Shown here piece after piece: positions 1-64,000 of a stretch of DNA of 64,000 nucleotides. The stretch lies in assembly GCF_041146345.1 (NCBI RefSeq), contig NW_027191407.1:372001-436000 (forward strand), read 5' to 3'. The translations under genes were made by a program, and so were the position numbers. This stretch comes from Neodothiora populina (lineage: Eukaryota). The notes under the pieces were generated by a model. It did no database searches, was not told the DNA's origin, and saw only the letters and a program-made list of their open reading frames with translations. Each line of letters opens with the position of its first letter. The first letter of the stretch is position 1.

Positions 1-176
1 AGACTTCACGTCGACGCTCGGACACTTTATTGTCTTGGCGGGCACACACTCCAGCCGAAATGTGGCATCGCGGCCAAAATCGAATCTTCGACCGCGACCA
101 CTTTTCTCGACATCCAGCGACGAAGCGACCCCTTGTCAATTTATCCCTTTAACGCCAACCAAACAGATCAGTCAAA

Positions 177-1087
177 ATGGGCAGAGGGTGCGTACATTCC
201 CGGAGACTCCTGCAAGAGATGGATGGTCGGAGGCGATGAGAACTTCAAGGCAGAAAAAACCATTGTGGAATGGATGAAAAGCTGGATGAGGAGGCCATCA
301 AAAGAGAAAAGAAAGACGCAGGCTGCTGACACGAGTATCTCTATACAGACGTGGATCCACTTCCGGTAACAAGCTGAGGATGACCCTCGGTCTCCCTGTG
401 TACGTTTTTATCCAATCTCAAAGTCGAGGACACCCGCGAGCCGCATACCGCACAAACACACACCCTTTCGATCGATAGACACTTCCCGCGCACGACTGTC
501 CACACATCTGCGACTCGCTCCTTTTTGCACGAACTCACCAGCTAACGAACAACCTCTACAGCGGTGCCGTCATGAACTGCGCCGACAACTCCGGAGCCCG
601 TAACCTCTACATCATCTCCGTCAAGGGATTCGGTGCCCGTCTTAACCGTCTCCCCGCCGGTGGTGTCGGTGACATGGTCATGGCCACTGTCAAGAAGGGA
701 AAGCCTGAGCTCAGGAAGAAGGTCATGCCTGCCGTCATTGTCCGTCAATCCAAGCCCTGGAGACGCGCAGACGGTATCTACCTCTACTTCGAGGATAACG
801 CCGGTGTGGTATGTACATGATCTTTGTGTTTCCAATGGACTTCTGTTGCCCGGGGCAAGATGCAGACCTGCATGGATTATGGAGGGATAGCTATCAGAGT
901 GCCTGGGCAACGAAAGAACCATATCGCGACATACTAAAAGTCGTCTTCGAGGTCATGCTAATTTCTCCACCAACAGATCGTCAATCCCAAGGGTGAGATG
1001 AAGGGATCCGCCATCACTGGTCCCGTCGGAAAGGAGGCCGCTGAGCTCTGGCCCCGTATCGCCTCCAACTCTGGTGTTGTCATGTAG
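177..1087 (+). CDS. RPL23: 60S ribosomal protein L23 (uL14), 4 exons: 177-187, 349-399, 562-808, 977-1087
   Basis: Spliced translation [43 protein letters not shown]...[44 protein letters not shown]. Canonical GT..AG introns with GCTGAC/GCTAAC/GCTAAT branch sites. Confidence 0.97.
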
Positions 1088-4000
1088 ATTGGCCTCATCG
1101 CTGGGTTCGGGAGGATAAGAGACGGTCTGTCAAACGCATCATGGGATTTTTTCTTGGGCATACGCAGTTGAAAAAGGGACGAACTTTTTGCTTCGCGCGT
1201 ATCTGCTATGCTCGGCTATGGGGGTTTACTTCGAAGCAATTGATGAATCATACAAGGCGAACGAGTAAAGCGCGGGTCAATCTGTCGCAGACGACTACTG
1301 GCGTATAACCGAAGCAAAAAATCATTCCGGGATTGTTGAATGATTGTTAGCAGCTAGCAGGCGACTTTATGCGACAAAAAATCTTCAAAAGAAAGATACC
1401 TTTTTTTAACATGTCATATGCGTGTCTCTGTCAGTTTCCTCACGAATATTGCCAAGTGTGCTGCCGAGTAGCTTCACTGCCTGTCAGTGACACCCTCTGG
1501 GTTTGATCTTCACGAACGAGTCGATATTTGGTTTTCAGGATCACATCCGGTACTCGACCATATGTCCAGACTTCGAGTTTGCCAATCTCCGATCAAGTAA
1601 TCCACATGAGACAACCACAGCCCAAAGAATCAAGGATGTGAGGAAGGTTTTCAAAGTCTAGAACCTTTCTTCTAGACCCCCCAGCCCACGCCCTATCATT
1701 GATCATGCTAAGGCACAACAGCAAGGTGACCAACCACATCGAGGCAGCCGTACCTGATACATCCTAGTGTGATGCACGACAAGCCATCTGCATCTCATCC
1801 TCCGAAACACCGTTCACAGTTGCCCATCTTCGAAAAATGATCTACCCGAAGGAGCCTGGGGCTTTTTGCACTCGCCTGAGCCATGCATAATCTGAAACGT
1901 CGACGACGTATCACAGGAAAGTGTAACGGAGTGAGAGCTGATGATGTTCGTGTATTTTTGCTTTTCACTATCTATATGTGCTAAGGTAGGTCTGTCGTGC
2001 GCTTGCGGCGGTGTTGTTCGGACCTCGTTGATACAGTCCGCCGTTGATTGTGTTACCATGTATTGTATGATGAGAAAGGTGGGCGCTTTTGTGGGCTATC
2101 CTGGTCTCTTTTATCTTGTGTTCCAGAGTGATACGGGGATAGTCATGTACAGTAGACTTACGCTGCTGCTGCTGCTGCTGCTAATGCTACTGCTTCTTGC
2201 CGCCACTGGTAGTGTACAGTAGCTCGAAGCTGTTGCAAGTTGGCTCGAGTTGCTCGAGTCATGATGCCTTGTGTTTTTGTTCCGTTTGCCCCTCGTTACG
2301 TGCCTTGCAAGTCTTCAATAATGTCAATACCGAGATATCCAAGGTATCTATCCCAATACGAGATGTTATTTCGAGGTTCGCCTCTGGACTTCTCACACCG
2401 GTGTGCTCAGCACCATCTGACATGTGCGCTGTCTCCTCGGCAGGCATCTACTGGTCGCAAGGAGATCCATATAGGAGGCTATGATAGCTAGCCATCACCC
2501 TGATGGACGAAATCCCACCAATCCGTTCCAGGCCCGCAAAGCCGCATGACTAGGTAGGCCTTCCATCATCATCGTGCACACTAGAGCACTGCTGGCGGCA
2601 GAATTACAGAAACGGCTGCCATTGCAACAGATGGGTCATGAGGAAACAGATGGGAAGAACGCCATGCAGAGCCGTTTCAGACATGACGGTCAGTCGGTGC
2701 TGATGATGCCTGCCTAAAGTACAGTACCTATCTACCCTAATTACTGTGCCTTGCAATCACATAAACTTTTTTCTTCCATCTTGTGGGTATCGTATGTATT
2801 TATCCAGGGGCGTGTTTATAGCTTCACCGTGATCACGAATTAACTCCTTTGCTTTTCCCCGCTTTGTTCTTCTCGACCGCTGTCATCAGCTGATTTGGGA
2901 AGTATAGTACCATTTCGGCGTCATTTGTCACAGCAGGCAGAGCTTGATGTCGGTGAGATTACCCCATTAAGAGGCTTGCCGTAAGGTTGTTGTTCTGGTC
3001 TCGTGGAAACGTGGTATCAAATCGTATTCAACGATACTGCCGAACAAGCCCTACTCTGTTTATCCTAAAAAACCTTTCTCTAAGGGGATGAATTGGAAGC
3101 TGCTCGAGGAAAAAAGGTTCGAGATGACAGCATCGATACAGAGCCGCGTTAGTCCTCGGTGGTAATCGAGACTCAATCTATGCAGAGACGAATCGAATGG
3201 CCGGGAAGACTTGCTCACTGTAGGCATCCTACGGCGGTCTCCTCCTACAGATGAGTAGATGCAAGTACAACTATCCTACGTGACTAGCGGTTGCAACTGC
3301 TTCTATTTATAGAAGTCACATCTTCATCCCTTCCTATCCCCACACGCCGCGGGCACACACACGCACGTACTTGCGCACGCACGCACATACCATACATATG
3401 CCGTGTCTCCATTCGACATCTAGACAAAGTGATGCCGAACAGTATTCCAGTCAGCAAAACAAACGGAGCCGGCTATATGGAGTACGACTGTTTTTGACCA
3501 AGACTCACTGTGATACAATATCAAGAAAAGCACAGAGTCCTTTTCCTTATTACTTCTTTATATACAGGTCTGCAAACTCGCGGAAGAGCGAGAGCGAGGA
3601 GGAAGGCTTATCTTATTCACATTTACGCCAAAGACCCAGGCAGACGCGACGCAACAGCGACGCAAGCGCGCACGCACACTTTTCTTACAGTAGCAGTTGT
3701 TTTCCCTCCCTCTTGGCCGTAGACTTGGACTAAGGTGCTGTACTGATACAACAACGCCGCCTCTTAAAAGTGGAGCCCATGATTTCTTGAGTTGATTCAA
3801 GGTCGGCGGATTTCCCAATCACTCAATACGCTACGAGCTACTACGCTCCAGCGAGCTTGGAAACAACGGCATCGGCCATTGCGCGCGCGTCAGCCTCATC
3901 ATCTCCTATGCATGAAAAGGAAGTGGGACTCTAGTTTAATCGTTGCCTTCTTGCTCTGCCAGAAAGCGTTACAAGCAGAAAAAGAACCGTATAGCTTAGA

Positions 4001-5244
4001 CCGCAGCGGAGGAGCAAATCATCTAATCATCTATTTTCTGAGTGTTTCTTGACTCCGCTCCCGGCTCAACCAACACATAGCTCTGCAACTCTTTCGCACC
4101 GCCTTTTTTATCCCTGCAAGCTTGACAAGCTGCACGTAACACAAGCGGGCGCTTTTGCGTATACATATTCATATAGGGTGAACGCCTGGCTCAAGGGGAT
4201 CGGCAACTTTCTGCTCCACATCACCCACAACAACAACAAGCCCTCATTCAATTTTTGGTGGTCATCAATTTCTCTGCCTCAGCAACACTGCCACACCCAA
4301 GCACACAAATACTTAGAAATACGATTGGACAGAGCAATTGACGTAGCAAAGCATCTGGATCGCGTTGCTCTCCAAATATCCAAAAGCAAAAAGGAACGAC
4401 AGGCGGCAAAGCGGGTCTCGACCTTTTCGAAGGTTTCCAGACCGTCAGTGAAAGCTGGGAAATCTTTAGTCAAGACCCGGTGGACTAGACCGCTCACCGA
4501 CCACAGGGCATTAGCTGGGCTCTACTGTGTGATTGCCGCAATAGTAAGCTACTTGGACGGTACGGTCTGGGATCATTGTTGCTATACAAACTCCCTTCGA
4601 CATCACGGCAAAGTTGGGGCAAAAAGGCACTGAGCGGACATAAACGCCAGAGGTACATTACCGTTGCACCTAAGAAATCCTTCCCGAAAAGTCAAAATAG
4701 GTGCCGTTCATCGATCATTAGCCACCCATACATTTATCACTAGTCGCTGGGGAGCCACGCGCGCATTCGATCCCGCTTGATCACATCACGCTCATTAAAC
4801 AGGACAATCGGACCCGGCAGGGTTCAGCCAAACATCGATTTCTCTCTTCTAACGTCTGGAAGAAGCTTCGCGTATCCTGCCCCCGAGAAGTAACAAGTGG
4901 CCTATAGTGCAGTGCAGAGAACGAGTGAGACACTTGGCTCCAGGGGAGAAAGTCAAAAAGAACAAGTCACTGAATAGACGCTGGCAAAAAAACGTCACGG
5001 CCGTCAACAGCTTGTAACTCTACACTGGACCTACCGGTCTCGGTAGAATTCAAGTAGACATCGGGAGCGCCTCCTCAATCGCATCGCATCGTTTGGATAG
5101 CGAAAAAAAGAGGCTTGCCCCAGCTTTATCCGAACCTCTTCTGCTCCGAGTTGCTCGCGCTGCGACGGGAGCAGGGGATTGGGACTGTCGGGACCACGAC
5201 AGCATCTGTTGGAGCGAATACTATCGCATAATTCATCGCCGACC

Positions 5245-6963
5245 ATGACGGCCGTCCTGTCACCTCATGCCTCTCAAGGCGCAACGACTCCGGGTTCACC
5301 GACATCCTCTTCCGCGTCTTCGTCTACAAAGCAGATACCGCAGTCGCGACCGCAATCGCAATCCCAGTTGCAATCACCGCCGAAGTCGCATCAACAACCG
5401 CAACCTGAATCTGTCCTAACATCACAAAAAAAAAACCAGTCTGAGCCGTCAGCATCAGCCAGCAGGCCTCAGTCGCAATCGCAAGGATCAGAAGCCCTAT
5501 CGACCTCTGCTCGATCAACGTCGGGGACTCCTGCATCGTCTAAATCTCAGCAGCAGCAAGCGCAACATCTGGCTGCGCCGAACGCTGCCTCCCCCGAAGC
5601 CAATGCATCGAGTCCTCGCGCAAGATCGCGAGACTCGCCGTCGTCACGCCGACAGTCTCGCCTTTCAAACCGCACTGCCTCATCACGGCCTGCCTCGTCC
5701 GTCTTTCCCATTTTCCCCTCTTCGCTATCTTATGCTCTTGTCCGCGACTTTGCATATCCCGCCTTCCACCCTCTGCACTATGGCGCCCCTACATACGAAA
5801 CAAATCCACACAGCGAAAGCAACGCCTCGAGTCCCGGCTTCGGTGGTGCAGGTTATGGCTACGATCGCCGACTGTCCGACCCGCCAACGTCGTGGGAGAT
5901 GAATCGAGGAATGTGGTCTGCAGGACCTTGGGGTGGAGACGGTGGTGCCGTCTTCGGCATCCAAAGCGGAGGCGCACCAGGTGATCAGCTACCATCGACG
6001 AGTTTCGGATACGACAGCGACGACCCGGAAGCTGTAGGCGCGGGCAGGTTGACTAAGAACCATCGTAAGAGCAAGAGTTTCGCCGTCGGTGAAGAAGGCG
6101 CCGGAGATAGCAGCAACAGCCGTCGACGCAGAAGCGAACGGGACAGCCGGCGGAGAGAGTCGCAAAAGAAGGACATGAGCCATCTGGGCACCGGACTGGA
6201 CAGCCAAGGCTTCTTCCAGGCCGGAGCGACAGACGAGGAAGAGCATGACCACGCAGAAGGACAACAAGAAGAGCACGACTCGGCACTGCCGAGGACTTCT
6301 TATCTCCACCATCACGGCGACGAAGACGACTCGCTCAACCATCAGAAATCACAACAACACTATCATCATCACCACGATCATGACGACGGCTCATCACTCG
6401 ACGAATCCTTTGCTGGTCCATCACTCGCCCTCTACACTTTCCACCCCGAAAATGCAAACGAGCTCGCTCTAGAAGAAGGTCAAATCATCGAAGTCGGCTA
6501 CCGACACGGACAAGGCTGGCTCGTGGCCATGAACCCCGACACGGGCGAACAAGGCCTCGTACCGGAAGAGTACGTGCGACTACTGAGCGACATCGAGGGA
6601 TGGGGCCAAGACGAAGACATGGATCTTGAGACCGTAGAGGACGAGACCATGACCGACTACACAGGCGGCGATGAGGTCAGCACAGCAGCGGCGGCACCCG
6701 CATCATCACAGGATGGAGAAGACCAACGGAGACAAGCAGCTCATGAATATAACGACAAGCACGATGGACGAGAGAACAACGGTGATGCAGAGATTAGTAT
6801 GGGAGATGTGCAGGATGCGCTGAACAAGGGCCTTAGCCAAGGAAGAGGAGAAGTAGGCCGTAGTGGTGGTGGTAGTGCAGAGCCATCAGGAGAGAAAGAA
6901 GAGCAAAATCATCGTCATCAGCAACAGCAGTTGCCTGATCGGTCCAAAGGGGGTCATTCTTAG
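5245..6963 (+). CDS. NBP2: SH3-domain adaptor protein, NBP2/Skb5-like (HOG/MAPK phosphatase adaptor)
   Basis: Single long ORF with first ATG at 5245. Contains the SLSYALVRDFAYPAFHPLHYG motif and an SH3 domain (ALYTFHPENANELALEEGQIIEVGYRHGQGWLVA...GEQGLVPEEYV). Confidence 0.78.
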   Translation: MTAVLSPHASQGATTPGSPTSSSASSSTKQIPQSRPQSQSQLQSPPKSHQQPQPESVLTSQKKNQSEPSASASRPQSQSQGSEALSTSARSTSGTPASSKSQQQQAQHLAAPNAASPEANASSPRARSRDSPSSRRQSRLSNRTASSRPASSVFPIFPSSLSYALVRDFAYPAFHPLHYGAPTYETNPHSESNASSPGFGGAGYGYDRRLSDPPTSWEMNRGMWSAGPWGGDGGAVFGIQSGGAPGDQLPSTSFGYDSDDPEAVGAGRLTKNHRKSKSFAVGEEGAGDSSNSRRRRSERDSRRRESQKKDMSHLGTGLDSQGFFQAGATDEEEHDHAEGQQEEHDSALPRTSYLHHHGDEDDSLNHQKSQQHYHHHHDHDDGSSLDESFAGPSLALYTFHPENANELALEEGQIIEVGYRHGQGWLVAMNPDTGEQGLVPEEYVRLLSDIEGWGQDEDMDLETVEDETMTDYTGGDEVSTAAAAPASSQDGEDQRRQAAHEYNDKHDGRENNGDAEISMGDVQDALNKGLSQGRGEVGRSGGGSAEPSGEKEEQNHRHQQQQLPDRSKGGHS

Positions 6964-8141
6964 CATAGTGGTAATATCATCATCATCATCATCATTGAGT
7001 TGGTTGGTTGTTTTTTTGTCGTCGTCGTTATTGGATATATGAAAATATTTGAGAGGGCCTCGTTGGTGTCTTTCTCCCTCTTCTTTTTCCTTTTTCTTCC
7101 TTGTTCCTCCTTCAGCTGCTTTCGACAGTCCATTCTTCACATTCTTGCAGCTATCCTGTTCTTCAAGAGGCACGAGAGCCATGTCATCTCTCCAGCCACG
7201 ACGTTCCTCACCCTCAGCTGAAGATTGGCTCAGCCACCACTCACCAACACTAGCCACCCCATCTCGACAAGTCCCGAACTGCACCGCACCCGCATCACAG
7301 ATCCTGACTCCAGAAGCCTAGATCTGATCTAACGAAGAACCAAGTAAAAGGACTTACCTGCCTCCCTTCACGCACAGAAAGATTGATCATGTAGTGTGTA
7401 ATGCGCAGAGGATTAGCCATCCACAGCACCCAGGACGAGTTTCGGCGGGTGAGGTCCGGTGGATCGGTTCAACTGCTGCTATTACTTGAGTTGGTATGTA
7501 GACTTTTGCGCCTTTCTGATGTCTGATTATGCGTAGATGGCGAGGCTGCAGGATGGTAGTGTGCCTGGTGCGAGTGTAGATGGGAAAAAGTTACGTTTGT
7601 TGGTTAGACGTCTGCTCTTGGGGCAGTCGGACGCTTGGTATACTGTAAATGATACGCGTGTAGACATGATGTGCTCGTAGTGATCGGGCGAGTGGGTGTT
7701 GTGAGGAAGATGTATGTTCGAAAGAGGGATACGCACAATTGCGAGGGGGATTGAGGGGGACCCTGTCCGTACCCTTGGTCATCCTCTCTTTGGCTTCCTG
7801 GGGTAGTGCGTAAGCAGGAGAGGTAGGGTTGAGCTTTTGAATTGGTGACTCGGATGTTCACTGAGAGCTGGGGAAATATGGCTTCGCGTCATGCGTTGGT
7901 TGATGTTTACTCAGAGTATGTTGAACAGGGCCTGACTTGATGCTTGTGCTGCGGTGGCATCTATGTAGTCATCGTCATAGTTAGAGCGTTTGGAAAGACG
8001 TCTCTGTTGCCTTGAACTGTTAAATAGGAAGATGAAGATATGTATAAGTAAGAACAAAGAAAGGAGTATGAAACCATATGCACTCGTTGCTCCACACCAA
8101 AAGAACCAAAAGAAAAGAAACAATCAGTCCGACCGATAGAA

Positions 8142-9173
8142 TCACCCTTCCAGAAATCTGCCTACCACCTCCACAAACGCATCCGTCTCCTCCAAATGCG
8201 GGCAATGGCTGCTCTCAGCGAATCTGACCCACTTGACTTTCGTCTGCGTGCCTTTGCCCACTTCCCTAAAGTACGGCTCCATGGTGACGTCCTGCGCCTC
8301 ATCAAACCGTCCATTGACCAACAACACGCTCTCGACATCGATGTTCCTCAGCTTGTCAGTGATGCACCAGTCCTTGAGACTGCCACTGACATGAAATTCC
8401 GACGGCCCGTTCATCGTGTGATACACCGTGGGGTCTTTGGCGAGCTGTTCCATGGTCTGGGTGAGTTCGTCTGGAAAAGGCACGACGCGGCAGACGAAGC
8501 GCTCGTAGAAGACCATCATCGCTTGCTCGTACTCGGGCGTCTCGGTCTTTTGTTCCTTTTCCAGACGTGTCAGGGTCTCTTGCACCGAAGACGGCAGGCG
8601 CTTGCGCAGGAGGTCTGCGACTGCAACCCAAGTGTGCATGTCTGATGGCGAGTCGGCGATGACAAGCTTCCGCAGGCCTTTGAGTTGCTCGGGTGAGCTG
8701 CTCGCGGCAAAAGTGGCTGCTAGCATGCCGCCCCATGATTGACCTAACAGATCGTAGGTAGTGATGTTCAAGGCAGATATCAGGTTCAGGAGTTCTGAGA
8801 TGAACAAAGACGGGGTCCAGAACTTTTCGTCTCCACTTTTCGAGGCGAAGTGAGTCGAGTTACCGCATCCGATCTGATCGTACATGATCACTGGTCTGCC
8901 TCCTCCTGGGGCAGAAGAAGTGCTGATGTGTGAGATGGGGAGAAGATAGTTGTAGGCCATGCCTGGTCCGCCATGAAGACATATCAAGGGAATGGTTGAT
9001 GCCGTCAACTCGCCGTAGATGCTGTACCATGTCTCTGACTCCAAGTCTGTGTTTGGTACGGCAAAAGCAATCTTGCCGCTCTTAGATGGGGTAGGAAGAG
9101 GTTTAGTCTGGCCTGGGGGAGGGGGATTCGGTGGGAGTGCGGGTCCCGGGGGAATGTTCAGTTGTGGAGCCAT
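8142..9173 (-). CDS. Proline iminopeptidase / L-amino acid amidase (alpha/beta hydrolase, peptidase S33-like)
   Basis: Intronless ORF with HGGPG oxyanion motif, YDQIGCG, GQSWGG nucleophile elbow, MNGPSEF and C-terminal SSHCPHLEE. Confidence 0.9.
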   Translation of the reverse strand: MAPQLNIPPGPALPPNPPPPGQTKPLPTPSKSGKIAFAVPNTDLESETWYSIYGELTASTIPLICLHGGPGMAYNYLLPISHISTSSAPGGGRPVIMYDQIGCGNSTHFASKSGDEKFWTPSLFISELLNLISALNITTYDLLGQSWGGMLAATFAASSSPEQLKGLRKLVIADSPSDMHTWVAVADLLRKRLPSSVQETLTRLEKEQKTETPEYEQAMMVFYERFVCRVVPFPDELTQTMEQLAKDPTVYHTMNGPSEFHVSGSLKDWCITDKLRNIDVESVLLVNGRFDEAQDVTMEPYFREVGKGTQTKVKWVRFAESSHCPHLEETDAFVEVVGRFLEG

Positions 9174-10680
9174 GCTTGTTGGCAAAAATCTTTAGATGAG
9201 TCACCCAAGATGATAGTTGATATCGTTACTTTGGAGATGAAGTCGGCTCGAGCAGAGAAGAAGAACTAGTAGAACGAAGAAAGAAGGAAAGAATTATTGG
9301 ACTCTTCTTGAAGGATTCCAGTGGCGAGAAATCGAAGAGCGTCTATGTCATGTAGACCTCACCTTCTTATTTAACCGAGCGAACTCTCAATGACTTCAGA
9401 GAGCGTTTGTCCTCGGTTGATGCTATTGAAGCACGAAGCAATCAAGTAGAAACAGAGGTAGACAGAAAGCAGAAGGTCGCAAGAAGGTAGGGAATAACAG
9501 ACCCTAGGTACAATACCAGTACGGCAGGGCTACATGGACACTTCGTGTTTGCTCCGAGACTCGCACACACATGCCTCACCTACTACTACACACCCGCTTA
9601 CCACTGTTATACCATGTATCTGCGGGCCGTTATAGGACACCATGAGCATAAATGTATGGTACGAACTTCGCAGCTTCCTGTTTCGGAAGGTCATAGGCCT
9701 CATAGTCCTCATATTGTGGAGAAAGGGTAGGCTTCCACTTTTGCATGAGTTGATGATTTGTTAACCTTTCCCGCGTGCCTATCATCTCCGATAGTCGGAG
9801 CTGAAACATGCTCGTCTGCCGCTGCGTATGCATCCAGGGGTCCATTACAAATCCGCCTTTGTCAGGGCCGAAGAGATGGTGTGAATCGACGACGAGCTTT
9901 GGTTGTGTAGTGCCGACGGGGATGGTCGTTACGACACTGCAGTAAGGCCCGCCGGTCAGATCGATATCGCTGGACATTTGGGACAGCGATCCGATAGGCG
10001 AACATGTGGTGACGGTTGTGGGGCACCAACATCCTGGTTCCGCATGATCAATATACCTTGGCGGGTCCTATTGAGGAAGAAGTGCTAAGCCCGATTGAGG
10101 TGGAGACAAGCCTTGGGACATACAGCTCGATTGGGTTTAGCGGCTTCTCGTACACAAGCTCTGCTGTTGTCATTCTGCAGTTTGGCTTCATTTCTGTAGC
10201 TGTTCATAACATACCACATTACATCGTGTTTTGTCGCCTTTGCTTGTTGAGAACAAATTGGAGTCTGGTGCCTCTACTGAGAGAAAGAGTGTGTAATATA
10301 ATCAACAGGCGTACTGCTGAGACATCCCCTTTCGGGACTTGTAAGTTGACACCTTCCTTTATTTCTCTCTCTTGTCCACCACCTTCCCTTTCCATGATGA
10401 GATTATATTATATTGGAGCTGTCCTATTTCTCTCCGGAGAATGAGGAACAAACCTATTACCTATACGCAAAACACCTGAAACATGCAAACCTTCATTCTT
10501 CTTCACTTTGATCTTGAATACATATCGAGGCGCTGGACTAATTAGCCATCAGATAACTACATCCTCTTCTCATACTTGGCACGAGACGAGACCGACCGCT
10601 TGAGCACATTGATTTGGTGTTGTCCTCTCGAAACAACTGTTTCTAAGAACACTTCTGAGCTTCCCACTTGATTCACATCC

Positions 10681-11920
10681 ATGTCGCTTGATCCACGAAG
10701 GCGAGCGGCGCCTCCTCCGCCGCCTCCACCGCCCCCACCTGCAGAACCACAACCAGACTCCTCACAGGTGGAAGTAGATGGCGGCACGGTCGAAGAGCAG
10801 CTCTCTAAACCTGCTGCAGATCCCGCGTTAGGAGAGGACAATTTCAAATTGAGATTCTGTACAGTCTGCGCCAGTAATAATAATCGGTAAGTTTGTGACA
10901 TTTGCCTGAGCATGGTCATGTCGTAAATGTTTCCACACCCTGCAGTATATGCAAGTTCCTGCATTGCCATCACAGATGCACTATTCTCGAACCGTCCGTC
11001 CGTCCACCCATATAGATAAAAATTCAATTGCAAAAAAAGTGTTCGAATCCCGCGCCGCTTTCCTTGCCCGCAGTCAATGTAGCCCGCATGACCTGTCTGA
11101 AGTCATCATGTCCTGCTGTCACCACAACTTCACCACGAACGACGCTGTCCGCATGTAGTTTGCTTTGCTGACACAAAATCATACACCCAGATCTATGGAA
11201 GCACATCTTCGCCTTTCGACAGCGAAACCGCAACCTTACCCCGTCATATCCTTTGGTACCGGCTCCCTGGTAAGACTTCCAGGTCCCAGTATCACCCAAC
11301 CCAATGTCTACAACTTCAACACCAAGTCGTACGACGCCATGTATCGCGAACTAGAAGGCAAAGACGCACGTCTATACCGTGCCAATGGCATCCTACCCAT
11401 GCTTGAGCGTAATCGATCCATAAAATGGGGCCCGGAACGCTGGCAAGACTGGAGAGTAGGCACACCTCGAGTCGGCCGAAGAGGGACTGCACCTTCGGGC
11501 GAGGGTTTACCGGATCCTACCTACGCTACGGACCTTGGTGCCGCGGGAACAGAGTCGGGGACCGTCGATATTGTCATCACTTGCGAGGAACGCTGCTGGG
11601 AAGCCGTCGTCGATGACCTGCTTAATAGAGGATCGCCGCTGAACAGACCGGTGCATGTGATTAACGTCGACATCAAGGATAACCACGAGGAGGCCCTTGT
11701 CGGTGGCAAGGCGATACTGGAGCTGGCGGACGCATTGAACGCAGCCGCTGTCGAGGAGAGAAGAATCCACATTGAAGCTAATGGTGGAGTTGGCTCGGCA
11801 TGGGATGCTGGACATGCGGGTTCAAGAGAAGGCTTCGACGCCCGCGTGCCGGACATCATTGCCGAGTGGCAGGAGCGATGGCCGAACCTGCCTGCGCTGT
11901 GGACGTTGGCTTGGTTCTAA
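10681..11920 (+). CDS. SSU72: RNA Pol II CTD phosphatase Ssu72; exons 10681-10886 and 11191-11920
   Basis: The catalytic motif [16 protein letters not shown] is joined across a GTAAGT..CAG intron. [19 protein letters not shown] and [10 protein letters not shown] are also present. Confidence 0.95.
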
Positions 11921-14655
11921 GCCTGCATATCATTGCCAGTCAGTCGACCTTGAGCCTGAGTAATGGAAGAGGCTGGGAGCGACATAATGCTGAAAAAGGT
12001 ATTCTTTGACACACAAGAGGAGAACGCTTCGCCCTCGCTCTCAAATCAAGGACAACGAGAGCCGTCGAAGGATACATGAGCACAGCCAGACATCAAGGCC
12101 GGAATGTTCCGCCCAATAAAGATGTAAAACCTATTCTACAGAATGATAAGAGATACCCTTTACCACCAACAGATCCAAATTCACCTTCTCCATCACCTGC
12201 GTCTTGTGATACTATCATGCCGGTCGTATCTTCCAGAGTAGTTGTAGCCCGCTCGTTTGTAGGCTTCATGTATCGTATCAGTACGTTCCTCCTGTGACGC
12301 TATTTGCAATAGCAGTGTGAATGTACCACTGGATCGAGGTGATACCTGGACATTTCCTCGATTGTAGATGTCTGTGTCACGCGTCTAGACATGCACTCCC
12401 AAAAGATGGCATGAGGACTGTGATTCTTCTGTCGTGAGATTCGTTGTATAATTTGTCATTCAATGGGAGTTTCCAAGTCCTGAGCGGAGACGATCATGAC
12501 ACGCGTAAGTGATCTTCTGCATCATGTTAGTCTAGAAGAGCTGCGGGCTTCGACGAGATGGTCACGAAACACCTTGGTCGTTCTTTCGACAGGTACGCGC
12601 AGCTTCAGCTGGATGATCGCAGATGCTATTGCCGACTGTGGCTTCTTAGGCGCGGGTATTCGAGAACAATAACAGCAGTACCTAATACTCGACCTACCAG
12701 AGTCCGAACTACCGAAAGTGTACATCAAAAGACTGTAGGTCTAGGAGAGACCATATAAATTGCCGCAGAAACCTGCACTTACTGTGTAGAAGCCCACGAA
12801 TGGCTGTTCGGAGAAACTGTGATAGACCACCAAATCGTGCTGGTTGGACAGAATGGCTTGTTGTGACGATGTCATCGTGCTCATCCCACCATATCGACTG
12901 AAAACCCAGGCTCTGATGATGGTGATGCATCTCGGCTTCGTGGTACTTATACGTGAAGATTGGAGCGCAAGAAGATATCGACGGCCGGATAAATGCAGCC
13001 ACTGGGAATGCAGGGCTCCTACTAGCGGAGTTGAGTGTACTGTGCAGCAGCTCAACGGGCGGTCTTGATCATGCCAATCACTTGAGTACTTCTGAGCTCA
13101 GTGTTTTGTTGTTAAAGTGGGCGTCAGACTCACAAGATGATCGCGTGCTTGAAGGCAACGTTGTACCTTTTGACGAATTAGTCGCTCCTTCCCACTGATA
13201 ATCTCGAGTACAACATCGATGAAGTGACGCGTCCAAAAGACATTTGCGTTCAGATCTGCGTCCTTGTCAATCTTTCGGCGTCCATAGAGCACTTTGGTCT
13301 GTCATAGTGAGCAACTCCTATTGGTCAGATGGAGCAAAAATGACCGATGAGCTTCAAGGTAGCTCAGGATACTTTACCCACAACGTCAACCCCAGACAGC
13401 AACGATTGTAGTTACGATGATTGTTTCCATGGATCCAGCTTCAGACGCAAACATCACGGAGGCTCTTGAGATTATGTGCGGCGGCGGGAGTCTATCGTCA
13501 AGGACGCCAGCTGGTGCCTATGTCTGTGGAAGAGAAAATAGACATCCGGATTGTGCCACAGCACAATTGCTGGAATCATCCGCCAATGCGATCGAAGACT
13601 TCGATGACCCTTCCATGGATAGCGCAGAACGCCCATCTTGACCAATTTGGTTTGTTCTGTGGATCTGCTTCTTCGTTCTACAACTTGACTGGAAGAGACG
13701 TCCTAGTTGAGCGGCAGATTTACTTAAGGCAACCACTACAACCTCCACTCATAGGTCGGGATGCTTTCCGACTAATGGCATGGCCTGGCCAGTGTGAATT
13801 CCGGCCTCCAGGACAAGGACGAAGATTTTTTCAGCGGACACTCTCAATCTCGTACCTTTCTGCCAGCCGACATCAAGTCAGTAAACCGGTGGGGTTTGGC
13901 CTCGGACAGCAGAAAGACTGAATGCTGTCCTTGCCAATTTCGACACCAATGGACTTGAAGAGGCGTCAACTTCACCGTGCAGCTTGCGACATAGTCTTCC
14001 CATCGCGCTTATCAGGTCAGGTCTCCTCGTGCCTCATGACTTTCGGCTCCACAAGCGGCATAGAAGCGTAGATGCTTATCTGTCCTTCGAAGTTGATACG
14101 GTAGGCTGAAATGCATTGGTTGCTACCAGGGCATCGTCATTTCACCCTTTACTTGTCAGGTCTATGTCACACAAAGGCATACGTCATCTGATATCAGGTT
14201 GAAGCAACTAGTGGTGCCGGCATGGAGCGACGAAGGATCCACCTCTGGTCAAATTAGGGACTCTGTATGACCACTCCCGTGCTCCAACGCTCGGACCATG
14301 TCCTCCGTATTGGTCAGCACCCTCTCCCCTGAGGGCAGCATGGAAAACTGCAGTATCAGAATGCACAGGAGTACGACTATACCAACTCTTACTTACTGAT
14401 ATTCTGCCGGCACTGTCCGCCGCAAGGCGTAATCTACATTGTCTGCACCAGGCAGCAAGCAACTTAGCGATAACAGACAATGGAGAATGGCAACTGGAAG
14501 CAAAGAATAGCATATTGAATCATCCGGTACCTACGCATTGTCATAAGCTCATAAATACGATCTGCTAGAGAGCATATCACTAATCGTCAAATCATCTCCA
14601 AACTCCGTCCACGGTATAAGAAAGCGAGCTCAAGTTCTCCAAGGATATCCTTTCG

Positions 14656-16167
14656 TCAAATCAAGCGGAAGGCACTTTTGAAGCGTCTCCTGAGCTCGGC
14701 ACCCATGGCGGCTCTGCTTTCCGCAGTCCTGGTCGCAGCATCCTTGTTCTCTGCAGCACGTCTGAGCAAGTAGTTGAGACACTCTTCCATGCTGCCCCAG
14801 GTAGTGCATTTGTAGGCACGAGGAATATCTACATTCTTCCCATTGCTAAGGGCCTGGTTGGCTTTACCTGCCATGATGAGTTCACAACTCACTTCGTCAG
14901 CCATTCCCTGCAGCTGAGCATACGCAAGTGGTACAAGACTGTCATTCTGAGCAGCCTGTTGGGCCCTGATGGATTGCGCTTTGCGAACCGAGTTGGCATT
15001 GTGCGTAGCTAGCACGAGGTTGATGTCGGCAAAGTCAAAGGCATGTGAGCCATGAAGAGGCTGCAGAAGACCAGTAAATTGTTTCTTGAGGAGTGCTTCT
15101 GCCAGCGCATCATAGGCCGCATGGGTACTACCAATGTCCGGCCAAATAATCGATCTAGGCTCCGAGGCCAAGTAGGCGCCGCGCACAAGCTTGACACCCA
15201 AAGTGAAGTCTTCGGTTTTTGCAAGACTAAGGTGCTTTGCGAGCGTAGCAGGTGTTGATTTCAAGTATGCTTGATACGTGCTGTAGACCACTGAGTGGCC
15301 GCGATTGTAGTCTTTCTGCAAGTTCAAACACCAGGAGTGGAACGTAGGCAGCGTCGTAGTCTCCTCTGCAGCAGGGAGAAGTGAGATTCGCTTGGCGGCT
15401 GCAGCGGTACATACTTCACGCATAGCATCATCCATAAGCGCACTTGGTGGCTTCTGTTGTTTGAGGAGTTGCAAAGCCTCTGGACCGAGACCGGACCATC
15501 TGAAGATGCTTGTCAGCACATGTCGAATACGACGATATGATAAGAGAGGTGCAACATACTTCAGGCCCACAAAATCTCCTGGGCTGGCCATGTCGATGGT
15601 CTGGAGAAGGCCATTTCGCCATATATCCACGTCCTTGGCAGTATCCGAGATTTTGGCATCTGCCAGCACTTCGAGAGCATACTCGAGAATCACACCGGAG
15701 TACCCGATTGATCGCATCTGCTGGACATTGCGCTGAATCTCAGCTTGTGAAGTGCCGCTGCAAAACTGCTTATAGAAGGTCTCACGAAGTATCAACTTGA
15801 GTAATGGATTCTTCTCAACACTGGTCACTGGAGAACTGGAGTCTACCATCGCTCTCAAAGTCTTGAGGCAGGTCTGTAGGAGTAGTGGTGATGATGATAC
15901 GCTCGTGATGAAGTACGTCCGAAGGACCTGAGCCAGTGGGAGACATGATAAAACCGGAGCTTGCGACGAAGCCACTGGCGAGACTACTGGAGATGCACTC
16001 GATGCTGGAGATCCTGGAGACGAATCCGACACCGCCCAGGTCGTGCGATCTGGCTTAGTGGTGTGGAGGCATCTGGTAGCGGCAAAAGAGGAGGAAGCAG
16101 TCAAGCTGGTGGTCACTCGCAAACCGCGAGTGATGCTTGAGATAGCAACAGTGTGGGGGAGCTTCAT
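14656..16167 (-). CDS. PUT1: Mitochondrial proline dehydrogenase (proline oxidase); one 60-nt intron at 15500-15559
   Basis: TFYKQFCSG, YSTYQAYLK, GVKLVRGAY, LATHN, AQLQGMAD and YLLRRAAEN motifs, plus an Arg/Ser/Thr-rich N-terminal presequence. Intron reads GTATGT..GCTGAC..CAG. Confidence 0.93.
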   Translation of the reverse strand: MKLPHTVAISSITRGLRVTTSLTASSSFAATRCLHTTKPDRTTWAVSDSSPGSPASSASPVVSPVASSQAPVLSCLPLAQVLRTYFITSVSSSPLLLQTCLKTLRAMVDSSSPVTSVEKNPLLKLILRETFYKQFCSGTSQAEIQRNVQQMRSIGYSGVILEYALEVLADAKISDTAKDVDIWRNGLLQTIDMASPGDFVGLKYVAPLLSYRRIRHVLTSIFRWSGLGPEALQLLKQQKPPSALMDDAMREVCTAAAAKRISLLPAAEETTTLPTFHSWCLNLQKDYNRGHSVVYSTYQAYLKSTPATLAKHLSLAKTEDFTLGVKLVRGAYLASEPRSIIWPDIGSTHAAYDALAEALLKKQFTGLLQPLHGSHAFDFADINLVLATHNANSVRKAQSIRAQQAAQNDSLVPLAYAQLQGMADEVSCELIMAGKANQALSNGKNVDIPRAYKCTTWGSMEECLNYLLRRAAENKDAATRTAESRAAMGAELRRRFKSAFRLI

Positions 16168-16400
16168 GACTGAATCGTATGCCGTCTGTGCACGATTCAG
16201 GTAGTCCCACCGTGTGCTATCGATGTCAAAGGCAGTGAAGAGGTGGAGAGATGACAGAAGGTTGATATAGATGAAGGGGGGATCTCAGAGTACCGTTTGG
16301 GACCGTATCTAACCGACTGCTAGACTGTTAGGCCTACTATCAAGGTATAACACCATCATTCCTTGAGCCTCTACTGACCTTCCCCTCACAACGAGGTTCC

Positions 16401-16471
16401 CTTATCGCCTATCGCCTATCGCATATCACTTATCGCCATTGCTGCACGAGTAATGAGCTATCGACGATAAG
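16401..16471 (-). promoter_or_regulatory. Array of GATA motifs upstream of proline dehydrogenase (candidate AreA/Nit2 sites)
   Basis: cttatcg cctatcg cctatcg catatca cttatcg gives five TATC cores at a 7-bp period, followed by ctatcgacgataag, about 235-300 bp upstream of the PUT1 ATG. Confidence 0.6.
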
Positions 16472-18011
16472 TGTTTGTCTCACTTTGCATTGCTGCCTGC
16501 GCTCGCCTTCCCCTTTCTGGCCAAAGTCCTTTCACTTCTGTTGTTCTCTCATCTCCTCTTACTCAGCAAAATTCCAGCATGTCCATCTCCACCCATCATC
16601 TCATCTATCTTCATGCATTATTCCTTTCTCCCATCTAGCCTTTAGTGAATCCATAGTCCGTCTACGACGTCGTCCCTACCCATGACAAGCCTCTGACGGC
16701 CCTGCTGGTCGGATGAAGGCATCTGCCGCTCACTTCTGTTCAGTGGCATCGATCAAAGCCAGCTGCATCAAGTCTATCAAAGGTATCATCTCACAGCGCC
16801 ATGAAATAGCAGCTAAGTGAAGCGACAGCCCTGGCTGTCGACTGTCTGCCAGTACTCCCTTATTGTCAGCTCTGGGTGCCTTTCTTCAACAGAAATGTCA
16901 CCCTTGCCTAGCAGCCCCTGATTGATAGTGTAGGCAGTGGTGTAAGTCGACGCCAGAACCGATGACGCAGCCCACCATTCCAGGTAAATCACTTGTGGAC
17001 AACTTCCGTCTGAACGAGGCGTTGAGTTGTTTACTGACATGTGCTTCAACAGACGCATGTTTTTTATCGATAGCGGTTGCGTTTGCTGCCTTGTCGGAAT
17101 GGTTTCTTACCATCAAGACGATCGAGCCATCACTTGATGCAACGCCTCCTTACATGACTTGTTCCATTCACCTTTGACGAATTCCCTTGAAAGGTCGTGG
17201 TATTGCTGTTATCTGTTGCGATCCTTCGCCATCGATCACGACTCAATCACCTTAGTGGAGCACTCATCGAAGGCCTATCCCTACAAGGACACTGAGATGG
17301 CTACACACATCACGGCACCTTCCCACCACACCTACTCGATCTCGAGTGGCTCAACTTTACCTCATACTGCCCCGCCGACGCCGCCGGACTCGTCAATCCA
17401 TTCCACCCTATCTTCAAGTTAAGTTTTTCATTCTCAACTCTTTTTCTCATGTTATGTATCCACCACTACACATGCCGTCGAAGTCCCGGCCGCAGTCCCG
17501 GTCTCGTACTCGGCATCGTTGTATCAGTCCCTTTTTCACTTCTGTCTCTTTTTCGCTCGCAAAGGTCCTCAACGTCCTCTTTTTTTCCATACCTACCCCT
17601 GAATCCTACTCAGGGGTTTTGTTTCTCGAGCTTCCAAGAACTCTCTACATATTCTGGCTCTTCTCTATGGCATTCTGAGAAGAAAGAACTTTTATCGGTG
17701 CTTTCACCTTCTTCCATACGTACTTTGGGCCCATGGCCCCATTCATGCTTACAACGCTCTCATGCGAAAAAGTTTATGATCTCTCCTTCCCTTTTCTTCC
17801 CGTTCCCGCTTTCGTCAAGATCCGTTTCCTATATCCATTCTGTCACTACTCGGTGTTATCTTTTCTTCAAGACGAGGTAAGTTGCTCTTGTGTATCTCCT
17901 CTTTCTATGGCCAGGAACTCCAGCTTTGCTTAGGCAGTAAGTACACTTAGTTTCTTCCCGATCTGTAAGTCTTCCATCCTCTTTCGTGCCGATTCAGTCT
18001 TGGACTTTGTA

Positions 18012-18235
18012 ACATCTTTCTCCGGCTTCTATGAAGGTCCGAGTACCAAGTCTTATGAAATGCTCAACACATCTCTCCAGCTTCTATGAAGGTCCGCGTA
18101 TCAAGTTCCCAAGAAGTGTTCAACACATCTTTCCGGCTTCGCTGAAGGTCCGAGTTCAAACTTCTTCCATCCATGGCATTTCAAGTTGCATGTGTTCCAA
18201 AGCCTGTCTTCCCGGCTTCTCTGAAGGTCCGGGTA
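18012..18235. repeat. Degenerate tandem repeat, 4 copies of a ~25-30 bp core (TCTTTCCGGCTTCTATGAAGGTCCG)
   Basis: GAAGGTCCG core at 18033, 18088, 18144 and 18223 (spacing 55, 56, 79). Confidence 0.85.
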
Positions 18236-18863
18236 TTGTGTTGATCTATCTGCACCGTGATTCCAATGAGGCTCCTCCTCGATTTTTGTTCAAATGCCAT
18301 TCCCTTCAACTTGCATTGTCACATTCCAGTGGTAAGTGATCAAGCTACTCTTTCTTTTCTATCTGCGATGACCTATGGTCAAGCTATCGGATTTCATTTG
18401 CTTTTATTTCAGCCGAATTAAACAGAAACTGCAAAAAATGGAAGCTAAGGCTCCTAAATAGAGGATATCTTTCCATCAATTTCACAAAAAGGTCAGGAAA
18501 ATTCAAAGAACACGAGAAAAATCTACCATACGCCGCTCTCAGTATCATCTCCTATAGACTTGGGCCTCTATGCTCTCGGATCTCTCATTTGCATCATTCA
18601 TCGTTCACGCCCGTCGGGGACCTTGACGAAAGCCAAGAAGCACTTTCTTGTGATGATTCATCATGATTGTCACGATCATCACTTATCTTTCCTTTAATCG
18701 TTGTGGGTGTTGACAACATTACCGTCATCCAAGAGACTACGACCATGTCATGGTTACAAGAGCCGATGAGCCGGGCAACGCTCCCGCAAACAACAAGACA
18801 TGTGAATTACGGGGGTAAGGTATATAAATGCTCCAAAGTACGATGTTATTGGTAAGATTCTGA

Positions 18864-18991
18864 GGGTGGCGCCGATGACTTACCCTGAAAGCGCCGTGGC
18901 TAATATGCAACTGTCTAGGCACCCTTCCAAAGAAGTTCCCAGAGACACTTGGTTCGATTCCCTGGCGCAGAAGTCGACATACCTTTTTTTT
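18864..18991 (+). ncRNA. tRNA-like Pol III unit, copy 1 (more degenerate)
   Basis: TATATAAA at 18821, A-box-like TGGCGCCGATGA, B box GGTTCGATTCC at 18951 and a T8 terminator. Collinear homology with copy 2. Confidence 0.5.
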
Positions 18992-19076
18992 GCTTCCCTA
19001 CTGCCCCTTTTTGATTCTTTCCTCGATCTAAAGCTATATATTCCGTGGGATTTGTCTCACTACCAGTAAGTTCCGC

Positions 19077-19200
19077 GGGTGGCGCCAATGGCTTACCTTG
19101 TGAGCGCGTGGCTGACATCAACTGTTCAGGCACTCACCTCGCAAGAAGGTCCTCAAGACGCTGGGTTCGAACCCCAGCGCAAACGTCGCCCAATATTTTT
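19077..19200 (+). ncRNA. tRNA-like Pol III unit, copy 2 (well structured)
   Basis: TATATATT at 19035 and A-box-like TGGCGCCAATGG. B box GGTTCGAACCC at 19164 sits in hairpin CGCTGGG-TTCGAAC-CCCAGCG. Terminal stem GGGTGGCG/CGTCGCCC, followed by a T5 terminator. Confidence 0.62.
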
Positions 19201-20090
19201 GTCCCTTACTCAAACTACCCCTTTTGCTTTTTGCTGTCCCACTTCGAATGCACACTTTTGATGAGCGGAAAGATGATAGTTGCCGTCGACATAGATCGGC
19301 TATGAGTTACTTCGAGCGCATATTCATTCTGCACGTCGACATGCATTGAGCTCCGAAAAATGACGTGCGAATGACCCATACGATGCCCGCTGAAGCCAAA
19401 CGACTCCACAAACAATCCCAGAGGGTGTGCAATATCGTGATCCGCAGACCAGGCGGAAAAATTGCTATCTTCCAAACCGCAGTGGAACCAATGCCAATGA
19501 ACGGGCTCTTTTGACTTCCCGAGACTCAGACTTGATCAGTATTCTTGAACGGGCCCAGAGGTCTACAGGCAGCTCACTTAAGATAGCGCAGTCTGGCTTG
19601 GAGCACATCGATCATTTACGTCGTGTTCTTGTTCAACAGCACATGGGAATGACAAGAGAAGCCAACACACTAAGCTGAAGTGCGCCACTCCAGTACTGGA
19701 CTACAGTCTCACATGGCAAATACATTCTTAGGCGGACACCAGTAACATCATGTATATGACAGGAAGTGGAAAAGGCCGTTGCACAGCTCTTCAAGATGCT
19801 ATCTACTCAATGGGATGTGCGATCGACTCACACCCTTGAGCCGTCGAGGCAACGCCTCTCGACCATCAAGGGAGACAGTGAGCCAATCTGGTTGGACGCC
19901 GGAACGTTCACCGTATTTCTCTCGCTCGAAGTTAGCGACATGTTTCCATGAAGCATCTGCCATGAGGCAAAAAGTTCGGTCTGATACCATGGAGGCGACG
20001 GTGAGGGTCAGAGCCTCTCCGCCACTGATAGAGACCTGACTTGCTGAGCTTTTGAGGTGGATTGTGTATGGTATGGTATCCGTCAACGAC

Positions 20091-20385
20091 TCGCTCCTAG
20101 CTCTTCCTCATAACCCCCTCCGCTCCCTAGCTCTTCCTCATACGAGGTGGATTCCTAGCTCTTCCCCACCCATCCCCCCAGATTTCACCCCTACTTCAAG
20201 CATAGCGAAATAAAGCGAGCGAGCGAGCGAGAGGATCAGTTGCGATAGCTAGACGTGGCGAAACAAAGCGAACGAAAGGGCGAACGAGAGGGTTGATTGC
20301 GAAGGCGAAGCATGGTGAACGAAAGCGAGCGAGAGCATTGTTGGCGAAGGACCAAGCGTGGCACGAGAAAGCGAGCGAGAAGGTT
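20091..20385. repeat. Two adjacent short repeat blocks: CCTAGCTCTTCC x3, then degenerate AAAGCGAGCGAGAG-containing units
   Basis: Three copies of cctagctcttcc at 20096-20165. Four or more units with (A)AAGCGARCGARAG at 20212-20382. Confidence 0.7.
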
Positions 20386-22940
20386 GGGGACTATGCGTTC
20401 GCACAAGATGTTAGCCTAATGTCTAGCTGAGGGGAGGGGAATACTCAGAGGCATAGGACGACCAGAGAGTTGCATTCCCGAAAAGCCAATGTCGTCTCCG
20501 TGAAGATCTGGTGACGTGCAAGACGCTCACTCAGAGAGGAAGGGCTTTGATCTAGCGTCAATCCCAAAGGGTTGCTATAGAGGCGAGAGACCTCTGCGAC
20601 GTTGATGATGATGACTAGGATGGCTCTGATGTCGTCAGTACACGACTTTGTGAGCGTGGAAGGCACTTACCATTGTTGTTGAGCACTCATACTGGTCAGC
20701 GGTGAAGATGATGCTCGCCGCGAGCATCATGGTAGACAGTCATTCTGCTGAGAATGGTTGTCGGTCATAGGTCTTCAAGCGGAAAGATAGGGAGTCGACG
20801 AATTAAGTCGCCGACAGCAGCAAGTGGCAGCGTTGGAAGCACTGTCGATGACTACAATTCCTGAAAGCAAACCACGTGAGCCGTGGCTCCATGAGCCGAC
20901 GAAAAGGACATCAACAGACTGAACGCATCAGAGAGATGAAAGCAGGAGAACTTACATGGGCAGTGACCGCTGCTCGACTGGAGAAGGCAGGCGAGTGTTG
21001 AGGAGACTTGCCAGACATGAGCCCCCTTCTGATCCTATATGGCCGAACCCGATCGTCGCGTATGTGTCGATGTTGTCCTCTAGGTTATGCCGGTGGTTAG
21101 TCATTGGTCATGAAGAAGTTCTGTCCAAAAACCCCAAGACACCACAGAAGCTGTGTCAGAGAAGATTAAATGAAGCTCCTGGCCAAGCTGCGATGGACAC
21201 AATGCAGCGAGGCTCACTTTGTTTTTCATACATGGTTATCATCATATCAGCTGTGGTGAAATTGGGACTCCGAACGTGAGGAGAGATTTAGCTGATTGTA
21301 AAATCCATGGAGTGCCAGTCCAAGGCCGGGTCAGTGATTGCGACAGGGAACTGTGAACGGATTAAAGACGCTTGTCCAGTGGCTTCATGTATTACATGAG
21401 CATGATCATTGATGAGGTCTCAGATCGATGATGTGTTATGAATACATTGCTGCTGCAGTGATCAAAGCCACTGATGAAGCTCATCGTATCTGTTCTCTGA
21501 CACAGAGATCATCATCGACTAAAGAGGTGGTGCAAGGAAGGGATGAGGAAAGGGGAGTGGAACAGCGAGAAGGGAGCAACTCAGCTGAATTCATTGCACA
21601 CAAAGACTTCTGAATGATGTTGATGCATCAAACTGAAACAAAACCACGTTAGCCATGGAGAAGGGTCATGACTTACCTCATGTTGTCCAAGAAACTGGCG
21701 AAGAGAAGAGGGCAGTACCGAAGTGGTGTTGATGAAGAAAGGAGCAGAGAAAGAAAGCTCACTTTCTTGATGCTTTTATACCCCAAGTGAGCAGTGATTC
21801 GCGGACTCACACTCTGCGGTGTTTGCAACACTTTGCTATACCTTGCCGAGTCCTCGGCGGCAATTCCATTTGACCCTCTGGATCATTGGGACTGATAGAC
21901 TAGACCAGAGGTGGCAGGTATCCCAGCCGCTGCACGGCAGGAGGGGTCCGCCTGCTCTGGGTTACGAACGACACAGGTCAACGCACTTGAGGGCAGAGAA
22001 GTGCACAACAGTGTACCTTAGGTTGCTTTCACAGGGTCACGGTGCAAGACCTGAAGGATCTACGCGATGTTCTCGAACTCGCCTAGATGTGATTCATCGT
22101 GTAGAAGTTCGAGTACTGCTATGAGTACTGGAATTGATCCTCCAAGCTCGTTCACTTATACACGTATTGGCTTGCGCTCCATGCAGACTCCGAAAGCGAA
22201 TTGGTAACATGTGCTACAAGTCGGTTGATCACCATCTTCTACTCCCTATGGATATGCAACATCATTGCAACAGGCTAGGGATCTACCTTCTTCGTAGAAG
22301 ATGGCATCGCCCTCCGCAGTTCGCAGTAGAGATACAGCCACCACGGAAGGGGTTTGTACTTTTACTCCTCTGCAAGCCAAAGCTATCTTCCAAAGACTGG
22401 ATGTCGGATTTTATCAAGACTGAAGCCCCCATGACACTCAAGAGGTACAGCTAGTATAGAAAATCCCGTGGAAGCTGGAAGGGGTGTCTTCGCAACTTCC
22501 TGTTGATATGTGCATAGTGTCAGGCTCAAAGTCCATGATGGAGTTCGTGAAGAAGTCCGGACGATAAGTCTATCAACAGGCTTGTTACCCTGCATGAGTT
22601 GCATTGTATGCATGATAAAGGAGAGGTGGAATGGGCTGTGTTCAAGGCTGATTTATGTACGCCTCACTTCCTGTGCGATCAAATCAGCGCCATCTCTTCA
22701 TCTTCAAGACACAGGTGAACATGGCTGGTCGAGGTGACCCTCGTACTGACCGCTTGCGGAAAGCCAGCATGTTGGGAGCGAGTGCAGGACCGGTCATAAT
22801 CGTCCCTAGTCTGCCACGCAAGCTATTCCAGACTTGAAGTTATGTGTTTGGGCTCAAGCGGTATAAACTGCTATGTCTTCTAGCCCTTGACTGAACCAAT
22901 CTTCTGGTTGTCTTCACGCGTTGGCTACCGGATCTATGGT

Positions 22941-22988
22941 CGAGGTCTATCTATGCGAGGTCTATCTATGCGAGGTCTATCTATTGCG
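22941..22988. repeat. 15-bp tandem repeat x3 (CGAGGTCTATCTATG)
   Basis: Directly visible in the sequence. Confidence 0.9.
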
Positions 22989-25900
22989 TGGCTCCTGATA
23001 CATGGACGCGAACATGAACCGTGAATAGGAAGCAAAGGACGGACGCAAGCAACATCCCAGCAAGAATGTCTCCCAATGGTGCAACATGAAGCATATGCGC
23101 TTGAAGCAACATGGTTATCAACATGGGAGTGGGGCTTCCAGAGATTGCCAGTCTGATACGGCCTATCTCAAGGAAACCCGTTTGATCTTTGGACACCATA
23201 ATAGGAGAAAAGAATTGACTTCCTTCTTCCTGCATGATGTGTCCTTGGTCAATTTGAACTTGAGGGAAGAAGAAGCTCTGGACAGGAAGGAGATTCTTAT
23301 GTAGCGTTTGAAACGACGCTAGTGGACATTCAGTCTATGGCAGAGCTCACTGCCCTGCTTGGATGCCTTGTTTGTTTATCTCCTGCTAGACGCTTGAAGA
23401 CTGCACGAAATGTGCAATGAGAGGAGTTTACTTGGGGATCGCTTCACTGGAAGAAGCGCTTTCACACTGGCATCTCTTCTACCACTAGATCCTCATGCCG
23501 ACCTGAAGTGAGCCTATGGTTGCTCCGATCTCTTGATGCCGCCATCCGAATGGCATCTCTTGGTCCACGTCAAGTGTGCGAGATCAGATCCATTCTGCAT
23601 TACTCCTCCCATTTTCGCACAGTACAGAGCTCGTGATCGATGGCTCTCGCCCAAACTACATTGCGAGTGGTATAACAGCGAAGACTAGTTGCAAGTGATG
23701 ACTCACAACTCACCGCGGGTACTTTTCAACCATTCGTCAAGATGGAGATCTTTATTGTCACCAAAGCTATCTCGGCCTTATTAGAAGTACCTTGGTCCGC
23801 CTCAATCTGATCCAGAGACCGCAAATCATAAGCACACGCGCGGTTTCGGAACCACTACTGAGTTGAAACTTCTACCAATCCTTCACCACTCATGGGATTC
23901 TCCGATCTCAAGATACCAGAGCTTTCTCTGTCATGAAGTGATGCCTAGTGTCATGAATTCGTCCATCATAGCTCATGTACCACGCTCTCTATTGGAATAC
24001 TGTCGATAGAGACAGTAGCGCTCCCCGTCTCATGTCATCCGGGCTTCTGCGAAAACTCCTGCGGATGATGAGATTGCCCTCAGACCTTGGGCAGCCAGGA
24101 GCCGTGCAAGGACGGACAGTAGTGCTAGACGTCGTCATGTCACAAGCATCGTGAGGTCAGAAGATGTCGTCCCGCCGTGATCAGCTCTCTCTGCACTCTC
24201 GTAGACGTGTGTAAGTCTTGCCCGACTACGATGTCAGACAGTCAAATTCGTGGCAATCGTTCAGTGCCACGTATTGTAGACGTATTTGAAGCGATACAGC
24301 AAGAGGACGAAGCAAGGCAGTAATTCCTGTTCGCTCAGGCCTAATTTCACACAAGCGGTTGCTGAGGCGCGGTTCCTAGGATGGTACGCGAGCTCTCATG
24401 CGCATGCTTCTGATATGAACGAAGTGAACACTACTTCTCAAGCTAGTCAACGTAATGGATTCGAGCAGGGCAGCTCAGCGTCGATGGCCGCGATGCTGAT
24501 TCCGTCTTTGACATGATAAGGATGAAATAGCGATGGCCACCGTCCAGTAACGACTTCTGGGCGGAAGAGACGTTCTCGTAGTGGTGTATACGCGGATGAG
24601 TTCCCTATCATGAGGACAATTAGTCTGAAGTGACCATCATGTTTAATACGCGTGAACAGGTGATTGGCATTGCTTGTGCTGCTCATGGCGTCCAAAATGG
24701 CCAAAATTTTAGCCAGTCGAAAGCATTACATGGAGTGTCAAGCAGCCTGATATGGCTACGCCGCTACGATGTCGCCAGACCTTGACGACCTCTATAGATC
24801 ATAGAGGTGATCTAATAGCTTGATGATCACTGTATCTCAGATATGCTCATACAACTGAAGTTGATGTGCAAAGATGGAATGTGGATCAGCAAAGTCACAA
24901 CTCGGCGTCAACAACAAGTACGATATGGAACTGCTACGCCAACAAGGATAGTCTACCATACACCTGGACAAGGACATCAATGGTGCTATACAATGTTCTT
25001 GCAGCAAGACGATACATGCTTTGCTATAGATCACTCTGTTACGTATACAGGTATCACTAGGGTCAGACAGCAGGTGCAATGAGTTCACAACAACAACTTG
25101 ACGGCACAACACCAACCACAGGACCATAAGTCACTTACAAGACAACAGAGCTACACGAAGACGACAAGTAGGCAGAAGGGGACATCGATAACATGCATTC
25201 TTCTTCAGCGTCCAGTCAAATGACCAGAGAACCAATGAAAAGATGTAAGAGTGGAAGTCAAAAATTATGCCTCCATGGCATGATCAATCATGCCATGCGG
25301 TAACTCCATCATCCCTACCCAAGGAAAGGAATGGACAGGGGAAAGGTGGGATGAGAGGAGTCACCGGGTGAGGAGCATCTTGAAAGCCTCCTCACCGAAA
25401 CGGTTGTGCATGAAGAAAGAAAGAAGAAAGAGAAGAAGAGAAGATAGCAAGCTTATATACCCCTGAGCAAACCGGGTCGCTTAGTCGTCGTGGGTGCCTA
25501 GTGGCACGGCAGGACGACCCATCGAGGTATAGTGCATGGATCATGATTGGCGTAGGGGCTAATGGCTGGAGGAGTCACACGCAGCAAGCTCACACATCAC
25601 CTAGAAGTGAGACACGGCACCGTGGTTTGTCTGGATACAAGATCCCCTCCTCGTCTTCTCTTCACTTTTCCTTTCTCCTATATCATGGCGATGTCAGGAT
25701 AGAGGATGTCACCAATCCCCTATCTGGCAGTCTTCCCACATTGCACAGCGTGGGCTCGAGTCTGCTAACGATGCCATCCTTTCAACTTGGTAGTCTCTGG
25801 CACAATTTTTGATGGCATACAATGCTCCCTTTTCATCGGTCTGCTGGTCGTATGACTGGTCACTGAAGAAGAGATTTGGTACTTGAAGAAGAGTGGTCTT

Positions 25901-27346
25901 TCGTGTCTTTGAGGCTGCTGTCAATCCATTTATGATAGAGAGCTCTTCTTTGAAGCTCCTCTTTGAGGGAAGCTGTATTGACCCTCACCACAGAAGAGCT
26001 ATGTTTGCTGGACATGCAATGAGCAAGTCCATGAGCGGAATCGGCTAGCCTCTATACGTATGATGGGCTATCATCACCCTTGCACGCGACCCCGAGCGTA
26101 CCTATTTTTCTTACTGTGTACTTCGTCACACTTATGGCGAATGAGTGGTTGATATATCGTAGCCGAGTCTGCATTACGATAAGCTACCATCTGCTCTCGT
26201 GGGAAGCTCAATACCGAGTCAAGGCTTGCATCCTGCCAGAACTCTGTCCAGTGATCTGAGATAACATCGTGATATATTCTTCGAGCCCAACGTCCAACCT
26301 CTAGTGGTAGACAGGAGTCTATCATGTCCCAGCACCCGCTATATGAACAAGTCGATGAAGCCCCTGTCCTCCCTTTACGTTGTCGCATGGAACAAGTGAG
26401 CAAAGAGCGACAATTTGAATCATGATTGAGATATAATGAAGGTCTACGTTGTTGGTCCAGTGCATCACGCTGACACTCTCTGGTCGTGACATTAATCTCA
26501 TTCATCATCCAGCACGGTCGCATGATCACGGAAGGATACACCACTGAAGGATATATCGCGACGACAAGAGTAACAGAATGCTCTCTAAACAGGAAAGTGA
26601 GGTCATATGCCCTTCACTGTCGAGGACACCAGGGCAACCCTGTCCATATCCAAGTGTATCGCTGGCCCACTGTCGCCGTGACCATCGATGGCGAGCGACC
26701 CTACGAATCCTGCGATTTGAACGGAATCGTGGACATGTTGCCACTCATGCTGTTACGCACCCGTGACGCCCAGTGAGTGAAATGGGCCAGACCGTTTCCC
26801 ACTTCGTCCAATGGCAAGGTTTGCAATGTGCAAGGGCAGCGGATCTCGCCTAATCAATTGATGACTGGCTAATTGTTGTTGCGAGAGCTACAGTATTTTA
26901 CTTACACTCTGTGCGGCGAAGCTCACTGGTAAGAAAACCCACGGTTCTGATGCTCTACTCTACAATCTAACTGCGAGATGCATACACGGTCACCATACAT
27001 CATACTGCACGGCGATGCTGCACGAGAGAGGGCGGAGGTCGAGGAATATCATACCAATCCCACCTTGATTGGGTAAAGCGTGTATGCGGGCTCGGCGGGG
27101 AATGGCAAGTAGGCAGCAACAGAAAAGCACCAGCCAAATGCAGACAACACTTTGGCCAAGGCGTCGGCCGTGTCTCTAAACGAGGAAAATTTGGGTTCAC
27201 AAATTACTGCATGCCGTCGCATTGTTGTGACTCAAAGCGAGTTCGGGGTTCATCTACACGTCTCCATCGTCCGCCCCTCTGCGATAACGGAGCAATTCGG
27301 CGTCGCGCGAGTGTATATACAAACATTGAGACATAATTATATTGAT

Positions 27347-29791
27347 ATGGCGTGGCCATCAGGCAGCAACTTCTCGCCGTCGCTGCAGCACAGCAACCTG
27401 CAACCGCAGCCGGCGACGACGCAGTCTCCAGTGATTGGCGCAGCAGACTTCTCGTCGTCTCTGCCCGCGACTTCACCAACTCAACACACTCCCGGCGGGT
27501 CTGTACCAGGGCTGCCTGCAGTCCAGGGTCGCAAGCGAAAGCAAAGCGAGAGCAATGGTCCCAGTCCAGACGGCGGAGACGTGCAGTCTTCGACGCAGCA
27601 GGCCTCCAAGACGCATCCCGTGAAGAGAGCGTGCAACCAGTGTCGACAGCAAAAGGTATGCGCCGCAATCAAGCATTATACTTGAAAAAAGCTTCAAAAG
27701 CTTCAATCGTCGCCCCGATGCGCATCGAGGCTAATTTGATTTTCTTTTGGTGAATAGCTGAAATGCAACATCGTCACCGATCCAGAGTTCCAGGCATGCA
27801 GTCGATGTGTCAAGCACAATCTGATATGCGCCATCGACCCTGGCTTTAGACGACAGGAGAAGCGTCAACGCCATGCGGAGATGGAGAGGGAACTCTCTGA
27901 GCTTCGAGCAGAATTGGCCGAGCTCAGAGGCAGGCATGGAGGCATGGCTCCAGCAGTGACCATGTCAGCTTCCATGTCTACAATTCCAGCGCAGTCTCAG
28001 TATCCCGCAGCTGCGCCAAGCGCTCAATTCCCAGGACCGAATGAGGCAGCTGCGTCGAGGTCGTTGCTGGATCTTGCCCATGGAGGGTTCGAAGGGTCGC
28101 CTGTGGCCTTAAGTCGCCAGCCTACGCTGCATACCCTTGGTCGAGTTACCTTGACCGAAGAGGAGATCTCCGAGTTGATGAACACCTATTTTGAACGTTA
28201 CCATCCGTTCTTGCCTTTGTTGCCTCCTGACTTTCCTCGAATGGCATTCTTCAATCTGCACCCACTACTGCACTGGGCTGTCATCACAGTGGCGTCGCGT
28301 CACTACGCAGCCTTGCCCACATTGTTGCAAGAATTGAAGGAGCCGCTGACCGAGTTTCTGTGGTACACCATCTCCAAAGTTCCTCAGACCTACCATGTTG
28401 TCAAGGCCTTGTGTCTGATATGCGCCTGGCCTCTGCCGACCAACTCTACTTCGGCAGACCCGAGCATGATGATTTGTGGATCAATGATACAGTTGGCCAT
28501 GCAATTTGGTTTGCACAGACCTGCTCACGCCCAGGACTTTTCGAGGTTCAAGATCGAGCTCCGAGAGGAAGACATTCGCGACCGAATGAACACATGGGTT
28601 GTGTGCAATCTCGTCGCACAAAAGTAAGCCCCCCACCTCCTTATTTTTTTCCTGTCACTAACAATTTCTTCCAGCATTTCCACTGGTTATGGTATGCCTC
28701 AGATCTCACGATGGAACTGGTTCACTCACGGTCTTCATCTCGATCGCATCTCACCTGCTCTTGTCATTCGCTGTAAGATCGAGCGCTTCATCGAGAAGAT
28801 CACTCGTGCTCTGTATACGATGCAGAGAGACGAAGTTGGCCCGGTCGACGAACCCTCACGTGCTCTGACCATCGACACATTCGGTCGAGAATGTGACGAG
28901 CTCAGGACTACCGTCCAAGCGGCAGGGGCCACGCCTATCGACATGCTACACTGCCACATTGCCACGCTTCACCTTCGGCTAACCGCATTGTTCGACAATC
29001 CCAAAGCCGCAAATTATGTCGAAGACTTACGCAAATTGCACCTTGCAGCCTCGACATTGCTACTTTACTTCCTGAAGCTACCCACCCCTCAGACGACGGA
29101 ACACAGTGTAGATGGAAGCATCTTCGCCACGAACTACGTTATGCAGATGGTCCTGGCAGCAGGCTTTACTCTCTTGAAACTTCTGAATTCTTTCTTCGCA
29201 ACCCACGTCGACGTGCCGGCCGGCCGCACTCTCTTCCTCTCGACAGTCACTGCTCTTCGAAGCATAAGCGTCGAGCGCAACGACCTACCGCAACGTCTCG
29301 CCGAAGTCCTCGCCCAGCTGTGGCAATCTTCGCCCCAAGGCCAGAACACCCACCGCCTGTTCGACAGCGGAGGCGTCAAAAAGGAAATTGACTCTTCCCT
29401 GCAACTGAAAGTCAGGTGCAGAATGAGCATGAGTCTGCTGTACGACTCCGTGTGGAGATGGAAGGACCAAATGGGCGCATCAGCAGTCAAGAACCTCGAC
29501 CGCGCCGTCATAAATCCCACAATCCCGGGCACAGGCGCCACATCTTCTTCGCGCTCTTCCGTGCCACCCAACACGTCACATCCACACGACGCAGCAACAG
29601 GTGGCGACGTCGGAGGCGGAGTCGGTGGTCTACACACCGACGGCACGGATCTAGGCATGCCCGCTCTGGTCAGCGACTGGCCCAACGAAATGAGCTTCGG
29701 GTCCACTTTGCCTTTTGACAGTCTGGGATGGGCGCTGGACTCGTTCCTAGACATGAACGGGATCAACAACGAGGGATTCATGGGCATGTGA
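27347..29791 (+). CDS. LEU3: Zn2Cys6 transcription factor with fungal TF middle-homology region, Leu3/LeuB-like; exons 27347-27655, 27758-28623, 28675-29791
   Basis: Binuclear cluster HPVKRACNQCRQQK|LKCNIVTDPEFQACSRCVKHNLICAIDPGFRR spans intron 1. Also YFERYHPFLPLL, GLHRPAHAQDFSRF, NDLPQRLAEVLAQLW and RCRMSMSLLYDSVWRW. Confidence 0.82.
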
Positions 29792-30063
29792 AACCAAACA
29801 GAGACGGCCATCTTTTATTTTCTCTTTTCTTTTACGAACACGAAAACAATGAAAACACATGAAAAATATGACCTTCGACGTTATATGAACGGGCAGGGAA
29901 CTTGAAATGATATTGTGGACTTCAAGTCTTTTGTTCCGATGACGTTTTTTTTAGTAGCGAGAGTAATAGGCTGTATGAAGCTGTCTTCTACAATGACTGC
30001 TTTTCTGTCTCTCCTTTTCTCTGATTCGGAGGTATATACACATCTACATATATACATCATATA

Positions 30064-31036
30064 CCTACCCTCTCGGGAAAAAAATATCAACAAAGATCAT
30101 AAGCCAGTCCTGCGCGGACAGTGCCACTGCGTGGAGCCTCCCCTTCGTCCTTCCACCTAAGCCGTATTCCAGGAGAAAGACAGTCCTGCGCGGACGGCGC
30201 CATTGCGTGGAGCTTTCCTTCCTCTCCCTTCTACCATTCTTTCTGTGCTGTACTAAAAGCCTGTACTGAACCCGTACTTGAACCCGTATCAGCAACGATC
30301 CGTGAGTGAGTCCACCGCAGGGCCTTGTTTTCTCTTCCTTTCTGTACTAACAGCCCGTACTAAAAGCCTGTCCCAAAAGCCTGTCCTAGAGCGATCCACG
30401 AGGGAGACCTATGTGGAGCCTTCCTATCGTCCGTCCCTATTTTCCCTTCTCGTCATGCCTTGTCATCATCCATTCCCATATCGTAATTATATACATCTAT
30501 TCCCCACGAACAAGCCCGAGTCAGACATGCTCCTACAGTGGCATACTCTCATCTCCCGCAGTGGTGTGGTCCAGGGACGGTCTACCTCTCAGGGCGCTGG
30601 CGCTGGGAAAGAGCAAGTACGGGCTTGTAGTGGATGATATACTCGAGCCAAAGGATGTAAACAGACGTTCACGCGGTGGTGTCTTGCGTGCTGTCCCTGT
30701 CTTCTCATCCTCATCCTGCTAATCGACAGTAATAGAAGAGCGTATAGGATAGCGCCGAGTAGAGCAGAGAGGCCTTTCGTGGATGCGTCTTCGGATGTAG
30801 GGTGGGCCTGTCGTTCTTCTGTGGGATACATGGTAAGCGGAAGGAGCGAGGAGAGGGTCTGCGCAGTGTGGCTTTACAGATAGGTCGTTAGCGGAGGGAC
30901 AGGGGAAGGCACCACGCAGTGGCGCCGTCCGCGCAGGACTGTCTTCCGTCGAGATGGGATGGGGCTTAGTGGAGACGAAGGAGGGCTCCACGCAGTGGCG
31001 CTGTCCGCGTAGGACAACGGAGGTTCGAGGGATAGG
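30064..31036. mobile_element. Non-autonomous TIR (MITE/foldback-like) element flanked by TA dinucleotides
   Basis: Ends read TA|CCTACCCTCTCG...CGAGGGATAGG|TA. Subterminal inverted arms of ~120 bp (30107-30225 vs ~30895-31015) each hold two copies of GTCCTGCGCGGACRGYGCCAYTGCGTGGWGC. No transposase ORF. Confidence 0.7.
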
Positions 31037-31139
31037 TAACGGACGCCTTTGGATGGCTTGTATGTGATTGACTCTATTGTGTACTGTCTCCGATGATGTC
31101 GAGAGTCGATGTAGTGATGGATGTATATATCGGGTTTGT

Positions 31140-33218
31140 CTACGCTGGGCCTTCACGTGTGTCCTCTCCGGCTTCCTCCTCGACGTCCTCGACAGCAGTC
31201 TCCTTGTGCCCGACCCATCCGGTGCCGGCCTGGACAAGAACCATCAACGCTGCGACTCCGGCGCCCATGATCCACAGCCACCACAGGGCGTCCTCGTACG
31301 CACTGACTGCGACGGCGTGTTCGATGCCCTTGAGTCCACTGACTAGAGCCGGCGAGCCCAGGAGTCGGCGCACCAGTGCTTCGCGGTGCTTGAGACCCTC
31401 TTCCTTGAAGCCTTGCTCTAGAGAAGAGCGCAGGACGCGACTGAAGACGCCGCCGCCGATGGCCGAGCCAAAGGATCCTGCGAAGCCGCGGAATGTGGCT
31501 AGTAGCGCAGTGCCGACGTAGTGGGTTGAACTTGGCGTCAGATGGAGTAAGTGGGCCAGAGTGTAGTTTAGCGCTGCGCCGGTCGTCGCTCCATTTGCGA
31601 ACAGCACGAAGATGTACAGAATGACGTTGCTGTCGCTCGTGGACAGCTGTGCCAGAACCAACAGGGTGATGGGGAATAGTCCGTATGCGATGAGCGAGGG
31701 TATGTAGAAGGAGCCGTGACGCCGGATGTGAGCAGCGCCCACTACGATGCCGCCGAAGGCGAAGCCGGCGTTTGTGGCGATCAGAATCGATCCTGCCGCT
31801 GCTGGCTGCCATGATCGGATGGCTAGAGCGTATGTGGGGGAGTAGAAAAGGACAAGCCATCGCGATAACATGAACCCTGTAGTACCAAGGCATGTGAGGA
31901 GCAGGCCACGTGAGCGCAGAAGTGAAATGGGAATCAGAGGGTCCGAGGCATATCTGGTCTCGCAGATTACGAACAGCACCAGGGTCAGAAGGGAAAGAAG
32001 AATAGGAAGGATAGGAATCCGCCTTGGTGAGGATAAAGCGTAAAGCAGCAGGGTCAGAGTCAGCGTCTGCTTGTTGTTAGCGTTGAATGTGCATGGCTTG
32101 TCGGGGGTTTCATGACGGGCCAAAAGCGAGAGCCGGAAGGAAAGATGATGGAATCGAAGTCACTCACCAGAGAGGCAGCGCCAAAATAATCCAGTTTTGC
32201 CAATCTTCTCCAGACACTCCCTTCACCATCACCAGCATTCTTACTTGTAGTGAAGCCGTGTGGAATAGCGAAAAGCAAGAGTGCACCTCCAGTGAGCGAA
32301 ACAGGAGCTTGCATCCAGAACAGCGCTCTCCATCCCACTTTGGGCAATAACGCACCGGCCGCGGTCGCACCCATGGCGACACCGACGGTGTATCCTGAAT
32401 TGAGCAAGCCGATCATGACGCCTCGTCTTTTCGGGCCTGAGAGCTCCAAAACGACAATGATGCTCACTGTGAAGATCCCTGCGGCGCCCAATCCGGTGAT
32501 TACGCGGCCCACAATGAAGGCTGGAAAGGCTTGTGCAAATGCTGCGACGAGGACGCCAATGGCAAGAAGGATCGTTGAGACGAACAGCATGATCCTAGGT
32601 CCGAAGATCTGTGCTAGTTTGCCTGTTATGGGAGAGAAACTCGACATTGCGATCTGGTTGATCTGTGAGCAGGGGCTCTTCGTACGGGACACGGCCGAGG
32701 CCATGCAGGAGCGCTAATCGACCACCTAAACACTTACCAGATACGATGATGTGAACCAACTAGTCTTCTCGAATGCATCTAGATCTGCCGCAATGGTCGA
32801 CTGAGTGGTAGTGAGGATAGAAATGTTCGTGGCTGGAGTGTTTGCTTAGCATCTGGCCTCTACACAAATACGTTTTGATCCAATGGGTTGCTATGCATGC
32901 CATGCATATATACAGCGACAAGTTCACACGATGAATTATCGCATCTACGTGTCTTGGGGAATATGCGATAGAGACTGAAGGGCACGATAGATACAACAAC
33001 GAAAAGAGAAAATGACAGAAAACACATCATTTACCTTGCAAGAAGATCAAAGAAGCCAAACCCACGACGCACAAAACACCTCTCACCACGGAGATGCCTC
33101 TATCATTGACTTGCTCAGCCGCATCGTCTGGGACCGGTAAAGTCTCATCTACCGTAGAAGGTTGTGAAGCGGCGAGCAGCGGTGCCGTCTCATCGGGAAG
33201 CCGGCCATTTTGAGACAT
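31140..33218 (-). CDS. MFS transporter (DHA2/Vba-like); exons 33035-33218, 32738-32832, 32168-32653, 31140-32066
   Basis: TNISILTTTQSTIAADLDAFEKTSWFTSSYL, GKLAQIFGPR, GRVITGLGAAG, GWRALFWMQAP, LDYFGA and FRGFAGSFGSAIGG. Canonical splice sites. Confidence 0.9.
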
Positions 33219-34339
33219 TCACTTCAGATGGGCTATTGAGATCTGATTTGATTTGTTTGAGGGATGATAGGGAGCAGGAAATCTGTTGTAGATGGATGCC
33301 AGATGGTGCAATACGACGATAGTGCTGATTAATGCGTGCCAAGGCCGGGAATAGACTGAAGGTAAAGGTGGGCGATGATTGCTGAAGTCAAAGACTGATC
33401 GATTGTGGATTGTAAGGGACGACTAAATGGCAACTAAACAGACTGTCGAGAACGCTACAATGGTGCAAAGGAGGATGGCGGTATTGCGATTGATGTCGTA
33501 AGGTGGACTACTGATATATAGATTTGTCAGAAGTGGTTAGCGTTGTTTAGTTGGTTACTGGGATTCTCGGGTTCCTTTAATCTTAACGCCGCATGATTGC
33601 TTGTACAGCAGGCTTATCTAACAGTATCTCTGCGCGGAGGCAATGATCGCGACCAGGCCTCAATCCTTCTGAGGCGGGCCGGAATGTTACTATAGATCAC
33701 ACGCCTCCGCGTTGCAGCTCAAGGGAAGTATATAAAATGTGCATGAATATATTCTGTTCATCAACATGTCCAACAATTGTGCACTCCACACAATTATAGA
33801 TAGGCTTCCATTGGGTTTCCACGATATCAATCATGGATTACACCGTATGTAATACTCACAAACAGCAACCCGCGTTGAATGACACAGCCACTGAGACGCA
33901 TATGTCCGACTTGATTCTCTCAAGCGAGATAACTTACAGAGTCGAGGGATGAATGATGAAGGGCTTGCTGGAGTTAGACTTGAGAGCAGCCAAGGGAGAA
34001 GCGGGAGAGAATCTCATAAACTTCAGTTGCTGGTGATACGAAAAGAAAAGAGTGGTGGGGTCAGAAAAAAAGGCTACAAGTACATAGCTCTATTTACACA
34101 CACGCACACTCTCATACTCTCATCTCACACACCGCGCAACATCAAACTCGTCAAGACGATCATTAGCCCTTTTTCTTTCTGGGCTTCCTGACCTTCTTGA
34201 CGGCGGCGACACCGACGACGGCCTCCTCGGCAGGCTCCAGGCGTTCGTCTACAACCTTCTTCGCCCGTCTCTTCCTCGTCTTTTTCTCTTCCACCACGAC
34301 AACGCCATGTTCTCTCACGTCGACGGCACTGCCATGAAT

Positions 34340-35341
34340 CTAGGCCTTCTGGGCGACGATTCTCTCAATGTCGGCGACGCTCTGCTTGAGGATCTGGTCG
34401 AGGGTCTTGGGGTTCTCGAGCTCCTTCTCGATCTTGGCGATGATGCTGGCGGCAAGCTCCTTTTGCTGGCGGATCTTGACCTGGCTCTCGTAGCGGACCC
34501 AAGAGTCGAGGACGGACTTGGCCTCGGCGGCGATGGCGGTCTTCTGCTCGAGCTCGTAGGCCTGGGCCTCGAGCTTGGCGGTTTCCTGCAAAGAGGTTTC
34601 AGTCACACGTTCGCAGTTTTTGATTATATCGATAGTCCCAGAGAGAAGAACAAACGAACCTTGGAGACCTCGAACAGGCTTTTGGTAATGTCAACGACAC
34701 CGCCGAGGTCCTTGACGCCCTCGATGCGCTTCTGGACAGCCTCGGTGTGCTCCTTTCTGGCCGAGTTCAGGATGTTCTTGATCTTGTTGGACTGGCCCTC
34801 GGCCCACTCCTTGTAGGCAGGACCTCCGTAGACGGCGATTCCGGTGTAGACGGCGAGAAGGCAGCCGAGGACAATGGACTCCTCGTTGACGACGTAGATC
34901 TCGTTGCTGATGGCGGCGATGGAAACACCGGCAGTGGCAGAGAGGATGGCGGTCTTGCTGAGAAGGCTGTTGCCGGGCAGAGAGTCGAGGATGCTCTTGG
35001 CCTTGACCTCGGGGCTGGGCTGGGTGGACTGGAGACGGGCCTGCACAGAGACGGCGGGGAGGGCGTGCTGGGTGAGGGAGAGGGCGGCGGTGGGACGCGC
35101 GCGGGCGGCGCCTGTTTGTGAGGATTAGCCATTCGCTATTTCTTGTTGCAGCTGCTGCTCATAAGACAATGCGCTCCATCTGTTATCTCCCATCTCCACC
35201 GGATGCTTGTCGGGCAGAGCCAATCGATTGTCGGGAGTGGGTGGATGCGAGATGGAGACACAGAGCCGGAGAGCGCCAGAGCAGAGAGTGGGAGGAGGGA
35301 TCGGGCGTACCCATCACGCTACGAGCGACACGAGAGGCCAT
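34340..35341 (-). CDS. ATP4: Mitochondrial ATP synthase subunit b (subunit 4); exons 35311-35341, 34660-35111, 34340-34585
   Basis: MASRVARSVM presequence, then SILDSLPGNSLLSKTAILS, ISNEIYVVNEES, LFEVSK|ETAKLEAQAYELEQK and VLDSWVRYE. Confidence 0.95.
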
Positions 35342-35548
35342 TGTGTGGATGGATGGATTGCGAAAGAGGGAAAAAAGGGGAGGTTGACTCTGTTGAAGGA
35401 GATTCTTCGTCTTCTTCTCTTTCCAATTCACTGCTGCTGCTGCTATCGCTGAACCGGAGAGTCTCTGCTGGAGCTTTGCGGATGCCAAGACCTGCGAGTG
35501 CCAAGCCTCTGTTCTCTCTTCTCTCTCGCTGTGGTCGTCGGCAACCGG

Positions 35549-35576
35549 AGGATCGGGATCGGGATCGGGATCGGGT
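35549..35576. repeat. (GGATCG)n hexamer repeat in the ATP4/NOC4 divergent promoter
   Basis: ggatcgggatcgggatcgggatcgg. Confidence 0.8.
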
Positions 35577-35748
35577 CTGTGCACCGTTCTTCCCGGCTTT
35601 CTTTTTGTTTTCCCAGAGAGGAAGGCGGTCAAGGCTCCTTCTCCAATAATTTCCATAATAATCATTGCTGCATTTTGATTTATTTAATTGTTTCATCTCA
35701 GTCGATAGACAGCGATTCCATCCTCACGTCGAGAGCAACAGTGTTAAA

Positions 35749-37485
35749 ATGCCTGGTCTCACCATGTCAGACTCGGCGACAAAGAAACGCAAGGCCACCG
35801 CCGCTCTTCCTTCGACAGTCAAATCGTCCTCGAAACCTGTCAAGCGAGTAAAGGCTACCTCGTCCAAGTCTACCGCCAGACCCAAGGCAAAGAGAAACGC
35901 AGAAGAGAACGAGGAAGAGGAGGAAGAACAAGACCCGCAAGCAAGGGTTTTGCTGTTGGAAACACAGATCCTCGAGTCGAAGAAACACTACAACAACCTG
36001 ACCGCCCTGCTCGATCTCTGCCAAAAGAAATCCACCGATGGATCCAGCGTCATTGCCGCCGTCGCCCTCTGTCGCGTCTTCTGTCGCCTCATCGTCGCCG
36101 AGCGCATGATCAAGCAGCAGGGAATGTCAGATGCTGACCTGGAGGCTGTCGACTGGCTGAAGAGCGTCCTGAAGGAATACGTCGCCGTCCTGGGTCGTTT
36201 CTTCGCTGCTTCAGACGACGCCGCACTGCAGAGCACCAGCCTCACCCTCGCTATGCGACTCGTCAAGCAAGAGACGCAACAAGAAGGAAAGAGAGGCGAA
36301 CAGGCCTGGCGCACTGGAGTCTTCGCTGGTGTTGTGCGTGCGCTGGTCCAACGCGACGAGGCAGAGGGAGCAAGAGCAGAGTTCGTCGAGAAATACATCG
36401 AAGAGCACGACGATGTGCGATACTTTGCCTTTTACCACATTGCAAACATCCTCTCCCGCACCGACTCATCGCAGAAAGAACGACAGACGTTTGTTGCCAA
36501 CAGCCTGTCGCTCCTCGTCCAGATCAACGGCATTCCCAGCTCTGACGACCAGCTCGAGGACTGGTATGGCCAGGAACCTGCCACCGGAAAGAAGCATCTG
36601 CTCCTGAAGCTCTCCGAGCACCGCAAGATCGCACAAGAGGCCTGGCTTTCCGTCTTGCGATCTCCGCTGACCAAGGACCAAAGAAAGACCATTCTCTCGA
36701 GCTTGACCACCCTCATCGTACCCTGGCTCACGAGAATCGAGGTTCTCATGGACTTTCTCACCGACTCGTACAACGCCGGTGGATCTTCGTCTCTGCTCGC
36801 CCTCAGCGGTCTGTTCTATCTCATCACCGAGAAGAACCTGGATTACCCAGCCTTCTATACCAAGCTGTATTCTCTGCTTGACGATAGTCTGCTGCACAGC
36901 AAGCACCGCTCTCGCTTCTTCCGTCTCCTGAACACCTTCATGAGCTCCACTCATCTGCCCGCAAACATGGTGGCTAGCTTCATCAAGCGTCTGTCGAGAC
37001 TGGCACTGCATGCGCCTCCCGGTGCCATCGTCGTGGTTGTCCCATGGGTCTACAACATGCTCAAGAAGCACCCTACATGCACATTTATGATTCACCGCGT
37101 GCCGGAGCAGCATTACCTACCTGCAGCACTTGAGAAGCTGGAAGAAGAAGGCGTGGACGATTCTTTCAACATGTCCGAGTTGGACCCCATGGAGACTGGC
37201 GCCATCGATAGCAGTCTGTGGGAGCTCGAGACGCTCGCCTCTCACTACCACCCCAACGTTGCCACTCTTGCCAGAATCATCCAGGAGCAGTTCACCAAGA
37301 GAAGCTACGAGCTCGAGGATTTCCTCGACCACACCTACGATGCTCTTGTCGAAGGTGAGCTGGACAGAGTGCTCAAGAAGGCACCCGTCGTCGAGTTTGA
37401 GATTCCAAAGCATATCATGACCGACGAGGAAGGAGGACTCAATCACATGGGTGCTTTGTTGCAGAACGCCATCGACGCCAACTAG
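35749..37485 (+). CDS. NOC4: Nucleolar complex protein Noc4 (CBF/Mak21 domain; 40S biogenesis)
   Basis: Intronless ORF with LMDFLTDSY, LDYPAFYTKLY, STHLPANMVASFIKRLSRLAL, SSLWELETLASHYHPNVATLARII and EDFLDHTY. Confidence 0.94.
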   Translation: MPGLTMSDSATKKRKATAALPSTVKSSSKPVKRVKATSSKSTARPKAKRNAEENEEEEEEQDPQARVLLLETQILESKKHYNNLTALLDLCQKKSTDGSSVIAAVALCRVFCRLIVAERMIKQQGMSDADLEAVDWLKSVLKEYVAVLGRFFAASDDAALQSTSLTLAMRLVKQETQQEGKRGEQAWRTGVFAGVVRALVQRDEAEGARAEFVEKYIEEHDDVRYFAFYHIANILSRTDSSQKERQTFVANSLSLLVQINGIPSSDDQLEDWYGQEPATGKKHLLLKLSEHRKIAQEAWLSVLRSPLTKDQRKTILSSLTTLIVPWLTRIEVLMDFLTDSYNAGGSSSLLALSGLFYLITEKNLDYPAFYTKLYSLLDDSLLHSKHRSRFFRLLNTFMSSTHLPANMVASFIKRLSRLALHAPPGAIVVVVPWVYNMLKKHPTCTFMIHRVPEQHYLPAALEKLEEEGVDDSFNMSELDPMETGAIDSSLWELETLASHYHPNVATLARIIQEQFTKRSYELEDFLDHTYDALVEGELDRVLKKAPVVEFEIPKHIMTDEEGGLNHMGALLQNAIDAN

Positions 37486-38085
37486 AAAGCATTACTTTTA
37501 ATAGATACCTGTGAATCTCTAGTTGTATTTCTTCTATTCTCTGATTCGACTGAACTGCCGGGATCCGCGTACAATAAGGTACCTGTGCTAGCAACCTTGA
37601 ACTATCTTGCGGGCCGTATGACCGACGTCACCTTGATTGCGAGACAGACAGGGCTTTGGACTTTTTTTCTCGATAGCGGACTTAACGCCCAATCAATCAA
37701 AAGAGTTAAGCTTCCATGCAAGCAGTTCATCGATCGCCCACCGCCCTATAGTACAAGTAATTAGTCGGTCTTTTTTTTTCTTTCTTTCCTTGCTGGTTGG
37801 CCGCATTTCGCGATCGATAAGGAACACCCCAATCAAGCAAGAGACGGAACAGAGCATCCTTGACCGAATGCCTTTTCGATAAGTGCCTCGAATAGCTTGC
37901 TTCTTATTATTTGCGCCTTTTTCGCTACTGTCTCTTGCTTGCGGCAAAATTGTCTCTTTTCCTTAGCTATACCAGCGGAACTTGATCACTTTTTGACAGC
38001 TCGACGAACTATCTGACGTCGACTTTTTGGGCTCACACTTTTTCCATTTTTTCTATACCTGTGTGAGCTTTTTTACCCTTTGCGC

Positions 38086-39888
38086 ATGGCAGCCCCACAT
38101 CAGCAGCACGCGACAGCCTTCCCCGACGACTCGGAGGCAGCCAATGCGCGCCGACTCAATCATGATCAACAGCAAGCAGACGTAGACGACCTGCCGGGCA
38201 CGATCCGCATCTTCAGCGAATACGACGTTGACGAGAACGGAAACAAGAGTCTGATCCTGAACCCGACGCCGACAGACTCGCCCAACGACCCTCTGAACTG
38301 GTCTCTGGTGCGCAAGACATGGTCGGCCAGTCTTGTGTTGTTCATCACCGCTCTGACGGCTGCCACTTCCAACAGCGCTGGCGCTGCTGGCACCGTGCTT
38401 GTCGATGACTATGGCATCGGCTGGGGAGTGCAGAACACTGCTGCTGGAGTCTTGTTTATTGGAATCGGATATTGCACTCTATTGCTCTCTTCGGCGCCGT
38501 GGCTCTATGGGCGCAGGATTTCCTATCTGATCTGTCTCTGTTTCAGTATCGTGGGCGCGGCATGGTTTGCTTCTACGCAGAACAAGACAGACACTATCTT
38601 GTGTCAGCTGTTCGTTGGTGCATCCGAATCCGTGGCCGAGGCGACTGTGCAGTTGAGTCTGATGGACTTGTTCTTCCAGCACCAGAGAGGTAGCGTGTTG
38701 GGTATCTATGTGTTGGCCACATCCGTGGGAACATTTCTGGGCCCTTTGATCAGTGGATACATCGCCGACAGCGCGCTTGGATGGCGATGGATGGGCTGGT
38801 TCGCAGTCATCATCTCTGGCGTGACACTGCTTGTCTTCGCTCTCGGACTCGAAGAGACGGCCTTTGAACGCGACATCTATCTAGGCATTTCGACTTCCCA
38901 CCAGGGTTCAAGAGAAGAGATCGGAGCATCCAACACGGCGCCCAAGGTCATACATCCTACCGACAAAGGAGCCGAGCATTTGGGCAGTGTCGCCGGCTCT
39001 GAAAAGACATTTGACCATGCGACCCTAGCACCCACAGCTGCCGAGTCGCAGAGCACCCACAATCCCAAGCACACGAACAACATGGTGTCCAATGGCACCG
39101 ATATGACAAAGAAATCCTACCTCAAGCGCGTCGCACTCATCACACCATCACCGTCACTCCGAGGGCTGGGAGTGAAGCAATACATCATGCGCACCATCCA
39201 CACCGTCAGACTGTTCTGGTTCCCAGCGCTCATCTATTCGGGCCTTCAATGGGGAGCCCAGGACGCTTGGCTCTCCTTCTATCTCACGGTAGAAGATGAC
39301 AACTGGACCTCGGCACCCTACAACTACGGCGACGCAGCAGACGCCATCATGCTTGTCCCGACTCTGATCGGATCAGTCATCGGCTGCGTCTACGGCGGTT
39401 GGTTCTCAGACGTGTTTGTGCGATGGTGCGCGCGCCGCAACGGTGGCGTCAGCGAGGCCGAGCACAGGCTGTGGCTCATGTTTCCTCCCGGCATCCTGTC
39501 GCCCATCGGTCTGTTCCTGTTCGGCATCGGCACCGACCGCGTGTGGGCGTGGGGAGCACCGTACGTGGGTCTCGGATTCATCGGGTTCGGATGGGGTTGC
39601 GCAGGCGACTTGTCAATGGCGTATCTCATGGACGCGTATCCTGACGCTGTGCTCGAGGGTATGGTCGGCGTGTCGGTCATCAACAACTCGCTCGCGTGCA
39701 TCTTCACTTTTGTATGCTCCATTTGGCTCGACGATCACTCGGTCACGCAGGTCTTTGTCACTCTGGGTATATTGAGTTTTGTGTTTATGGTCTTGTTTAC
39801 TATTCCCATGATGTGGTTTGGGAAGGACTGCAGACGCTGGACCAGGGATGCTTACAGGGCATATCTGATCCGCAGAGCTGATCAGTGA
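38086..39888 (+). CDS. HOL1: HOL1-type MFS transporter (DHA1; polyamine/histidinol uptake)
   Basis: PGT..., SPNDPLNWS, FITALTAATSN, LYGRRISY, QLFVGASESVAEATVQLSLMDLFFQHQ, SGLQWGAQDAWL and GFGWGCAGDLSMAYLMDAYP closely follow yeast Hol1 as I recall it. Confidence 0.88.
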   Translation: MAAPHQQHATAFPDDSEAANARRLNHDQQQADVDDLPGTIRIFSEYDVDENGNKSLILNPTPTDSPNDPLNWSLVRKTWSASLVLFITALTAATSNSAGAAGTVLVDDYGIGWGVQNTAAGVLFIGIGYCTLLLSSAPWLYGRRISYLICLCFSIVGAAWFASTQNKTDTILCQLFVGASESVAEATVQLSLMDLFFQHQRGSVLGIYVLATSVGTFLGPLISGYIADSALGWRWMGWFAVIISGVTLLVFALGLEETAFERDIYLGISTSHQGSREEIGASNTAPKVIHPTDKGAEHLGSVAGSEKTFDHATLAPTAAESQSTHNPKHTNNMVSNGTDMTKKSYLKRVALITPSPSLRGLGVKQYIMRTIHTVRLFWFPALIYSGLQWGAQDAWLSFYLTVEDDNWTSAPYNYGDAADAIMLVPTLIGSVIGCVYGGWFSDVFVRWCARRNGGVSEAEHRLWLMFPPGILSPIGLFLFGIGTDRVWAWGAPYVGLGFIGFGWGCAGDLSMAYLMDAYPDAVLEGMVGVSVINNSLACIFTFVCSIWLDDHSVTQVFVTLGILSFVFMVLFTIPMMWFGKDCRRWTRDAYRAYLIRRADQ

Positions 39889-40456
39889 TTTCCCCCCTCT
39901 TTTCGTTTCCTTCTGCCTGAAAGACGGGTTTGGTGTATATAGTGAATCACGCAGTAACGGACTTATATGATGAATTTGAGAAAAGCATATTATGTACTGT
40001 TGCTGTACATGACATGCTCTCAGTGGAAGCAAATGTCCTTCTTCAAGCCATGGATCTCCAAGTGCAGTGCTTCTCTGGTGATAGACATCAACAGTTCACG
40101 AGTAAAGGAAAGATGCGACGACAAGACCTTGTATGAAGGAGGAGGAGGAAAGTCGACGATGTTACATATATGAGGTATGTTCTACCTAATATGGTATACA
40201 GCAGATGATCAACAGCTCCGAGACTAGAACGTGTGGGGAAATCTGTCTCTCTGCCTAATCAGTCTATCGCGGTATTGTATCAAAACAGTATCCATCTACT
40301 ATTGTCTATCAAAACAATTCCAAGCAATCTCTCCTGTCACGTCGTTTCGCGTACTTTTCTTCTGCAGCCTCTTTCGAGCGTTGATAATCGCAATACCACG
40401 CGCGCCGGATCGTCTTACTTTTGTGCCTTGAACTACACACTGCACACTTTAATTGA

Positions 40457-40459
<3 letters not shown>

Positions 40460-40487
<28 letters not shown>
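40460..40487. repeat. (GA)n microsatellite
   Basis: About 13 GA units just upstream of TRS23. Confidence 0.9.
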
Positions 40488-40536
40488 CAATAGCAACCAC
40501 GACATCTAACTCAAGACCGTCTGAGCGACAACAGCC

Positions 40537-41029
40537 ATGTAAGCTGCCCTGCCCCGCCACTCCATAAAAACAACCTACTGACAAGAAACGCAGGGTCGTC
40601 TTCTCCCTCCTGATAATCAACAAAGCGGGCGGACTAATCTACAACCGCACCTTCAACCCCGGTCTCCAACCAATCTCCTCAAACGACCTCCTGATCCTAG
40701 CAGGCACCTTCCACGGCATCCACGCGATATCACGCAGCCTGAACCCCACGACCCTGCCGCCCTCTCCGCCAGGCCACCGCGCGCCCACCGCCACGGGCAT
40801 CCAGAGTCTCGAAACATCGCATTTTAGGCTCACGTGCTTCCAGACTGCTACGGGCGTCAAGTTTCTGTTGTTTACCAGCCCCGAGCAGCCGAATACGGAG
40901 AGTATTGTGGGCAGGTGCGTCGAGATCTTTGCGGAGTTTGTGCTTGGGTGTCCGTTCTATGCGCTGGAAATGCCGGTTAGGGTCGAGAAGTTTGAGAGGG
41001 CGCTGGGGGCGTATCTGGTCAGGCCTTGA
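40537..41029 (+). CDS. TRS23: TRAPP complex subunit Trs23 (sybindin family); exons 40537-40538 (AT) and 40594-41029
   Basis: Spliced product MVVFSLLIINKAGGLIYNRTF...SSNDLLILAGTFHGIHAISRSL...TCFQTATGVKFLLFT...PFYALEMPVR...*. It is absent from the ORF track because the ATG is split by an intron. Confidence 0.92.
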
Positions 41030-44000
41030 TCTTGAGGTTTCTTCGTCTTTGCTGTCTGTGCTGGAGATTGGGGATACGGGAGCTGAATAAAAGGGATCAC
41101 GAGAGAAGAGACGGAGAAGAGATATATGGAGAGAGCGTGGGCGAGGAGAAGGCCAGGAAAAGGCATGAAGAGAGGAGAGAGAGCATGTGTCTATCGTTCT
41201 GCATACGGAGGTCAAGCACCGTGTACATGGAGGACGTGTCATCCCTGGTCTCCCTCCCCTATCCGCACCCTCCTGCTCTTCTCATTAAAGCTCTCCCCGT
41301 CAATCTGCCCCAACACGATCCGCCCGAGCGAGAGGCGCGAACAACCCACTGTCACCACCACAACCAACATGCGATTCCTATTCCGACCACCCAACAAGCG
41401 AGACGAAGCGACCGCAAACGAGAGCGGCGCGCGCGAGATCAACATCTCCGCTCGTTGGGACCGAAGGGAAGAACAATACAAGAAGAGCATGAGACGAAAG
41501 GACGGATTCACTGCACGCGCGATATACCCGTTTCTACGGCATAGAAAGAGCAGACCAAGTAGACTGCGGCGCAAGAGAAAAACTCGGAATCAGACCGTCC
41601 GCCGCTATGTCTGAGGAGCTTCCGTTGGGTTATATGCGAAAGAATCAGGTCGCGCCTGCAGAGGACAGAGGAGTATCGAGAAATTGACCACTGGGTGGCA
41701 GATACAAGGAGAATTGGGTCATGCATGCAATACTTCAGACAGACGGACTTGACGACTCCTCATTCCTGCCTGTACACGGCGAGGAAGCCGAGAAAGAAAT
41801 GCACTCTGTTGCGGACATACACAAGCACATGAATTACTGGAAACGTCCATATCTGGTTGGTCGGCTAGAGGTCATTGCCATCGAATCCATGCACCATCTG
41901 CCGCCTTTGCGCAGTATTCAGTCTTCTCTCGTCCACAATAACATTCAACCGGCATCACAGATGGCAGAAGTACAGCACACGCTGCGCCCAGGAGGCAAGT
42001 CGTCTCATGTCGAGATCACCTGCATCTTCTTGTCGACGCTTCAAGTTTTCCATCTCTTCATGACTTATCAGACGACAGTAGCAAAACGGACCCCGAGACG
42101 AGACACGTCATAAGGTTCACAAGAACGGTAGAGCAACTTGTGGTACGGTTCCACGTTCTGACTACCATGGCTTCTCCTGGCATTGGCTTTTTACCTGCCC
42201 TTGCGACGTTCGTAGCATGTCTACGAGCTCACAATAACCTTGTATCTATGTCTAAATTGGCCAAAAGCAAAAACCCAGCCATGGAGTATATTGACAAGGT
42301 TTCTCGTTTATCTTTGCTTCAGGGCACGAAATGTCAAAAGAGACTGTAGTGGTATAGATGTTCCTAGATGATGACGTCCTCGTCGTCTTGAGCCCCAGCC
42401 TTCCCTTGTTCTCAATCGAAGAAACTATAGCAAAGCAAGAAAGCGAAAGAGTGGTTATGGACGTGGCAAGAACCCGAATACAGAATTCAAGCTTTATCAG
42501 TTTGACAACGGTTCTGATATCACAGCAAACCTCTGGCAGAACAGGAAGGTCTCCGAAATGTCTATAGGCGAAGGCCACACAGGTCACAGGAGCATGAGTT
42601 CAGGGCCACGTTCGTTGATGCCTCTTGATGTCCCACTCGTCGTGGCTACCAGTAGTCCGCCGGGCCGAGTGGCGACCCTTATAACTCTAGTGATGGCTTG
42701 CTTGCTACAGAGACGACAACATGCCTCGGATGGGTGCAGCTACCAGATGGATTCATGGTTGGTTGGTCTGATCTCGCGACTTAATGTGTATGCATCATAT
42801 CTTCCTTGTGCTCGTGCTGCTACAGTACATGATTAGCTACATACACTACACATATGCGCGCTGCTGCTGCTGCTACTGCTGCTACCGCTGCAGAAACCCA
42901 GATCCAAGTCTCCACAAATCTGCATCGATCTCGCGGGCGCAAAACAGCCAACAAGGAAGAAACACGATCAACGGTTCGATGCACGCACTCGCACGTTCTG
43001 CCCAGTGGTAACGAACGCAATCCTCGATCCTGCTACTAGAGTCTCACGTTCCTTCAAGTAGTGAACACAGTTCGGCGCAACAAATGACGAAATGCCACAT
43101 GTGAAGTCACTCAAGAAGGGCGAGCAACCTTCTCGCGTGAATGTTTCGTCCTAGAGACCAAGACACGGACTTCGCTTTCGATCCTGTAAAACCGTCAAAA
43201 CGTGTGCGGGCACGGGAAGGTACGACATAACGTCGACCAGGACGGAGTTTTTCGATGCCCATGCGTAGAGGCTCAAGCCTACCTAGGATACGATACAATA
43301 CTCTTAAACCTTATCTCTCGCCCGCCGCGTGTGAGATGGTACAGGTACTGCACTGTACTGTACTGTACATTCTTGCGATCTTGAGGCGGCTGAAGTACCT
43401 TTCGTTTCATCGGGAGTTCTTGGTATACAGTACAGAGATACATACGGAATGCACAATGAACTGTATACCCGACAGCCATTTCTTCCTACCTGACTACCCA
43501 TATCACCTTATCTCAGTAGATACTACGTAAGACCTTTCTGTTCGAACAGTAGTGAAACAATCATTGACAAACTGAATCATGCATCTCCGAGATCCCCGAA
43601 TTAGGACCCTAACATCTATACCTTACCTACTGCAGTACGGCGCCGCCGCCATCGCCGCCCCTAGGTGATCGGCTGCGTAGGTCTGAAACATCACGGTGCT
43701 TGTACAGTACATACTTTGTCAGATCTAGCATGCTGCGGGCGGGTGAGCGGGACCACCGCCAAGTGCACATACTTATGGGCTATGTATGCAGTTCTGCGGT
43801 GTCTTTCAGGACAAATTTTGGGCAAGGTAGTCCAGTCAAGGGTTGCATACCTGTTCTGTATAGTATACTGTACAAGCCGTACTGGTACCTGAATTGTTAC
43901 CACTCGCATGCTCGTGAGCGGCGGCAGGCCTCTCGTCTATCTTGCCTTGGTCTTATACATGCGACCTTCTCTTCTCGTGGTTGTGGCGCACGATACGGTG

Positions 44001-44750
44001 GTTGTGGCGTTCACCTCGTGGAACTTTACACTTTGTTATGTACAGTCCAGCAATAGTAGTGGAAACGAACGCCAAAAGTATTATAAAGCCTCGTTTATAT
44101 GACAGGTCTGGTCCCCGATTGATGTCTGGTTCCCGGTTGATGCTAATTCAATACCATAGTTGAGCAGGAGCAGCAGCAGCAGCAGCAGTACGTTGATGCA
44201 AAATGAGATGGGAACGGGGAGATTGATGCATTGGTGGTGGCTTGAGATACTCACCACTGGTGTATATTGAGCAGTAATTACCTCACGCTGTGTGCTGTCC
44301 GCCATACTGTGCCTTACCACATGCGCGCACATGGGATATGACTCTTTAGCGAGATCCATCCGCTGTTATCGTGATACTACTACTACTACTGGGATATGGT
44401 TGGATATAGACTCGTCGGTAGCACAGCACGGCTCTTCAACGCGACCACGACAGGAACAGCGATGCTCTCTTCAGGGCGATACAGATGCCGAAGTTCTCAT
44501 CCACGACCAGACAAGACCAGACGGCGATCACGAAGGCCCCGAACATACATACAGGTCTGAGCTGAACCATGAGCACAGTACAGCAGAACACAGCAAAGCA
44601 AAACGCACGGAACAATTGAAGCAAAAAGCAGAGGCGAAAGGCGCAAAGACGGTCGCTATGTAGAGAGAAAATGACGAGTCGGTTTTTTTGCTGCTCCACC
44701 TCATCTCCCAGTGAAATAGCGGCGGCTCCTGCATAGCTGCTTCACAAAGT

Positions 44751-44753
44751 ACC

Positions 44754-44792
<39 letters not shown>
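44751..44792. repeat. (CTA/CCA)n trinucleotide microsatellite
   Basis: accactactaccaccaccactactactactactactactact. Confidence 0.85.
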
Positions 44793-47700
44793 GACAACAC
44801 CACTCCTACTTCGCTACAGTAGGTAGCTGAAGCGAAGCATCAATGACAGGCTGACGGATAATTGGGGGCGAAAAAGGTCGACGGGGACGGGGACGGGAAC
44901 GGGAAGGATTCCATTTCACGTGCTGTTTAGTGTGTACCTAGGTGTACTTTTACCCACGTACCTACATGTTCTCCATGTACAAGTAAGGTAAGGTATTGTA
45001 CAACATGTACACGTAATATCCGCTAGTCAGATTCAAGAAAGAGGGACTCTCAAGACCAAGAAGGCAAACCTCCATCATCCGCCTAGGCCAGTAGCGAGCT
45101 AGCTAAAGTAGCCACGCCCGCGTGCTCGATTGACTCGACAATCCGGCTTCCTTCGCCACGTTGTCCGTGAGTTTTCTCTTTCCGTCCGATGTTCCTCGGG
45201 TACACTTTACCCGTCTGTGAATGTACGAATGATCATCTCGCTGTTTTGGCAAGTGATAGGCATCACCTCAGGGTGGGGCGTTGACGGCGTCGACGACGAC
45301 GGCGGCGGCGGGCATGGAGGGCAGAAGCCAAGTTGTCAGAAAGCGGAATCTTGATCGAGTCGCGTGTGTGGCTGCCAGCTAGAGTAGGGGGAAAAAGAGA
45401 TGGTTATCGTCCTGTAGATCTTTTGCCTTGTCTGGACTTTCTCTCTCGTGTCGATTCTGGGAGGGTCAGAAGGTGTGACCAGATACAATATCCGTGATGT
45501 GGATTAGTTTGCGGTCGGTGGGTTTCGTCTGGCCATCGATGGTCTGAAAGGACGGGTCTTGATGGAGCGATCACGGGATCGCATATCGCACATGTTGCAT
45601 GTTTTGGCTATTGCATATGTGCATACGGTATATGTATATGCACGTTCTACCGTCTATCTATTCATATGCAAAGATCACCCGTCATGTGGGTTCTGGAGAA
45701 CAGAAGAAGTGTTTGTTGATCAATCGACGCGGTTTTCGTTCGCCAACAACACACCCTCACACCCAAGGAACACACTTGATCTGCCTTCTACTTGTAGTGG
45801 TAGCAACATTAGAAGGAAAGTCAAATGGTAGCAAGATTCCCGACAACACGGATCGTCGCGCCGAGACATCCAGGCAAGAAAGGGTGTGTCACACGCAACA
45901 CCTTCTCGCTCCATCAACAACGTGCCTGCGTGCAAAGTCCCCAATCGTCGGAGATTATTCGAACATAAAAAAAGAGCGTGAGTGAGCTAAACCTGGGAAC
46001 AAGGAAACCGGCCAGAGATGGGACAAGAAGCGGGGAGGGGGGTTGACGCTGCAAGAAGAGATGGTGCGCCGGCCGCACCGCACACGCACGCCTTGATCAC
46101 TGAACACTGAGTCGCACCAACGGTGTCAGGGAAAATGACAAGGGAACAGTCTCGAGGTCACGTATTCTGATCGTCTGTCGACTGTACCTCCCTCCCACGA
46201 CCAAAACACACAGACAGCACTCTTACATTGTACCCCGATGAGATCTTCATGAACGTGCGCTTCGTGTTGTGCTTACAGGCTTACAGCGCAAGGCGTAAAG
46301 TCAAAAACGAAAGCTGTGGCTGCGAATGATTCCCCTCTCTCCTCACTAATCTTCAATGGTCGTGGCCTGCAGCCGCAAGTCCCTCCTTGCTGACTGTCGT
46401 TGACGATGGCGCCCGCGATGCTTGTGCGAAAGCTACAGTAGGTAGTACATATAAAATCAAAGCATACATACATGACGTGCAGCGGCAAAGGTACCTTAAA
46501 AACTCCGCATGTCTCGATTATGCTCCACCCATGTGTGGTGCCTGGCTTTTGACTCCATGACTGTGAGACATTCCCGCTGGCAACCTTTTGGACTACTGTA
46601 CCGTATGCACACTAAAGAACATGGACCTCTCACCTGCGGAGGTAAATCCGCGCAGTTGAGAAACTCGACGACAAACGAAAAGCAGAGGTAGATAGAGAGA
46701 CATTAGCACATTTCGGATATCCCAAGCATGCCTCAACATATACTTTCTACCCAGATGTGAGACAGAGAGACCTGGTCTTCGGTCTTCGTGGCACCACCAC
46801 TACTCCCCCAAGAACCCACTTTGCCAATACGAGTGGCAGTGCATGCTCTCCCGGCAACCAGGCTTGCAACAGTCGTATGGAATCGCGTTGCATCTCATGC
46901 TGTGTCAATGTTGTGTTTTTGTCTCTCATGTGTCTCCGTAGTCAAGATCCTTTTGATTCGAATCAAACCCCGACTCGACACATCGATAAGCCAAGACAAC
47001 ACCTGATTGCGCTTCTCTCGGACCCCTGTGGATATGAGTAAGAATTTGAATGTGTCTTAGCATGGGCATGCTTGGTGCTGTGCCACCTCCGAGGAGCTTG
47101 ACGACAAAACAAAAAGCTCATGTCAAAAGCATGCACGGTAGGTGCAGCCGTCGTTCACTAAAGGTTCCGAGACTGTGTTTCTAACGCCCTCTTACACGGG
47201 CGATGCTGGTATACTCATTTCACGTTCCGTCGCTTTATTTTTCGAGGCAGTGATTGAATGCTGCTACAGATCGTCGTGACCCAAAAATAATCACGAGCAA
47301 ACAAGCCATACAAGTACGACCATTTCCAAATTCCCGTCGGGCAGAAAAGCCCAAAGTCGCCCGCTGGCGTTGCCTCCGTCTGCTTTGCTCGCCTCTAATG
47401 CGATGATCGGTGTGTCGGTGTCTGGTCACGGCTCGCTCCTTCCATCCCCACACTTTGCTTGGTGCGCATGGTTCTGTACGATTACAGCAATGATGAGACA
47501 CAAGCAAGTACGGAAGAAAAGGTAGATCGGCCGCTAAGCCCATAGTCGATGAACTCTGGGCAAGAAAAGCCCTGTAGCCTGCATGACATTCGACTACTAG
47601 CACCGGCGAGATGCAAGTCGTCGATATCTGGGAGCTATACCCGACCTGAGCCAGATGAATTGCTTCCAAATTATCTGGCAAGTCAAATTGACTTTGATGC

Positions 47701-49745
47701 ATCCAAACAAGTTTGATAAGAGCTGCAAACGAGGGCGCCAGAGACGAAAGGGAAGGAGATTGTCCACGGTCACAGTCGGACACAGTCCGATCTCGAGATC
47801 TTGTTGGAACTGCTGTCCTACGACAGGAACGATGATGCCATGGTCATGGTTGGTGGCTGGGAGGATCGATTCTGGACGCACAAACGCTTATGGGTTGTGG
47901 CCCAATCCGTCCCATGGACGTTTCCACTACTCGGAAGGGTTCACTTGGCGTGGCGCCGGGCTACACGTGGTTGGAAAAGTGTAGATAGCTCGACTTTTTG
48001 ACTTTAAAGACGATCGTGGCATAGGTAGCTTTCCCGAGGACAAGGGAGAGGGAAAAGAGAGACAAAGCTGCGTGCACATTAGCTGCCTCAGCTGTGCTCA
48101 CGGAAAATACACTTTCGACGTTACTTGCTCAACCTTGTTCATAATTTGGTATGCAGCCTCTATCCCCGCCTGTCAAGTCATCATCTGTCACCACAGGCTC
48201 ACAAAGCGCATTCTTCTCTCAAGTCCTTTTCCTCCACGATTCATTGTCACGTCGGTCGATATTTCCGTATCTTTGATATCCGTCGTTGCTAGTGTCGTTC
48301 CCATCTTTTTTTTTATCTTCCCACTGCGCCAACAACGCAAACTCCGACACCAATTGATTTCTCAGTGCTTATCGTTTACATCCATTGTCCACGCGCGAAG
48401 GCCAACTCAAAACCCTCGCTCTCCAAATCTTTCCCCTTCCCCTCCTCCCCCTCCGATAACCCCTCCACTCCGATATCAGAGTCAACAATCCCCCCTTTGC
48501 CATACGCTTGTCTCGCCCAACGACTCCCACGTTGTACGACCGGGCCACCGTTGTATGCAAGGCACGCTTTCGACGACTCACTATCTGTGGCCATCCTGAT
48601 CCTGGCATTCTTCCAAACACTGGTCATCCAGTATCTTGGGCGGAGCATTTGACAAGCAACCGTCCGGAGATATTGTCCATCCAATTGATTCTGAGATAGG
48701 ACTCTGCGTGCGCGCATATCAGTCCTCTGGATCTTCCCTGCGAGCAGTATTGATCCTGGAATCGTTCGTCCCGCGCCTGCATTAGACGCTTCGAGCCCTG
48801 ATCAGCAGCAGCAGCAGCAGCATCAGCATCAGCATCACCAAGCACCAGCACACGCACCAGCACTCCAAGCGTGCAGCACAAGCTTGCTTGCTTGCTTCAT
48901 CATTTGTTGAACATCTTCTTACCCCATCATCTCACGACTTCTTGATTTCCCTCAGGTCTCGAACATTCTTTTTTTGTCCTTTCTCTATCGTCGCCGCTTC
49001 TTTGCCAGTCGCATGCACTACATCTTCCTCCAGGCTACTGCTCTTCTCCTCATGAACATCGTTTGACTTGCGCCCATAATCGTGCGCACAACGCCTGGTT
49101 CTGCAGCCACTTCCGCTTTCGGGGGCTTTCCATCTTTTGACACTGTCCGGCAAAGTGTTCGACCAATCCACCTACTCCGCAAGACTTGATCTTCACGCCC
49201 TTTACTTCTACGCCGCAAGCTTTCTCCATTGACTGAGAGGAAAGTGCCCCGCAACACGACTTCTACTCCCATCATCGGGTGTCTCGACAACAGAGTTAAT
49301 ACTCCTCCACTCTTTCTTTTTCCTAACACCTCTGCTGTACCCATATTCGCGATACAATAAGGTATGTGAGAAACCAAAAATTTAAAATTAAGCTTGAGCA
49401 TCGACAAAGTGCCAAGTGTAATTTTTGCGTGAGGTCATTCATGTTGGGGACCGTTCCTGACCTTCCCCAGAAGTCCGATTAGAACTGAATCCGCTTCGAC
49501 TTCCCAGTCGGACTCACGACCACGCTCTTTCGACCACACGACATAGGCGCTACACCTGACCCCGCACGTCTCCAAGTGGCAGGCCAGGCTTTCATTAATT
49601 CCTCGTGTGCTGCCCTCGTGCATTTGCCTGTCCCTGACGGTTCCTTGCTTTCGGTCAATTACACTTTGTAACTGTCCGACTTCTCCTAAATTGCTTCTGG
49701 CTTCAACATTTGTTCTTGCCGGGACTTTTACACCCGACACTCATC

Positions 49746-51476
49746 ATGGCCACCCACGCAGAACAACAAAGACCGCCCCATCAACATCCGTCTCCTTCGC
49801 ATACACTACCATCCATCACTTCCTTGACCAATGGCTTACCTGGCGCGGGCTATTCGCCAACTAATAGAGCCCCCACGAGTGCGCCATCGCGAGACTCCGG
49901 GACATGGCCCTATCCGCAGAATACGCAGAGTAAGCGTGAGTCTTTTTCTTCTCTGCTCTTTTTCTCTCGATCATGCCATACCTTGTGCAACATGATATCT
50001 AGTCTTCGTCTCCAGCATGTCGCGGCCGCTTCAAGCATATATTTGCCACTGTTATCTTATCGCGTATGATAAAGATGCTAATAGTGCAACAGACTCGTCC
50101 GTGAATAGCCAAAACTTGCAAGTATCTACGCTGCTCAATCCCGAGGAGGGACAGCCTCGGAATTCGGTCCCAAGTACACCTACTTCATCTCGTCTTTCAC
50201 AGCAGCAGCAGCAGCAGCAGCAGCCAGGAAACGCGATGCTACCATCCATTAACCAAAGCTTCGAATCTACCAAATCTGCACAACGACAAAGCACTGACTA
50301 CTATAATGCCATCGACTCGAGACGTAGTAGTATTGACAGTCGAATGCACACCAATTTTAGCAACCTTGGCCTCAACAACAACAACAACAACCCTACCTCA
50401 CCGTATGATAGTCAAAATACTTCACAGGTGTCGCTGGCTGCCAGTCTACGTCGCCCCAATGGTCAAGCTCCAATGTCTCCACTGAGCGGACGTAACAGCC
50501 TGCGCGGGTCTCACCACCCGCCAAGAATCGCGCCACCCATCGTACCCAACGCCAGAGTCCCGGGTGCACCTGATCCGATGGCTGCAAAGCCCACTCAAGG
50601 TTTCCCGTGGGCTTTCCCAGACAGTGCAATTCCAGAGGAACAGCAACGCCGAGGTTCGAGCAGTGACGACTCTAGTATCAGAAGATCTGTCTCTCGCCAA
50701 AATAGCTTCGCTGCATCTTCCATACGCAGTAGCATCTTCTCTACTGACTCGGCGCTACCAGCCGGACAGAGGAGATTCGACGATGATGCACAAACTACTC
50801 ATCATCATCATCAATTGCAGCACCGAAGTATAGCATCTCTGCAGAATAATGATGCTGCCAGCGCATCTGGCAATTACAGCCGTACACCGGAATTGCGCGT
50901 CAGTCACAAACTTGCAGAGCGCAAACGCAGAAGTGAGATGAAAGATTTGTTCGAGGAGCTTAATCGAGCTGTACCAGCCAACGGGGGCGCCAAGGCCAGT
51001 AAATGGGAGATCTTGACCAAGGGTAAGTTGTGGTTTGACGAAACTTTCGTGTGTGTGGACGCTTATGATTCGTTTTAGCCATCGAATACATCCGCACGAA
51101 CCAGATGCAGGAACGTAATCTGCATGGTGAGATGACGCGACTCCGAGCAGATGCCGACTTTGCTCGCGAATCACTCAAGGAGAATGATTCGCTCAGAACT
51201 GAGATTCAAGTGATGCACGAGCGCCTTCGTCGTCTGGACCCTGCCGGTCAACACATCTATGGACAGTATACCTCGCGGCTTGCACAGCAACAGACTCAAC
51301 AGCAATCCAACGGAGCTCATCCTGCACCTTATGCACTACCTCCCATGAACTCTGCACCTCCTCCCCCGCAGCATCAGCAACCACCGCAGCATTATGGACA
51401 GATACAACCCCCACCCGGGGCCATGCAAGGTGTTGAGTACGGTGCAAGCCAAAGATCAAGCTACGAAATGCGCTAG
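49746..51476 (+). CDS. bHLH transcription factor, Esc1/DevR/SclR-like; exons 49746-49935, 50093-51022, 51079-51476
   Basis: YSRTPELRVSHKLAERKRRSEMKDLFEEL...KASKWEILTK|AIEYIR. Also PTQGFPWAFPD, SRRSSIDSRM and a poly-Q tract. Confidence 0.88.
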
Positions 51477-54359
51477 GAGCGTATTAGCATGACTGGTCCA
51501 TCCGCGTATCCGAGACCCACCGAGCCCCTAAACTTTACTTTCGCACCTTTTGCAAATCAGGGCGATGGTGATAGCTCCACAATCACCGCACGCCATTCTA
51601 TGGCGTCTGATGCGTCTGGTTGTCCTCTGATACCCAGGCCAGATCTCTAACTTTGTAGGGTCTGATCGCACCAGATGTCAGGCGGACGGCTGACAACAAC
51701 AATGCCCTCGTCCACTATATCGCTAGTTCATACAATATCATTATCTAACACACTGGCAACCACGACAAGCATGGCTTCATTGATAGACTGCAGCGAAGTA
51801 CGACTACATGCAATTGATCCACCCAATCACAAGCCAAAGCTGTCCGTGCCTTTTGGTTGCATACCCCTCACCAGCACCCGACGATAACGAAACTAATGTA
51901 ATGGGAGGAGTTCTACCTGAAATTTGATCGAAGAAAGTGTATATGTTCCGAGGCAGAGAGTGCAAAGATTTCAAGGAGACTACAACACGCTCCGTCCACA
52001 TGGGTATCATGATCAGAAAAGCATGAAAAGCAACATCTATAAGAGCGAACAAGACTGAGATTATCGAATTTTAGAGACTTATGTCTGCCCACGCAAAACA
52101 ACAAAAATGGAGATGAGGGAAATGCTCTTTTTCGACATTCTGATTATCGTCATGCGAGGAATCTCATCATCGGATTCCTGTGTTAATATTATTATAGTCA
52201 TATCATTACTGACAGATTACCTCTGGTATATGGAGCTACGGGGAGTCAGATGGAGTTCAGAGTGTCTGACGGATCCGATACGATGTAAGAATGAGAGTTC
52301 GGAGGATGTCAAGGTGTCGCTCGCTTTTTTCCTTCTACTACTAATGATTTTCGCTACATGGCGCGGCATATCTTATGTTTTATACCTATACCGAAGGCAG
52401 ACTGATTCTACTCATCTTACTCTCGTCTGTCCAAAAGTCAATACCTCGGGTACTTAGTGCCCTTGGAGTCCCGTGTGTCCCTCAGTGTCTGCTGCACTTT
52501 CTACACTGCATAATGCCTATAGCTGTGCTTCTACAAAAGGGAAACAAAAGCCGGATTCGCCAAATACGAGCGATAAGATGGACCAATATAATCCACCATT
52601 ATGTGGCTAAGTCAGTAGATCGAACCATCTGATCCACAGATCCGGTGACTGCGCCTACATTCCACCCGTGGTGGCGGTGCGCTACGCTTGACAGATGATT
52701 AGTGGAGCCTTGAGAGTCGGAGACGGACCACAACTCCAATAGGAAATGCCGAGCACGCGAGAGAGGAGACATGAAAGCTCAAAAGACGCAGAGAGAAAAT
52801 TGAGGCTCTAGTTTCTCCGACGAACTAAGAGAGAGGTGCGTGCGGGCGTGCATACGCTACGTACTTGTATCTGCGTCAGTTGTATCGTATCGCACGATTG
52901 CTATTGTTTGATCCGATTCATACAGTAGGTGGGCGAAGTCGGTCAAGGAATGATTTGTTGTTATTTTTCCGACGTGTTGGCTGGCGGATATCGAAACCGC
53001 TCGCGTACAAGTGGTATATCCGACATGGGCGCCCCCCTGCAGAGGAACGGACGGAGTTTTGTTCTTTTTTGGTCATTACATGGTTCGCGAATGCGATGAG
53101 GACGGATCTTTTGCTATGCAGCAAGTATTACTGTAGACCTCGACCATATTTTTTGTCCTTTGACTCTACGATATGCATTTCATAGGTGTAGATGGGAATC
53201 ACGCATGACCTCTTCTGTGCACAGTGCAAGGGTATTATGTCCTGTGATTATGCACGGCGTGGATAGAGCAAAGACGCCGAGCAATACTTTAGGTAGCTAC
53301 TGTATAGACCATGTCGATAATGAAATGACGACCAATAACGTGGTCAATTGCAAGCTCATGCTTGAGGTGCGCTTGTCTAGAAACTTCCCATAGTCCTCTA
53401 TCTGAAGGATCACCACGTGTCAAGCGACTAGAGAAACCTAACCCGCTCTATTCCCACAGCCTTGCAAAAGTCGCAGAGATCCAGAACCAAGTCACGTTCG
53501 CGACATGCGTAAAAACCGAAGAAAAAAACACAGCCATGATTGACGTGTGAGATAACACCCTAGATCTGGGGGGGCTCGGGCGGGTGACGGCACGCAGCAC
53601 GTTGGTCGCTTGGACTCAGCCTCGGCGGCGCATGGTATGACAAGGGCAAGGCCGGGCACGGCAGGGCGGACGCTGACCAAATGATCATGAAGCCAAACCT
53701 TTATATATGTACTCATACTGTCGCAATCGTCCGCCTTGGACAATCTGCCAGGAAACTCATGCTTCTTAGCTATCATCATTACTGAACAACTAAGCGACGG
53801 ACATCCGTCTACCTGTAACCTACGCTGCTACTCTTCGCACCTGACATATCTATTATTATCATCAATAATCGGCGCTCGGAATTACGGCAGCCAAGACCGC
53901 CTGAATCGGTAAGTCCACGCATCCCTTGTGGCGCATATACGCATTCGCCAAGCCAGCGGTTTGCCGGTAGATCAACGGACGAACCCCATGTAATGATTGC
54001 TTGTTGTCGATGATGCTTCAGGGCTGTTTGGCCTGAGGATGCTGGGCCTCTTATGAGTGGTTGTTGTGTGTGCGCTCCCCAAATTACCTATAGTCAGCGC
54101 ATACAGGGCAAGGGCAGATGCAACCCTTGCCTTGATCCACTGAAACGCATAATCTCTTCTCTTCCTCTCTCTCTTCCACCAGGTCGTCATCAAGAAAAGC
54201 CTAACCTTATTTTCCAGTCCGTTCGCTACTATCCAGAATATCTTTCTCCTTTTACCCGTCACATTCGAGTACGACAACAGACGTCCTACAGTCTCACTAC
54301 GCGTATTAGATATCACTTCGTCTTGAAACAACATCAACATCCACAACCATACCAACAAC

Positions 54360-54867
54360 ATGTCTGCTCAGGGATACTACGGCGCTCCTCCTCAACAGCC
54401 CCAGCAAGCGTACGTATTTTCTTTTGACATAGATATCGCGACAGCATAACTTCATCGTGGTCGTCCATGTCAATTAGGCAGCCGCGACATGACGATTATC
54501 CAGAATGAGCGCATTTGCTGACACGCAACAGTTACTACGGCCCTCCTCCCGGACAGCCTCAATATGGAGCTCCTCCCCAAGGCCAATACTACGGTCCCCC
54601 TCAACAAGTATGTTCGCGCTCATGATTCTTCTTCAGATAAACCTCCTTCCATTCAGATCATCACCGTGCACCTTCAACACTCCACAGACTAACATTCATG
54701 TTGCACAGATGGGTTACCAACAAGGTCCCCCACCTCAACAGGAGAGAAAGCAGGGCGGTGGTGGCTGCCTGAGCGCATGTCTTGCCACACTCTGCTGCTG
54801 CTTCGTCTGCGAAGAGGGATGCGAATGCTGTGCCGACTGCTGCGAGTGCGCCGAAGACTGCTGTTAA
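54360..54867 (+). CDS. CYSTM-domain small protein (Pro/Gln/Gly/Tyr-rich N-terminus, Cys-rich C-terminal anchor); exons 54360-54409, 54532-54607, 54709-54867
   Basis: [94 protein letters not shown]. Confidence 0.9.
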
Positions 54868-56260
54868 TGATATCACCCTTCATGAAAAGTCGGCCACGAG
54901 AACGACCGGACATTGCAAAGAAATACGCGTCGTCGCAGAGTGGATCCATAATGAAGAGTGGAGCGGTTTAGGGGACGGCGTTGGATTGAGAGTGAAGAAC
55001 TATACCCCGAAGAAGTTGTCCCGCGCGTAGCGGAGGATACTCTTGATCATTCGGTCAGGAGCTGCTTGCGCGTGTGTGAGTAGATGCTGGTGGAGGTGAT
55101 ACAAGCCATTGATCACTGGTCATGTTTGGCGATAATACACATGATTGAGCCTTTGACAACGAGCGAAGGTTCAGCTGGCGGGGAGCTTGGTGAAGAAAGC
55201 AATACGAACAACACCCATACATCATACGCTACTCTTCTGGCTGATCCGAGTCTACACTTATCGATATTGTATGCAGCAATATTATCACTCCTTGTTGTTT
55301 CCTTTGTATGTATGCATATGCATCATGGTCAAACTGACCACAACCTCATCAATGGCCAAATATATCATGACCTCCTCATTGTTTGTGTGTAATCCATACA
55401 GACATAATCGCGTATCAAGTGGAGTGGGTTCAATAATGCAGAGCATATGATCCATGATAGAGAACAGCCACTTGTAGATACCTCTGAGCATGAAGTGAAA
55501 TCACTCAAGTACAATCGGACTCTCCATGGTCAGTCCTGTCTGCCTTCAAGCTCTATGTAGCTAGATGGATACCGTGACGATACAACACAGAGACTGGAAC
55601 TGCCTTCCCACAGCATATCCGAGGACATGCTCTGCAGGATAACACAACTCGCGCCTTCTTGCTCGCCTGCTGTGACACGGTAGGTCTCCTTGAACTCCAT
55701 GTGACGAAGGTGCGCCAGAGACGACTGGTATAGGAGTAACGAAGCCAAGTACGAGCTCAAGAGAGTCGTCAGAGCAAGATCCACAGGGCCCTCGACGACA
55801 AAAGCCAACGACACCCTTTACCCCAAAGCCGCCCCCACGACCGATCACGAGAGAGGCTCAACCATCCGGCATACAACACGGCAAAGGACGCCATCAAAGG
55901 TCCTTTTCATGGAGACGAACTATCGGGGTATTACGGGGTAGCAAGCATACAGCATGAGGAGGCAGTAGCGGGTAGCAGGCATCACATGTTCCCGGCGTCA
56001 CGGGCAAAGGGGTTGGCAAGTACGGCAACGCGGAGGTTCCGTGGTGTCTCGTGTCTGGGACATCAGGAATCTGGAGATGTTCACAGCGCGCAGCGCAAGC
56101 TTGGCGGGTCTGGAGATCTCAAACTCACCTGATACCGAGGATACGTAAGGTAGCAGTGTGGTGCTTCCGAGCCACTGTGAGGAATTATAAGAATGAGGTC
56201 TAAGAGACCTTGGTTGAAGGGTTTTTTTGTATCATGATTCCAAGATAACGTTGTATGGAA

Positions 56261-56762
56261 ATGGCACTCGATATCTTTGCTCTACAAATGACTCCGGATC
56301 AGAAGAAGGCCGCTGCTACTACCAAAGACACTACCTCTTCGCGAGATTATATATCGGCGCTCTGGGCCGAGTATAAACGTAAGATGCGCGACAATATGTC
56401 GTCAGTGAAAGAAAGCAGCTGACAGAGGTGTCTTTCTAGGCGAATTGTCAGACCGCAGACTTGGACATCTCGTCCAATTCGACAATCCCATGCCACAAGA
56501 GCACATTGACATAGCACCACAAGTCGAGGCTCGGCAACACAAAGCACCGTCGGAAAAGAACTACGACTTTGAGCAGATCAGTCGTCAAATGTCTGCGTCT
56601 TCCGAGGAAGGCTGTCCGGTGGTCATTCCGCCTGCATATCATAACAGCAACAATGATACGCCCACACAGAGACGGGAGAGCTGGTTCTCACGGCTTTTGG
56701 AGAGGCCTCCTCCGAGTGGAGTGACGGAGCAATTGGTGCACATGGCTTTCACGGTCTCCTAG
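56261..56762 (+). CDS. Hypothetical protein (~146 aa); exons 56261-56378 and 56440-56762
   Basis: A GTAAGA..GCTGAC..TAG intron joins MALDIFALQMTPDQKK...WAEYK in frame to the 56445-56762 ORF. A TATAA-like motif lies at ~56186. Confidence 0.6.
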
Positions 56763-57125
56763 AAGACTGTTCGGACTGAAAGTCTTATATATATTTTTGA
56801 CGAGTCCACGATTTATGACCTGAACAATACAATGGATGATAGCATTCGAACAACCACTCGAGTGTCTTGGTCTTTGTGCTGAATGTGATGTGGTATATGC
56901 ATAGTCGATGAGTAGAAAATCAAAGGATACGTTAGGCGATATCGATAGACCCTGAGCCATGCCGCGGAAAATTGTTCGGGCCGGTCGCGACAGGTGAGAT
57001 GATGTGACGATCACATGTGCGTATTTCGAGCATTGGAGAGAGTTTTTATTATTTTATTTTTCTGTTCTATAGATCAACGCAATCTTGCTCGCTGCACATC
57101 AATCCTCGTTATCAGATTTGTCGCC

Positions 57126-59223
57126 ATGGCCAAACGAAAGCACGAAGCCAACGGCTCCGAAACCAACGGCAGTGTCAAGAAGGCGGCATTTGACAAGTCG
57201 GACAATGTTCACGACAACTTTCGCACCAATCTTTTTGACAAAGCCGTGCTGAAAGGATACCGCAACTCATATGCTGAAAGTTCACCGTAAGAGAGCATAT
57301 GGTCAGATACTCGAAGAGAGAGAAGCTCAGATCCCTCACAGATATAAGCATGCTGTCATCTCCGAGCTGATCAATGATTCTCTGCTGCGCAACGTCCGCA
57401 ATGAAATCATTGAGAATGTACACTTCACGCCCAAGGAGACAGACATCTACAAGATCCATCAATCTGGCGATCTTGCGAACCTCTCGGGTCTTCCAGAGTC
57501 GGCGCTCAAGCTCTTCCCGTCGCTTTTGACACTGCGCGATTCGCTTTACTCAGCAGAATTCAGAGCATGGATCTCAGGAGTCGCTGGCGCAGGTCCGCTG
57601 AGCGGCAAGAAGACAGATATGGCGGTCAATGTCTATGTGCCGGGCTGTCACTTGCTATGCCACGATGATGTCATTGGAAGCAGGAGAGTCAGTTATATTC
57701 TCTACCTCACGAACCCCGACAAGCCATGGCAGCCGAGCTGGGGTGGAGCATTGAGGCTTCATCCTACGGATCCAAGGACAGATTCGCAAGGAAGGGAGTT
57801 CAAGGTGCCGAGGCCAGACTTCAGTAAAGTCATTCCGCCAGCCTGGAATCAGATGAGTTTCTTCACTGTGCAGCCGGGAGAGAGCTTCCACGATGTCGAG
57901 GAGGTCTACAAGAGGAAAGAGGGAGCGCCGGGAGAAGACGTTGATGGAGGCCGCATCAGAATGGCCATTAGTGGATGGTTCCATATCCCGCAGGAGGGCG
58001 AGGAGGGCTATGAAGAAGGAATGGAAGAGAGGCTTGCCGAGCAGAGCAGTCTGCAACAATTGCAGGGCAAGAACGACGAGTTTGATCTGCCTCAGGAGCA
58101 ATGGATCGACTACGAAGAAGCAGAGACGAAAGCGACACAGGGACAAGGGGAGGAAGAGGATGTTGAGCTGACGGAACAAGACCTCGAGTTTCTGCTGAAG
58201 TTCATGACTCCCCATTATCTCACACCTGACACAGTCGAAGAGTTATCAGGGCTGTTTGCAGATGAGTCAAGTCTTCAGCTCGCGAATTTCCTCTCCAAGA
58301 AGTTTTCCGCGAGACTGAAGGGAGAGATCTCTGCCAAGGACAGGGAAACCGCCAGTCGCGAAGAATGGCAGATTGCCGCACCTCCACACAAGCAACGTTA
58401 CCTGTTCCGCCAGCCAGCTACCAAAGCTGGAAGCTACAGTGAAGCCAAGGCAGAAGAGTCATCCGCCTACGATGCTTTGCTCAACGAGCTACTGCCCTCA
58501 TTGGCTTTCAAGAAATGGCTAGCACTCGCCACCGGTCTCACGTTGAAGAGAAGCGACGTGCTCGCTCGCAGGTTCCGACGAGGTCTCGATTACACACTCG
58601 CCATGGGCTACGAAAAGGAGGACGTGCAGATCGAGTACTGCCTCAATGTCACCCCGACAAAAGGGTGGAGTCCCGACGAGGAAGAAGAGGAAGAGGAGGA
58701 GCAACAGTCCGAAGGCGCAACGAATGGCACAAAAGACAAGGTCAAGTCCAAGGGCAAAGCCAAGGAAGAAGCAAAGACAGAAACCGAAGAAGAGGACAAC
58801 GTCGGTGGCTACGAGATCTACATGGCTGGCGATGATGACGATGACGATGACGATGATGCAGCTTCAGACGCTGGCAGTGACCACGGCGTTGAGATACCTG
58901 CGGGTGCTGCTTCGACCACTGGTGGTGGCAACAGGCGACAAGTCAAGCAGAAGAAAAAGGCAGACCCTGCCATCTATCAAGCCAGCGGCGACGATGAGGA
59001 TGACGGTATTCTCTTTTCAAACCCAGCTGCGTGGAATACATTGAGCATCGTGCTCAGAGACCGCGGCGTTTTGAAGTTTGTCAAGTTTGTCAGTCAAGCC
59101 GCACAGGGTGACCGCTGGGACTTTGTCGGTAACGTCGAAGTTGAACCCGACGATGATGATGATGATGATGACGAAGACGACGAGCATGATGGCGAGGACG
59201 ATGCGGTAGAAGCAGAGGCTTGA
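57126..59223 (+). CDS. TPA1: Ribosomal uS12 prolyl hydroxylase Tpa1/Ofd1 (2OG-Fe(II) dioxygenase); exons 57126-57286 and 57342-59223
   Basis: FTPKETDIYKIHQSGDLANL, HLLCHDDVIGSRRVSYILYL (HxD), SFHDVEEV, RMAISGWFH, RRFRRGLDYTLA and WNTLSIVLRD. Confidence 0.95.
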
Positions 59224-60426
59224 TAGCTTTTGTATACCTTTGCTATAGACTAAGCGAAAGCGCATATGTACCAGGCAAAAGTGAGCAATAGTTAGATATT
59301 GCCTCCGTCCGCCGGCTCGATCTACTTCCGTAGCGCTTATATGTACTGTACGATATAAAAAGTCATACTTTCTAGAAGGAACACAAATGCATCACGCGTC
59401 AAAGCGCGAACTACAAATACACCATCTCGTATCCTTCGAGCCTTTATCACGTCCCGCATTTTACCATTAATCTCTAAGGGGGCGGACCGGGCGAACTGTA
59501 ACAATATCTCCCAGCGCAACGCCCTGTGCACCCCCAGTGAAGAAGAGGCGGGGGCTCTCGTCACAAAACCACGACGCCGACTCTCCATTGGTAGGTCCGG
59601 ACTTCACCTCGTGCCGCCCATGTCGATAACAGAACCACCTATTGCCCCCCTATTCCTCGCGCCCTGCGTGCTCGCAGCAGAACGCGAGAATCTAGAAGAT
59701 GCAACCACGGCATGGCAGAAGAGCCCCTTGCGATGTTACAGCGGAGTAGGCTGCTGATAGGAGCTGGTGTGTTTTGTTAGTCTCATTCGGATGGATCTGA
59801 AGTGGGACGCCTGATTCTCTTTTTACTTGCAAGTCCTCTTCGTGACTGGCTGGCGTATTGGAAAGCGAACCATGCATGCAAACGGGGTCAATGACTGAAT
59901 CCTGGCGGGGTCTTTTTGTTTCTAAATATCTGCGCCCTGCAGGGGGAGAATAAAACAGAGGGCGTTTGATACTGATACTGTTACTTGTACCTTGTTAGTA
60001 ACAGGTCTTAGTCGACTTGATTGCATGCAAGGGTGTGAGTGAGTGTGTTTTTGACTATTCTGTTAATGTATGTATATGTGTAACATAGTGTCTTTTTTCC
60101 CCTCTTGATTTCTCTTCATGAGCATTTGGTTTTCACTTTCACATTCTTCTTGGATTGTTTGTCCCACATACACGAGCCTTTTCTTTTTTTTGCCTCGTAG
60201 AAGGGTGACCGACCTTGTGGTACTACTGTGTTGGCATTTGGGTACTACATATACTTACCTAACTTACCGTTGTGATCTTCCTTCCTTTTGCTCTTCTACA
60301 GAGACATCACTACTCCAATACTCCAACTCTGATCAAGACACACTTTACAAGCTGAGCTTGCATCAAGAGGATCCAAGAAGAAAACATCATTACTTGACTA
60401 TTCATCCAACAAATCCAACAACCGTC

Positions 60427-61083
60427 ATGTTGCTCTTCGCAGTCCTCTCCATCATCCCCTTCTTTCTGGTCGCGAACACCTCCCCAATCATCCACGAAGG
60501 TCGAGCTCCATGCGTCATCAGCGCAAAAGACATCCAAACCATCGCGCCAGACACCAGCATCTGCAACACCACCGCGCAATACGCCTCCGAATGCAGTCCG
60601 GCCGCGCACGCAGCTCCCTTTGTCGCGCTGTCTTACGCGCACTACGACATTTCCTCGTTCGGAGCGCAGGCCGCTCTGTTGTCCCTCATGCTTTACGAAA
60701 CCGGCTCCTTCAAGTACGACAAGAACCACTGGCCTGGTGTCCCCGGACAAGGAACCCGCAACATGCAGTCTCCGGCTTTCAATCTCAAATACGCAGAGTG
60801 GCTCGCGACCAACGCGCCCTGCGAAAACATCAACCAGGCTGCGGTGATGAAAGCGAACGCCACTGGCCCTGTGGCTGTTTTAGATCTTTTGCTCGACGAT
60901 GTGCCCAGTTTTGGATCTGCGGCTTGGTTTTTGACTACCCAGTGTGATCCGAGCATTGAGGATGGATTGGCCAAGGAGACGAAGGAGGGCTGGGAGAGTT
61001 ATTTGACTGATTGCGTGGGCACTACTGCTACTGATGACAGGACTGCGATCTGGACCAAGGCTATTGCTCTGGGTCACTGGTAG
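60427..61083 (+). CDS. Secreted Cys-containing protein, possibly lysozyme/GH19-like fold
   Basis: Signal-peptide-like MLLFAVLSIIPFFLVANT, followed by LSLMLYETGSFKY, GQGTRNMQSPAFNLKYA and SAAWFLTTQC. Confidence 0.75.
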   Translation: MLLFAVLSIIPFFLVANTSPIIHEGRAPCVISAKDIQTIAPDTSICNTTAQYASECSPAAHAAPFVALSYAHYDISSFGAQAALLSLMLYETGSFKYDKNHWPGVPGQGTRNMQSPAFNLKYAEWLATNAPCENINQAAVMKANATGPVAVLDLLLDDVPSFGSAAWFLTTQCDPSIEDGLAKETKEGWESYLTDCVGTTATDDRTAIWTKAIALGHW

Positions 61084-63145
61084 AGTGGACCAAAAGCCAG
61101 GCAGATGGCCGAAACTTGACCTGGAATGTTTCCTTTATTTTTCTTCTGATTCTTTTTCTTCTGACTATGATACTCTGAATGGCTTGAGAGGTGGTTCTAA
61201 AGCAACGACTTTTATCACTGGGTGGTCCATCTAGGGATTGTTGATGACTCGATACACGTTGCTACGAGGCTGGGCCACGTCAGCTAAGAGACATCAGCAA
61301 TGAAAGTAAAACCAATCTTTCCATTTCAAACCTATAATGTGCCTATACATAAAGAAGATGTCAGGGGCAACTTTCAAAACCCAAATGCATATCATGAGAT
61401 AGTAGATACATCCCGCATCCACCATCTCCTTTGATCAGATCAAGCGACTATACTGTGCTGGACAGGGTGCCTCTACGGCGTATGCAGTGTAATGAAGTGC
61501 AAACTCGAGAGAAACGATAACGGTATTTTCCAGTCGAATGTCCAGATATCCGAGTTGTATTATACATTGATATTGAATTAGAAGTTCAGTGAATCGTTTC
61601 TCATCAATTTCATACATAGATTGGCATCGAGTCGACGATGCCTACGGACCCTTTTGAATCGTGTACTGATACTACTACGCGGAAGGATTGATGTCTAGAT
61701 CCAGTGGACTTCACTATACTCGCTGATCGTACAAGCGAAGGGTCGCAGATAATCATGACTGTGGGAGGGTACTGTATCTCTCCCAGCACACCTTACTTTC
61801 TACACGAACACAAGCCTCGGCAGCAACAAGGTACTAGTCAAACATAAAAGTGAATGTGGAGTGAATAGTAGACGGGCAGTGAGACCCTGACTCCGACCCC
61901 TTTATACCCTGTCTGTTTGTCTTGTGTCACCACACTTTCTAGAATAAACAACCGTCGTCATAAGAACAAACCGGTCAATGCGATCTACCTTGCAGCATGC
62001 AAAAAGAACAGCTGCATAGCTGCTACCTGTCTGTAGATAAGGTATACAAAAGTGTAAATGTACAAAGCAAAGCGACTCGTGGCCAAAAGGATTCATTGCC
62101 TCGTACTCTTGTTGACGAAGCTATTCTTGGCGGCCTTAGGCTCTGACTCGCATTCGGATTCGGATTCGGACACGGACACGGAGAGATATGAGCACCGATC
62201 CCGCGAGGAAGCGCATCACGCGGAGAAGATGTGGCGAGTGTTCCGGGCGCCATTTTGGAGAGGTACAAGATCAGAAGAATCTATGGAGAATTAGGGCCAT
62301 GTGCAACATGCATGGGTAATATCACGAGCGTGCGAAGAAAGGATTGAGGGAGCAAAATATCGTAAGTCAATCTAGATGCAGCGTAAACGCAGCCAAAAAC
62401 AATAGTGCAGCTGTCGAGCACGGCACGTGAGGCCGCGTGGGAAACAAAGCACCTTTACCATAACAAGCAGGGGGCGACGCCGAGTGCGTAGTTTGACTGC
62501 TGCCTAGAGGGAAGGAGCGATAAGGCGCAAGCATGGGCCGACAGACCGGTCCATGGGGTTTTTGGGGTTAGCAGCAAGAGACGAAACAATATCTTACAAT
62601 CCTCCCAGGCACTGGCCTCTTCTCTTCAGTTTTCACAATTGTCCTCGTTCTCAAATACTGTATTTCATGTGTCCAGCAGAAGTGCCTCGTCTTCGCTGCT
62701 CATTCACTTCCAATCCCAACTCCCCGAGCTGATCGATCGGGTTTTATACTATCATACTCCGACACGCCTGCACAGCCACACGCCACTAGCCTCGAGCATC
62801 GAAACAACCACTTCACTGTACATTCTCGTACTCGAAACCGGTCAGGTTTTGGACAGTCATACTCAGCGCAGCTCGCTCACTCTGCGACCACTCAGAGCTC
62901 GCTGCACTGTGTGACTCACAGCGAGTCACTGCAGCGCTTTCCCTCTCTTGCTGCTGCAATCCACGCAACCCCGACCCCACTCCTCGACCAGCATTGGGGT
63001 GTTGTGTACGGCGATAGTCCAGCAGTTGGCCAGCATTTCCCTGGTGCTAGCAGTCTGTATCTGGACGGACAGAGCCCTCGCTGTCCACTGCCAGATCTGA
63101 CCCTGGTCTTGTTTTAACCGAACAACGTTCTTGCCATCATCGAAC

Positions 63146-64000
63146 ATGACTTCCGCCGCAGCCCCTCCTTCCTTCTCGCACCCGCGCCGTCGCGCTGCAA
63201 GTCCGAGTCTGAATCCGGACTCTTTGATTGACTCACTCGTCAATATGTCGATCCGCAAAGGGGCTACCTTCCATACTCCGACCATCAACGATTCCGATCT
63301 GTTGGACCCCTTTGAATCCAAAACCACGACTTCAGCCCCGATTGCCCCAGCAGTTCTCCGTTCCATGACTGCTCGTTCCACAACCTGCCCCAAAGAACTT
63401 GAAGATCTCCTTGTCGGTGCTGGAGAAAGAAGAGTGGTGGAATTCCTTGCAAAAGTCGACGAGGCTGTCAATAACAAATCGGTGGAGCAACTCGGAAGCG
63501 TCTTGAGTGAGCCCGACGTCCTTCCCGTGCCCGACTTTCTTGTGGAGGGGGCGTCTGTCAACTCTCATCCTGACCATACGGAAGATCAAGCCTATGATAG
63601 CGGCCTAGGCTCGAGTATCAGTTCCGAAGGGACAATTAAAATCGAAGACGAAGACAACAATAGTACGTGTGCCCGTTTGCGTTTTCTGCGACTCCCCTTT
63701 TCATTATTCTTAGAGGTGAACCAAGTGATTGTGGAGGTACTTCCGTACCCTGGAGGCATCACCTGCTTCGCTGGCTCCATTTACCCCCCCCGTGACCATG
63801 TAATTTGCGTACTACGTGATCAGGGAGGGGCAGGCTCCTTCCTCATCTTGTCAATAGAATCCGAGCTAACTATTGTGGTATAGAGGCGAATAAGAAGAGC
63901 CGGAAACTGTCCTGCTCTGGCTCAGCCATTACCAGATCCATCTCTGGAGCTTCGGACAGTCCTCCGAAAGACACTCTCAGTCACTTTGCCATCCAGCAGA
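63146..64000 (+). CDS. Ace1/SltA-type C2H2 transcription factor, 5' part (truncated by window end); intron 63663-63883
   Basis: N-terminal SFSHPRRR, RKGATFHTPT and DSGLGSSI motifs, and SAITRS after the intron, match the Ace1/SltA N-terminus as I recall it. The zinc fingers would lie beyond the window. Confidence 0.7.

Follow-up and report, generated by a model that had tools for sequence, protein, structure and literature searches.

Vault RNA genes are lineage-specific RNA polymerase III (Pol III) genes in which A and B boxes are combined with an upstream TATA-like box, and RNA170 and ZOD1 of budding yeast are orphan Pol III loci with experimentally determined Pol III occupancy. To our knowledge, almost nothing is known of Pol III transcripts in filamentous fungi beyond tRNA, 5S, U6, 7SL and RNase P RNA. 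Here we describe two homologous units, arranged in tandem and intergenic, which we recognized by sequence reading and unit alignment in a 64-kb window (the whole stretch of DNA that was analyzed, to which all positions refer). The pair is a well-formed candidate Pol III-type unit outside the described RNA families. It resembles RNA170 and ZOD1 in being an isolated Pol III-type unit outside the classical families. The rodent 4.5SI and 4.5SH RNA genes are lineage-specific Pol III genes of the same A-box, B-box and upstream TATA-like type (PMC10137851). With these and the vault RNA genes, the pair shares a length of ~100-150 nt, internal A and B boxes, a TATA-like element near -30, a T-run, ends paired in a terminal stem, several local copies and a narrow taxonomic range. 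It differs from them in having no sequence similarity to either and no Rfam match.

Both units carry the same elements in the same order, namely a TATA box, GTAAG, a 116-nt body, an A-like box, a B box, a T-run and ACTRCCCCTTTT (Table 1). The bodies open with GGGTGGCG, which lies 43 nt (copy 1) or 42 nt (copy 2) from the start of the TATA box, and the A-box-like motif reads TGGCGCC(G/A)ATG across the copies. An earlier note on this DNA had described two homologous units 213 bp apart, each with a TATA box 42-43 nt upstream, an A-box-like motif, a B box and an oligo-T tract, and this description holds throughout: the offset is 213 nt, the bodies are identical in 91 of 120 aligned columns (76%), and every element is present in both copies. 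The copies likewise share two motifs, GTAAG ahead of the body and ACTRCCCCTTTT past the terminator, the latter forming a second T-run. GTAAG is in addition complementary to a stretch inside each body, CTTACC at 18879-18884 in copy 1 and CTTAC at 19092-19096 in copy 2.

Table 1. Features of the tandem pair, with window positions and the basis of each assignment
Feature	Position	Strand	Basis or remark
Copy 1 TATA box, TATATAAA	18821..18828	+	starts 30 nt before predicted start
Copy 1 predicted start G18851 and 13-nt leader, GGTAAGATTCTGA	18851..18863	+	inferred from TATA distance
Copy 1 body, 116 nt	18864..18979	+	91/120 aligned columns identical to copy 2; fold z 0.01
Copy 1 A-box-like motif, TGGCGCCGATG	18867-18877	+	sequence reading
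Copy 1 central hairpin, GTGGCTA...TAGGCAC, conserved loop CAACTGT	18896..18922	+	copy comparison
Copy 1 B box, GGTTCGATTCC, flanking T-stem broken	18951..18961	+	pattern scan and pair comparison
Copy 1 putative terminator T8 (backup T5 at 19008-19012)	18984..18991	+	sequence reading
Copy 2 TATA box, TATATATT	19035..19042	+	sequence reading and TATA-distance comparison
Copy 2 predicted start A19065 and 12-nt leader, AGTAAGTTCCGC	19065..19076	+	inferred from TATA distance
Copy 2 body, 116 nt	19077..19192	+	terminal stem 19077-19084 with 19184-19191; long hairpin 19090-19151
Copy 2 A-box-like motif, TGGCGCCAATG	19080-19090	+	sequence reading
Copy 2 central hairpin, GTGGCTG...CAGGCAC, conserved loop CAACTGT	19108..19133	+	copy comparison and fold
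Copy 2 T-arm-like hairpin, 7 bp with 7-nt loop, enclosing the B box	19159..19179	+	fold
Copy 2 B box, GGTTCGAACCC	19164-19174	+	pattern scan
Copy 2 putative terminator T5 (backups T4 at 19222-19225, T5 at 19228-19232)	19196..19200	+	sequence reading

Three counts across the 64 kb show that the pair exceeds chance. The B-box pattern GGTTCGANNCC occurs only in the two units (three matches at two sites against 0.46 expected), and three matches were reached by 1 of 100 shuffles. The 21-nt motif at the 5' end is likewise confined to the pair, even when three mismatches are allowed (0 expected). An nhmmer profile built from the two bodies matched those two copies only (E 5e-38 and 4e-36; the next match at E 0.46), so that the window holds no third copy detectable by the profile.

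For promoter geometry, our comparison set consisted of fungal 5S rRNA genes on contaminant contigs in bacterial assemblies, found by pattern scan. The Rfam 5S rRNA model confirmed 24 of these 26 control loci at 43.8-91.6 bits, comprising all 20 yeast-type loci and four of the six others. In all four Pezizomycotina-type 5S loci (L041, L042, L044 and L045) a TATA-like hexamer starts between -30 and -28 relative to +1, and several T-runs follow the gene, as they do in the pair. Applying this distance of 28-30 nt to the pair places the predicted starts at G18851 and A19065. Measured to GGGTGGCG, these starts are 13 and 12 nt away, respectively, and the A-like box follows them by 15-16 nt; pyrimidines directly precede both starts, a feature of the 5S genes too. 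A start 15-16 nt before the A box is a tRNA-gene-like distance, and Pol III genes of S. pombe have a TATA box near -30. A contig considered as a further source of fungal tRNA promoters (G001:C4) was dropped, as the tRNA-Leu that it carries is of bacterial type with an encoded CCA.

Each unit thus presents the ordered elements of a type 2 Pol III gene with an upstream TATA box: TATA ~30 nt before the predicted start, then an A box, a B box and oligo-T. From this anatomy, both copies would be coherent Pol III units running from the TATA box through start, A box and B box to the terminator, in agreement with the Pol III layout that the earlier note had read from the same elements. Two details count against a Pol III reading: the A box deviates from the consensus by one additional base between GC and A, and a T5 run is a weak terminator in some yeasts. 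Fungal tRNA genes with an upstream TATA box are alike in having an A-like box, a consensus B box within a hairpin with a 7-nt loop, and an oligo-T terminator, as well as a start ~15 nt before the A box and TATA near -30. They are unlike the pair in their cloverleaf, which the pair lacks, and the distance from A box to B box in the pair is 84 nt.

The units are not tRNA genes. ARAGORN found no tRNA gene in the 64-kb window, whether or not introns were allowed, and the tRNA model of Rfam (RF00005) gave no match at E values up to 10 on the pair (searched as 601, 141 and 139 nt), bearing out the claim that neither copy is a canonical tRNA. A selenocysteine tRNA call by ARAGORN at an 80% threshold was rejected as spurious. 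What the units do contain is a T arm whose GTTCRANNC loop is the B box; copy 2 retains the hairpin whole, and copy 1 has an intact box and a broken stem. The T-like hairpin and the terminal stem are set apart by four unpaired bases, and neither a D arm nor an anticodon arm could be drawn. The 17-nt T-arm hairpin of copy 2 scored 11.4 bits (E 8.7) to the T arm of mascRNA, the sole tRNA-like signal on the units.

Derivation from a tRNA, which the earlier note had also proposed, fared less well. We deleted, one at a time, all segments 6-90 nt long from each of the two units and scanned the products for tRNA; none of 18,590 such single-deletion variants yielded one, and a tRNA split by one insertion was rejected on this basis. 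A second deletion next to the T arm led to tRNA calls in 752 of 320,715 variants, which we took as search noise, because the calls ranged over many isotypes and showed mismatched stems and different acceptor stems. The label tRNA-derived is unproven, because it rests on the B-box/T-arm hairpin together with the imperfect A box, and no single deletion restores a tRNA. A B box is, moreover, needed by any TFIIIC-dependent gene.

No other known RNA family accounted for the pair. The 64-kb window gave no Rfam match at gathering score, with vault RNA, Y RNA, 7SL, U6 and other Pol III families among those searched, as had been anticipated when the pair was first noted. Sub-threshold matches, at 8-19 bits, were to Histone3, sR23, ctRNA_p42d and the mascRNA T arm, of which the first three were rejected; the Histone3 match lies on the minus strand at 18843-18900 and scored 19.2 bits against a threshold of 34. 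Likeness to the SRP Alu domain and to vault, Y and U6 RNAs was considered and dropped for lack of Rfam support.

We also compared the units with short interspersed elements. Tandem pairing aside, the locus is single: of 65,038 contigs in the likely source assembly (28 Mb), one matched positions 18500-19500 at 80% identity or more, and this was the locus itself; any older dispersed copies below 80% would lie beyond that threshold. There are no flanking direct repeats of at least 14 nt, and no shorter target-site duplications were seen by eye. The units end in T-runs, lack an A-rich or LINE-like 3' tail, and share upstream promoter DNA. Tandem copies at a single locus at 80% or more, with no tail and no flanking direct repeat of at least 14 nt, led us to reject a young SINE, and the suggestion that the pair is a SINE head is disfavored by the single matching contig, the missing third copy in the window and the missing LINE-type tail. 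tRNA-related SINE families, among them AfuSINE2, are known in Aspergillus (PMC5063351). Such SINEs resemble the pair in a Pol III head with A and B boxes and in partial likeness to tRNA; the pair differs in being a single locus of two adjacent copies, with no dispersal at 80% or more, a terminator at its end, no 3' tail and no target-site duplications seen.

Searches for relatives elsewhere were negative within their scope. A pattern scan of metagenomes returned 19 loci, none with a B box, which we regard as chance matches (mostly GC-rich and coding-looking by eye), and a pattern scan of genome contigs returned three chance matches only. BLAST against three assemblies bearing fungal-type 5S genes gave nothing longer than 30 nt. 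No description of the element was found in the literature by keyword or by 15-nt strings taken from it, and the excerpts of PMC5640933 and PMC2377427 that came up contained nothing relevant to it.

Folding separated the two copies. The copy 2 body has a minimum free energy of -49.8 kcal/mol (z -3.45), matched by 2 of 200 shuffles; the copy 1 body is unremarkable (z 0.01, 96 of 200 shuffles as good). With its leader, copy 2 folds at z -2.12 (5 of 200), and the opposite strands are unremarkable (z -1.51 and -0.37). The predicted shape of copy 2 is a three-way junction of a terminal stem, a long hairpin and a T-arm-like hairpin, so that folding reproduced the 8-bp terminal stem, long interrupted hairpin and 7-bp T-arm-like hairpin reported for it earlier, and the view of copy 2 as the structured member of the pair is borne out by its z score.

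Mapped onto this fold, copy 1 keeps 26 of 38 pairs and breaks 12. The copies differ at 20 of 76 paired columns and at 11 of 42 unpaired ones, a rate of 26% in both classes; as the two rates are equal, the pair gives no evidence of selection on the fold as a whole. The central hairpin is the best-kept part, with 8 of 9 pairs retained, one compensatory change (G-C to A-T) and a conserved CAACTGT loop. Conservation is otherwise uneven along the unit: against the 91 of 120 identical columns of the body stand 14 of 30 in the spacer between TATA box and start when gapped, and 4 of 21 when ungapped (Fisher p 1e-6). The TATA block and GTAAG are kept between the copies, and the motif after the terminator matches at 12 of 15 positions. 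This pattern fits constraint acting on promoter, body and terminator, a reading qualified by the fact that the whole 213-nt unit is alignable with gaps and the spacer is short, so that part of the unevenness could reflect indels rather than selection. Substitutions between the copies comprise 13 transitions and 8 transversions with no one-directional excess of C-to-T or G-to-A, and hence no sign of repeat-induced point mutation. That copy 1 is decaying, as had been proposed, stands as regards its fold, which is lost (z 0.01, 12 of 38 pairs broken), and does not stand for its TATA box, its B box (11 of 11 consensus positions), its T8 run (the stronger putative terminator of the pair) and its central hairpin, all of them intact, nor does it sit easily with a body (76%) better kept than the spacer between TATA box and start.

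These data bear directly on the main rival explanation, in which a Pol III element that was once tRNA-related or retroposed, either a SINE-like insert or a tRNA pseudogene, underwent local duplication and has left the pair as a decaying relic with its RNA function gone; the boxes may or may not still bind TFIIIC. Copies that are 24% diverged, with changes even over paired and unpaired positions, and a copy 1 that has no significant fold are what such a relic would present. So are the absence of relatives from the metagenome scan, the genome-contig scan and the three 5S-bearing assemblies, the T-arm hairpin as the only part resembling a known RNA, and the existence of tRNA-related SINE families in Aspergillus (PMC5063351). 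Set against it are a copy 2 fold within the best 1% of shuffles, the retention of TATA box, B box and terminators in both copies, and the failure of all 18,590 deletions of 6-90 nt to restore a tRNA. For a retroposed origin there is also no further copy at or above 80%, either in the likely source assembly (one matching contig among 65,038) or in the window, and neither an A-rich or LINE-like tail nor a flanking direct repeat of at least 14 nt. We consider a relic unlikely on this evidence, while giving it substantial weight.

The architecture of copy 2 raised a comparison with 5S rRNA, which consists of a terminal helix, a long interrupted hairpin and a second hairpin. The units are alike to 5S rRNA (RF00001) in a length of ~116-120 nt, a three-helix junction (copy 2), TATA at about -30 and multiple T-runs. 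They are unlike it in having a B box where 5S has box C, and in a predicted leader of 12-13 nt where 5S starts at +1. RF00001 (gathering threshold 38 bits) gave no match at E values up to 10 on 601, 141 or 139 nt of the pair. We then measured similarity to seven distinct yeast-type and three distinct Pezizomycotina-type 5S sequences taken from the control loci. For the full-length units, 181 and 110 of 1000 shuffles did as well. The 5' half of copy 1 did resemble yeast-type 5S in a post hoc test (global z 3.38, 5 of 2000 shuffles; local z 3.18, 34 of 2000); the 5' half of copy 2 gave z 1.22, the 3' halves were not similar, and against Pezizomycotina-type 5S, the kind expected in the host, all z values lay between -1.75 and 0.67. 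Two short blocks, GAAAGC.CCGT and CAACTGT, occupy positions matching yeast-type 5S; this block comparison drew on the complete 5S sequence of C. albicans given in PMC4422620 (Table 1).

A diverged offshoot of 5S rRNA, in which the box C region turned into a B box and the gene became independent of TFIIIA, would explain the 116-nt body, the three-helix junction of copy 2, the z of 3.38 for the 5' half of copy 1, and the two blocks in place. The positive z is post hoc, however, and neither copy 2 (z 1.22), nor the 3' halves, nor the full-length units reach significance; the 5S sequences of Pezizomycotina type gave z -1.75 to 0.67, and the Rfam 5S model is silent on the units yet scored 24 of 26 controls at 44-92 bits. 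Because the lone positive number is post hoc, 5S ancestry is kept only as a rival of very low probability.

A proline dehydrogenase ORF of 503 aa lies on the minus strand at 14656-16167 (Pfam Pro_dh, E 5.5e-46), with its nearest protein-atlas clusters in the Ascomycota, and further ORFs in the window encode ordinary eukaryotic housekeeping functions (Ssu72, CBF/Mak21, an MFS transporter, an HLH factor and an Ofd1-type oxygenase). The host of the pair is an ascomycete, probably of the Pezizomycotina. The pair itself sits in ~10 kb (roughly 16.3-26 kb) without a long or Pfam-recognizable ORF. Other short tandem repeats lie near it. A stop-free frame at 18806-19069 crosses the pair, and the unit length of 213 is a multiple of 3. 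The 87-aa stop-to-stop product across the pair had no homologue among proteins of 47-153 residues, and the local frames had no Pfam match; on these grounds a coding reading was rejected. By eye, both copies also show GTAAG followed by CTGAC or CTAAT and then by CAG or TAG, spaced like a fungal intron of 62-63 nt.

Some of these features would be expected if the pair were not a Pol III locus at all and were a duplicated intergenic segment, serving for instance as a regulatory repeat or as a Pol II promoter or leader that includes a short intron, in which B box and T-runs are fortuitous. The intron-like spacing of GTAAG, CTGAC or CTAAT, and CAG or TAG in both copies, the multiple-of-3 unit with its stop-free frame, and the other tandem repeats nearby are in keeping with such a segment. 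We nevertheless judge it improbable, since use of the TATA box would leave a would-be 5' exon of only 1-2 nt, neither a homologue (47-153 residues) nor a Pfam domain was found for the conceptual protein, and a T8 run with two consensus B boxes occurs in the 64 kb only at the pair. The strand-specific fold of copy 2, for its part, needs no coding explanation.

The explanation that we favor, with moderate confidence, is that the pair arose by tandem duplication (213-bp unit) of one Pol III unit encoding a lineage-specific small non-coding RNA. It draws on four elements in the same order and spacing in both units, a B-box pattern found only here in 64 kb, a TATA position as in all four Pezizomycotina-type 5S genes, the strand-specific fold of copy 2, uneven conservation and a non-coding region. 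Pol III transcription, its start and stop sites and any RNA function are what we infer from these features. Set against it are a search for sequencing runs that returned two DNA runs and no RNA run, the negative scans for relatives, and the equal rates of difference in paired and unpaired columns; the small RNA family proposed in the earlier note is unproven. On this reading, TFIIIC would bind within the gene, at the B box and the imperfect A box, and TFIIIB would be placed at the TATA box; Pol III would start at G18851 and A19065, ~29-30 nt past the first T or A of the TATA element. Termination would take place at the first T-run (18984-18991 in copy 1, 19196-19200 in copy 2) or at the backup ones, giving a predicted RNA of ~135-150 nt as made, or ~116 nt if the ends are trimmed. 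The copy 2 RNA would fold into the three-way junction described above. In copy 1 the promoter, terminator and central hairpin are kept and the rest of the fold is not, so that this copy may be a diverged, possibly non-functional paralogue; within the small-RNA reading, copy 2 is most likely the better functional candidate.

A more specific proposal follows from the same anatomy, and we offer it as speculative and rather doubtful: that copy 2, and perhaps copy 1, represents an expressed and undescribed Pol III RNA family of a filamentous ascomycete, with a hybrid promoter of TATA and A/B boxes. Its functional core would be the conserved central hairpin with a CAACUGU-containing loop of 12-13 nt, and base pairing would join its unprocessed 5' leader, (G)GUAAG, to the internal CUUAC(C). 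A 5' splice site and the 5' end of U1 snRNA have counterparts in these two segments, hinting at a decoy role toward splice sites or U1, or at another regulatory role. If verified, a new Pol III RNA of this kind would extend the short list known from filamentous fungi, and its compact, defined Pol III promoter and terminator would be available for guide-RNA expression in these organisms.

In the tandem pair of candidate Pol III small RNA genes (copy 1 and copy 2), the leader of each copy carries a (G)GTAAG motif that could base-pair with an internal CTTAC(C) in the body, its complement, and both motifs are conserved. This potential pairing has a competitor in the GGGTGG/TTACC(C/T) pairing predicted by RNAalifold. 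We also noted that (G)GTAAG mirrors a 5' splice site and that CTTAC(C) mirrors the 5' end of U1 snRNA.

The same leader motif opens an intron-like arrangement: in each copy, GTAAG is followed by a branch-point-like CTAAT or CTGAC and, 11-12 nt further on, by TAG or CAG. The differences between copies in these two motifs (CTAAT/CTGAC and TAG/CAG) are the identical pair of changes that reads as 'compensatory' in the central hairpin. Provided that the TATA-predicted start is right, the 5' exon of this intron-like reading would be only 1-2 nt long, and because of that short exon the whole arrangement may be a coincidence.

Reading frames were also followed through the pair. The unit length of 213 nt is a multiple of three (3 x 71), and stop-free frames traverse both units; no homologue was found for these frames, the 87-codon one having been compared with proteins of 47-153 residues, and no Pfam domain was detected in them. 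On the minus strand, Rfam gave a sub-threshold match to the histone 3' stem-loop at 18843-18900 (19.2 bits, E 0.015; the gathering score is 34). The match has a 14-nt insertion in its loop, shares sequence with copy 1 at the latter's 5' end, and was judged spurious.

Features in and around the tandem pair
Feature	Position	Strand	Extent
Stop-free frame	18806-19069	+	87 codons
Stop-free frame	19116-19349	+	77 codons
(G)GTAAG / CTTAC(C) potential pairing, copy 1	18851-18856 with 18879-18884		6 base pairs
(G)GTAAG / CTTAC(C) potential pairing, copy 2	19066-19070 with 19092-19096		5 base pairs
Intron-like stretch, copy 1	18853-18915		63 nt, spacing as in a fungal intron
Intron-like stretch, copy 2	19066-19127		62 nt, spacing as in a fungal intron

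Among the control loci from genome_contigs, L020-L040, L042 and L044 are fungal 5S rRNA genes of yeast or Pezizomycotina type. Their hosts are short, low-coverage contigs within many named bacterial genome assemblies, and are therefore evidently eukaryotic contamination. The controls L041 and L045 sit in MAG contigs of 80 kb and 117 kb; the 80-kb contig may be chimeric, because it contains a bacterial-type tRNA-Leu with encoded CCA as well.

Several repeats surround the pair. Four direct repeats of ~52-56 nt lie 600-800 nt upstream (18002-18243), with 63-100% identity to the reference copy, spacings of 55, 56 and 79 nt, and a period not divisible by three. Downstream are 17-nt repeats (20096-20170), AGCG-rich direct repeats (20198-20380; 3-4 copies, period 45-57 nt) and a perfect tandem of three 15-nt units (22941-22985). 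Long or Pfam-recognisable ORFs are absent from ~10 kb (about 16300-26000), bounded on one side by the gene for proline dehydrogenase and on the other by the first genes that can again be recognised, and this stretch is unusually gene-poor relative to the window.
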